Below, in pieces: positions 1 through 64,000 of a stretch of DNA of 64,000 nt. Within the stretch, counting starts at the first letter, position 1; every line of letters begins with the position of its first letter. The notes under the pieces were generated by a model, which ran no database searches, had not been told where the DNA came from, and worked only from the letters and a program-made list of their open reading frames with translations. The translations under genes and the position numbers were made by a program. The DNA is from Bugula neritina. Taxonomy: Eukaryota > Animalia > Bryozoa. The DNA is taken from contig OZ037773.1 of the NCBI GenBank assembly GCA_964035545.1, positions 10,383,751 through 10,447,750 of the forward strand. The letters are read 5' to 3'.

Positions 1-92
1 TTAAACTAATAGTTTTTCAAGTATTTCTATCATTAAAGTTTAGCCTTTATTGTTGCTATTTTGGTTTAAAAGAATAGAAAAAATAGAACTGA

Positions 93-3000
93 TCAAACAT
101 TATATAAACCTGTATCCATAGTCTGAGAAACTGTTTCCATGACAATAACTGTAGTCCCAGCTTTAAACCTGGCATAGGCATCTGTTGTCGGGTAGCCGTG
201 ACAGGCCCCCACAACCAACTCAACTGTGACATCACCAGAACTCAGTCCATAACAAGTGCCATCAACTGTGTGGTAATCAGAATGAGATATTATCTATAGT
301 ATACAGAACCTTATATAACTGTATAATAGTGTGTATACATGTGTGTACATGGTAGATTTTATTATCAAAGTAAAGTCTTTTCAATTAGTTCTGTCTAGCA
401 GTACTCTATATAGCAGCTGTTACTATATAGCTTTCAAAGTAGCACCAGCTACTAACCTAAAGCTTTCTATAAACAAGACCTAATTATATATATTGCTGAA
501 CCTACAATATATGACCTAAACCAAGCACTGAAATTACAGTTAAATAGCTATACTATATTCATAGCATAAATGTAGTGTATTTGGGTGTGCTTCTGTTTTA
601 TCTATTTTTTAGTTTAGACAAATTTTCAAACTATTTATAAAAAGTTGTAATCATTTGAATTGTATGACATGTTAATAAAATAGCTTTAAGCAAAATTACT
701 GAAGCAGTAAACCAACATTATATTAGCATTTTCTTTAGAGTTTCAAGTTATTGAAATTTCTTAATTTTAAAATTAGAATAATTGCATAATTTTGAGACTT
801 ATAGTTGCAAAGTAAAAACGGGTTAAATAGTGCTAATGACAAAATTTTGTCCTAGAGTATGGTAGTTGTGTGTTGATAGCTTAATAGAATTTTCAACAGC
901 TAGAAGTATCTATGTAAATTAAAAAAAAACTCCCTAAAATGTATTTTGATTGCAGTTTCTTATCTTATGGGTAGCAATCTAGGTGTCATGTTAGAAGTAA
1001 AATATAAAATCAAAATCATATTATTATATTAATGAACAACCTTAAGTCTATTATTGCATTTGTGAGGCTTATAACTGCCTTTGCAAAGCTCAAAGCCTAA
1101 TTTGACAACAGGAAGTAAATAGAGAAAATAATGGAATAGATAGATTCATTTTCAAATAGCATGAAATTGCTAAGAGATTGCTTCATCACATGTATTGCAT
1201 TTATTTCATGGATTCCTGTAGCTGTATTAGGTGAAATCCTTACTGTCAGTTACTCTGTGGTGATTCCCAGTGCCTGAACTGTAGTCTACATTCTCAATAG
1301 AAGACGGGTTGGAGCACACCATCCCGTTAAATGTGAGGAACCAGCGTGTACAGTTCCCGGGACTATCTCCATGACCTCTCACCACCATGTGGAGGATATC
1401 TCTTAGTCCTGAGTCACTCACTTCCTTAGGATACGTCACTCTCTGAAACATTGCACTATTTGACTAGGATATAGAAAACTCTGAAACTTGCTTCAACTTC
1501 ATGTTGCAGATTCTTTACACTTTTGAAAGCTTCCTTAGAGTATCATTTATTACATGCAGTCGTAAAACTGCAAAATAGTTAGAGATTGTTTGAAAAGAAT
1601 TTACTTCTATACCTATCTAAAAAGCTTTATATATAATATTATAAACTTTATTGATAAACATCTGTATAAATACTTACAAACACACTGCCAGTGTCTGTGT
1701 GATCGTACCCGTTAGCTGCATAGAAATGTTTAACGTTGGAATATTCTCTCGAGAGGAAACACTGATCTTCTTGGTTAGCTGAAGAAAGTACAACTTCATA
1801 TTATCTGATGGGTATATTTGATACTAATATAAATAAAGTAGAGTTTTGAAAATTCTGAAATAAATTGATGAATAAAAACATGCAATTGATCAAATAAACT
1901 TATCCACTGAGTAAAAACTAATTTGGTATTCAATAATAACATGTTGTCATGCAAGCACACAGGTTGCTATACGTAAACATTCGTTGTACATTGCAGTCAT
2001 ACTAACTGAGAGATGTACATACCAACACATGTAGGAATGTCTGCCACATCTCTTCCGCATCCATTCACACAAATCTCATTCTTTCTTTTACATTCTCTTC
2101 CATTGCATTCATCCTGTTGTTTATGAACTTGTTTTACTATTTGTGAGACACATTTAACTATCATTGAGTGCTAGGCATTAGCTACTTTTTAACAATGAAA
2201 TTACAATACAAGTGACGATGCCTAAAACATGCATATGCTATTGAAACAGGCTAACCGAGTAATATTGCAGAAAACTTGCAGCTCCTTACCTCATCTAGCA
2301 CATAGGTGTCACTAAAGTAATGACTGTATATAAACCTTTGAGTACTAGTATAATCAGTAGCTCTATATATTTCAGTATATATCCTCAGGTCACCTTTGTC
2401 TCAGGTCACTTCAGGATGTAGTCTCAAGTCACATCAATATCTAGTCTCAGGTCACCTCAGTATATAGTCTCAGGTCACCTCAGTATATAGTCTCAGGTCA
2501 CCTCAGTATATAGTCTCAGGTCACATCAGTATCTAGTCTCAGGTCACCTCAGTATATAGTCTCAGGTCACCTCAGTATATAGTCTCAGGTCACCTCAGTA
2601 TATAGTCTCAGGTCACAGTATATAGTCTCAGGTCACCTCAGTTTATAGTCTCAGGTCACAGTATATAGTATCAGGTCACCTCAGTATATAGTCTCAGGTC
2701 ACCTCAGTATATAGTCTCAGGTCACATCAGTATATAGTCTCAGGTCACCTCAGTATATAGTCTCAGGTCACCTCAGTATATAGTCTCAGGTCACCTCAGT
2801 ATATAGTATCAGGTAACCTCAGTTTATAGTCTCAGGTCACCTCAGTATATAGTCTCAGGTCACATCAGTATATAGTCTCAGGTCACCTCAGTATATAGTC
2901 TCAGGTCACCTCAGTATATAGTCTCAGGTCACCTCAGTTTATAGTCTCAGGTCACATCAGTATATAGTCTCAGGTCACCTCAGTATATAGTCTCAGGTCA

Positions 3001-3920
3001 CCTCAGTATATAGTCTCAGGTCACATCAGTATATAGTCTCAGGTCACCTCAGTATATAGTCTCAGGTCACCTCAGTTTATAGTCTCAGGTCACCTCAGTA
3101 TATAGTCTCAGGTCACCTCAGTATATAGTCTCAGGTCATACTGTAATACCTGTCTTGTAGGCAGGAGGTCCACAAATGTTCCGGTTAGAAAGTTGACTGC
3201 AGAATTTGTGTCAGTAACTGGGACAACTCCACTCAACTCAAAGCACCTGTCATCTGAATAAAGCAAGTAATAACATGATGAGGTATAATTGTATGTTACG
3301 AAAATTTAAACAGATGGAATAAGTCAAATTTAGAAGCACTTTCTTCTGTTTGAGGTCTTTTATGATATGATATTAGAAATGTGTAAGAAATTTGAATGAT
3401 GCAGTAAGATAAAAAGCACAAGCTTTCTTTAAATTGTTCTACTAGTTTTACTAGAAATATATTACCAGAGTGTGATTTGAAGACAGCGTTGCAGGGATGT
3501 GGAAACAACTCCTTACAGTTCACTATACATTCTATGAGACTCCTGACAGATGAAACTCCAGTTATTATGGAACTGTTACTAACAGAGAAAGTTGTCTCTT
3601 GAAGTTCAACTCTGAAGACTCCATCACAACTGGGAACATCTGAAAGGGACAGCTACTGTGTGAGAAATGCCGTTGTAAGATATTCTATGCAGACTACATT
3701 TAACTGCTGTGGAAGTGTACAAGGTTTTTCTGCTAAACATGCCAACTTAGTTTAAAGTTAGTTTGTTATTTAAAGTGATCTAAAGAAATCTCATCATTTG
3801 ATATGATCACCATATTGCAATAATTGTTAGAGATATTATATAATATATAATATACTCACCAAATGAGGTGGAAGATGGAGCACATCTGAGTAACACTGTT
3901 ACAGTGAAGACACGGAGCAT
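93..3920 (-). CDS. Secreted PAN/apple-like + Cys-rich (FOLN/EGF-like) + CTHRC1 C-terminal domain protein, paralogue A; probably continues past the left window edge
   Basis: Phase-consistent GT-AG exons: 3920-3860 (MLRVFTVTVLLRCAPSSTSF, signal-like; alternative first exon 4435-4399), 3639-3466 (SLIECIVNCKELFPHPCNAVF, PAN-like Cys core), 3253-3150, 2113-2023 (CNGRECKRKNEICVNGC..PTC), 1778-1678, 1442-1244 (YPKEVSDSGLR..CTRWFLTFNGMVCSNPSSIE..NHHR), 265-110 or 265-93 (IDGTCYGLSSGDVTVELVVGACHGYPTTDAYA). The last two resemble the CTHRC1 C-terminal domain ([35 protein letters not shown]). Confidence 0.8.
2384..3138. repeat. 23-bp intronic minisatellite (GTATATAGTCTCAGGTCACCTCA)n
   Basis: About 30 tandem copies visible; the same unit occurs at 12780-13457. 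Confidence 0.95.
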
Positions 3921-4132
3921 ACCTTTTATCGCTCTACAAAAGATAAACAAATAAACTCACAGCTCTACTGTTAAAGTGGCGTTATGTTTTTAACAGTCTT
4001 AAATATTTCTCTCAAAATGTATTGGCCGTAGAGCCAAGGAGCATAACTCATTATAATTGAACTGCACAACATATTATTCCCATGTACAACATACAATGTA
4101 GGCTATAGGAGAATGCGTGAGCAGACTTTCAC

Positions 4133-4233
<101 letters not shown>

Positions 4234-5420
4234 GTATGGGTATATTATTCAAATCCATTTAACCGGTGGTCATCAAAATGCTAATAACTCAGTTTCACAA
4301 AAAAATAGAAATGCAGCAATGCAGAGATACATAAATATATAATTAGTCAGAATTTTTAAACAAATTATAAGATAATACTAGAATAAACTGAAACATACCT
4401 GTGATGAGACAACATAGTAGCAGATCTATGAACATTGAACAGACAACCTGGCAGACTTGAGATATCAGTATTTATATCTATCTACTCTTGTCCAGGGTTG
4501 TTAGCTCTATGTTTACATTGCTATGTTTATTTTCAATAACTTCAGGAAGCTAGCGGTACTCAACAAATGATGTTAAAAATACATACTTCCTATATGCATA
4601 TAATATTGTTTATTTTCCTATTTATTTTTACTTTTAGCCTATTATTTTACCTGCTGTATGTTTATACTGTATGCATAGTTTGTGAATATAATATTCTGTA
4701 ATTTATTCATGTCAATAATTGTGCTGGTATATTAATGCTTTAATTTTAAACTCAACTTATAATGAGGTGATTGGATACATACCATATAACCGTAACTGTT
4801 GCTTCAACAATTGTAATGTATATGTTTTGCATTGTATGAAAGGTTTAACGCATGTAACCAAATTATAAAGATATGAAATTTACTCTGCTTAAAATATGAA
4901 ATTGAGTAAAATGAATATTCAGTGTGGAAGCTGTAATCTTGTTGAAGTAATTTTTATGCTCTATTACAGGTAAAACCTATTAACAGTTATGCTTTAACTG
5001 GAACTGACTTCATTAGCAAAAGGTTCTATCAGGTTCTATTGAAAAAAAAGAAAATTCCCAAAGTAATTATGAAAGTATAAAAAATGCGACGTGATTACAG
5101 AGTTGGACTGCATTGCTTAGATTGAAGATAGAATGTCAATTGAATATCTACAAGAAGATATGAAACATGCTATTCCGTCAGTATATATTTTTCTAAAATG
5201 TTGTTTAGAGACATAAAAATAATGCCGATGCTCAACATACTTTGCATATGTTTAGTATCTCGTAATTAGACATAAAAAAGTCAAAGCCAATTATAAGTAT
5301 TCCGTACAATAAAACTGCCTCTAATCTAAAGTTAATAGTCGATTTGAATACAAATAAGTCAAGAAACTTTATCAATGATCTCTTCAGCCTTGAGAAGAAA
5401 GCTGTAACATCTGCTGTACA

Positions 5421-8400
5421 CTAGACATCACAGTCTATGGGAGTTCCTGAACATGTCTTTCTTTCTTCCAGCCACAACTCTTCTATGAAAATGTTGAATG
5501 ATGATGCCCAAGCAGTATGAGCATCCGGGTTATTTGAATCGCAGCCAATAACCGCATAAGTTATGCTGTGTGGATCTCCAGACAATATTCCATAGCATAT
5601 CCCACTTACTGTAAGAAAATGTAGAGCAAGTCAAGTAGAAATATTTTTAAGGCAACATTCTAATATTTATTTGTTTCAATCAACTCTGATATCTTTCAAC
5701 AAATAGCAGGCGCCAGAACCTAAGTTTGGCGTTGATTGTGGAGAAGACGTTCTAAGGGGTCGAAGATGTTTGCTGTTTCAATGACTAAACATAATTATTC
5801 GGAGTAGATTTACTGCTCAGTTTGAGGTACCAAGAAAGAGTTGAACAAACTATTTAATGGAATACTTCACCTTGCATTGGCTGATGGTAATTGATCAGGT
5901 ATTCAAAGTGTACTATGCCATCAATAGCTCCTGGGTCACTACATTCAGAGTTGTCTATCTTAAAGTACCTGTGTAGAAGGAATACAAGTCATATATAATG
6001 TGTGTATTCATAGGAGCACAATGTATATATATTCAGATGGTTTCAAAACCTCACATTTTACTGTTTCAGGTTTAGAATAGATTTTGTGGCATTTCTTACC
6101 ATCTGCTGCACGTTCCTCCATTATGTATATTCATTCTGTGATCTCCAGTTGCTGTTAGCCTCAGAGCAGTTTGTGGAAAGGTTTTAGTGTACGATACAGA
6201 TAGTATATCTCCCGAGTCCACTGCACTACTAAAACTGTAGTAGTTGTGTACGGTCAGGTAACTACTGTGCATCTTGTAGATACTGTTTATACTGTTCCTC
6301 ACTACAAAATAATTCGAGTACATAACTAAGTTAGCTAGCTATAATATGAACTAACTTAAGACATAGAATATTGTTCAACATTCTGCTACCTACTCCCTAC
6401 TTATTCTCCGTACTTCCTACCCTCTAGGCTTATTTAACAGCTGCATGGTTGTGACAGCTGGTTGTGACAGTTGCATGGTTGTGATAACTGATTGTGACAG
6501 CTAGTTGTGACAGCTAGTTGTGACAGCTAGTTGTGACAGCTGGTTGTGACAGCTAGTTGTGACAGCTGATTGCATATTTGTGAGTTAACTGACACCAGAA
6601 GCATTTAGACTCAGGTGTTTCGCTTTTGAAAAGAAACGTAATTATTGTTTGTAAAATAATAGTAGTTAGTTAGTATAAGTGATAGAACAGTATAAGAGGT
6701 AGGTGCAGTAATGGAGAAACTGAAAATTAAAGAACTTAGGCTATCTCAATTTCTCCACTACTGCTCCTAAGTGCTGTGTAAGCTCTTACACTATTGGTGA
6801 CAAGCAACTACATGGTATCATATAACAATACTCTCATATGTAAATATTAAAATAAATCAACAACAATTTTCAACATAACATTGATTCATTGCAACAGACT
6901 GTTGCTGTAATACATAAATACCTCCGTCTACAGCTCGGTCTTTTCTTACTTCCTGTACGTGCAGACGTGAAGGGGTATTAAATCCACCACTTAGCATCCT
7001 TGTCGGCTGTGCATACAAGTTTGATCCACTAGTCCATATCTCTATACTGTATGTACCAGCTGGTAGTATATTATCACATATACCTTCAACTATATAATAT
7101 ACATATCTCTATACTGTATGTACCAGCTGGTAGCATATTATCACGTATACCTTCAACTAAATAATATACATATCTCTATACTGTATGTACCAGCTGGTAG
7201 TATGTTATCACATATACCTTCAACTAAATAATATACATATCTCTATACTGTATGTACCAGCTGGTAGTATGTTATCACATGTACCTTCTACTATAATATA
7301 TACATACATATATATGCAGCTGGTACAGTCAGCAGCCATAGTCTATAAGAATACTTGTTTTGGAAACACAAGGTTGGTGGTTTGAGTCTCAGTAAAAGCT
7401 GTTTGAGATGTTACTAAAGGCATCCAGTAATAATGGCCCTTGTGCCGGGGTAAAGAAAAGTTCCTCAGTCAACTCAGAGAAACATTGGTATCATATAGTA
7501 TTTTACAGAGAGAAAATTTAAAAACACAAGCGAGTTTAATACATTGATGGTTTTGGGGAGCAAGTGTTGACTCAAACCTGCTGAACTAACGAGACATCTA
7601 TAGCCCCACCCCCACTCGGAAACTAGTAGGGAGCTTAAATCAAAAGCATTGATTTTACTCTAACGTACTAATAAATGTGTGTGATATTGAGAGGAGAAAG
7701 TGATATGGCATAGGAATACAAGATATCACATTAAAAGTTTGAAATCATAAGAAAACACAATAATACATGAGATTACAAGAGAGTACATGAGAGTACACGA
7801 GACCACATGAGACAACATGAGATTACATGAGATTACATGAAAGTACATGAGACAACATGAGACAACATGAAATTACATGAGATTACACGAGATTACACGA
7901 GATTACATGAGATATATATAGTTACAAGTACGAGATCTCTTATGCATCTCCCAATACGTCTTCACAAGACTTCCGTCAGCCTTGAGTAACAAATCAAGGA
8001 AAGGTGCACAATTATGTCCATTGATCTTCACAAACCTGAAAAGTTCAAATTAAATAATAAGATATGCTTTTTATCTGGTCACTTTGTATTATGTTGCTGT
8101 GGGTATTAATATAGGTAATTGTGTGTAATCATGTGTTATTGGTAACTATAAGTTCCACTATTATAAATTTTATGTGTTCAATGTGAGCGTGTGCATGTGT
8201 TGACATCAAGCCAGCTGCACGTGTTTGTGAGAGCACGTATATCGGGTGCATGAGCTCTTACTCCAGGATAATACAACTTCTTAATCAATTTGAATTCTCA
8301 ACTGAAGTGTCAAGTACAAAATGTTACGAGGCAATACCGTAGCAACTCACCACCTTCCAAAGTAATAGTCAGTTGAACTGCTAAAATGGATGGCTGTCAC

Positions 8401-11400
8401 TGCTGTGTACTTGATATGTAGACTCGTATCATCAGCCAGTTTATTGTACTCTACTGCCTGTAAATACACTTCTCTCAAAGATTATTAAAGATAAAGAGAA
8501 AGTTTAAATTAAGGCTGTCAATTATAAGAATTCTAAATTAATTTCCATTTAATAAAAATCAACAAAGCGTAAGAGACAATAATAAGGAAGTGCAGGTAAT
8601 AATTGTTACTAATGTTTGAAGGATTAATCAAGTTTGAGATCTAAATGCATAATGCGAACTCTAATGACTTTTTATAACTACTAACATATGTGATTTGCCA
8701 AACTTAGCAAATTAAACTACTAACTGTAAAATTAACCCACTAAGGTGCTGGGTGCAAAATACACCAGGCATTTATATCTGGTTCTAAAGTATATTTTTTC
8801 TAGAACTTTTGCAAAAAAGCTTTTGAACACTCAGTTTGCCTTTTTGTTCATGTTTTAGGAAGTTATGTAACATTTAAATAAGTAGGTGATCCAACTGAAT
8901 GTACTTATGCGAACATTGCTTCTAATGCAAATGCTTATTAAGGATAAACCATGTTAGGTCAGTTTTTCCATCATTCTAGCTGGTTGGGGGCAATCTCCAA
9001 AATGACACGAAACCGCAGCCACATCAACTTTGAGAGTTTTGCCACTTTCAAGTTGCTCTGTGTTTCTTTTAGCTATTTTACCAAATTATACTTATATTAT
9101 TATATATCAAACAGCTTGTTATTCGTTCATTATGAGTATGTTTAGTTTGACCACACTCAATATTTAAAGTAATAATCGATAAATGAAAAACAACTGAATT
9201 TATCCTCTCTAAAGAGACTATTTTTAGCACTTATCACCAATCTAGACGTAAACCGAGAGCGATGGCATTTACAATAATATTATAATAAATTCATCTTTTG
9301 TACGGCATGTTATAGTCTGCAGATGGTTTCTCTACCTCTTCAAGAACTACAGAAGCATGTTAACTCTCTCCATTTTCAAGAAATATGAAACTGTAAAACA
9401 TGCTGTTGTAAAATCATATAGAAGATACTTATAAAAATATTTACTGTAAAATTTTTTAGTCTTTAAAATACAAGATATTTTGTTGTGAGCTTTGAAATAC
9501 AATGTCTTTTAAATACATTTCAATATAAGACTAGGCAACTACATGAACTAAGAAAAGTTTGAACCAGACTGCCATGGAAACATAGAAATAGTTAATACTT
9601 TATAGACTGTGCTCTTTTATAGACTGTGCTCTTTTATAGACTGTGCTCTTTTATAGACTGTGCTCTTTTATAGACTGTGCTCTTTTATGGACTGTGCTCT
9701 TTTATAGACTGTGCTCTTCTATAGACTGTGCTGTTTTATAGACTGTGCTCTTTTATAGGTAGCACTTGAAAATTAGCAATTTATAATTTTTATTGCAATA
9801 TGATTAATTACTAAAAACAGAAATAAATTGTCTCAATAGTACCATGCAGTTGCTTACTTAAAATACTAAGAGCCCATACTTGTTTTTTAAAAGAATACCT
9901 TCACTAGTTGAGAGTTGACTAAAAAGTTATAAAAAGTACCTTCACTAGGTGAGAGTTAACTGAACTGTCAAATGTATCATCTATCTCCTCATCCCACGTG
10001 TAGTACTGATAGTTGAACACATTCAGCTCTAGACATGTGTTGATTGTGTCTAAACAGACGGTTATATACTTTCAGTAAAAATTGACCTTGAGGCTAGAAT
10101 ATTGTAGCCTATCTTTTTTTAACTGTTAACTATTTAAAGAACGTTACCACCCTGTCTTTCTGATGGGCGCAGTCATGAAATGGGCTTCATTTGTTTCATG
10201 CGTTATTCTTATTTATTTCAGTTTTCCTTTGAAGTAGTCTCCCCCTCATATGGCAGAGACAACTCCTAACTAGAGTACTGATAACATATTCATAGACTAT
10301 AGAACTAAGTCGGTCACTTAATTGAATTAAAAAATATTTTACATACAATGAGTGGCTGTCTCAAACTATAACTGTAGTATCTAAAATATATATATAGTAA
10401 TTAAGGACTTACACTTTACATATGAATGTAATATGTAGCAAAGTACTACTTATGCTGTATATTATCTGCACTCATATATTTAAATAAGCACACTGGCTTA
10501 TAAATATATTGTTGGATTATTACATAATTAGTCTCAAGTATTGACTTGATGAAAGCAATGTATCGCAGAATTTCAGGCGCAATAATAAGGACCATAAAAT
10601 GAGCTAAGAGAAAGGTTTACCTGTATCCACAGACTGGGGAGTGAGTTCCACGATGATGACAGACGTAGCTGTCTTGTGTCGGGCATAGCCATTGGTTACT
10701 GGGTAACCGTGACACGCATTGATTTCTAGTCTGACTGTGACTTCACCAGAGTCCAAACCATAACAGGTGCCATCAACTGTGTGTATTATATGTCAATTAT
10801 ATATGCATTGATTTCTACACATTACTGTGTTATTACATGTCAATATAGTTGACTCGGGTGAGGTGACAGGTCATACAAATGACAGGTGAAATGCTAAAAT
10901 GTCATAGTGAATAATATCCACAATAATAATTGCAAGTACATGTATATATAATAATGTTAAGAGAAACTTTCCAGAACTGGTCTTATATTATAAATAATAT
11001 TCATTTAACAAACTTTTGTTTAAAGACAGATGTTTAATCTTCTTACTGTCAGTTGCACGGTGGTGATTCCCTGTGCTTGAACTGTAGTCTACATTCTCAA
11101 TAGAAGACGGGTTGGAGCACAACGCCCCATTAAATGTGAGGAACCAGCGTGTACAGCCAGGGCCATGGGCATGTCCTCTCACAGAAATATGGAGGATAAC
11201 TCTTAGTCCTGAGTCATTCCTTTCTTTAGGGTACGTTGCTACCTGCAATATATTCCTAGATTGTTGTTGTATGAGTGCATCTAATACTGCAGTTAGTAGA
11301 GGACCTCAGTTGCAGTCGGCTAACCCCAGCAGCACAGAACTGCTAGAACACATGCGCTATTTGATGGTGGAATTGGGCTCATCAAACATTTAAGCACAGC

Positions 11401-11478
11401 CTACTTCTACAATTTTCTAAAATAGCTAAGTACCCCTGAACTATAGTCTACAAACGATGATATCTATAAATTACAATA

Positions 11479-11543
<65 letters not shown>

Positions 11544-14162
11544 CCATCTTATAGATTGCAATCTATGAATACTATTATCTATAGACTGCAATATATAGAT
11601 GATAATATTTATAAGCTGTAATCACTCAATATTATTATTTATAGAAAATAGTCTATAGGTATAGGTAATCACAATATTTAACACCTTTATCTATACTCTG
11701 ACTAATTAGATAAATGATTACCCCAAATAGTTTCAAGGGCATGTACAGGGTTTTTGTTAAGTTAAGTGACAGACTAGTTCACAGGTCTTTAGCTTTTTTA
11801 ACATGAGTTTACAAAGACAGCAAGATTGACAGCTTCACGCAGGTGTCAGCAAAAAGCCATAATGCACATGCCTCTGTACAAGGATGTGATATGCAGGTGT
11901 GTGTTATAGAAACAATGTGATACATGCACTTTGCTGTAGCGTAGGTCATAACAGGAAATGTCAGCCATTTTTAAAAATGTCCGAGCTTCTTGTACGGCGC
12001 TGCGGTTTGTTAGGATCAAGCACTGCTTGATTCAAAATTTTGCCGGGCTCCTATTGAACAGAGAGACGTTCAGGTCAACTAATTGGAAATAAATGTCCAA
12101 TGAAGTGTCACAGATTGTACTCAATAGCGGACTTTGAGACCTTCAGCTTGAAAATATTGAAAATGGCTGACATTTTACGTTACAGCAAAGTGTGTCTAGG
12201 GGGTAAGTATGCATACGACTGCGGCAACACTTACAAACAGACTGCCAGTTGACCTCGTGTCAGACTCGGCAGGTGCCCAGTAGTGTCTCAAGTTGGAATA
12301 TTCTCTACTCAGTCCACACTCTGCTTCTTCGTCAGCTAAAGTAAACATGATACAGTTCTAATAGACTAACCTTTTACTTACATGAGAAGACAACTGCTAA
12401 TTATATATAAGAGTATATAGCTTGGAGTTCATAATGTAAGATGTTTGTAGAAAAGCTAGTAGTTTTTACTATAAATAGAGAAGGTGAAAATAGCTTCTAT
12501 AAATAGATGTAGAAACTTACCTAGACAAACAGGTAAAGTAGCTACTGTATTGCCACATCCACTTACACAGATCTCATTATTTCTCACACAATCTCGTCCA
12601 TTACACAGCTCCTAAATTCATTACGAAAGTGAAAACAAACAGAGGTAAAAATATAGCTACATATACTCTTATTTATGTCACAAGCAAAATAAATTGTATG
12701 TATGTCTCAGACTGGATGCTCTTTAAAAAAATATTATATAATAATTTATTGGGAACCCATGCATCTAGCTTGCATCTACTCTCAGGCTACACTAGCTATA
12801 ATCTCAGGTCACCTCAGTGTATAGCCTCAGGTCACCTCAGTATATAGTCTCAGGTTACCCCAGTATATAGTATCAGGTCACCTCAGTATATAGTCTCAGG
12901 TCACCTCAGTGTATAGTCTCAGGTCACCTCAGTGTATAGTCTCAGGTCACCTCAGTATATAGTCTCAGGTCACCTCAGTGTATAGTCTCAGGTCACCTCA
13001 GTGTATAGTATCAGGTCACCTCAGTATATAGTCTCAGGTCACCTCAGTGTATAGTCTCAGGTCACCTCAGTGTATAGTCTCAGGTCACCTCAGTATATAG
13101 TCTCAGGTCACCTCAGTGTATAGTCTCAGGTCACCTCAGTGTATAGTCTCAGGTCACCTCAGTATATAGTCTCAGGTCACCTCAATATATAGTCTCAGGT
13201 CACCTCAGTATATAGTCTCAGGTCACCTCAGTATATAGTCTCAGGTCACCTCAGTATATAGTCTCAGGTCACCTTAGTGTATAGTCTCAGGTCACCTCAG
13301 TGTATAGTCTCAGGTCACCTCAGTGTATAGTCTCAGGTCACCTCAGTATATAGTCTCAGGTCACCTCAGTATATAGTCTCAGGTCACCTCAGTATATAGT
13401 CTCAGGTCACCTCAGTTTATAGTCTCAGGTCACCTCAGTATATAGTCTCAGGTCATACTGTAATACCTGTCTTGTAGGCAGAAGGTCCACAAATGTTCCG
13501 GTTAGAAAGTTGACTGCAGAATTTGTGTCAGTAACTGGGACAACTCCACTCAACTCAAAGCACCTGTTATCTGAATAAAGCAAGTACTAACACGAATACA
13601 ATTATATAGCTTAACTAGACCTATTCAGAGAGTTAAGATAACTTTAGGTTGTACACCCACACTCTGGTAGTTTGGCAACTTTTAGGATTTAAGCTACATG
13701 TACACACGCTGATTTTTTCAGCCGATTTTGTACTTCTCGATTTCGCTATTGCTGATTGAAAAATCGACTGATTTTCTAGGCAATTTTTATTTCCCGGGTT
13801 AATTTTCTGCTTGCGTTTTATTGGCGGATGGCTCTCAGTCTATACAACTTTCTTTTAGGTTCATGCGCAAAATTCAAGATTAGTTTCACGTGCATTAGCA
13901 TAGTAAACTGAGTAAACATACATCGGCATTATTATAATATACATTCTTTTCACACGTGAAATGGCTAGAAAAGATCAACAAATTTTAGCAGCTGCAGCTT
14001 ATATGTTATTTTATGACGATGAGGAAGACGAATCAATCAATGAGAAACGAGCCAGGAGGTGGTGGGTTGCGCCACAGTGCCAAAGTAGAGACCAGGAAGG
14101 CGAGTTGTATCCAGCTACTAAACGCTCACTACTACTAGTACTACTACTACTACTACTACTAG

Positions 14163-14260
<98 letters not shown>

Positions 14261-17200
14261 GTACTACTACTAGTACTAGTGTGTAGTACTAGTACTAGTA
14301 GTAGTACTAGTAGTAGCAGTAGTAGTAGTAGTAGCAGTAGTAGTAGTAGTACTAGTAGTAGCAGCAGCAGCAGTAGCAGTAGTAGTAGTAGTAGTACGTT
14401 AACATACATTCAATTTATGTAGTTACTTGTATTTCATAAATGATTTAGTACAAATCCCTAATGTCAAACAATATGAATAACATAAAATAATTAGTAAATT
14501 ATTATTACTATTAGTATTACTGTATTAGGCTGTCTAATTTTGTATCAGTATGAGTATTTTTTAGTTCAAGTTGTGAAACTGAAATATTGTAATTACACTT
14601 AATCTTATTTTGTGTAAAATCCTCTAAATAATCTGAAAAAACAACAAAAATTGATAACATGTGTTCAATATTAGACTAAGACTTTAAAGTTTGCTCTTAA
14701 AAGGCAGATTTAAAATTTAAACGAAAATTAATTCAATTTCTTAAACCTCTATTTCAATAATAGTCGAATATTGAAAATTTGTTAATGATTTTATAGGTAC
14801 ATAAAATGTATAGTTATTTGCCAAATCTCACAAAGAAATATTGCAATTCAAGTTTGAGAGATTAATTTAATGTATGAGTTTCAAACTAAAAATCAATTGA
14901 CTTATTAAATTAAACAAAAAAATATTCTTACTTCTCTTCATTAACCTACATCCTACAAATAGGTGAGTGTTTCATGACATTTAATTATTTAATTATTTAG
15001 TTATTTGGTGATTCTAATTTATAACTATTAATGTTTAATTGCAGTCTATACTAAATTAATTGAACTCACCTAAATATCATATTGATGGGAATGTATATTT
15101 ATTAATTACTTCTTGTTTGTATTTTAAATTATGGGTGCAATGAATACAACAGTCCCTAAGCTGCTACGTGATGATAGTTCGCGAAGGGTAGGGACTTTCA
15201 CTCACTACTTTCGTATGCCAGAGCCACTCTTCGACAAGCTGCTGGAAATGGTCACTCCACTAACAAAAAAACAAGACACTCAGATGCGGCCTGCCATTGA
15301 TCCTCGGACTCGCCTTTCCTGCACTCTACGCTTCCTAGCAACTGGGGCAACAATGAGCGATCTTCATTACCAATTTCGTCTAGGTAGGTATATATATATT
15401 TTGTAATAGTATGTAATGTAATATTACTTGGTTGTTTGCATAATACTATTTTGTTTTTGTATGCTCTTCATTTCATATTGAAGGTGTAAAAACAATATCC
15501 AACATTATACATGAGATGTGTGCTGCAATTTATAAAGTGCTTCAGCCAACCCATCTAAGGTTTCCACAGAGCGCAGATGAATGGCGAGCAGTAGCAAAGG
15601 ACTACCTTGCTAGATGGAACTATCCTAACTGCATCGGATCTCTAGACGGCAAGCATATTGTATGTATTACAAAATGAAATTGTTATTTGTAGGCAATTTT
15701 CAAGGCGCAGAGTATTTCAATTTTGTGGTGTTTGTGGCTTATTTTAGCGGATAATGAAGCCCAAGTCTGCTGGTTCAGCATTCCACAACTATAAAGGCTA
15801 TGAAAGCATAGTGTTGATGGCCATAGCAGACGCAAATCAAAGGTAATTAATGCATCCTTACTCTCTTGAATGCAAAAATTAATTTTCAACCCCAAATTTA
15901 TTTGAGTGCAGACATGCTCTTTCCACAAAATGACAGCATCTGATACTTTGTAGGTTCATCTACATAAACGTTGGGGCCAATGGCAGAAGTTCAGACGCAG
16001 GCATATGGAGAGAGTCGCCTCTGAAGGAGTTACTTGAGAGTGACCAAGTACACCTCCCAGATGATGCATGCTTGCCATACACTGATAGCCTCGTACCCTA
16101 CCACTTCGTATCAGACGAGGCATTTCCGCTAAAAAAGTACATGATGAAGCCATATCCAAGGTCTCGTGGCCCACTCAGCAACGATAAACTGGTGTTCAAC
16201 TACAGGCTCAGTCGAGCCAGGAGAATTGTTGGTATGTAAATACTTTTTTTAATTACAATTATGGAATACATTCAGTGAAGTTAAACTAAAGAAATGATTT
16301 GTTTACCAATTTCGATATTTTATTTTAATCACAGAAAACTCATTTGGTAGACTCGTGGCAATGTGGCGGATATTCCAGCGGCCAATTAATCTGCAGCCTG
16401 ACAAGGTAGACAACATCATAATGGCATGCTGTGCATTGCAGAACTATCTGCTAGACAACAATGCCATGACATTCACAGTCGATGCCGATGCGTATGTTGA
16501 GAATGCTACCTGGCGACAAGAAGTTCAAACAGAGTTGCATCCACTGCAACGTCGCCTGGCCGGTAATCATGCAGGTAGAGAGCCAAAAGACATCCAGGAG
16601 ACTCTTTGCAGATGGTTCAATGGGGTTGGGCGTGTTGACTGGCAGGATAGGATGGTGGCTATTGGCCAGGGTTTGCAACAGCATTTAACGGGATGATTGA
16701 CTCTTTTGCTAGTTAGCAATGCATGTACTTTTGATTAAAATATTACATATTTTGCATTATATTTTACAAGAAATATTGATATTTTTGTTTCAGTTTTGTT
16801 TAAAACTATGCATATATTTATTTACACAACATACAAAAATTTACATATATTCATAAGTCATGTGTGCATTTAGTTGCGATAAAATTGAAGAAGTACTCTC
16901 ATGTGGTGATTCGGCTACGGCACCGTCTTCAGCAGAAGCACTAGCTGGCAGCAAACTGGGCACGTATGGCCTCCTAGTTGTTTCCGACTGCTGGCAGATA
17001 GCATCCACAACTTCCCCAGACAGGCGATGCATCAAGCGTCTCCTTACCTACAAAAAGTATATGAATTGATAAGCAGTGGTTTGATAATATTTTAATCGCA
17101 ACTAACGAAGTCTTGAGTCTTTTTAGTTACAATGCTTACAGCAACATTGGTGATCTGGCGTAGGTCAGCAACAAGCGCATCACCCCACAAGTCCAAGTGG

Positions 17201-19380
17201 TCCTTGGTTGGAGTGTTCAGAAACTCCAAACACTTCATCCTTAGATGATCTTTGGGATTGGATTCTAGTGGTCGCTAAAACAGAACATAAAAAGCATTTA
17301 AGAAAGTGTTAAGTATTACAAACCTGCCCAACTTAAATCAAATCTTTTTTATTTGACATTTTAGTAAGATTGTAAATGAAGCAAACCACTATATCTGTTA
17401 TCGAATTACAGTTAACCCTAATTAAGCATTCTTGTGTTTAAAGTATGTTATTAAACCATCCTGCCATGTGGATTTTTTAGGCACAACAATTTTTAATAGC
17501 TGGTATACAGCTCTCACACGTTCACCTTTATTGTGTGAAAGCCTAACTACTAACTTTTGTTCCTCTGTTACGTGGTGTGTTGCCACGCATAGGTGGGGGA
17601 GATGTCACAGGTGGGGGAGATGTCACAGGTGGGGGAGATGTTACAGGTCGGGGAAATGTCACAGGTGGGGGCGATGTCACAGGTGTCCTAGATGCAGCTG
17701 GCAGCAGAAGTATTGATTCGGACCTTGATGATGTGGAAGATGGTTGTGAAGAATCACCTTGACTACTTCCATCATCCATCATCTGATTTCTATCCTAAAC
17801 TCATATTATTATGTGAAATAATTAACAACCTATTAATAAATAATGTATGTTTACATCGATTTGCATACTACCACAATCACTACTGTTGCTTACCTCAGCA
17901 ATAAGGTTGGAGTGCGAGCTCCTAGTTTTTAGAGTTGGCAAAAGAAAGAGCATCTGCTCGTAATATGGGTATGTTTTTTTGTTGCGCTCCTCTCCACCAG
18001 CTCCAGACGGCTGATGAAAGCGCCTTTTGTGCTCCTGTTAAAAATCATAGTACCTGTATGAATATTAATTTAAATATCATTTAAATTTTCTCATTCCAAA
18101 TGCAGTGAGTATAAAATTATATTAAATTACCTTTGCAAAGTAAGTTCTATTGGTTTTGTGAAGAGTCTGAAGCTCTTCAGCCGATATTCCAACAAGAGCT
18201 GCCAGGTCAGCCCAAGCCCTCTTCTTGGCATCCTTGTTTGAATAAACCTTACTACGGGTATCCCACAGAGCAGGAAACTTCTCCAAGTTGTCGACATATT
18301 TTTGAGTAATCTCTGAATCGTACATGATGAGGTATATATATTACAGCAGGCAGCACCGAACTGACTGCTGCCACCAATCACGATCATATTTATGTTGAAA
18401 AACGGCCGTCTTGGAGCTAACTTAGCAATTAGCAAATTAGCAAAAACTCACAATCATATTTATGTTGAGAAAACGGCCGTCTTGGAGCTAACTTATTAAC
18501 AAAAACTCACAATTATATTTATGTTGAGAAAACGGCCGTCTTGGAGCTAACTAAATTACTAACGAAAATTCACGATCAGTGCAAATCTGTTCTTTCAACA
18601 AAAATTAAACTATAAAGTTGAGATGCTAATATTAGTTACTTAAATATAAAAATTAAAACTAAAAGTTATAAATTGTATTATAAATGAGTAAAAGTTGAGA
18701 ATAATACCAGTGTTCTATTTAAAAAAGCAATATGTTTATTCTGATGTTCTAATAAATAAAAATTGCGTTGTTATTACTACTAGTACTACTTCGATTGATA
18801 GTTATTTTTATATTTGTATTTCATATATGATGCATCGTAGTGATAGCAACGTACTAATTACTTCCTAGTTGTATTTCAACAATGGTGTTAACTTCGCTCG
18901 CTGTCATGATTTTCTGCCAGCTTTTGATTGGCTGGTTCAACAGAAAATCGCCCGATAAATTGAACATGTTCAATTCTGAAAATCGCTACAAAAATCTGCC
19001 AAAAGCAAAATCAGCCGATTTTTCAAAATTCCTAAAAAATCGCTAACAGTTTATCGGCCGATTTTCATGAAAAATCGACCTGTGTACATGTAGCTTTAGC
19101 ATTGTAAGTTTAGAAAAAGTTTAAATGCAAGTAAATACAAGGCATGACCTTTTAGTAACTGCGTTACATGTATAACTATATCTACTATAAATTATAAATC
19201 TGTTACCAGAGTGTGATTTGAAGACAGCGTTGCAGAGATGTGGAAACAACTCCTTACAGTTCACTATACATTCTGTGAGACTTCTGACAGATGAAACTCC
19301 AGTTATTATGGAACTATTACTAACAGAGAAAGTTGTCTCTTGAAGTTCAACTGTGAAGATTCCATCACAGCTGGGGAGAT
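5421..19380 (-). CDS. PAN/apple-like + Cys-rich + three tandem CTHRC1 C-terminal domain protein, paralogue B; first (signal) exon not resolved
   Basis: Exons 19380-19207, 13570-13467, 12611-12521, 12335-12235, 11242-11047, 10776-10621 (domain 1); ~10028-9940 (ELNVFNYQYYTWDEEIDD), 8457-8351 (YNKLADDTSLHI..GRW), 8035-~7930 (FVKINGHNCAP..MHKRS), unresolved small exon(s) at ~7350-7625, ~7040-6922 (GGFNTPSRLHVQEV) (domain 2); 6301-6100 (YTKTFPQTALRL..CSRW), 5968-5871 (YFKIDNSECSDPGAIDG..NYHQP), 5608-5421 (SGICYGI..DAHTAWASSFNIFIEEL..stop) (domain 3). Splice phases match at the resolved junctions. Confidence 0.75.
6447..6570. repeat. 13-bp minisatellite (TGTGACAGCTAGT)n
   Basis: Seen directly. Confidence 0.85.
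7036..7325. repeat. ~67-bp tandem repeat starting at a minus-strand splice acceptor
   Basis: ATATCTCTATACTGTATGTACCAGCTGGTAG... present about 4 times. Confidence 0.85.
7765..7912. repeat. 10-bp minisatellite (GATTACATGA)n
   Basis: Seen directly. Confidence 0.85.
9596..9757. repeat. 17-bp minisatellite (TTTTATAGACTGTGCTC)n
   Basis: About 9 copies. Confidence 0.9.
11480..11541. repeat. (TA)n microsatellite
   Basis: Seen directly. Confidence 0.9.
11923..12196. mobile_element. MITE-like foldback element (~270 bp)
   Basis: CACTTTGCTGTAGCGTA (11927) versus TACGTTACAGCAAAGTG (ends 12192), 16/17 inverted match; second inverted pair AAATGTCAGCCATTTT / AAAATGGCTGACATTT inside; TA on both flanks. 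Confidence 0.55.
12780..13457. repeat. 23-bp intronic minisatellite, paralogous to 2384-3138
   Basis: Same unit in the equivalent intron of paralogue B. Confidence 0.95.
13961..16696 (+). CDS. Harbinger/HARBI1-type DDE transposase (DDE_Tnp_4 family)
   Basis: Exons 13961-14099 (RRWWV), 15135-15383 (YFRM..RLSCTLRFLATG), 15484-15659 (WNYPNCIGSLDGKHI), 15748-15842 (NYKGYESIVLMA), 15954-16231 (SDAG..VSDEAFPL..FNYRLSRARRIV), 16335-16696 (ENSFG..ACCALQN). DDE triad present, no internal stops; intron 1 has a GC donor and a GG acceptor. Confidence 0.92.
14127..14397. repeat. (CTA)n followed by (GTA/GCA)n inverted microsatellite in transposase intron 1
   Basis: Seen directly; source of the spurious poly-L/poly-S ORFs. 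Confidence 0.9.
16841..18325 (-). CDS. Harbinger accessory MADF (Myb/SANT-like) DNA-binding protein with C-terminal BESS-like motif
   Basis: Exons 18325-18131 (KFPALWDTRSKVYSNKDAKKRAWADLA), 18034-17894 (PSGAG..YPYYEQMLFL), 17794-17555 (Pro-rich VTSPPP repeats), 17274-17140 (DLWGDALVADLRQI), 17047-16841; all phase 0, open frame. Confidence 0.9.
18378..18575. repeat. ~60-bp tandem repeat (3 copies) upstream of the MADF gene
   Basis: CATATTTATGTTG(AG)AAAACGGCCGTCTTGGAGCTAACT repeated three times. Confidence 0.85.
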
Positions 19381-20172
19381 CTGCAATTAGCAAAATTAAA
19401 AATGTATTTACCTGCTTAATAGGAAACCTGCGCTAAACTCGATTAGGGGTGGTGGAACTTGTAGCACATCATAATACTTTGTTTAGCATAAATATCAAAT
19501 AGTTCTTATTTATAAGAAATATAAGAAAATTTAGATTTAAAAGTTATTTAGCTCGGAATAGCAAAGTGTATTGGCGAGCAGTCAGATAAAGCATTAGAGT
19601 TTTAGAGCAGTTATTTTAAATTGCATAAAAGCTAAAATCAAAGATTTACTAAATAGACAAATATCTACACCAAGACCTAATATGCCCCTTCCGTTTTCTT
19701 CTATTTATATGCTCTTACTATTTTTATTTTGCCTATTTATATCTAAGATATATGTTACATTCAGAGGAATTATATTAAAATCAGAGATCTATCTCTGGTG
19801 GTATAGATATAAGTTTAGGTGACGATTTTTTTACCAAGACTGTTGGTGTAAGAAAGGCAGAGAAGAATCAGTAATGAGACAACTCCAACTCCCATTTTCT
19901 ACAAGAAAGTTGGAAAACTTAATAAAGTTCCGCAAGAGTAATCATGCTGTTAAGTGATCCAAGTATTCAAGGAGACAAAATAATTTCATGAGGTTTCAAA
20001 ACAGTTCCAGAAAAAGCCAATAAAAGTGTATACAAGATCACATTTGAATATCATGTTCAATTTAATTTACAAATTCGGGAAACACAGCCTTGCAGTTTTT
20101 CCAGCACAGAGAGATGATGACTTACCGCAGAAAGAGTCAGCATGTAGAAGTCAGCACGTTCTTCCCTATATG

Positions 20173-20431
20173 GAGCTGGTCTACAGAGCTGGTCTACAGA
20201 GCTAGTTTACAGAGTTGGTCTGCAGAGTTGGTCTACAGAGCTGGTCTACAGAGTTGGTCTACAGAGCTGGTCTACAGAGCTGGTCTACAGAGCTGGTCTA
20301 CAGAGCTGGTCTACAGAGCTAGTTTACAGAGTTGGTCTGCAGAGCTGGTCTACAGAGCTGGTCTACAGAGCTGGTCTACAGAGCTGGTCTACAGAGCTGG
20401 TCTACAGAGCTGGTCTACAGAGCTGGTCTAC
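20173..20431. repeat. 13-bp minisatellite (GAGCTGGTCTACA)n
   Basis: About 20 copies. Confidence 0.95.
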
Positions 20432-20857
20432 ACATGTATACACACATGTTTTCATGCATCAACTTCACTCAATATTTTCAGGAAAGAAACTTTATCTTAG
20501 TTTATTGCTTTCCCAGACCTTCATTTCCTGTTGGAAGATAGTTTTTCTTGTTTCATTTATTTTTAGGTAATGAAATATTTGCATTTGAGAATAGCAAAGA
20601 CAAACTTCCATCATGTAATACTAATGTTATATACAGAACTGCATAGGATAATGTTGCTGTTTACCATTGAAGGAAAGACTCAATAATGCTGTATTCCTGT
20701 GTAAAGCATAGCTGTTTGCTTTTATTAAAAAGCTTTCATGAAATTTAATATATTTGAGTTATAAAAACTTTTCCAAGAAGTAAGCGAGTAATTATATCCA
20801 TTGTCAAATACGTGCAATCAGTATTACACCCATGGCCAAGCACGTGCCCAGTAATGT

Positions 20858-20969
<112 letters not shown>

Positions 20970-21795
20970 CTGTCACATCACATTCCACTATAACATTGTT
21001 ATTACAACATTTCCTACTTTAGAAACATTCACTGCATATAGAGATAACAATCAGTGCTAATTATAGGAGGAGGAAGGCAAGATATGCATAAATAATAAGT
21101 ATCAAAATGCCATGTCACTTCCAGCAGTTACATGCTATGTGTATAGTAGCTGGAGTGACAGTGTAGCTCAGTGCTGGCATTAGATCACACGTGCTTGCAA
21201 GTGCTTGTATGAAAATATATAATTGTGAACAATTCAATAGGATACTAAGAACAGAATTATAGAATGGGTGAGTTACTGATTGGCATCACTGTGTAATAAA
21301 AGTTACATGTATAATAGGTAACCTTACAGTGTGTTGCTGTGTAAATACATGTATTTATTATTTGAAAATTGTTATATTTCATATTATAGTTATATATTAC
21401 ATGGTAATAGATAGCCAATACCTATACAACTAATGATACCATGTTCTCTGAAATTATGTATCATAATGACTGTAATTATAGTAGCTAGAATTCTCCCCCT
21501 AACATTTATTTATAAGACTGAAAGTTTACTATCAGTCAAGCTTGTTGCAAAAACATACAGTAAAGGTTATATTACGTATCTTCTAATAAACCCTTTACCT
21601 GAATTATAATATGCATATGCATTAAAATAATGGTTGAATACTCTTTACAGTTATGTAACACATTTTTAATGTTCGATCATTGTATTCTGTAAATCTTGTA
21701 CAAAAATCTCTCATGTTTCAAAACCTTTCAGAACAATATTCTGATCAACAAGTGAACACAAGTTGTATCATTACAGGTTATAGAGTGACTTTGGC

Positions 21796-21911
21796 ACTTA
21801 TACTTACAGCTGTGTTAGGTAAGTGTACTTATACTTACAGCTGTGTTAGGTAAGTGTACTTATACTTACAGCTGTGTTAGGTAAGTGTACTTATACTTAC
21901 AGCTGTGTTAG
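21796..21911. repeat. 31-bp tandem repeat containing a splice-donor consensus (AG|GTAAGT)
   Basis: ACTTATACTTACAGCTGTGTTAGGTAAGTGT, ~3.7 copies. Confidence 0.85.
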
Positions 21912-22759
21912 AGCTCTATGGGATTTAAAATAAATATAAGCGCTTATATAGAACACACACAGTTTGTATTTTAAGAAAAGTTATATGTGAGTGTGTTCTG
22001 ATCAGTTGTGGCAATACCTGTTGGAAGTTACGAAAAGTAACAAAAATCAACTTATAACATACATTGTATATAGAGGTTTTTATCTCGTATGAGTCGTGTG
22101 TGCTGTGGCAGCATGATAATGAGTCATGTGTGCTGTGGCAGCATGATAATGAGTCATGTTTGCTGCCTCAACACAATGTATATTGAATTTAGATGCCAGT
22201 CTGGTGTATCTCCTTCTCTTGGCCTGAGGAGCCTCAAAGATGGACTCATTGGGCAGATGGATAAGTCTACATGGCATCATTCACAGCTCCCACATGATTA
22301 GCTAATGTATGCCAGCACAGTCACTGTGTGTGTAGTCTGCATTAGGAGCACGTGATGCTCGGCAATTTCTATTGGACGAAATTGAAGACAATCCTATGAT
22401 CCTTGAAACTAACAATGAGGTTCATGTTAATTTCACTTCACACAGAATGAATGGAGTTGGTGAAGTTTTAATTCTAAGCATCGCTTTAAACAGAGTAGAT
22501 GAATAACACTCTGTTTTTATGATGATATGTCATATATGCAAGTTCCAGATGCTCCCATTATCAACGCAATGTGTTTTACCCTACTCATTTCACAGCATAT
22601 ACATGTTTTTAGATTAGTTCATTAGAATCAGTTGCGTTCTTATTAGATTATATTTCACAGTATATGAATTTTGTTGATTGTAAATTAATAATTATTGAGT
22701 TCATGAAAGATTAGATAATAATAGCTGTTTCATATAATCAGTATAAATCTCCAATAAAC

Positions 22760-22910
22760 CGCACTCTCCCTACGTGTTAGTATATCTCTGTACCCTCCCT
22801 AAGTGGTATTATATATATGTACCCTCTCTAGGTGTTAGTATATTTCTGTACTCTCCCTAGGTGTTAGTATATCTCTGTACTCTCCCTAGGTGTTAGTATA
22901 TCTCTGTTTA
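22760..22910. repeat. 29-bp minisatellite
   Basis: CTCTCCCTAGGTGTTAGTATATCTCTGTA, about 5 copies. Confidence 0.8.
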
Positions 22911-25465
22911 CAGGTATACTCCAGGAATATATTTATATAGAGTACGTTCTGTTATATATAGCATTTGTTCTATGAAACGTGAGCTAATGCAATATTTGAG
23001 CAGGAAAAACTATTCGTAATACATACTATTATTAACTGTTGTTTTTCATTGTTATTTAAAATGAAATGTTCGAATGACATAAACAATGTTACAATATATA
23101 ATTTTATTATATTTGTTATCTTTATCAAACACTGCTTGTTTAAAGCTATGCATTATTTATCAATAAATTCATAATAGAAACAATAAAGTACTACTTATGA
23201 ACTCCTTGTAGTTGGGCTTATTTCCAACTCTAATATATATTTTCATATAAGGACTTTCAAACTAACATCCCAGATTATTCAAGCAAGCTTTTAACTCACT
23301 AAATTTTTGTAAGCATTTGTGAAACTATATCAGAGAATGCTATTTGAATATTGAGTTCTATTTAGATATGGCATGGTAACTTTTGTCAATTAGGCTACAA
23401 TTTGCTCTTCAAGTAATTACCAACCGATACACGACAGTATTTTTGAGTTGTCTCTCCTTTATCTCAAGCAGCAATTCTCGATGAAACAGCGAGCAAACTT
23501 TGTAGCATTTGTAAAGCCAAGTTTCCCCATTTCTTTGCAAACTAATCTGTCGAGACTCTTCAAATATGCTCGTAAAATGCTAGCTTTTCTTCAGTAATAA
23601 GCTTAGGTTTTTAAACTTTCCAACTAATTTGATGCCTCTGAACTACACATTTTGTTGTGTAAATGCACTCGGCAGGCGCCAATCATGACATTCTTGCATA
23701 CTTGTGTAATTGGGGCCCCAGATTACAAGCTAGGCTTTGAATCAACTTCCTCATTTATTTTCGTCGTTACTTGATCAGTCACTCACAATGACAACGTGAT
23801 TAACCGTGTAGCTGTAACTGTAAGCAATGACCAAATTCAATACTATTAACCAATAGTAACTGCTAGCATAATACTGGTCCAATAAGTATTACTCTTAGTA
23901 TTAGTATTGTTATTAAGTCTCAGTGTCACCACTGGCTATTAAATTTAATATTATAATTACAATTTGAATATAAATTAAATTTAGTTAGACTTACTCACTA
24001 CTGTAATACCAAATCCAATAGTAAGACTAAGACTAAGAGTAAGTCTAATAGTTACTAGTTAGTTTTAGTTTATTAAAATTGTTTAAATTAAAGATTTAGC
24101 TTTACTTTAACTCTTGGCATCACTACCAGTATGAGTATTACTATAACTATGACCAGCACTCCAGCTATTTTAATTTATAACTTAAACTAATGCTATTACT
24201 ATTAGTATTATTATAATTATTAGTATTACTAATAGTATTAGTAATACTAATAATAATTGAGTAATAGTGTTCTAGTTTTCATCAGCCTGAGGGCTGACAG
24301 TTTAAGTTACTCTTACTCCTGGAGTTAATAATACTAATAGTTTTATAGTTAGTATTAATGATACAGAGACCTTACAGTTACTGTTTCTCACCCAGTTTTT
24401 GATTTGCGTAAATGCCGTTATATTATAATTATTATAGTATAACATCAATAATCTTAATATTTATTATAATTTGAATGATGATCATAATCGTAGCAAGTGC
24501 CATTATCATTATAAATATCAATATGAGACTATGGTTAGTTTAATTTTCTACTTTCTGGTCATAGGACTAAGTATAAGCTTTATAACTATTGAATAATTAT
24601 TCTTGTAATTATTCTGTATGATAATATTAACTATAACAATGACAATCATCTGGTATATATGTTTAGTATTTCTAATAATAATTACTAATTAGCTTCAAGT
24701 CAATAATATTGATATGAAGTAATAATGTCTGAGCCAAGGTTCTTCACAAATAATATGCATTGGTATAGTCATAGTGTTAGTCATATCCCAATAGTGTGAG
24801 TTGATTTCAGTTTTTTCTCGTGACAGCAACATTGACAAAACAAATAAAGTGATAGTGAATTATAGTCTTTTCATTTGAAAATATTGATATCCATGTGAGT
24901 TAGGATGGCAGTCACTAATACACCATTATTTACTTAGTAAAATATTTTCTTCAGAACATTAAGATTTCTTACTAAAACAGAATAAAATTTGTATGTGTTC
25001 TTATAGTTATTATTAGAAACCCAGTACTTGTTTGTTTGACTGTTGATGTTATTTATACAATAGCCTTTATACATGTTCAACTATTAAAACATCATTTATA
25101 CAAGAAGAGCAAATAAACTGCCAGAACTAAACTGCCCCAGCGTAGATTTATCATTGGTTGAATAGTAATAATTAGGGAAGTATAAAGTTTTATTTTTTTA
25201 CATAACATGTAAAAACTTTGACAGGTTTGAGTTTTTTACACATTAGAATAGCAAGTTCCTTATCCTGGTTGTCTGTATAGCTAATCAAGCTGTCATGTCA
25301 TTTCTCTGTCTCTAGTCTTATCAACAAGTCACTGTATACTGCATCTAATCTTATCTCTCTCATATCTTGTTCTTCATCTCACCAGTTTATCATTACTTAT
25401 AAATTCACCTTTTCTCAATGTTCCCACAAGATATTATTGTGTTTATCAGATAAATATAGACTGAA

Positions 25466-31680
<6,215 letters not shown>

Positions 31681-31879
31681 CCTTGACCTTGCAGTGCCTC
31701 TTTGTTGTTAGCCTCAGTTACTTAGCCTTCATGTACTTAGTTGCGGCAGGAACTTTCTATTTCAGGAGTTGTCTTGCCTAATATTCCGATAACATTCCTC
31801 GACACATTCATCTGAACAAGCGTTATTCTGCACTGCTATGTGTATATTTATCATGATGTCGTATCTACAGTATTATATA

Positions 31880-32035
31880 TATATGATATTATATGTATAT
31901 ATCACGTCATATACCACATTATATGATATTATATGTATATATCACGTCATATACCACATTATATGATATTATATGTATATATCACGTCATATACCACATT
32001 ATATGATATTATATGTATATATCACGTCATATACG
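31880..32035. repeat. 40-bp tandem repeat in the PLEKHD1 3' region
   Basis: ATATGATATTATATGTATATATCACGTCATATACCACATT, about 4 copies. Confidence 0.85.
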
Positions 32036-32524
32036 ATATTGTATGATGTTATATTTACCATTTCCTGTGTATATGGAATACCATCCTGTTATAATCAGAT
32101 ATTTTCATCTGTATTGATGTATGCAAGTCTTACATATTATATTCTGCTCTTCACTCTTCATATCATTTTCTGTCCTACGTCTATACTTCATCATGCCACA
32201 TTATTTTATATATTATTTATATTATATTATTTATATTTTATATTATATCGTTATGTTATACATATTTACTGTTTTTTTTTTTGTTGTCAGAAATTAACAT
32301 GGTAATATTTAGAAAAAAGCGACTAAATTGCAGCGTTTTTCTTCCAAATCTGTATGCAATATTTTAAGTCTAATGCATATATTTAAGTGTTTTGGTAAAT
32401 TTTGTCTGGTTTTGTTACTCGGTCACCTTAGTCCTGGATTTACTTTCTCATTTTATGTCTTCTATTTATTTTATTGTGGAATAAAATAGTTTCTTGCTTG
32501 AAACAGCTACTACCATATATTAGT

Positions 32525-32720
32525 ATATTATCATATAGTACTAGATAGAGATAGTATTATATGCACACACTCTGTATATATTATCATATAGTACTAGCTA
32601 GAGATAGTATTATATGCACACACTCTGTATATATTATCATATAGTACTAGCTAGAGATAGTATTACATGCACACACTGTATATATTATCATATAGTGCTA
32701 GTTAGAGATAGTATTATATG
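32525..32720. repeat. ~53-bp tandem repeat
   Basis: ATATTATCATATAGTACTAGCTAGAGATAGTATTATATGCACACACTCTGTAT, ~3.7 copies. Confidence 0.85.
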
Positions 32721-34087
32721 ACTGCTAATATTAGGTGTTGTACTCAATCATTCATTTATAATGCATGTACAGGTATATTGACAATTATGCATATAACAAA
32801 TTTGTAATGCAAATTTTCAATGGTAGATATTGATTAATAAATACTGACCTACAGCTTTGATTAACGTTGAAAACTAGCAGGTTCAACAAATAATTAAAAA
32901 ATGATTTTGTGGAATATTTTGCCTAGAAGTCAACGATTTTTGTCAATATTTAGGTATCTAATTGAACATGAGTGACATGAATGTAGTTAACTGCATTAAC
33001 CAATAAGACATGCATTGATATAAGCTTCTAGTACATCTCTTAGCCGACACGAACTGATAGTCTTATCAACATACACAGAATCTATAGATTAGATTATTTT
33101 GATAGACTTTTCAGAGTAATGAACTTCTTGAAAAATTTGTTTCATAGATTAATTTTAAAAAAATTATACACAGTATTTAAACATCAGCAATAAAATTTAC
33201 AAAGAATACTTTATTTTTTACAATCAAATTATAAATCATAATTAATCACTAATAGCTTCATCATAAAATTGAAACAATAAATACAAAATCATAAAAGGAA
33301 GCCCTATAATTTTCTTAAATAAATTCAATTGTGTACAGCATACAATAGGAGTAATTTACAGTGGCCAACATAGCTGACTGTCTGCTAGCTATATAATATA
33401 CACAAACTAGTAGCGTGATACTAGGTGCTCTGATTTAGCAGACCCGTGCACTGCAGGTATATTAAATTAAAGCAATGTGATGTGTCAACCCTATATAGTG
33501 TTAATAATTCTTTACTGCAGCATATAATTCTCTAGTTAACTATTTTAAGTTTCTTCCTCGCTTAGGTTTAGGGATTTGCTCAGTCCCTGTTGGATAGCAG
33601 CATCTCATGATTCATACAATTGATACTACGCATAAGCATGGCTCTCTGTGGTGTTCTGGTTGTAGATTGGTAGGAGTTCACTTTCCTGATGAACAGTGTT
33701 GTGGCTTATGCAGTCGTTGTACCAGAAACTTTTCCAGTTGAATTTCAGGACAAATTTGACTCGCTGGAAACTTGTCAGCCCAATTCTTGTTTCAGCTTCT
33801 ATAAAAGTTAATTAATATTGTGTAGTATTTTATACTCAGTTCATGACTTACTCTGGTGTGTAGATTTGCATAACAAAAATCAATATTTGAATCCTGTAGA
33901 TTTCTTTGGTCAACCACAATGCTTAAAAATAACTCTGAAAATATTCATACTCATAATTCTTTAATTAATTAGAGAACACGGAACTAATACTTTCCAGCAT
34001 TCAGCCCAAATATTTCGCAGGTAAATTTCTGTTTTGTATATTCAGTTTCAACTTTGAAGAAACAATAGTTATGAAATTAGCTTACCC

Positions 34088-37000
34088 TTATAATGGAGTA
34101 GAGCTCTGTGTACCAGATGCCGCCTGCAGGTCTTCAAGCATCTCTCTGGTTTTTACAACCTGGAGATGATCACTGTCATAAATAGCCTGAAACATTTGTA
34201 GAGCTGATGTTAAATTATCTTTTGCTTCTCCGTGTTTGTTGATCACCTTGTATGTGATACCAATGTTTCTGTACACCAGCGCTATGTTCGGATGGTTAGC
34301 ATCGTTACCATATACAGCCTTCATCATTTCCAAAGATTGTTGAAAATATTTCAAAGCCTGATCTTGCTTTCCTTGTTTAAAAAAAATACTTCCAATGTTT
34401 GCGTAGCTGGTTGCAATGTTGTCATGATTGGGTTGCATCTTGTAAACTACTTTCAGTATACCTAAGCATTTTATGTGTGAATTTAAAGCTTTTTTGTAGT
34501 TTCTCTGGCTTTCATACATATCCGCTAGCTTTTGATGAATAGCCGCAATGTCAGAATGGTTGGTGTCTAACCCATGTAGCTTCTTTTGCATTTCCAGTGC
34601 CAAATTGAGGTACTCTATAGCTTTTTCCTGTTCTTTCGAAACATTGTGAATGTCGGCCAAGGATCCATAACAGTTTGCAATGTCACAGTGGTTGGCATTT
34701 TCACCGTATGTACGTTTGAAAATCTTTAGTGCTTTTTCATACTCCTTTATTACAGAAGGGAAATTGCCCTTTGTACAATAGAGCTCAGCAATTACCTGAT
34801 GTGACCTTCCAATGTCCACATGATTCGTATGTTTGCCATGAACACGTTCAATCATGTTGTGTGACAATGTGCAATACTTTTCAGCATCCTTGGTCCTGCC
34901 CATGTCGCTGCACGCTCGTGTCATATCTCGGTAGCATATCGCAATGTCCCTGTGATCAGCATTCTCTCCATGCAGTTCCTTTAGAATCCTCAGACAATTT
35001 TCATAATGTTCCAGTGCTTTGTTAAAATTTGCAAGTAGTTGGTGCACATTTCCAATATTAGTTTGATTTGTAGCCAATTGAGGGCAATTTTTGTCTTCAA
35101 GTTTGTTCAGTATTTCAAATTCTTTGCTGTAGCTTTCCAAAGCATCATCAAATTTTCTTATTGCACACTCCAAGTCCCCAATTTGCCTGTAGGTTTCACC
35201 AGTATCTTTATGATCTGGAAAGTTCTGCAACAAACCTAAAGAGTATTCGTAGTACTCTAAAGCACATTCATAATTGCCATTAATTTTGTGTGCCTCACCA
35301 CAATCTCTATGTGCAGCTGCAAGTTGTAAATTATGACTACCTTCTCGGTAAATTTCCTTAAATGTAGTCAATGATCGGTTGCAGTGTTTTAGAGCTTCAA
35401 TGCTGTCTCCCAATTTTATGTAAGCCTTGCCGACATTGTTGTGGGCAGTCGCTATTTCAAGATTGTTAGCATCATCTCCAAAACATGTTTTTAGAGCTTC
35501 CAAGGCAATCATACTATTTTCTAAAGATTTTTGATACTCAGCTCTTTTGAAGTAAAATACTCCAAAGTGAGAGTAGACACTCGCACTATCAACATTGCAA
35601 TTAGAGTTTTTATAGAAATGGTTCAGCATGTCTAATGATTTGTTCAAATGCTCTAACACCTGCTCGTCAGATCCATCTTCCATAAGTGTGTAACTAATTT
35701 TTAAGTGAATAAGAGCAAGATCTCGATGACCAGTTTTTTTTTTGTAAATAGGCTTCAATATTTTAAGACAAGATTTGAAGCATTGCCGCGCAGCTTTAAA
35801 CTCTTTCTGCTTTAAATAGGCTATTCCTATTTTTTCAGATATTGTTGCTGTTTGCCTATTTCCATATTTTCCAAAAATTTGTTCCATAATTTGCAGTGCT
35901 TTCTCGTAATATCGAACTGCTTCTGAAAAGTTTCCGTTTTCCAGATGAACATCTCCTACCGAGCTGTAGCCTATAGCTACAGTAGGCTGCAGAGAAGTAT
36001 TTTCACCTGCAGCAAATCTAAGCAAATTTAATTCGTCAACCTCAATTTCAAATTTTTCAGGCAGCTTTCCAACAGCTTCTGAACTAATAGACTTGATAAT
36101 ATCTCGTGTATCATCATAACTAAATTCTAATATTTGTAGTGATTCAACGATTAATTGAAATGCCAGTGTAAAATTTCCTACTTCTGAATATACTTGTGCT
36201 GCTGATCGTAAAATTTCAGCCAAAAGAAGCAAAACTTTGTGGGGTGTGTCAGTTTTTTCTAATAGAAGGTATGCATCATCAAAATACTTCAGAGCTTTGT
36301 CCCATTGCTTTAGCTTCTGATAGACTCTGCCTAGAAGGTGAAGGCTATGAGCTAGTCGTGGGTCAGCGGAGGATTTTCTGAGAGCAATACTTCGAATAAT
36401 TTTGGCTTTTGCCAAGACTTGCAGACTTTTATCAAACTGTTCTTTGTGTAAATATATGAGTCCTTCTTCTTCTAGACTCTGAGCAAACTCTAGACTTGAA
36501 TGTGTTTCACCATTATACAGCTTCTTTAGGATATCTTGCGAGAGCTTGCAGTATTTCAAAGACTCTTCATAGTTCCACAGATTGCATAGAATTTTAGCCA
36601 TGTTTCTATAGCACCTGGATAAGTCAAGGCTACTTGAGCTCTCACCATATCGATGTCGCAGCTTTTGAAGACATACTTGTTGATGCTGTAATGCTTCTTC
36701 AAAGTTTTCTTGCTCAAGTTGCACAGCAGCCATTGTTTCACAATAAAAAACTTCTATGTCATAATTATCTTCTATTGACAAATGCATTGGTTCAATCAAT
36801 TTCAATGAACACCTGACGAATGCTTCGGACTGATCAAAAAACTTTAGGTGGCGGCAAGTAGTGGCTAATGCTTTGTACGCGTGTGAAGCAGTTTCTAGCA
36901 TTTGTTTACCAGCATCATCGGTTGGTGACATGCTTTTGAAAAATTTATCTAAATTGTTGTTCAAAGGAAAACTTGTTTTACCACTTATTTTATGACTTAG

Positions 37001-39478
37001 TATTTTAAAGACTTCTTCGAGCACCTGTAGAGATTGCCTGTAGCAAAATATTGTATTCAAACTGTCTGCAGATAGAATCTTCCACTTGAGACTTTCTTCA
37101 ACTGTTGCACTATTTTTATCCAACCATTCCAAGTAATTGAGAGCTGTTTCATGCAATCCATTTGACAGCAGCAAATAGCAACAGATCTCTGCACATTTCT
37201 TATCATGTGCAGAATTGGCAAGCAGCGGAGCTTGCGCGTTTTTGGCCGTTAAAAGTGATGTACATCCATTCTCTAAAACACCTGACCCCAATGCGTTTCT
37301 AATTCTCTTTAGGGCGGAAAAATGATCACCAGTAAAGAATATTACTTCCGTTTTTATCCAAATATTATTAACACTTTCATTTCGAATATATCCGATTGAT
37401 TCTTGCAGATGGATTGCTAAATTGCGGCTAAGAAAAAATGTTAATTTGTAGCCAAGTTTTCTTGCATTTAAGGCTCTTCTTGCAAAATTTTGAATCAAAT
37501 TTTTCATTGGGACAAGAATGCAGCCAAGAGCAATAAACAAGTTTGGAGGTATGTGATATCGATCAGTGCTTTTGGAATTGAAACATTTGTACAGTGATAC
37601 AAGATCGTACTTCGAGTTTGAGTGCAGATAAGTGCAGAGCCGAGTGTATATTGACAAAGCTAGCAGAAAGTGAATAAGGGAACAGTTCCTCATCGACAGC
37701 AAACCAATTTTAACCAAGTCCTCATACTTTTCCCAGGGATATTTAGATGATAGATTAAATAAATGACCAATATCTGTAGCTATAATTGTTGGGAATCGAA
37801 AAATATCTGTTTTGACTTTAATATCAAAGTTTTCGGGTGGTCCAAAAGTTGTGAACGTTGGCTTAAAACTGTATTTCTCCATATCACTAAAAAGAGTATA
37901 CAGTCGCTTCTCAATAATTCGCGAGCAATTAATGCCGTTTTCAACTTCAAACTCAAGTTGAGCTGTTTGAAATTTGTTTAGTAGGTGATTACCACCTGGG
38001 CTGGCATATATCTCAATGGTTGAGAAGAGCAAGTCGGACACGTCGCCCACTTGCTCTGCAGGGTCTGCCATGGCTTCCTTCTTGTAAAGCTCCATCAACT
38101 CATCTACTGTTAAGATATAGCTTTTACCTCCAGGCTTACCAGTAGGAATATTTCCAGCCGGCTCACTTATTCCATCAAATCTAAAGCCCACTCTTATGCT
38201 CCTCAGCAAGGATTGCATTTCTTTAGAATCTAGTTCTGGTTCCTGTATGTCATATGATTTGAGAGGGGTCTCTCCGCAGTTCCCTAGTCTGAAGTACGTG
38301 TCCATGGCAAGATCTTTAAAGTACTGGAGCTCCTCATCTGATTCAACAATAAAAATATATTCTAAATCAGAATAGGGAGTTGCCTCACCTCTAGCGATTG
38401 AGCCTAGCCCAACGACTGCAAAAGAACAAGGCGGCTCTCTCCCTTGTCTCTTTAAAATGCTGATACTAGAGGTGATGATTTTATTAGCAATAATCACAAG
38501 ATTATCACTGCTAACTTTAGTTAGCTCAAAAACTTTTTTCGTAAACGTTGAAGAGATGTCATTTTCCTTGTTATCAAAGAAGTCATCAATGTTGACTTTT
38601 TGCTCCAATTCTTTCAAACTCTGCAACTCATTTACTGTCTCACTCCGAAACTTTCCTAGCAATTCTTTGTGGTCTTTGGTGAGCTGCTGAAACTCTTTAA
38701 ATGTTAATGGATGAGAATTTTTATACCAGCTTTTTTCTATGTCGTAAATCTTTTCTTCTTTGCCTAGTTCTACTTTATGTTGGCTAACTGTAAGGCTGGC
38801 ATTTGCTAGTCCATGAGCCTAAAGTATTTATAAAAACTATTCAGCATGCACCTAACATCTAACTAAAAGTTTGTAAACACTTAAGAGTAGCCATGTTTAA
38901 GATTATTGTCATTTAGTGCATTCATTGTCAAACTCTAACTTATATTTCACTAGTAGATTTCATGTTTCCACATTGGTAATATAATATTTCCAAGATGTGA
39001 TAAGACTTACTTTAAGATAAAGTGACCAGTCATTGCCAACTTTATCTGCCTTTGAGTGATATCTCTTTGTCAGCTGGTCTAGTAATAAAATTTGTTCCTC
39101 TTTTGTTTCTATTAACAATATAAAAGTAGATAATTTCCTATAGAAATCATTCTTCTATAACCTTTGTTACAATACCAAGTTTTAAATTTCATGCAATATA
39201 ACAAATATTCACATGGTGCATAAGATATTTGTATCAGTTGTACCAGAGTTTATTCTAATTATAATTGTTTTTAATTATCATAAATTTTAGCCTGACAGTT
39301 CTCCAAATATGTCGCATGCAGTCAGGTCTTGATATTTACAGTTGGTAGCCTACCTAACAACTACTACATACAGCAGAGGTTAGAGTGCTACATTATGGCA
39401 AGTATTCCATTAGATGCCTAACTTTCTTTAAAATTGTACTTTTGTTAATATATACTTACTTTCCACTCTACTATCCAT
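34088..39478 (-). CDS. Nucleotidyltransferase (GlnD/GlnE/DUF294-like, pol-beta superfamily) - TPR-repeat protein, ~1,615 aa
   Basis: Exons 39478-39460 (MDSRVE), 39108-39011 (..GNDWSLYLK) and a 4.7-kb exon 38818-34088 containing ORF 34088..38662. NTase signature FAVVGLGSIARGEATPYSDLEY (hGS-x10-DhE) with a downstream acidic RFDG strand, a helical segment (DIKVKTDIFRFP) and ~20 TPRs of ~42-44 aa (e.g. HPNIALVYRNIGITY, ALKYFQQSLEM). Confidence 0.88.
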
Positions 39479-41669
39479 ACTTATTAAAGCTGACTCAGTT
39501 TTTCATTTTATTCCAATTTATCTCAGTTTCCGCTGTAGATCTCAGTTTTAGTCAAACTTGCAAGTCTTTTCTATCTCTTCCTCTACAAAGAAAGAAGTGG
39601 AGTTATAGCTGTGATGATCAGTTCACGTTCCTACACAGCAATAACTTTTCTATATACTGTTGGTAGCATGCAGGTATATCAAGCAGACAAATAAACACAA
39701 AGAATGTTTTAATATTGTTTTGTTCGTAATATGACTATGCTATTGTTATAACTATAATGCTTAATATTGATTATCCAGCATATACCTCAATGCTTTTTAT
39801 CCATGTTTGACAGTGTGGTTTGAGTAAATATAAAAGGGGGCTTTACCTGAAAGTAAGGGGATTCCCCTGCATATATCATAATAATATGACTGATAAACTC
39901 AGTCTATTGGTACAAGTACATAGTCCAAACAGCTAAGAGATATGAATTATTGAAGAGGTATGATTTTAACCTACGTGTGGCCAACAGTGATAATTTCATT
40001 GAAATGATGCAATATGGTACTAGAAAGCAGAAGTTTCATTATTTCTACCTGTATTTGAAAGTTTAGTAAAGTTGGCCAACAAAACCTGTGGCTAAACTGT
40101 TATGAAGCATGCAGTACAAGTTGAACAGTATTATCAAGGAATGAATAGCTATGGCCTTCTACCATCAAACCAATATTCTGGTTTTATAATAAACATCAAC
40201 TGAGACGTAGTAAAGATGCATTAAAGTTAATGTGATGTTTAGGTTTGCTTAGCTAAATTTTATGTATATGAGTGAGTTAACGGGGTGTTTGCATCATTTA
40301 ATCTAGATGGGAATATTGGAAGTTTTTAAATGTGTTTTAAAAGCTACCGCAATCCACGAAAATAAATTTATAGAAAATAATTGTATTTATATCTACCATT
40401 AATTGTATCTTTATAATTGCCATTTGTAATTTCACTCTCATAATCTATCATCCAATTGAAGCCATATGATTAAGTTTCAGTGTAATACTTAATTTTACTG
40501 AGTTATAACAACAGAATTGCTTTATAATACCTATAATACAGCTCACAGAGAAGTCATGTTTTGCATTCCCTATGAAAGTTTTATTCTAAAGCAATATAAT
40601 GAATAACTTTGGACATCCTTTTACTTACTACCAGCTTCCCAGCTGTACGTATGTTATTAGACATTTTATTAGATATATATATATAGAATCACTTGTATAA
40701 CAGCTACTAGTTTATAGGCAATTGCTGCATGCATATAATATGGTACACTGATATGTAATATATATAGCATCAAAAACTTACCTTCAATCTATTCGCAGTT
40801 GATGGAGAGATCATTGAGGACTAGATATCAAGTACTGAGTCTCATATACTGAACTCAACCTGCCAGGAGTGACAGAATATTTTGTATATTGACTATATAG
40901 CTATTGTAAAGTATGTGCAGTGCTTTGGAAGTTGTTATCAAATGCCGCATGACAGAAGATGTACTTCACTTATCAGCTTTACAGTTTGACTATCAACAGC
41001 GGCTTTGTTTGAATGGAGGTACTATGTGCACTCAGTGAACACTGTGTATATAGTGCAATGTGTATTATATAGTACAATGTGTATAATGAAAAGTGTGTAT
41101 ATTGAATAGTGTAGGAGGAAATAACTTCAAATTATCCTTTGATTTATAATTTCAACAAACTGCCCACTCAGCTTACCAAGCAGCATGCAAGTCTATATAT
41201 TAGCTGGCCAAGTGTGTTTAGTTACCAATTTAATATAATTATATTCAAATAAAAATTACCACATGTTTATCACTATAATTATACATAAAATATAAAAACA
41301 CAAAATGTAAAAACACATATAAGTTATGTATAGAAAAATACAATATATATACATATATAATGCAAGTATAAAATTCATCACATTGTTACTCAGAGATTAA
41401 ATGTCATAAAAGAGATTTTTTTGGTGTAAAAAATATATAAAATAAAGTATATAAATTTATCAAATAATATTTTTATTTATTATAGCTGCATAAATCTCCT
41501 TTTAATCCAGTATAATTTTGTATTAAGTAAAACGTTTACCTATGAACCAATAGTGAGTATTGTATTTGATATAGAGATATTTTACTAAACAGATAACAAA
41601 ATATAAGTTAAATTACTTTTTTTATTTTAAAAAAGTAATCTAATTTATAAATTCAGAAAACCTTTGCAC

Positions 41670-43247
41670 TTATCGCTGCCTCCTTCTCTTAGCCTCGTGC
41701 TCATATCTAGCAGAAACTAGACACAAGACTGTAACCATTACTAAGGAAGTCAGGCTAAAGGTCGTGTGACATGAGTCAGCCATGTCCAGACAGCCGACAG
41801 CAAACCCTATGACCACACACCAACACGGGAAAAGAAGGTACAGAGATATAAGGTGCCGCATGCGCTCTTCTCTTGGCTGTCTACTGTGCTGTAACAGTGG
41901 CTGCCGTAGTGAGTCATCAGATGAGTCATTCTCTGACAGGTTATTGTTGATGCTGCCAGGAAGTTGAGCTGGCAGTGACACCAGAGAAGAAGCATCACGT
42001 CTGCTGCTGCCATGAGCATTAAATGGAAAGTGGCCGCCAGAGCTTGTATAGAATCCTACAAGAGATCAAACTCTGTATCTTTCTTATAGAGAGATTTCTA
42101 TTGTTTTAGTATGAAGTTAGCTATTTGCATGTAATTTACTCTGTCAAAATGACAATCATGCAACATATACAAATAATATTGAATTAGAAGTTTGAGAAAA
42201 CAGTTATGTGCTGCTGTTGAGAATGTTTTATCTCAGATCATTTTCTATTCATCTACAATTAGCATGAAAAATACTTTTAATACTACCTCACAGCAATATG
42301 CCTCTTTTTAAGAAATATTGTATTGAAATTTGAAGCTTTTCACTTGAATATATATATATAACTTGTTATAACAGCATATAACATATAAAAATTGCATCAA
42401 TTGCTATGTTGTTGTATTTTGATATAACAATTTTTTATATGATGCGTAAACAGATGTATTTTTTGTACTGTAATACACAATAAAACATTATATCACTTTG
42501 CACATCATATTAAGTTGCTGATAATATTAGTATATTAATCCTAAACAATTGTCTCTAATATATCGCAGTTTTATTATAAGTTACATTATGTACAATACTG
42601 TATTATACTATACTAAATCGTATTATATTATATCATATTGTGATATATTATGCCATAACCGCACTAATTGTAGCATTGCCAACGTTGTTAAAACTCAAGA
42701 CACTCCTAATAATTTACGCTATTATCACACAACAACATAAAGAAGGTTGGGCAACTCTAAAACATTTATTCAACGTCACTTAGGTTTGTACTTATATCTT
42801 AAAGCTCAACTCAAACAGGTTTTGCTCAAATTATAAACAACTTATTAAAGAAAAGATAGAAATTAAATAAATCCTCAACCAACCTCTATTTCCTTCCACA
42901 TCCTGACCTGGTACTAGAGTCTCCTGACTGAAGCCGGTAGGGAATCCGGGGACAAGATAGAAACTAGCCGAACTCTCAAACGAGTTGTGTAGCTGATCAT
43001 AGCTAGCACCAAATGGAACTTGGGTGCTAGCTGTATCAAGTTGTACTTGAGTACTAGCTGTACTGAGTGGTACTTGAGTACTAGTCACAGCTATGTTGTC
43101 GCTAGTGCTGGACTCTGTGTCACTGAAGGGAGACTGATCGCTGCTTGAACCATCGTCAGGAGGATCACCGCCAACCCGTGTGGAAGTTGAAGACTCCGTG
43201 TCTGTTGACTCAGGACTTGAGAATGTGGAATAGTTATGTGCGGCCAT
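41670..43247 (-). CDS. Orphan ~249-aa membrane protein: Ser/Thr-rich disordered N-terminus and two C-terminal TM helices
   Basis: ORFs 42831..43247 and 41670..41981 join through a phase-1 intron: exon 43247-42884 (AG|GTTGGT donor) and exon 42055-41670 (TTGTAG acceptor), open frame. Hydrophobic stretches LISLYLLFPCWCVVIGFAVGCL and FSLTSLVMVTVLCLVSA, then a basic tail KRRRQR. Confidence 0.65.
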
Positions 43248-44113
43248 TTTAACTGCAGTTCACTCTTACAGAATTCACAAGTAGAACAGTTAGTGTTGAG
43301 AGTTTCACACGACTGCCAGCTGATAGTGAGGCATTGTAATAGATGTCTCTTTTATCTCACGCAGACTTGGTATCAGCCAGAAATATATTGGTTACTAATT
43401 CTAGGAACCTTTTATCTAATGACATTGTGATACCCAAAGCTGATAAAGTGCTGTTGTATTACTAACACAGGTATAATAACTATTACTGTAATTTCAATAT
43501 TTTAGGATAAAAACTTAAGTAAGACGAAACTGATCATAAGCTGCTGTTGAGCCTATCCAAGCATTAGTGGAGGTAACTAGCACCTCTCATTATCATTTTT
43601 AGTGAAATGTCAAATTATTGAATGTGGATTTCGGTCAGCATTAGAATCTGCATAGTTACAGTAATTAGTAGTTCATACTTTAATAGCTGTACATGTTTAT
43701 TTGGTTTTAGTCATTATTGCCAATGTATTCTCATTCATTGCATGAAAGTTGACAATATTATAAAATTATTTTGGTTTGCTCTGTTGTCATCGCAATGCAG
43801 TTTTTTTCAGAGTTGTGTTCTTTTTAATTATGAGAATACTACAAGATCTCTAACATAGTAGAAGAACTGTCACTTGACTAGAATATGTAGCTAGCCCTCC
43901 CAGGTATGAAACAGCTACTGGAATATGCCAGATTTCACAATATATTTGAAATTTAGCACTTAGCAGAGCATTATAACAAAACTGGTTGAAATAAATTTAT
44001 TCGTCCTAAATATTTGCATCTTTCAATATTGTAATTTGTAAATTTTCACCGTGCTGTCATGTGACTATGACATCATCAGGCATCTGTGATGTCCCAAGCA
44101 CAAGTGTATGATG

Positions 44114-44452
44114 TCACTGGTTTCTGTGATAGTTGTTACAAGCACATCCGTGGCCATTGCAGTAGCCGAAGTCATAGCCTTTAGACCTGCAATGACTTCT
44201 ACAATTCTTTACATCCCCACAAGCCTTTGTCACCAATACGTCTGCAACAGTGAGATAAGAAAGGTGTTTGAATTATCATTCTGACTAAAATGTTGATATC
44301 ACAAATTACTATTCTGATAATGTTGTTTATTTATAGTTACAACTAAGAGACAATGATAATATAATTGACTTAGTATAGATTGTATTATACTTACTTTCCA
44401 GAAGAGATAGGATAACTCCAAATAGAACTGTCAGGAGGATAGTGAACCTCAT
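44114..44452 (-). CDS. Cysteine-stabilised alpha-beta (invertebrate-type) defensin precursor, 61 aa
   Basis: Exons 44452-44395 and 44241-44114 (phase-1 GT-AG intron) encode MRFTILLTVLFGVILSLLENVLVTKA-CGDVKNCRSHCRSKGYDFGYCNGHGCACNNYHRNQ*. Signal peptide plus C-x5-C-x3-C-x9-C-x4-C-x-C spacing with GYC; minus-strand AATAAA at ~43996-44001. Confidence 0.88.
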
Positions 44453-46010
44453 CTTGGACTGGTTTACTGTTATGAGCTTGCTAAAGCAAAACAATAATAT
44501 ACAACAAATGCAAATTACAATACAAAACTCACATCATAAATTTGAGAATTATACTTACAACTAATAAAGTATTGAAAAGTAATTTATTATTACCTGCAGC
44601 TAATAGAGTATTGAGAGAAGTTTTACCTGCAGTTAGTAGATGATATTGGAAGATTAGGAATTATAAAACTTCTGACTTGCCTCTTTGAAAGATGCTAGCT
44701 GTTTAATGTACACCCTGAGCTTTGAGAGTGCATAAAATAGAGTTATGTAATAGTCTACCTTTCTATTGAAACTGAAATATATAATATTATAATTCAAGAT
44801 TGTTTGGAAATAATGAATAGTTTAGTATAAGTATAGCACAGTGCAGCAATCATAAAAGTTTATTCCAACTGTGATTATAATAACTATAATAAAGTTAGCT
44901 GAGTTTAGAGATTGTTTGAGTGCATGTCTGTGTTAACAGGTGGCTACTATAGTAACACTAGCTGTATAATTTCAATGTCTCTAATACTACAGTCATCTAG
45001 ACTACTATAACAATCACCAGGCACTATTTATTCTTAGATAAACATTTTATTCCCTGACAAAAAAGACGGCACCCTTCCTGATATTTTTAATTTGTTGTTA
45101 TTCTTCAAAATATTGTTTTTAGAAGCACAAATAATGAGCCCTTTGGTTCCACCTGCAAGCACCTGCCAAGGTAGCACCATGCAGACAAGTGTCAGTTTTA
45201 TAATATGACATGACACTCAGAGTTGGCAGCCTCTCAAGTCAGCCCCTACTTTCAAATAGTGGCAGTTGAATCATTAGCTGACGTTTGGTGAGATGGACTG
45301 AGTTGTAGATAAATAAATACAGATATATTGGATGAGATGTCAAGTAATTAGGGGAGATGTAGAAAGTCAGCTTCCTGTTGGAGTCTATCTATACAGAGTG
45401 TTAGAGGTAAGTAGTGTATGGGTAGGTAGATTTATACTGTTGGCTATATGATGATATACTATGTATTGTATATGTAATAATATATAAGTAGATTTATATA
45501 CTGTTATATAATGTTGCTATTGTGAAGGACTACATAATATATTATATAATGTAGTAATGTATTATAAACACTAACTGTTATAACGTGAGCTACACAAAAG
45601 CCATATAGCATGAACTAAGGTTGTAAAATACGTATTATAATATTGTTAAAATATATTCTAAATAAATTTATTAGAAACAAATTATTTTCTGCTTTATCCT
45701 CCAAGTAATACATATAGCTTTTAAGGCAGGACAATTTTTATTACTGAACTGTAAAAGCTAAATATAACTGGTTACATTTTGTACATATTAACTGCCAAAT
45801 TCTAAGCAATTGGTCCTTCAGTTATCAGTGAAGCTGTGGATTAAACTGATAACACATTTCATGTTTTCTTTGCTTGAGCAGTTATGAGCAGAGAGAATAT
45901 TGACACAGGGTTCATATCACTGAGAAAGCTGATCTTTTGCTTTTTCATACAGAATAAAAATTTAAGTCAAGAGCAGTTACTTTTTGGGAAACTAAAGTAA
46001 CAAATGAGCT

Positions 46011-46148
46011 TGCAGGTGCTCATAGGTGCTTACAGGTGCTCACAGGTGCTTGCAGGTGCTTGCAGGTGCTCGCAGGTGCTTGCAGGTGCTTGCAGGTGCT
46101 CGCAGGTACTTGCAGGTGCTTGCAGGTGCTCGCAGGTGCTCGCAGGTG
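46011..46148. repeat. 10-bp minisatellite (TGCAGGTGCT)n
   Basis: Seen directly. Confidence 0.9.
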
Positions 46149-46257
46149 TTTGAATTAAACAACTCAAAGTCTAGAAAGCCAAAGTAAGCTAAGGTAAGCA
46201 GATACATTACTCAATACTACACTATGTATATGTTTGTTACCAGGGTTACCAGGTAAG

Positions 46258-48786
46258 ATGGACTATATAACTTACGGCAGCGAGGAGAACGGCAACCAGT
46301 CCAGAGGTGTAATTGTTTATGAGGACAAGTCCAACATGAGTAAAGCAGCCGGGCGCATGGAGTACATGAGTAAGCACAGATCACCTTTACTTCCTGTACA
46401 GGAGAAACTAGCTAAGGTGAGGCAACTCTAACTGCAGCTAGGACGGCTGCTGTGAGTGTTATTATATGTTGTCTGATTAGCAGTAAAAACTACAGTGTGA
46501 AGATACTTTAGCTAAATCCATATGAATTCTACAGAGAAACTTAATTTGTGGTAGGAGTAATCATCTCATGATGCAGATTTATTATGTTTTTATTAAAACT
46601 AATCAACAAAGTGTTGTTTGGTTGGTTGCTAGGTGACAGAAGAGCATAGTAGGGGTGTGATGTTGAGTGCTCCAGACAGTACGATGATCCTCACCAACAT
46701 GCTCAAGTTCAGCGGGGCTAAGAAGTGTATCGACGTGGGTAAGACAAACCTTGCTCATGTCACAGAGTATATGTATTACCACATGCACACACCTGCACAC
46801 ACCTGCATACACCTGCGCACACCTGAATACACCTGAACACACTTGCACACACCGGGCCTTCGCACACTTGAAATGAGACTTTATATAAGCGGTGTGAAAT
46901 TTGAATATTCCTAATTTCAAGTTAAATTGCAAGTTTTCATTACACGGAACTTCTTGAAATTTCACTGGAATAAAAGATAATTACTTTTTTAAATTACTAC
47001 ATTACTTGAGCAGCTGTGACAAATTGCTTGCTCTTGTAAAGTTAAATAGAAAACTAACTTTATGTTCTACTGATCACTACTACTAAATGTAAAGCTTGTG
47101 TTATCTGTTAAGTTCCAGGTAATCCCTAGTAGCCTACTGATATTTTATAATATTATACTAACAGACACTGATAGTACTAATATCCTATATAATATGAGAG
47201 AAATACCATATCTAGGATGATGTATTACCGCTGGTTTCCTGTTCCAGGGGTGTTCACGGGGTACAGCGCCCTCTCCTGGGCTCTGAGCATACCCGAGGAC
47301 GGGAAGGTTGTTGCACTCGATGTGTCCGAGGAAGACGCATCTATCGGGAAGCCATTTTGGAAAGAGGCGGGTGTTGAACATAAGATAGATCTGAGAATAG
47401 CTCCGGCTAACAAATCCCTTCGTAAGTTTCTGCGTATTCCAATTTGCACTTCTTTATTTTATTCTCTTGGAGTTATGCTCTCTCACTATATTTACTCTCA
47501 CTCTGTTGGAGTTATACTCCCTTACTACCTATGTTACTTTGTACACACAATGCAACAAAACTCTTATAAAAGGCTATTGAGAAATAAAGCAAGATTGTTA
47601 AATCTGAAAAGCTGATGCAATATCACTAGAAGTTGTCCTCTTTTGTCTTACAGAAGAGATGCTAGACTCGGGAGAGGGTGGGTCCTATGACTTCATGTAT
47701 ATTGATGCTGACAAGGAAGGCTATGATACGTACTATGAACTCGGACTAAAACTCTTACGAGCAGGCGGAATCATTGCAATTGACAATGTAAGCTAAGCAG
47801 TGTAACTATCTAAAGTATCACAACTGTAATGTGTCACACTGTATTGTAATGTGTCACACTGTATGTAATGTGTCACACTGTATTGTAATGTGTCACACTG
47901 TATTGTAATACGTCGCACTGTAGGTAATGTGTCACACTGAATTGTAATGTGTCACACTGTATGTAATGTGTCACACTGTATGTAATGTGTCACACTGTAC
48001 TGTAATGTGTCACACTGTATGTAATGTGTCACACTGTATGTAATGTGTCACACTGTATGTAATGTGTCACACTGTATGTAATGTGTCACACTGTATGTAA
48101 TGTGTCACACTGTATTGTAATGTGACACACTGTATTGTAAGACGTCGCAATAACTCCAATGTGTCACATGATCATGTCTGATTGATAAACTAAAAACTAA
48201 ATAGTTTGCATTTATTATTATATGCAGGAAAAGCTATTTATGTTTCGGAATAATATAATTTACTATCACCATAAAATGAGTCATATATAACAGGATGTAG
48301 ACTTGTTGGAAGAAACCTATTAGCTATGTTTGCAGTAGTTTACAATACTTTTAGTTTTATAAACTCTATAATTTGCTCTAATTTGTCACAAAAATTAAAC
48401 TGGGTGAAATGAATTTTAATTTGTATCACGGTCATGGTAAGTTTGCTCTTCAAAAAGATAAACTCGAAATTTAGATTACAGGAGAACTTGAACTTTATTA
48501 GGTATGAATACTGAGGGTTAACTGTTTATACTAAATGAAACTGAAAATGGTGAACTAACATAGAATGACTCCCTGGCAAGGCCCAAACATGCAGGATTCA
48601 CATTTTTACTAATTAAAACAATTTAATTTGCAGACCTGGTTTTTCGGCACCTTAGTGGATACAAGTATTAAAGATGCAGGGGTACAAGTACTTCGTGCAC
48701 TGAACGAGAAAATTAGAGAAGATGTGAGAGTAACAGCTGTCATGGTGAATGCAGGAGATGGCATTTTTCTGTGTCTTAAAAACTGA
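46258..48786 (+). CDS. SAM-dependent O-methyltransferase, COMTD1/caffeoyl-CoA OMT-like (Methyltransf_3)
   Basis: Exons 46258-46416, 46633-46738, 47248-47421, 47654-47787, 48634-48786. Motifs AKKCIDVGVFTGYSAL, WKEAGVEHKIDLRIAPA, SYDFMYIDADKEGYDTYYE..LLRAGGIIAIDN, GDGIFLC. Confidence 0.93.
47824..48128. repeat. 19-20-bp intronic minisatellite (TGTAATGTGTCACACTGTA)n
   Basis: About 15 copies. Confidence 0.9.
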
Positions 48787-49309
48787 ACTTTGCAAGTGAA
48801 TTTCTAAAAGAATGTCTGGCCAGTATAAATGTGAAGGCTTTAGTATATTAGGTAGTAATCTTGTTGATTTGTGTGGTTTGTGTAAGTATAAGTAAGTAGA
48901 TGTAGTAGATATCTGTATAGCTGTAGTTACAATAATTAGTGTATATATATACAAGTAACAAGTGAAATATAGAAATTAGGTAAAGTACATGTGTAATTTG
49001 GGTCAATGTCTCCTCTGAAGTCATGCAGTTTCTTATTTGTGTCAGTTAATTGCATTGTCCTATGTCTTATGTATTAATTAGTAGTGCATTGCCATATAGC
49101 ATTTTAATCTTAGTATAGTTATGCTAGTGCAAAATTTTCCTGTTTTGTTATATTATTTTTTACTACCTGATTTTAATGCAAGCAACTATAATGCCTTCTA
49201 TTATATGTATAGTTACATGCAATAAATTGATTCAAATATGAATATAATACATGTAGGCTATCCTATTTTCCTGTGGAGACTGGGTTACTTAGCTCACCTC
49301 TCGTTATTT

Positions 49310-49327
49310 GCTTGTCGGTCTGTCTGC

Positions 49328-49358
<31 letters not shown>

Positions 49359-49359
49359 C

Positions 49360-49390
<31 letters not shown>
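49310..49390. repeat. (TGTC)n microsatellite
   Basis: Seen directly. Confidence 0.85.
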
Positions 49391-49391
<1 letters not shown>

Positions 49392-49499
49392 AAGCTCACT
49401 AATTGGTACCTTTCTAGAATGTGCAGAAGATGTAGTCTCTGTTTTAATTGCTGTTACTTACTTTAGAAAAGAAAATTAAATTATAATTTGATACTTTAA

Positions 49500-52400
49500 A
49501 CATCGTAGGCATCCAGGTTATTTCGATAAAATCAATTACTGTTAATTAAAAGTTCATACTTTTTTAGTTGCATTCACAAAATATTTAAAAAAAATCTCAA
49601 CTCAATATACCAGAAAAAATGAATTAAAATATATGTGTTAATAGCACTGATATTGACGTGACCGTGGCACATGAAAAATCTGAAAGAAGAGTTGTCTTCT
49701 ATTTTTCTATATTAACGTATAGAGCTTGCCGTGAAAATACAGATTTTTAAAAAAAAATATTGTGACCCTCTGGTAACTTTTTGAATTTAGAAAATTGGCT
49801 CATATATTTCTTTTCATGTGGACAACAGCTCACTTTTTTTTAAATTTATTTTGAAGCTCTTTTCGTAAAAAATAATCAAAAGTAAAAAATCCAAAATTTT
49901 TACAAATTGGTTCGGGGCTTGACGTGAAAGGCGTTTGGACAAAGATGTCAAGGTCACCATTAATAAATATATTATTTCATCACAATACTGCACGGAAAGT
50001 TAATGAAGTGAGCTGAAAATTAGGTTGCTAGCATATTGATATACATTATATTGGTTGTTACAGTATTATTTTTTAAATTTGTTTTGTTATCAGTTATGTT
50101 TAACTTTTTCATAAAGCTGCTGTTAGACTAAGAGTAAGACATAATATTACCATTACTAATGGTAATATTATGTCTTACTAGCCCGCATTAGCAACAATGA
50201 TAATATTAAATTAAAATTATTATTAAATTCACGGTGAAGTGTCACTATGACTATGATACTCTATAACTATGAGTATGAGTATCGTATAAATTAATTATAA
50301 TGAGTATGAGTATCACTATGACATTAACTCAATCAGTGATTGACTATGTCTATTACTATGAATATGACTATGCATAACTCAATGAGAATATCAATATGAA
50401 TATGGCTTCTAATTCTTGTAACTTTTGACTATGACGATGCTGATACTGATAATCACTGCCAGCCCAAGTCTCATACTCATAGTGATACTATTACTATTGT
50501 CTATTAGTATTAATAATTAGTATTACTCTTAGTACAACTACTAGTATTACTCATAGTTCTGATAATGATGCAGATGATAGTTTTAGAAGTTCTACTTCTA
50601 CTTTTAATTTTATAGTACGCTAGATTGTATATGTTGAACTCTACTCATTTTTTACTACTAATGCTAATACTAATAGTAATAGTAATAATGATTATAGTTG
50701 TTATAATGATAGTAATACTAATAGTAATAACAACTATTTAAATTTGATAATTCATGTTTTACAACAGCATTATCACTTATCAATTACATTGGTTCATAAT
50801 ATGCTTATTTTAATTTTGCTTTGTGTGTTTTGTCATGTTGTAAATTTAAGTTTGTATGGTTATTTAATGAACTAGAGAACTAGCCAAATGTTATGTAACA
50901 GTTGCAATAATTTACTATAAACTCAGTGAAATTTAAAACCTAATTGATATTACTATAACATTGATTGTACAGAGGTAGCTAAAATATACATTAAATTACC
51001 AATAATTTTAACTCGCCAATACACTATGAGTAGAACAATCAAATGCAATGATAGAAAATTAATTAGTCATAGCAGCCCGTTGCTTGAAGAACATCAAGCT
51101 ACAGGTCTAAAATTATGTAGTTTTGTGATCCATTACATAACAAAATAATTTTTTTCAAACTGGTTTAATACTTTTATTATGAACACGCTTATCAAAGTAA
51201 CATGTTTGTGATGTATATTCTATTAAAAAAGCAATCACATCAGGTTTTCAACTTGTATGTTGTACAATGTTTATTATGGTGACAAGTTACTAAATCATAT
51301 GGTTCAGCTTTGTAAAGTAAAGCTGATAAAATAAATACAAGTATGTGATTGTTTTACTACTATATATTAAATTTAAATGAGTTGAATAATATCCTAGTGC
51401 AGTGAATTAGATATTTTTTAGCTTTGGTACACCTGTTTGTTATAGGCTAACATTCCACCAATAGAAGAATGGTGCAAGTAGAAGAAATTTCAGGCGCAGA
51501 AAGCTAAGGAGCAGTCAGAATGCTGCCAGAGTTGTGAAGAGGCACTTGAAAAAGCTGAATTTCAATAATGACATGACATTCGTAACATATCACCCTGGTG
51601 TATTTGAACTGACATGGCCAGCAGAGTTCTCGAAGTCACATTCAACAGCTATTTACATCATCATGGTTAGCTTAAATTTAATTCCTATATCAGTCTCTAA
51701 TATATAGTTTGATATCTGCTGTAAATTCGCTTAAGGAGCATACACATAACCAAAACTGAGTTACACTATAGTATTTGTTCTTGAATATATTTACCAAGAT
51801 AAGTAGATTTGCTAATTCATTTTAACAGTAAAATTATAATGATACAACAATTTTTCTTTTAGATGATTCAATCAATAACACAAGACACTACAACATGGTT
51901 TTGCAGTTATAGAGTATTAATTTTCTGGCTCTTTCCAAATCTTCATAGAAGGCAAAGAAAACCACCGTCAGCTTGCCTTTATAACTGAGTGCAAGCTTCT
52001 TCCACCTACAGATGATGATAAACAATTTGCTGATGTGGAACTTTCTAATTTTGTTTACAATGAAGATAGATTATAGGACATTATTCTTTATGTAAAGATT
52101 GTCAAGTTTTGTTATAATTAAGAACAGTTTTAGTTTCAATAAATCAGTTCAACATTATGGACATCATTGCACAAACATTTTAATCTTTACTATCTACAAA
52201 GGTATCTGATGAACTACTTGAAAATACAAAACTATGCTCCAGATACACAATGAACTGACCAGCAAAGTTAAAATGAGTTGGAGATGTAGAACATAATATC
52301 TTGTTCAAGGCTTTTCCCTGCTGTTGGAACCTTCTTCTTCAGAACACTGAATTGAACAAACATATGTAGATATATAAAACTTTGCAAACAATAATAATGT

Positions 52401-54838
52401 GAAATTAGTTGCTAAGTATCACATTGCTAATAAATACAGCATTGTGTAATATTTTATTTAATTTTTTTTTGAGCCATTTGATCTATAGGCCCGCATAGTA
52501 TTTACTATATTATAACTAATAAATTGCAGACACATTATGTCAGACCAGTCTCCATTTAAATAGAATAGTGTAGGCTATCAAATTTGTAGAAGTAAAAAAC
52601 CGCATTCTTATTGAGTAAAATACTTACCTTTTTTTTCATGATGCCTCTACTGCTAAAAAGAGAAGTTTTTATCAATACAGCTCCATCAATCCGTATCCTG
52701 ATGAAGCTAGTAGTTTAGGAACATTTGTGGCGGGAGTGTAGGCTGAGCTGCAGTATAGGAAGAACCCCAACATATGTAATCTATTCAGCACATTATATGT
52801 ATTGTAGAAATTTATTCAAAAAAGAATTTAGAAAATGCTTCATGAAGCATGAACAAAATAAAAATTAATGCTGTAATATTATTACACCCATTAGAATTAC
52901 TAGCAGCTATAGCATTAAAATTATGTATTTTTATAAAAATGTGTCTAATTTATGCTACAAAGTTATTACTGCCAAAGGTTACAGAATTTACCAGTCACAT
53001 TCATGCAGCTGATGGAGAATAACTAACCTTCACATGCAATAAATACAATTAGTAGCTCTATCTAAAACTAATGCGCTGCTAAATGTTAGGAGTATAAGTT
53101 ATAGTTATTCTAAGGAATAATTGCAAAAAAAGTTACGTAGAGGAATTTAACTCTTATTATATTGTAATTATCTTCCAAGATATATTACAACATCACTACT
53201 TGGATACATACAATGTCATATTTATATTGGCATCAACATAATTTTCAATAATTTCCAATCTATTAACTTGAGCATTATGATTGTGATTATTTTATAAATA
53301 AGGCGATGATTAGGCACTGTTGGTATTTTGGTTCAATTTATTTATAGCTGTAACAGGCAGAGTTGTAAATATAATGGATATATCAAAATTCCAATGGGTA
53401 TAGTACTCTAACACAACATTGATACTAATAATTGTAGTCACTTACTCTTAGAGTTAGTGAATGATGATACAGTCATAACAATTTGAATATCAATCAGCAT
53501 TAGAGATAGACTGACTGCTTTATAATATTATAGTTATTATGTCAAATTGAATTTATTCACTATAAATAAAAAAATTATGATTATAATTATAAATTAAAAT
53601 AATTTAAATATTATATAATATATTGATAATTATTGGAATCATAATTATATTTATTGTTATGATCATTATGATTATAATTATTTAATGTTATCTTTATGTT
53701 TGTATTTAAAATTGTTCCTTAAATCTAAAGTTGTTTAAGTTTTTTTAAATTTATTATAATTATATTACTGTATAAGTATTGCTATTAGTATTAGTATAAT
53801 TAAATTATTATAATTTATATTTTATTATTTACATTTATTTTACTTTTTATTTTAAGACCAACAGTTCAAATTAATACTTGTGTCGTTTGCTCTATATTAT
53901 AACTTACAAGTATAACTATTAACATAATAATATTAGATTTGCTGTTAGTATTACTATGAATATAAATATTTATGTTAATATAGCTAATGCTATCGGTATA
54001 ACTTATACTTATAGTTATAACTAATATTACAAGTATTAGTTTCGAAACTGATCCTGCTCCGTAACATTAACATACTGATACTGTCATATGATTATCATTA
54101 TGACTAATAATGGTATTAATAAATATAACCATTGGATATTATTAATAATAGTTCACCAATACTAATAGGCGATAGTCATAGACTTAGAGTGAGAGTCATA
54201 GACATAGACTAGTGATACTCATACTGATAAGTGATAGTGATACTGTGATTCACTGATTCAATTACAAATTTTAAAACTTGTTTTTACGTAGACAACTACT
54301 AACCTATAGTTCATCACAAAACGGTTGAAAATCATCATTTACTGCATATTTAAGAGTGATTTTCTGGTAGTGTGGTCGACATGATAATTGAAATTAAAAT
54401 AGGAAAAATAATTATTTTGTGATTTACAGCAAGTTACAAACTAGCGAAATGGAATAGTCCATTTGAAAACAGTCAAATTAGTTACCTTTCTTGATGTTGC
54501 GTAGCTAACGTTAGTTATTAGTAGCCGCCCGAAGAGTAACATGCATGTGATTTGAGCTACGAATAACGAGAATCTGTGACAAACCCGCTTCTTAATAACT
54601 TTACGCGATATAAACTCACGCTACAATAGGGCTATTTTGCCATCCCCACGTCAGAATAGGACACGGAGGGCAAGCTCGCGGGCAAGTCTGGGCAAGTCTA
54701 AGACACCTAATATGACCACTTTTACTTGCATTTTTGTAGTGTTTTCGTATAAGAAATTGGATAAAATGCTGATAAAACAGTTGAAAAGCATGCAAACTTT
54801 TGCTCAAATGTCATAAATAACCTGGATGCTTACGGCCT
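49500..54838. mobile_element. Degenerate Kolobok-superfamily DNA transposon (~5.3 kb, non-autonomous)
   Basis: TTAA at 49496-49499 and 54839-54842; termini ACATCGTAGGCATCCAGGTTATTT versus reverse complement AGGCCGTAAGCATCCAGGTTATTT (20/24 match); internal decayed KolX-like coding pieces. Confidence 0.8.
51422..52000 (+). pseudogene. KolX / P2X7-intracellular-domain-like accessory gene remnant of the Kolobok element
   Basis: Fragments EEWCK*KKFQ..SECCQSCEE, VTYHPG and WFCSYRVLIFWLFPNLHRRQRKPPSACLYN*VQ resemble WCxCxxC..ExxCC, CITxHPGF and AYRxFxxWxxxxLGxxxRxxLPxC; stops and frameshifts present. Confidence 0.65.
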
Positions 54839-55972
54839 TTAAACACTGTTGGTCACTGCAGACATTAAATTGATTTTCAATTTATATAGCCTAAATTACT
54901 CTGCCATAATTATTATGCTCTGCAACCACAACCCCAAACCCCAATCAAACTCAGTTGCTTTCTCGTACAATTATGCTTGCGAAATGTGTACCTCAGAGTT
55001 GCCCTCTCTCTACAAAATCTTGAACCATAGTAGATATTTTTTATGAATGTTAACTTTGAAAATTGAAAAAAAACAATTCATAAAATTAAATTATAAAAAA
55101 ATTTTATTTTTATGATTTTTTGTTGCAAGTATAAGTGTGAAAATGTCGCACTGAAACAATACCGGAGGGTTTCCTAACCAGATATATTCCGGAGTAAGCC
55201 ATGGCTTTGGGATTTTATAATATTAATTATTAACTTAATTAGATTACTTTTATGAAATTTAATTTGAATATATATTATCAAATATGTAAAAAAATGTTAA
55301 AATTTAGGTCAATTTATTGCTAAAAAAATGCTTCAGACTAAATTAATAAATGCAGTCTTAATTGGGTAATTTTAATTTGGTAGTAGCACTAGTTCTAGTA
55401 GTAATACTTATACTACTACTAGTAGTAGTAGTAGTACTAGTAGACAGTAGTAGTACTAGTACTTGCAGTACCACTACTACTACTAATACTACTACTACTA
55501 CTAATACTAGTACTCAACAGTACTGGTAGTAGTACTAGGTCTAGTACAGTAGTAGTAGTAGTAGTAATACTAAAACTAAAAGTAAAAGCCTACTAGTACT
55601 AGTACATTCAACATTGTTGCCTGTTCATTTTGTAAATAATTTCCCTCCACTTTACTATCAAGTTGATGTTATGATTATGATTAATCTAAAGCGTGTAGTT
55701 TTCTTATTTTGCAATAATAATATTGACTAGTTTCAATTTTAATTTAGTTATTTACCAATGTGATTATGATTATCGTTATCATTATGAGTAATTGCTAATT
55801 ATCTAGAGTCTAGGCAATTAATCAAAATTAAAATTAAATCTTTAGTTGTTACTGATGATGTGAATTTCAAAGTATGCAATAACTTTATAATATTTATATT
55901 AGAATGATAAATTAATTTCTTGATACTTTTGCGTTAAACCAACAGTGACACTGAGATACCCGACGTGTGGTG

Positions 55973-58900
55973 ATGATGACCTCCACAAGAATTGAAACAG
56001 ACAGTTTCGGAGAGATTGCCGTACCAAACTGCAAGCTGTTTGGCGCCAACACAGCCAGGTCTCTCACTAACTTCAAGATTGGTGACCATCGAGATCTCAT
56101 GCCAGTGAGTTGGTCTCCTTTGTCACGTTTAGTACTAGTAGCTCTTCTCAGCTGCTTGCTTTGTGTGTTGGTATTTGCTACCTTCTACTCTATAGCTGTA
56201 CTGGTAGCTTACCATTGCTTGCTAAATGTTTATCTGTGTATCAGCAATAAGTATGTACTGCACCAGACTGAAGTTGTGTTTGTTGCTATAGCAACTGTTA
56301 CCATGACTACTTATTAACAGATTGAAGTTGTGAGATGCTTAGCACTACTCAAGAGGGCATCTGCAGAAGTCAACAGAGAGTTTGGTCTGAGGGAAGACAT
56401 TGCAGATCTGATTGTTCAGGCGTCTCAGGAGGTGAGTGCAGGTAACTTGCTCACCTGTGTACTACTCACTTATGTACTACTCACCTGTACACTACTCACC
56501 TGTATACTACTCACCTGTATACTACTCACCTGTACACTACTCACCTGTATACTACTCACCTGTATACTACACACCTGTATACACTACTCACCTGGCTGCA
56601 GGTGTTTGAGGGGAGGTTAGACGAGCACTTCCCTCTAGTCATCTGGCAGACTGGCTCAGGAACTCAGACTAATATGAATGTAAACGAAGTGATCAGTAAC
56701 CGTGCCATACAGCTGGCTGGGGGTGAGCTAGGTTCTAAGGCTCCAGTACATCCTAATGACCACGTGAACATGAGTCAGGTAGGGCTTTTCATCACCCACC
56801 CTGTACGTGTTTACCTTGGCCTATGATCTCTACATCTGCATACAGTATATACATCTGTATACAGTGTGTACAGTGTGTTGTAGAGCTCTAATGATACATT
56901 CCCCACAGCAATGCATCTTGCGGTTGCCATGGAAACACATAAACACCTACTGCCTGCCTTGACTAAGCTGAAGTTAGCCTTAGAGAGTAAGGTGAAGGAG
57001 TTTGAGGGCATTATAAAGATCGGCCGCACACACATGCAGGTCTGAGTGTATGTTTCTCGGTCTATTTATTCTGTACACAGAGTATATATATGTACTGTTC
57101 TGTTGGTTATATGAATATGTTTAGTCTGTGTACCTATCAGTATTCTTACAATATGCGGTGCTGTGTAGGATGCCACCCCCTTGTCACTCAGTCAAGAGTT
57201 TAGTGGTTATGTACAGCAGGTTACCAACTCTATAGAGAGAGTAAAGTCAGCCCTTCCCAGAGTGCACCAGCTGGCAGCAGGTCATCATATGTATATACTA
57301 TATATATTATTATATGTATATACTATCTATATTATCATATGTATATACTATCTATATTATCATATGTATATACTATATATATTATCATATGTATATACTA
57401 TCTATATTATCATATGTATATACTATATATATTATCATATGTATATACTATATATATTATCATATGTATATACTATCTATATTATCATACGTATACATTT
57501 TGTTTCCAGGAGGCACTGCAGTTGGCACTGGACTCAACACTAGACTGGGGTTTGCTGAGAAAGTAGCCTCTAAACTCTCAGAACTTACGGGTGGGTATAT
57601 GCACACTCGTACTCTATCAGAACTTGTGGTCTCATTGTTCAAATTTAATCTGTTTCCTTCCGTAATCAGCAACTATCTTTAGTTATCTGTAATTGTAAAT
57701 TTTACGATAAATACTATCTAAAACTTTAGGTCATGATTACAGGGTTACCGTTGGTTACTGTTGTTACAGGGTTACCGTCGGTTACTGTTGTTACAGGGTT
57801 ACCGTTGGTTACGTCACCAAACAAGTTTGAGTCTCTCGCCACTAACGACGCTCTGGTGGAGTTTCACGGCTCCTTGAATGTGACAGCAGTTAGTCTGATG
57901 AAGATAGGTGAGTGCTCACTCTACATCTCTCTGCTCACTCTACATCTCTCTGCTCACTCTACATCTCTCTGCTCACTCTACATCTCTCTGCTCACTCTAC
58001 ATCTCTCTGCTCACTCTACATCTCTCTGCTCACTCTACATCTCTCTGCTCACTCTACATCTCTCTGCTCACTCTACATCTCTCTGCTCACTCTACATCTC
58101 TCTGCTCACTCTACATCTCTCTGCTCACTCTACATCTCTCTGCTCACTCTACATCTCTCTGCTCACTCTACATCTCTCTGCTCACTCTACATCTCTCTGC
58201 TCACTCTACATCTCTCTGCTCACTCTACATCTCTCTGCTCACTCTACATCTCTCTGCTCACTCTACATCTCTCTGCTCACTCTACATCTCTCTGCTCACT
58301 CTACATCTCTCTGCTCACTCTACATCTCTCTGCTCACTCTACATCTCTCTGCTCACTCTACATCTCTCTGCTCACTCTACATCTCTCTGCTCACTCTACA
58401 TCTCTCTGCTCACTCTACATCTCTCTGCTCACTCTACATCTCTCTGCTCACTCTACATCTCTCTGCTCACTCTACATCTCTCTGCTCACTCTACATCTCT
58501 CTGCTCACTCTAGTCTGGAGGTACAAACCTGAGTGAATCATATGTGATGTCATTCACACCGTTTCTAGTTCTACTATTGCAGGAAATGACATCAGATTGC
58601 TAGCCTCAGGCCCACGGTGTGGTATTGGGGAACTGATTCTACCAGAGAATGAGCCGGGGAGTAGCATAATGCCCGGTAGGTACTCAGTTAGCTGGTAGGT
58701 GCTCAGTCTACACAGCTGAGGCACGGTTACAGCTCCACTATATGAGCGCGTGTGTCGTAGTGCCTGTATTAGGCTGTCCATTATTTTACTATTTCAAGGT
58801 ATTTTGTCTGCTAGTTATGTGTGTATTACTTGTGTTCAAATTGTCTTAATGACTTGAGTGTAATGCATAAGTTTATATATTGTTATATACTGTGTTACCA

Positions 58901-59903
58901 GGCAAAGTCAATCCTACTCAATGTGAGTCACTCACAATGATATGTGCCCAGGTAATGGGTAACAACACAGCCGTGACCTTCGGTGGCAGTCAAGGTCATT
59001 GTGAACTGAATGTATTCCGTCCGATGATCATATCGAATATCTTGCAGAGTGTTCGGCTTATTTCCTCGGGCTGTGTTTCCTTTACCGACAAGTGCATTGT
59101 GGGTAGGTGTTGGTATGTGATAACTTGGTGATGTCATCTCTAGCTACTCTGTATATCATGTGATGACAACTCCTACTAGCTGTTTGCTGCCGTATTCCAG
59201 GTATGGAGGTCAACAGAGAGAGAATACAATCCCATCTCAACCAGTCTCTCATGTTGGTGACAGCGTTGAATAGTCACTTGGGGTAAGTTTATCACTACAT
59301 AGTAACACTATACACAGTAACACTACACAGTAACACTACATAGTAACACTACACAGTAACACTACATAGTAACACTACACAGTAACACTACACAGTAACA
59401 CTACATAGTAACACTACATAGTAACACTACATAGTAACACTACACAGTAACACTACACAGTAACACTACACAGTAACACTACACAGTAACACTACATGGT
59501 AACACTACATAGTAACACTACACAGTAACACTACACAGTAACACTACATAGTAACACTACATAGTACCACTACACAGTAACACTACACAGTAACACTACA
59601 CAGTAACACTACACAGTAACACTACATAGTAACACTACATAGTAACACTACACAGTAACACTACACAGTAACACTACACAGTAACACTACATAGTAACAC
59701 TACACTAGATAGCAGAGTAAGTTAGGGTTTATCTCCCCTGTATAAATTTCTATTGCAGATATGACAAGGCCTGCTCTATTGCTAAAAATGCTCATAGAAA
59801 TAAACTTACACTGAAAGAAGCAGCCTTAGAACTTGGGCTATTAACTGAGAGTGAGTTTGATGAGTGGGTCTGCCCCGATCTCATGATATCCCCTAAGCCA
59901 TGA
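55973..59903 (+). CDS. FH: Fumarate hydratase class II (fumarase)
   Basis: 11 exons: 55973-56104, 56321-56431, 56602-56778, 56884-57039, 57169-57280, 57510-57590, 57797-57907, 58583-58675, 58902-59102, 59201-59282, 59759-59903. Motifs [68 protein letters not shown]. Confidence 0.95.
56448..56593. repeat. 15-bp intronic minisatellite (CTCACCTGTATACTA)n
   Basis: Seen directly. Confidence 0.9.
57283..57496. repeat. 25-bp intronic minisatellite
   Basis: ATATGTATATACTATCTATATTATC, about 8 copies. Confidence 0.9.
57912..58511. repeat. 19-bp near-perfect intronic minisatellite (CTCTACATCTCTCTGCTCA)n
   Basis: About 31 copies; source of spurious ORFs in three frames. Confidence 0.95.
59292..59705. 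repeat. 13-bp intronic minisatellite (AGTAACACTACAY)n
   Basis: About 31 copies. Confidence 0.95.
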
Positions 59904-60139
59904 GATCTCATACTAAATTTACTCCATCTCTTCCACAGTATTATTACATTAGTATGCTATATACTAGTTTATTATTCTGTATATAGAGAGTAGATAACTC
60001 TAGGTATAGGTCTCAGTATTATTGTTTACAGAATATAGCAAATATTATGTTTATCTGTTTACTTGGTGCTGGAAGTGAGACTTTTATATGTTGTAGTGTT
60101 TTATAGTCTTTAAGTATGCATCATATTTCCACTTGTATC

Positions 60140-60898
60140 ATGTTTTACTAGTATAGTCTGTGGTCCTGTGTTTTACTACTAGTATAGTCTGTGTTCCTGT
60201 GTTTTACTAGTATAGTCTGTGGTCCTGTGTTTTACTATTAGTATAGTCTGTGTTCCTGTGTTTTACTACTAGTATAATCTGTGTTCCTGTGTTTTACTAT
60301 TAGTATAGTCTGTGGTCCTGTGTTTTACTACTAGTATAGTCTGTGTTCCTGTGTTTTACTACTAGTATAGTCTGTGTTCCTGTGTTTTACTACTAGTATA
60401 GTCTGTGTTCCTGTGTTTTACTACTAGTATAGTCTGTGTTCCTGTGTTTTACTAGTATAGTCTGTGTTCCTGTGTTTTACTATTAGTATAGTCTATGTTC
60501 CTGTGTTTTACTAGTATAGACTGTGTTCCTGTGTTTTACTAGTATAGACTGTGTTCCTGTGTTTTACTACTAGTATAGACTGTGTTCCTGTGTTTTACTA
60601 CTAGTAAAGTCTGTGTTCCTGTGTTTTACTAGTATAGTCTGTGTTCCTGTGTTTTACTACTAGTATAGTCTGTGTTCCTGTGTTTTACTAGTATAGACTG
60701 TGTTCCTGTGTTTTACTACTAGTATAGTCTGTGTTCCTATGTTTTACTACTAGTATAGTCTGTGTTCCTGTGTTTTACTACTAGTATAGTCTGTGTTCCT
60801 GTGTTTTACTAGTATAGTCTGTGGTCCTGTGTTTTACTATTAGTATAGTCTGTGTTCCTATGTTTTACTACTAGTATAGTCTGTGTTCCTGTGTTTTA
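60140..60898. repeat. 28-31-bp minisatellite (AGTATAGTCTGTGTTCCTGTGTTTTACT[ACT])n
   Basis: About 25 copies downstream of FH. Confidence 0.95.
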
Positions 60899-61255
60899 TA
60901 GCCTACGTTCTCAACCAAAGCATTTTATTTATTATCTAGCTAAATACTGTACTAATCATAATGTGTCAAATAAACTTTTTGAGAAACACCTTTTCTGTTG
61001 TTATATTAATAGATGTGAGATATCCCACTGTAACTCAGTGCTGTCTACTTGAATATGTTAGCAGAAGCAACTTGCAGATATATTCCTGGACTATATAACA
61101 GTTGGCGAACTGAACCTTCACACTGCATAACACAGCCTACATAGCCAGCTAAAGTATAAAAGTGACAACTTCCCATCACCCAGTTTATTTTATTTTTCAA
61201 TTTTTGAAGAAAAAGCATAAGTAATTATGCAAACAGTGTAACATAGTAAAAAAGA

Positions 61256-61265
<10 letters not shown>

Positions 61266-61320
<55 letters not shown>
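61266..61320. repeat. (TA)n microsatellite
   Basis: Seen directly. Confidence 0.9.
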
Positions 61321-61322
<2 letters not shown>

Positions 61323-62234
61323 AAAAATACATATTGGTAATAACAACTTGTGTAGTGCATGTAACAGTTCAAATTATATAATTGTGAATTTAGTGTTCTC
61401 TGGTAATCATATTCAACTACATTTGTAATAAAATTAAAAGGAGCTATTAAAATGATAATCAATTAAAAGCAAACATAAAAAAGCATGAAAGTAATTTAGC
61501 AGAGTCATATATTATAATATAAGCATAGAAAATATTTTCTATTTACTCACACTGGTTAAAATGTATTTTAAATTTACAATGCCATATGACATTGTAATTG
61601 TATTATGGACCACAGTTATATGACACACTGTAAACGCTCAGCAATACTAATAGTTGAAATAGTTTTATATATAGTCCCATCAGCCAGATATATGTGCCAA
61701 GATCATAACCTGTCCTTGATGATGTCATACTGGATGACAGGAACAGTGGTTAGGCTTTACTTTCTCTCATATGAGTCCGGTCGGTCTATGAAATATATTG
61801 AAGATATTGCATTGTGGATAGAAAAACATTACATTATAATATAGCTTAATTTATAAAGACTCTATTATATTATAATAGAGTGTCTTTCTATTTTAATTAT
61901 GTAAAGCGGCCGTGATTTAGGGGTTAGAGTGTAGAGTGCTGGCTTAGTAAACATGAAGTCATGGATTAGAACTCAACAAAGTCCATTGCAGGTGATGTTA
62001 GGTTATAATTGCTCCTGTGCCTCATTAGAAAAGTTTTTAGTTTGCTTTAAAAACAACCTTTTCTCTCTCAGGGTTCATACAGGGATAATGACTATAAACT
62101 TGCGTGACTTTTTTATATCACTTCATAATATTATATATAGCCTTTTTTTAGATGTTGATTTTTAAAAATGTAAGAAATTGTTTTATTCTATATTCTTGAA
62201 TCTTACTTTTATTCAGATAAGGTTGCTGCAAGTC

Positions 62235-63709
62235 TTATCTATGTTCTGCATTATTACCCTCTGCATCTAGTGTTCCTGTAAAAGAAATTAACATTTCAAT
62301 TAATTTCTTTGCAGCAGTCTGCCTATGAGGTCAAAAACTATTCTCAAAAAAAATGTTTTTGCTATATTGACTGAACTTATAAGGATTATAAATAGCAATT
62401 ATGCATAATTATGACACCTAGTGTGACACCTAGAGTGACACTTGTGATACCTAATGCGGCAGCTAGTAGTGTGACGCTTGTTGTGACGCTTAGTATGACT
62501 GGCTTCATGTCGCTTTAAATACAGTTTATTCTCAATCACAGTAAACAACTTTAATTCAAAGCAATAAACTAAAATAATAATTTTGTATAAATATATTATA
62601 TAAGATTTAAGTATTTCACAAGTATCATAGGTATTTACAGGCATGCAGCCACAAGTCTGTAGAATTCTTACATCATATATAAAATCTATCAAATTTTTAG
62701 GAAACCATTCCAGGGTTCTTCTACTGCTCCTATTTCCAGGTTTATACGAGTAATACTTTATATTTTAGCTAGTTTTTTGGAATTGTTAAGCACTAATCAT
62801 TTACCAGTTCTGGCTTCATCTGCTTCTTTCTCTCCATCTTCAGCCGTTTGCTGTGATTGTTTAACAACCACACGTATGTTCTGTACATACAAATAGGAAT
62901 ATGTTATATGAGATGATCAATAGGAACAATTTATACACACTATAAACAGGTAGCCTACATTAAAATGTTATGCACTTATTCATTACAACAAATTTACATT
63001 AATGCAGTTTTAAAACTGCTGAATCCTAAGTTTTTTTATGCTTTAGTTACAATAGAAAGATGCAGTAAATTTTATTATGATATATGGCTATTATTTGTAT
63101 TGGAACAAAACTTTGCTCTTTTAATTTCATAGTGATTATAAATACTATAAATGCTTTCCCTGAACTATTTTTAAAAAGAATTTTACAATTATCGCGTTTA
63201 TATAACAGTTTGCGTTTAATCCAAATATTTACTGGGTGATATACTTAAGTCTGACCAAACTTTAGAAAAGAAAATCATTACTATTTTATTATACGTACAA
63301 TTGTAGAATAATAGCTATAAAAATATTTTTCAAGAAAAAATACATGCTAGAAGCACGTGAGGGTGATTTTATACAACACATTAAACTAGTTCCAGCAACC
63401 GCTTATAACACATGTCAGCTTATTATTTTAAACAACTTATTTAAATTGAAAAACTTGCTTAGCTTTAAAAATTATACCTTCATCTCCCAATCTATATCAT
63501 CCTGGGTTTGTTCAAGCTGTTTAAAAGTTTTAGATCTCATCTCTTCTTCCAACTTTTGCTCTTTCAACGTCTGTATATGCCCCCTAGCAATCTTGGTTCT
63601 TTCAGCTATTCTATCTCGAGCGTCCATAATATCTTCTTGCAGGTCACGATACTGTCCATCAAGTTTTCTATAACTTAATCTTTCATTATCCAACTTTTGC
63701 TGCAGATCT
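62235..63709 (-). CDS. 3' part of an uncharacterised coiled-coil protein gene extending beyond the right edge
   Basis: Exons 63709-63478 (DLQQKLDNERLSYRKLDGQYRDLQEDIMDARDRIAER..EMK), 62880-62805 (NIRVVVKQSQQTAEDGEKEADEART), 62275-62235 (GTLDAEGNNAEHR*); heptad-like charged sequence with consistent phases. Confidence 0.65.
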
Positions 63710-64000
63710 CTGTTTAAATAGATCAGTAACCGATTACTTACAATTACATTAACAATCTAACTGTAGTAACAGAGTTGTGCTAAACGTAAAAACCCTCCTG
63801 TTCATGCAGTCACTATTGCTATAAATTAGAGACAATATATAGGTATATAAAACTAAACTTCAACTTTCCTATTTTCAACATCTAAATGTATACATATTTC
63901 ATCTATGTGACTATTTATACTCGTACTTAGTAAAAATAAAATATTATAAACAATGTATATCAGAAAAACAAAAAAATAATTTGGAAAATGTGAAAACGTA

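Follow-up and report, generated by a model that had tools for sequence, protein, structure and literature searches.

The minus strand of the 64,000-nucleotide stretch of Bugula neritina DNA analysed here (contig OZ037773.1, in the following the window) carries a gene that joins a nucleotidyltransferase (NTase) module to a long C-terminal TPR array, and on balance the evidence tips towards a functional gene for a TPR-controlled protein NMP-transferase from a conflict- or immune-like family with bacterial kinship. Gene model, fold and relationships are described below, whereas the transfer of NMP to proteins, a controlling function of the TPRs and the role in the animal are what we infer for this NTase-TPR protein. 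The genome belongs to a cheilostome bryozoan of the Bugula neritina complex, and our literature search found no paper on an animal NTase-TPR family.

Gene structure and transcription

The locus singled out in the initial annotation proved to be a spliced, transcribed animal gene on the minus strand, with a product of 1615 aa and a CDS of 4845 nt plus stop codon in three coding exons:

39460..39588, minus strand: exon 1, 5' UTR and start of the CDS; matched by RNA contigs over 39460-39588, beyond which they diverge
39506-39495, minus strand: short uORF in exon 1 (ATG AAA AAC TGA)
39478-39460, minus strand: CDS of exon 1, 19 nt (MDSRVE+1), ATG at 39478-39476
39109..39459, minus strand: intron 1, 351 nt, GT..AG; joint 39460 -> ~39108 in spliced RNA contigs
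39011..39108, minus strand: exon 2, 98 nt, K-TKEEQILLLDQLTKRYHSKADKVGNDWSLYLK; RNA contigs over 39010-39105, translation checked
38819..39010, minus strand: intron 2, 192 nt, GT..AG (CT..AC on the plus strand), phase 0; joint 39011 -> 38818
34088..38818, minus strand: exon 3, with 4728 nt of coding sequence (97.6% of the CDS) and the stop codon at 34090-34088

The upstream boundary of exon 1 is approximate (near 39582-39588), and the exon ends with an A before the donor GTAAGT (39460/39459). The ATG proposed initially agrees exactly with the RNA-supported model of this exon, and an in-frame stop lies upstream of it at 39505-39503. The joint across intron 1 was found in two RNA-seq runs of one sample, and the three letters standing between the matched parts are exon 2 bases that differ in the sibling lineage; the joint that skips intron 2 was seen in X1 and X2. 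A single RNA contig of 4713 nt spans 34107-38818 in exon 3, all contigs being derived from a sibling lineage of ~93.5% identity and from runs labelled as symbiont metagenome. The open frame at 34088..38662 amounts to 1524 aa from an internal TTG and continues upstream to the acceptor at 38819/38818, where exon 3 opens with AHGLAN, the same residues as at the start of the big exon of the paralogues.

The early estimate that ~97% of the CDS resides in a single exon thus held once the splice model was fixed. The idea that this exon marks a recent retroposition or transfer had to be given up, as the paralogues examined show the same structure: the big exon begins at the same AHGLxN position in those of the C6 cluster, and the coding sequence lies within one long open frame in every paralogue examined, so that the big-exon structure must be older than the duplications. 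In a spot check of the surroundings, the adjoining COMT-like and lyase-like coding sequences consist of short exons. No N-terminal signal sequence was seen by eye in the 1615-aa protein, which is predicted to be cytosolic.

Fold and catalytic residues of the NTase module

From the N-terminus to the C-terminus, the protein comprises the following parts:

37448..38752, minus strand: NTase module of the DrrA/GlnE fold, aa ~62-496 (~435 aa), supported by AF2 model, VIA-align, Foldseek and profile
38360..38404, minus strand: catalytic motif GSIARGEATPYSDLE, G178-S179-X10-D190-L-E192, corresponding to G-X11-[DE]-X-[DE]
38171..38182, minus strand: RFDG strand with the third acidic residue D254, invariant in 85/85 subfamily sequences
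36734..37447, minus strand: middle helical-repeat region, aa ~497-734, conserved among bryozoan members only
34166..36733, minus strand: KLC/NPHP3-type TPR array of ~20 repeats, aa ~735-1590, from Pfam and a self-trained HMM

The N-terminal region models confidently as an NTase fold of the bacterial kind seen in Legionella DrrA and E. coli GlnE (pLDDT 87.6, pTM 0.89), with a pol-beta catalytic core and a helical, DUF294_C-like substrate/nucleotide-binding domain. In VIA-align, the AMPylation domain of DrrA is matched best (6yx5_B, Z 26.1, 323/339 residues aligned at 16% identity), followed by the N- and C-terminal domains of GlnE (1v4a, Z 20.7; 3k7d, Z 20.3), and the next unrelated chains stay at Z <=9. 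Foldseek gives an E of 1.9e-8 for the module, and the profile search against the PDB recovers DrrA at E 2.1e-7 in two stretches, one of which includes the VK..I.R motif.

Together with this fold, Pfam and the profile search place the N-terminal module on the GlnE/DrrA/DUF294 branch, much as had been suggested. The Pfam family DUF294 (PF03445) clears its gathering cut-off of 21 bits both with the ORF (29.9 bits) and with the N-terminal part (30.6 bits), and SidM_N (PF20879) stays just under its own (21.4 vs 27 bits). Of the two families proposed for aa 1-450, Pfam reported only PF03445; for DUF294_C (PF10335) it gave no match in the window protein with a limit as loose as E 10. Two relatives (P0030 and P0033) do score for DUF294_C, the model aligns across this type of domain to both DrrA and GlnE, and the ESM Atlas neighbours of the module are DUF294+DUF294_C proteins (TM ~0.52 by query).

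The intact pol-beta motif and the later RFDG noticed at the outset could both be located, and the former aligns with GSLAKAQATEYSDLD of DrrA (GS...DLD). The whole set G178, S179, S189, D190, E192, E222, D254, K375, R380 and R432 is invariant in 85/85 sequences of a subfamily set that includes 26 paralogues from the Bugula neritina-complex genome and 18 bacterial sequences.

Middle region and TPR array

Beyond residue 446, the helices of the model resemble TPR-like proteins at Z ~8, and BLAST with the middle region returned matches in bryozoan members only. The array that follows belongs to the TPR_12/KLC type by its TPR_12 match (E 4e-86, 12 stretches) and its 42-44-aa spacing; TPR_10 and TPR_NPHP3 match as well. 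Since the self-trained repeat HMM finds 17-18 units of 42-44 aa over aa 735-1590 and the gaps would fit 2-3 degenerate ones, the initial count of ~20 C-terminal TPRs appears sound.

Paralogues, other animals and selection

The bryozoan genome contains 65 matches to the NTase module, nearly all within intact open frames of 860-2267 aa, and a six-frame search with DUF294 listed 57 matches, all above the cut-off. The family has at least 60 mostly intact paralogues, a few of which carry stops, with tandem clusters on C2, C5, C6 and C7, and it arose by tandem duplication, the window gene being one diverged singleton: it is isolated at its locus, and its nearest paralogue shows <=45% identity. All six paralogues tested have the NTase-TPR architecture, the TPR number varying among near-identical copies (1478-2267 aa). 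Being one of so many paralogues, the window gene is no single-copy housekeeping orthologue, although it stands alone at its locus and is under purifying selection (omega 0.23).

Across animals the distribution is patchy. Amphioxus has hundreds of members, and tunicates and Hydra have some as well; an amphioxus-seeded search reached at least 763 clusters of proteins (E <=0.001), and almost all of the 120 best come from Branchiostoma, with several species and hybrids represented. The family overall comprises ~1,450 clusters at 50% identity. In the relatives P0035, P0039 and L021, the same NTase module is fused to NB-ARC or NACHT NTPases.

Against the sibling orthologue, omega is 0.23 overall, 0.22 in the enzyme and 0.15 in the linker. 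Among paralogues it amounts to 0.14-0.46 in the enzyme, and among near-identical ones to 0.44-0.59 in the TPRs. Selection is purifying overall and roughly twice as relaxed in the TPRs as in the enzyme. There was no direct signal of positive selection, omega being <1 in every region. Weaker constraint, misaligned repeats or gene conversion could account for the higher TPR values, since dS is frequently lower in this region. In the window gene, the reading frame runs uninterrupted for 1615 codons. The sibling's genomic contig L013 has an ORF-splitting deletion of 5 nt, which the sibling's RNA contigs lack. As a singleton conserved in a sibling species, the window copy also fits a fixed cellular function.

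Relationship to intracellular bacteria

The nearest non-animal relatives are almost all from obligate intracellular bacteria with the NTase-TPR design, namely Rhabdochlamydiaceae, Ca. Megaera, Rickettsia, Holosporaceae, Amoebophilaceae and Ca. Jidaibacter, and they include fusions with TPR, F-box and deubiquitinase domains. The DUF294-TPR architectures suggested at the outset, both for intracellular bacteria and for a few marine invertebrates, are real. The subfamily profile scores these relatives at 1e-43 to 1e-86 and canonical standalone DUF294 proteins only at ~1e-15, the latter standing on a long separate branch in the trees. Profile scores and trees unite the NTase module in a single subfamily with effector-like, multidomain proteins from obligate intracellular bacteria.

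The bryozoan clade received an SH-aLRT support of 100, and the Hydra copy is nested inside a Rickettsiales-dominated bacterial clade, in trees whose root depends on a long outgroup branch. Animal monophyly is rejected by the AU test with Hydra included (p 6e-7) and is not rejected without Hydra (p 0.26). The NTase trees, with Hydra within Rickettsiales and animal monophyly rejected, support the proposed bacterial link of the family, which most probably entered animals from obligate intracellular bacteria more than once.

Proposed mechanism and alternative explanations

As far as the model can tell, AMPylation is the reading with which the fold agrees. Three relatives have been characterised, DrrA, GlnE and GlnD; they transfer NMP to tyrosines, and it is from these three only that we infer which kind of substrate is used, be it a protein, a small molecule or an RNA end. 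The NTase would move AMP or another NMP from an NTP to a side-chain hydroxyl of its protein target, while the TPR solenoid would pick the target or sense a ligand and thereby gate the enzyme, so that the family could consist of conflict- or immune-like proteins that unite sensor and effector in a single chain. As a P-loop NTPase switch is missing from the window protein, any activation would be direct and not driven by oligomerisation.

Another way to read the same enzyme, which we regard as rather unlikely, is that of a constitutive cellular regulator AMPylating endogenous targets such as small GTPases or chaperones, with the TPRs as fixed adaptors and a family grown for tissue- or cargo-specific regulation. 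DrrA AMPylates Rab1 and FICD AMPylates BiP. Purifying selection against the sibling orthologue (omega 0.23, linker 0.15), the isolation of the window copy without close paralogue (<=45% identity), its strictly conserved catalytic residues and the fact that KLC-type TPRs are classic cargo adaptors would all agree with such a regulator. However, extreme lineage-specific copy numbers in tandem arrays (at least 60 in the bryozoan, hundreds in amphioxus), different TPR numbers in near-identical paralogues, NB-ARC/NACHT fusions in relatives and the patchy animal distribution argue for a conflict-type protein rather than a core regulator.

A synthase of cyclic or linear nucleotides triggered by a TPR ligand, in the manner of cGAS, OAS or a CD-NTase, had also been considered at the outset, and both the common pol-beta superfamily and the frequency of sensor-coupled NTases in immunity speak for it. 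Neither the fold nor any other tool result favours it: the module matches DrrA and GlnE end to end, helical C-terminal domain included, and the searches of Pfam, the ESM Atlas and, by profile, the PDB lead to DUF294, SidM or GlnD throughout; no cGAS, OAS or CD-NTase chain is among the best 50 Foldseek matches listed or the 50 VIA-align entries, and the Pfam scan of the window protein reported no such family, which leaves a second-messenger or oligonucleotide synthase very improbable. Even more improbable, in our view, is a pseudoenzyme or scaffold that kept the NTase fold for nucleotide or partner binding, or a gene drifting towards a pseudogene: the ORF-splitting deletion in L013 and the stops in a few paralogues would be expected of it, but the metal- and phosphate-binding residues are all invariant (85/85), the NTase omega is ~0.2, the sibling RNA contigs do not have the deletion, and the window ORF is intact (1615 codons).

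Comparison with known systems and significance

The favoured TPR-controlled NMP-transferase most resembles the AMPylation domain of Legionella pneumophila DrrA/SidM (6yx5, 3nku), its best structural match, with which it has in common the G-X11-D-x-[DE] motif and the VK..I.R helix motif; moreover, many bacterial relatives of the family, like the effector DrrA, come from intracellular bacteria. In DrrA, however, a Rab GEF and a PI4P-binding domain follow instead of TPRs, and DrrA is a secreted bacterial effector acting on host Rab1, whereas the window gene is animal-encoded and has spliceosomal introns. With the group of GlnE (glutamine synthetase adenylyltransferase), GlnD (PII uridylyltransferase) and the DUF294/DUF294_C bacterial signalling proteins, it shares the fold of the catalytic and helical domains and the above-cut-off DUF294 match; in canonical DUF294 proteins, the module is joined to CBS, cNMP-binding or Cache sensors in place of TPRs.

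In Neochlamydia, the NEX2 family has the layout F-box-(OTU)-DUF294-TPR and 50 members (Domman et al. 2014, PMC4209131). Proteins of this type, including those of Rickettsiales, Holosporaceae and Amoebophilaceae, show the same order of DUF294 then TPR_12 and the same invariant residues, fall into one subfamily with the window protein in profile scores and trees, and are likewise expanded. They differ in lacking introns and in bearing F-box, OTU, RickCE deubiquitinase or methyltransferase extras that the window protein does not have (Pfam found no F-box or OTU match in it, which leaves only the DUF294-TPR part in common with NEX2), and its middle region is bryozoan-specific. An effector followed by a repeat sensor is also the logic of the NB-ARC-TPR and NACHT-TPR STAND/NLR receptors of invertebrates and bacteria, families that have likewise expanded in tandem within single lineages and whose repeat arrays vary, but Pfam found no P-loop NTPase (NACHT/NB-ARC) family in the window protein, in contrast to some of its relatives.

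According to a 2021 review (PMC8097203), Fic enzymes and SelO are the only known metazoan AMPylases. If AMPylation holds true, the NTase-TPR family would add the pol-beta (DrrA/GlnE) class to them, and it is possible that it constitutes a third, undescribed class of animal AMPylases. One could speculate, tentatively, that this class was taken over from effectors of intracellular bacteria independently in bryozoans, chordates and Hydra and then expanded into arrays of single-chain sensors for innate immunity or allorecognition, in which a fast-changing TPR solenoid would detect a pathogen or non-self ligand and unleash AMPylation of a host or pathogen protein. The NTase-TPR architecture offers a directly testable sensor-enzyme hypothesis, and the effector-like kinship together with the Hydra copy within Rickettsiales makes the family a clear case for studying the transfer and domestication of effector enzymes in animals. 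Its predicted chemistry, protein AMPylation within animal cells, is that of FICD/HYPE and SelO, yet these are conserved single-copy proteins of unrelated folds (Fic and pseudokinase), whereas the NTase-TPR family is of the pol-beta type, large, patchy and expanded.

Fold and active site of the protein

The gene under study encodes a protein that combines, in one chain, a complete and conserved pol-beta active site, the DrrA/GlnE fold and a long, variable array of tetratricopeptide repeats (TPRs). Neither the domain family nor the DrrA/GlnE fold is new, and the DUF294-TPR architecture is known from bacteria. For the animal members, our literature search found no paper on a DUF294-TPR family, and a 2021 review recognises no metazoan AMPylases other than Fic enzymes and SelO (PMC8097203). 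Automatic database names of these members are 'Protein-PII uridylyltransferase N-terminal domain-containing protein', KLC1 and TTC28.

In agreement with the initial annotation, which had proposed a nucleotidyltransferase (NTase) of the DUF294 branch, the DUF294 model of Pfam (PF03445) scored above its cut-off, SidM_N (the DrrA AMPylation domain) fell just below its own, and the TPR_12/TPR_10 array was very strong. An alignment of 47 NTase modules (from the window, paralogues of the same genome, and bryozoan, tunicate, amphioxus and metagenomic homologues) was used for an AlphaFold2 model of aa 51-610 of the full protein, i.e., the first 560 residues of the translation of 37106-38785 on the minus strand (pLDDT 87.6, pTM 0.89). 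With this model, a Foldseek search of the PDB placed DrrA at the top (E 1.9e-8), followed by both adenylyltransferase domains of E. coli GlnE (N- and C-terminal) and, after these, by aminoglycoside nucleotidyltransferases. VIA-align gave a Z of 26.1 for DrrA (323 of 339 residues) and of 20.7 and 20.3 for GlnE, with unrelated chains at Z <=9. The relation to cGAS, OAS and CD-NTases that had also been considered found no counterpart here, as none of these chains was among the listed Foldseek (PDB) or VIA-align matches.

The significance of the DrrA match comes from profile and fold, not from the single sequence: the window sequence alone hit DrrA marginally in the PDB (E 0.027), whereas a 38-module profile reached E 2e-7 over two stretches, the G-S...D-x-D/E strand and the VK..I.R helix. 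The residues G178, S179, S189, D190, E192, E222, D254, P264, K375, R380 and R432 are invariant across 85 aligned subfamily sequences, and a motif of the type G178-X11-D190-x-E192 is the defining motif of GlnE and DrrA (PMC8097203). The approximately 20 TPRs, spaced at 42-44 aa, follow a middle helical-repeat region.

Gene model, transcription and selection

The frame that ends at 34088 on the minus strand is uninterrupted and still open upstream of its first listed start codon. Its exons were delimited with spliced RNA-seq contigs that match 33800-39700. One joint in them skips 38819-39010 (192 nt) and a second connects 39460 with the first bases of exon 2, around 39108; on the gene strand, each of the two introns begins with GT and ends with AG. 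An acceptor at 38788/38787, considered first, was ruled out by the RNA joints, which put the start of exon 3 at 38818.

Exons and motifs of the gene (exons from RNA joints and sequence)
ends 39460, minus strand: exon 1, with the ATG at 39478-39476
39108-39011, minus strand: exon 2
38818-34088, minus strand: exon 3
38404-38360, minus strand: GSIARGEATPYSDLE motif
38182-38171, minus strand: RFDG

The joined coding sequence has no internal stop and specifies 1615 aa, with 4728 of its 4845 coding nt (97.6%) in exon 3, and an in-frame TGA precedes the ATG at 39505-39503. The start, end, motifs and exon share of the initial annotation are therefore all correct. The transcribed 5' leader also holds a three-codon uORF (ATG AAA AAC TGA, 39495-39506, minus strand), 28 nt before the main ATG.

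The contigs, which carry no depth or strand information, stem from a single sample, sequenced in two RNA-seq runs that are labelled as a symbiont metagenome; at 93.5% identity to the window, they derive from a sibling lineage, which provides the sole RNA evidence. A JGI metagenome contig of the sibling lineage (L013) represents the genomic counterpart of the whole locus at 91% identity, and one paralogue has a near-identical counterpart among Bugula neritina proteins, which together place the genome within the B. neritina species complex. In L013:1634-6337, a 5-nt deletion at exon-3 nt 1244 splits the reading frame into calls of 364 and 1134 aa; it is absent from the sibling's RNA contigs and represents either an assembly error or a polymorphism (a segregating null allele).

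Compared with the sibling genomic copy, the window gene has a dS of 0.18 and an overall omega of 0.23 (NTase 0.22, linker 0.15, TPRs 0.24), with a local peak of 0.71 in exon-3 codons 801-900. Among the paralogues on sequence C6 of the same genome, omega is 0.14-0.46 in the NTase module and 0.44-0.59 in the TPR array, and TPR dS is often below NTase dS, which suggests gene conversion. The TPRs, initially proposed as a sensor, hence do evolve more loosely than the enzyme among the C6 paralogues, but omega exceeds 1 in none of the compared regions (sibling copy, C6 paralogues). From these patterns we conclude that the enzyme is conserved and that the repeats are held more loosely.

Paralogues and animal relatives

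For the paralogue count suggested at the outset, a six-frame search of the 216-Mb assembly, in which the window is C9:10383751-10447750, was made with the NTase module and gave 65 matches (57 with the Pfam model by itself), with tandem clusters on C5, C6, C2 and C7. Nearly all of the 65 lie in stop-free open frames of 860-2267 aa and a few copies are broken. The order NTase-then-TPR was found in all six paralogues checked, which came from different clusters, and the window copy is a diverged singleton whose NTase module shares no more than 45% identity with any other sequence. In eight complete C6 genes, which range from 1478 to 2267 aa through differences in TPR number, the big exon opens with AHGL(A/V)N, as does exon 3 of the window gene. 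The family thus had its one-large-exon structure before the duplications took place, and the single exon, initially read as a possible sign of retroposition or horizontal transfer, is no evidence for a recent event of either kind in this gene. Some family copies on C5 have in-frame stops or are split (C5:15101536-15102501, C5:15116246-15117531 and C5:11775798-11777066); pseudogenes in these clusters are as expected under birth-and-death evolution.

Outside this genome, word-based searches recovered Watersipora and Bugula proteins with the NTase-TPR architecture (35-42% identity), and matches in Ciona, Styela, Clavelina and Branchiostoma (24-28%). An amphioxus-seeded search returned at least 763 proteins at E <=0.001, the best 120 listed being nearly all from Branchiostoma. 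When 1.84 billion cluster representatives were searched exhaustively with a profile, 3019 reached E <=1e-3, 1457 of them E <=1e-30. Hydra vulgaris also holds a family member; its proteins P0179/P0295 (XP_065671463/XP_065671461) are annotated 'MRCK alpha-like'. Four chains of 1560-4007 aa from Branchiostoma and unnamed sources (P0041, P0160, P0046, P0262) contain two or three NTase modules each, which reflects either a genuine tandem arrangement or the fusion of separate gene models.

Bacterial relatives and origin of the module

The initial annotation had mentioned similar DUF294-TPR proteins from intracellular bacteria, and these are real. Scanning one genome per bacterial species for the motif [AIV]TPYSD[LF]E[YFH] yielded 22 loci, nearly all in bacteria that are obligately intracellular or live as endosymbionts (Rhabdochlamydiaceae, other Chlamydiae, Ca. 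Megaera, Rickettsia, Holosporaceae, Amoebophilaceae); MAGs of a gammaproteobacterium (at least 8 copies) and of a member of Bacteroidota were additional sources. The proteins, of 900-2700 aa, join the NTase module to TPR_12 arrays and variously to NB-ARC, AAA ATPase, RickCE deubiquitinase or methyltransferase domains, and an F-box protein of Ca. Jidaibacter (3700 aa) has two NTase modules. This agrees with the architecture of the published NEX2 family of Neochlamydia, F-box-(OTU)-DUF294-TPR, with 50 members (PMC4209131). An animal-derived profile scored 1e-43 to 1e-86 on the intracellular-bacterial proteins and about 1e-15 on canonical standalone DUF294 proteins. The gammaproteobacterial MAG copies (L017, L021, L022, L025, L029, L030 and L032 on OZ257147.1; L024 on OZ257148.1) lie mostly on a 0.70-Mb replicon and encode proteins of 1200-2100 aa, of which two were scanned with Pfam, one having NB-ARC and one AAA ATPase; they are a bacterial expansion paralleling the animal ones.

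A quick-search LG+C20 PMSF tree of 87 rows joins the bryozoans in one clade on a long stem (SH-aLRT 100), groups the chordates with intracellular bacteria (SH-aLRT 94) and has two chlamydial sequences as its deepest branches. The Hydra module, 48% identical to a Ca. Megaera protein, lies inside a Rickettsiales-dominated clade that includes Amoebophilaceae and Bacteroidota (SH-aLRT 100). AU tests were run on 39- and 47-row LG+G4 trees. With Hydra added, animal monophyly was rejected (p 6e-7), which, together with its placement, supports a separate history for at least one bacterium-animal transfer, the Hydra copy being a candidate for a separate, fairly recent bacterium-to-cnidarian transfer. 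The bacterial nesting raised by the initial annotation thus holds for Hydra, whereas a constraint joining bryozoans and chordates without Hydra was not rejected (p 0.26), and we consequently do not claim separate acquisition by these two groups.

A bacterial origin of the NTase module is favoured because the DUF294/GlnD/GlnE superfamily is bacterial, the bacterial branches are basal and the animal distribution is patchy. As the root lies on a long branch, where long-branch joins call for caution, the direction and number of bryozoan transfers are inferential. BLAST homology of the middle region (aa 500-740) is confined to bryozoan members, so that it lends no support to a co-transfer of the whole architecture.

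Possible function

Rab1, glutamine synthetase and PII receive AMP or UMP on tyrosines from DrrA, GlnE and GlnD, respectively. By analogy, the NTase-TPR protein may NMPylate a protein target; its TPRs would determine which target or ligand is bound and would act as a gate for the enzyme. Synthesis of a second messenger, also envisaged initially, is unlikely, as is a pseudoenzyme; fold and conservation data speak against both.

As to the role of the family, tandem expansion, turnover of repeat number, looser TPR evolution and the fusion of the same NTase module to NB-ARC or NACHT in relatives point to conflict or an immune-like function, although none of these features proves it. The main rival reading is that the proteins are, as a set, ordinary cellular AMPylation regulators.

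Genomic neighbourhood

Just downstream of the gene, a block at 28389-32720 consists of minisatellites and simple repeats, and the ORFs listed within it on both strands are probably repeat artefacts. The neighbouring COMT-like and Lyase_1 genes are ordinary intron-split genes, unlike the window gene with its one big exon.

Repeats and neighbouring coding pieces
28940-29952: minisatellite, 35-bp unit x29
30123-30463: minisatellite, 26-bp unit x13
31099-31424: simple repeat, (CT)n, ~326 bp
31880-32720: repeats, 40- and 53-bp units
47217-47612, plus strand: catechol-O-methyltransferase-like exon (PF01596, E 7.6e-20)
57733-58533, plus strand: Lyase_1 piece (fumarase/argininosuccinate-lyase type, E 4.9e-7)

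Follow-up and report, generated by a model that had tools for sequence, protein, structure and literature searches.

A two-coding-exon gene of the bryozoan Bugula neritina for a predicted secreted, compact CS-alpha-beta peptide of the defensin type

The CS-alpha-beta peptides comprise both defensins and scorpion toxins, and a published criterion separates the two. Channel toxicity is associated with a short n-loop together with the motif K-C4-x-N, whereas defensin cores resemble G-Y-C-A-G (PMC5116183, PMC5004176). A survey of this superfamily from 2016 did not mention Bryozoa (PMC5116183), and in the literature searched we found no description of host-encoded defensins from this phylum. Here, we analyzed a gene of this kind in Bugula neritina. 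The whole gene is located on the minus strand of chromosome 9 (OZ037773.1) at 10,427,864-10,428,202, within a stretch of 64,000 nucleotides (positions 10,383,751 to 10,447,750; hereafter, the window). Its features are given below in window coordinates, each with the evidence in parentheses.

44395-44452, minus strand: coding exon 1, running from the ATG through 19 codons of hydrophobic signal peptide to the first base of a split codon (sequence and translation)
44242-44394, minus strand: phase-1 intron of 153 nt, GTAAGT...TTGCAG (sequence reading)
44114-44241, minus strand: coding exon 2, which completes the leader and encodes the six-Cys domain and a tail of 7 residues, with the stop codon at 44116-44114 (translation)
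44117-44221, minus strand: predicted mature 35-residue CS-alpha-beta domain, C-x5-C-x3-C-x9-C-x4-C-x-C (translation, AlphaFold and structure searches)
44453-44480, minus strand: 5' untranslated stretch following an acceptor-like AG at 44482-44481 (matches residues 13-22 of KAF6033208.1)
44627-44664, minus strand: possible upstream leader exon, corresponding to the CDS start of an 83-aa database model (alignment with draft contigs)
44551-44640, minus strand: a 33-39-nt unit present in three imperfect copies, with a donor-like motif in every copy (repeat search and alignment)
43996-44001, minus strand: AATAAA hexamer located 113 nt past the stop, a candidate poly(A) signal (sequence reading)

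The initial annotation had described a minus-strand signal-peptide exon, a phase-1 intron and a six-Cys exon of 35 residues, and all three were found as described. The junction at 44395/44241 is in phase 1, with GTAAGT as the donor and TTGCAG as the acceptor. Exon 2 encodes 41 residues followed by TGA, six of which precede the 35-residue domain, and the signal peptide is probably cleaved after T-K-A, as predicted by the -3/-1 rule. A recount likewise agreed on a six-Cys peptide with CxxxC, GxC and CxC motifs, three His residues and a net charge of +3 (2 K + 3 R - 2 D), and the short n-loop, short C-terminal tail of seven residues and lack of an acidic propeptide were supported. The gene had also been said to be hidden from the list of open reading frames, in which exon 2 indeed appears solely as a 40-aa frame starting with TTG. 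On the other hand, the phase-1 intron had been taken as a hallmark of defensins, which is overstated; it does not identify a defensin, since phase-1 introns are common in genes for secreted proteins of all kinds, close to where the signal peptide is cleaved, and the gene structures of invertebrate defensins vary.

One match to the strict Cys pattern was found in the window, against 0 in 100 shuffled sequences. A Cys/Val-rich repetitive stretch at 46781-46866 on the minus strand fits a looser six-Cys pattern in two frames, and looks like a low-complexity repeat rather than a peptide gene. A search for the kappaB-like motif GGGRNNYYCC gave no site near the defensin gene. Elsewhere in the window, an uninterrupted frame of 1524 aa (34088-38662, minus strand) carries many TPR repeats of the NPHP3-like kind and an N-terminal nucleotidyltransferase-like stretch (DUF294).

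We then compared the locus with public gene models. A six-member family profile run against 1.84 billion proteins gave 26 hits, among which was KAF6033208.1, an 83-aa model from the 2020 draft genome. This model and its twin, KAF6026472.1, cover the locus and are held in UniProt as A0A7J7K6I7 and A0A7J7JJF6, both named "Defensin". Thus, contrary to the initial annotation, the gene is not unannotated; a near-identical copy is already public under an automatic name. Both models join the leader to the six-Cys domain through the split codon, at the same junction as in the window. The draft contigs concerned, L030 and L031, are syntenic with the window, as they share an O-methyltransferase neighbour and align collinearly. 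The draft was annotated by AUGUSTUS with transcriptome hints (PMC7576161), so that its model is an independent prediction of the junction, short of proof of transcription.

At the nucleotide level, the window was 89.7% identical to L030 in exon 1, 93.5% in the intron, 92.8% in exon 2 and 55% in the 3' UTR, and the coding exons and intron differ by approximately 7-10% overall from the draft copy. When the two exons were counted separately, 11 synonymous and 4 non-synonymous changes were observed between the window and L030 (pS 0.275, pN 0.029, dN/dS 0.10, Fisher P 1.3e-5), 7 and 2 of which, respectively, fall in exon 2. The amino-acid substitutions relative to the draft copies thus concern 4 of the 60 compared codons, the split codon being left out. 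Within the mature domain, the sole difference is K/Q in the n-loop, and all Cys and Gly residues are kept; the second replacement in exon 2, K/E, lies in the residues just before Cys1. The alignment of L031 with the window showed further differences, which by eye read as synonymous, and its frame is undamaged. With a dN/dS of 0.10 and an undamaged frame in L031, the reading frame is under purifying selection.

These data bear on the alternative that the gene copy at this locus is silent or decaying and yields no product. No transcript-derived protein for the gene was present in a collection of 5.8 billion proteins, in which a word-index search with exon 2 found nothing (the 83-aa database model falls outside the length window of that search) and a search with KAF6033208.1 matched only itself. 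Moreover, the candidate poly(A) hexamer AATAAA reads AACAAA in the draft copies and is therefore not conserved. However, the splice sites are kept and the frame is intact in all three haplotypes (window, L030 and L031), and this, together with the excess of synonymous changes, makes a silent copy highly improbable. Chance can be excluded for the gene because the strict Cys pattern was absent from all shuffles, an independent model uses the same junction and the substitutions are mostly synonymous. The evidence supports a real gene with two coding exons for a secreted CS-alpha-beta peptide.

Over a wider region (window 41926-47309), collinearity extends for 5 kb and 12-20% of nucleotides differ between the Plymouth assembly and the Virginia type-S draft; just a few percent separate the two draft contigs. 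The divergence between window and draft is unusually deep for one nominal species, and would reflect either lineage structure or high polymorphism at an immune locus.

The database models carry 22 additional N-terminal residues, which derive from the upstream exon. The ATG used by the draft model reads ATA in the present assembly (44664-44662), and the 83-aa model for this reason probably reaches too far at its N-terminus; translation probably begins at the downstream ATG at 44452. A donor-like GT (44626-44625) lies next to the possible leader exon, and the gene may have three exons if that exon is spliced; it is probably non-coding and at most contributes a 5' leader. The 33-39-nt units upstream each carry a donor-like TGCAG/GTAA, and their copy number varies between haplotypes, with 66 nt more in L030 than in the window across this repeat region. 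TRF called no tandem repeat at these units, though the separate repeat search found the three imperfect copies. In all four paralogue types (see below), a pyrimidine-rich, acceptor-like AG was seen 8-30 nt ahead of the ATG. This arrangement suggests that an intron in the 5' UTR may be a family feature of the Bugula paralogues, and such an intron has been reported in some scorpion CS-alpha-beta genes (PMC5308243).

A search of the genome with a two-sequence profile gave 24 matches, of which 22 were intact loci of the family, the window gene being one of them. As the initial annotation had proposed a search for paralogues, it is of note that at least 21 other loci matched, which fall into three types; with the window gene, the family has four types and about 22-23 loci. 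In all four, the first coding exon stops one base before a GT donor and the acceptor restores a phase-1 junction. The closest paralogue, at C9:7.149 Mb, is 54% identical to the window peptide and has the same helix motif, and Ka/Ks against it is saturated at silent sites (pS 0.75). Two tRNA-like, SINE-looking inserts were seen within the phase-1 intron of this paralogue (L002:1620-1990), where ARAGORN predicted no tRNA. Another paralogue, at C2:31.40 Mb, has a long repeated pro-region. The third type consists of 19 nearly identical, very cationic six-Cys copies on both strands of C9:4431386-4568458 (4.43-4.57 Mb), which carry Lys before Cys4 (K-C-S-G) and are in this respect nearer the toxin signature than the window gene.

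Outside Bugula, relatives include a mite "Defensin", a clam two-domain defensin, spider TIL-defensin fusions and lepidopteran 6Tox/X-tox-like repeats. The profile hits P0009, P0011 and P0017, from Logan run assemblies, were considered as Bugula genes and rejected, their identity to the genome being 35-48%. The n-loop opens with G-C-P in all paralogues and all outside relatives, whereas the window peptide and its draft counterparts have A-C-G and one residue fewer. On the strength of this difference, the window peptide is a derived, more compact member of the family.

The six Cys residues (C...CxxxC...C...CxC) are invariant over 15 aligned relatives. AlphaFold models had a mean pLDDT of 68.6 with 6 aligned sequences and 72.4 with 15, and both place a helix at residues 10/13-20 and strands at 24-27 and 32-35. 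In a Foldseek search, none of the 136 matches was significant alone, and the best 50 of the 136 were all CS-alpha-beta peptides, with TM scores of 0.5-0.65. A structure search without Foldseek against 48,161 representative PDB chains placed CS-alpha-beta peptides in all of the top 11 positions (plant defensins, a scorpion venom peptide, nasonin-1M and scorpion toxins; Z 3.7-4.4, rmsd 1.7-2.4 A over 33-40 residues), and its best matches were defensins and scorpion toxins almost without exception. For a domain of 35 residues, this is about the maximum that such fold searches can give. With moderate confidence, the predicted fold is thus CS-alpha-beta, a helix packed on an antiparallel beta-sheet, and we infer disulfides C1-C4, C2-C5 and C3-C6.

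The sequence was next placed among known families. The initial annotation had suggested an HMM search against defensin families, and no Pfam defensin model reached its cut-off: Defensin_2 (PF01097) scored 15.8 bits (E 0.013) against 20.4, and Gamma-thionin (PF00304) scored 17.4 bits against 25.1. Weak sequence hits in the PDB were CS-alpha-beta peptides, either defensins or scorpion toxins, in 52 of 52 cases. The family profile matched micasin (E 1.6e-5) and the arthropod defensin 2ru0 (8e-4), and further matches were cobatoxin, MarkTX-7 and BmKDfsin3. Owing to these profile matches, the Bugula family is tentatively placed nearest the short-n-loop, "ancient invertebrate-type" defensins. In PDB alignments, the His ahead of Cys3 in the window peptide is also found in insect defensin A and related defensins.

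Scorpion toxins recur among these matches, and an alternative is that the peptide is a toxin-like pore blocker of K+ channels that serves in deterrence or signalling rather than as an antimicrobial. Its aligned stretches contain the same number of residues as those of kaliotoxin, agitoxin 2 and OSK1 (alpha-KTx 3); there is therefore no net gap, and the Cys spacing appears identical to that of kaliotoxin-type toxins. Structural matches to agitoxin 2 and OSK1 reached TM 0.64-0.65, the nearest ESM Atlas clusters were scorpion short toxins (0.86), and with a short n-loop the steric obstacle to binding a channel is removed (PMC5308243, PMC5116183). However, the Atlas value is under the lead threshold of 0.9, and Pfam Toxin_2 (PF00451) had no match at E<=10. 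The signature K-C4-x-N is also absent, as the gamma-core of the window peptide is G-Y-C-N-G, with Tyr before Cys4 and Gly at +2. Because its core has the form known from insect and scorpion defensins (PMC5116183) and not K-C-x-N, the peptide is defensin-like by the published toxin criterion. To our knowledge, no venom apparatus is known in bryozoans. Taken together, we regard a channel ligand as quite unlikely.

The explanation we prefer, and consider somewhat better than an even bet, is that the gene encodes a secreted host-defence (antibacterial) peptide that acts on microbial envelopes. According to this proposal, it would be a functional Bugula neritina gene and a compact, derived member of a lineage-expanded cis-defensin family. 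Once expressed, the leader would direct secretion and the three disulfides would lock the helix onto the beta-hairpin. The moderately cationic, His-bearing peptide would then act on the microbial envelope in the manner of related defensins from fungi and invertebrates. Several observations count against this reading, namely the net charge of only +3, the non-conserved poly(A) signal, the moderate confidence of the fold models, the sub-cut-off Defensin_2 score and the scorpion short toxins as look-alikes in the language model.

Antibacterial action is also weighed against co-option of the defensin fold for control of the bryostatin-producing symbiont or for another non-killing function. B. neritina hosts a vertically transmitted symbiont (PMC7576161), and charge is widely diversified in the family, from the cationic Bugula array to the acidic outside relative P0011. 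No sequence feature points specifically to such a role, and we consider co-option unlikely.

The Bugula gene is real and uncharacterised, yet ordinary within a known superfamily of peptides. Together with its roughly 20 paralogues, it extends the known range of cis-defensins to lophophorates, and the peptides of this family offer compact scaffolds on which antimicrobial and channel activity can be compared. A more speculative idea, which we think improbable, is that both loops were independently shortened within a bryozoan defensin family to the apparent Cys spacing of the kaliotoxin type. If this were true and the peptide bound ion channels, the transition from defensin to toxin would have a natural, non-venomous parallel here.

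Among the described systems, the toxins of the alpha-KTx 3 group differ from the window peptide in their pore-plugging Lys before Cys4 and in the Asn of K-C-x-N, neither of which it has. Classical insect defensins (PF01097) have a much longer n-loop than the Bugula peptide, and its Pfam score is under the cut-off. Alignment of the helix motif C-x-x-H-C and of the G-Y-C-N-G core with insect defensin A, lucifensin and sapecin gives 40-48% identity over 25 residues. Compared to micasin-type defensins, the n-loop of the window peptide has 5 residues instead of 6 and its C4-C5 loop has 4 instead of about 7, and the G-C-P start of the n-loop, which micasin, BmKDfsin3, 2ru0 and the paralogues keep, is missing. 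What these three defensins and the Bugula peptide have in common is the six-Cys CS-alpha-beta framework, the short n-loop and the His before Cys3.
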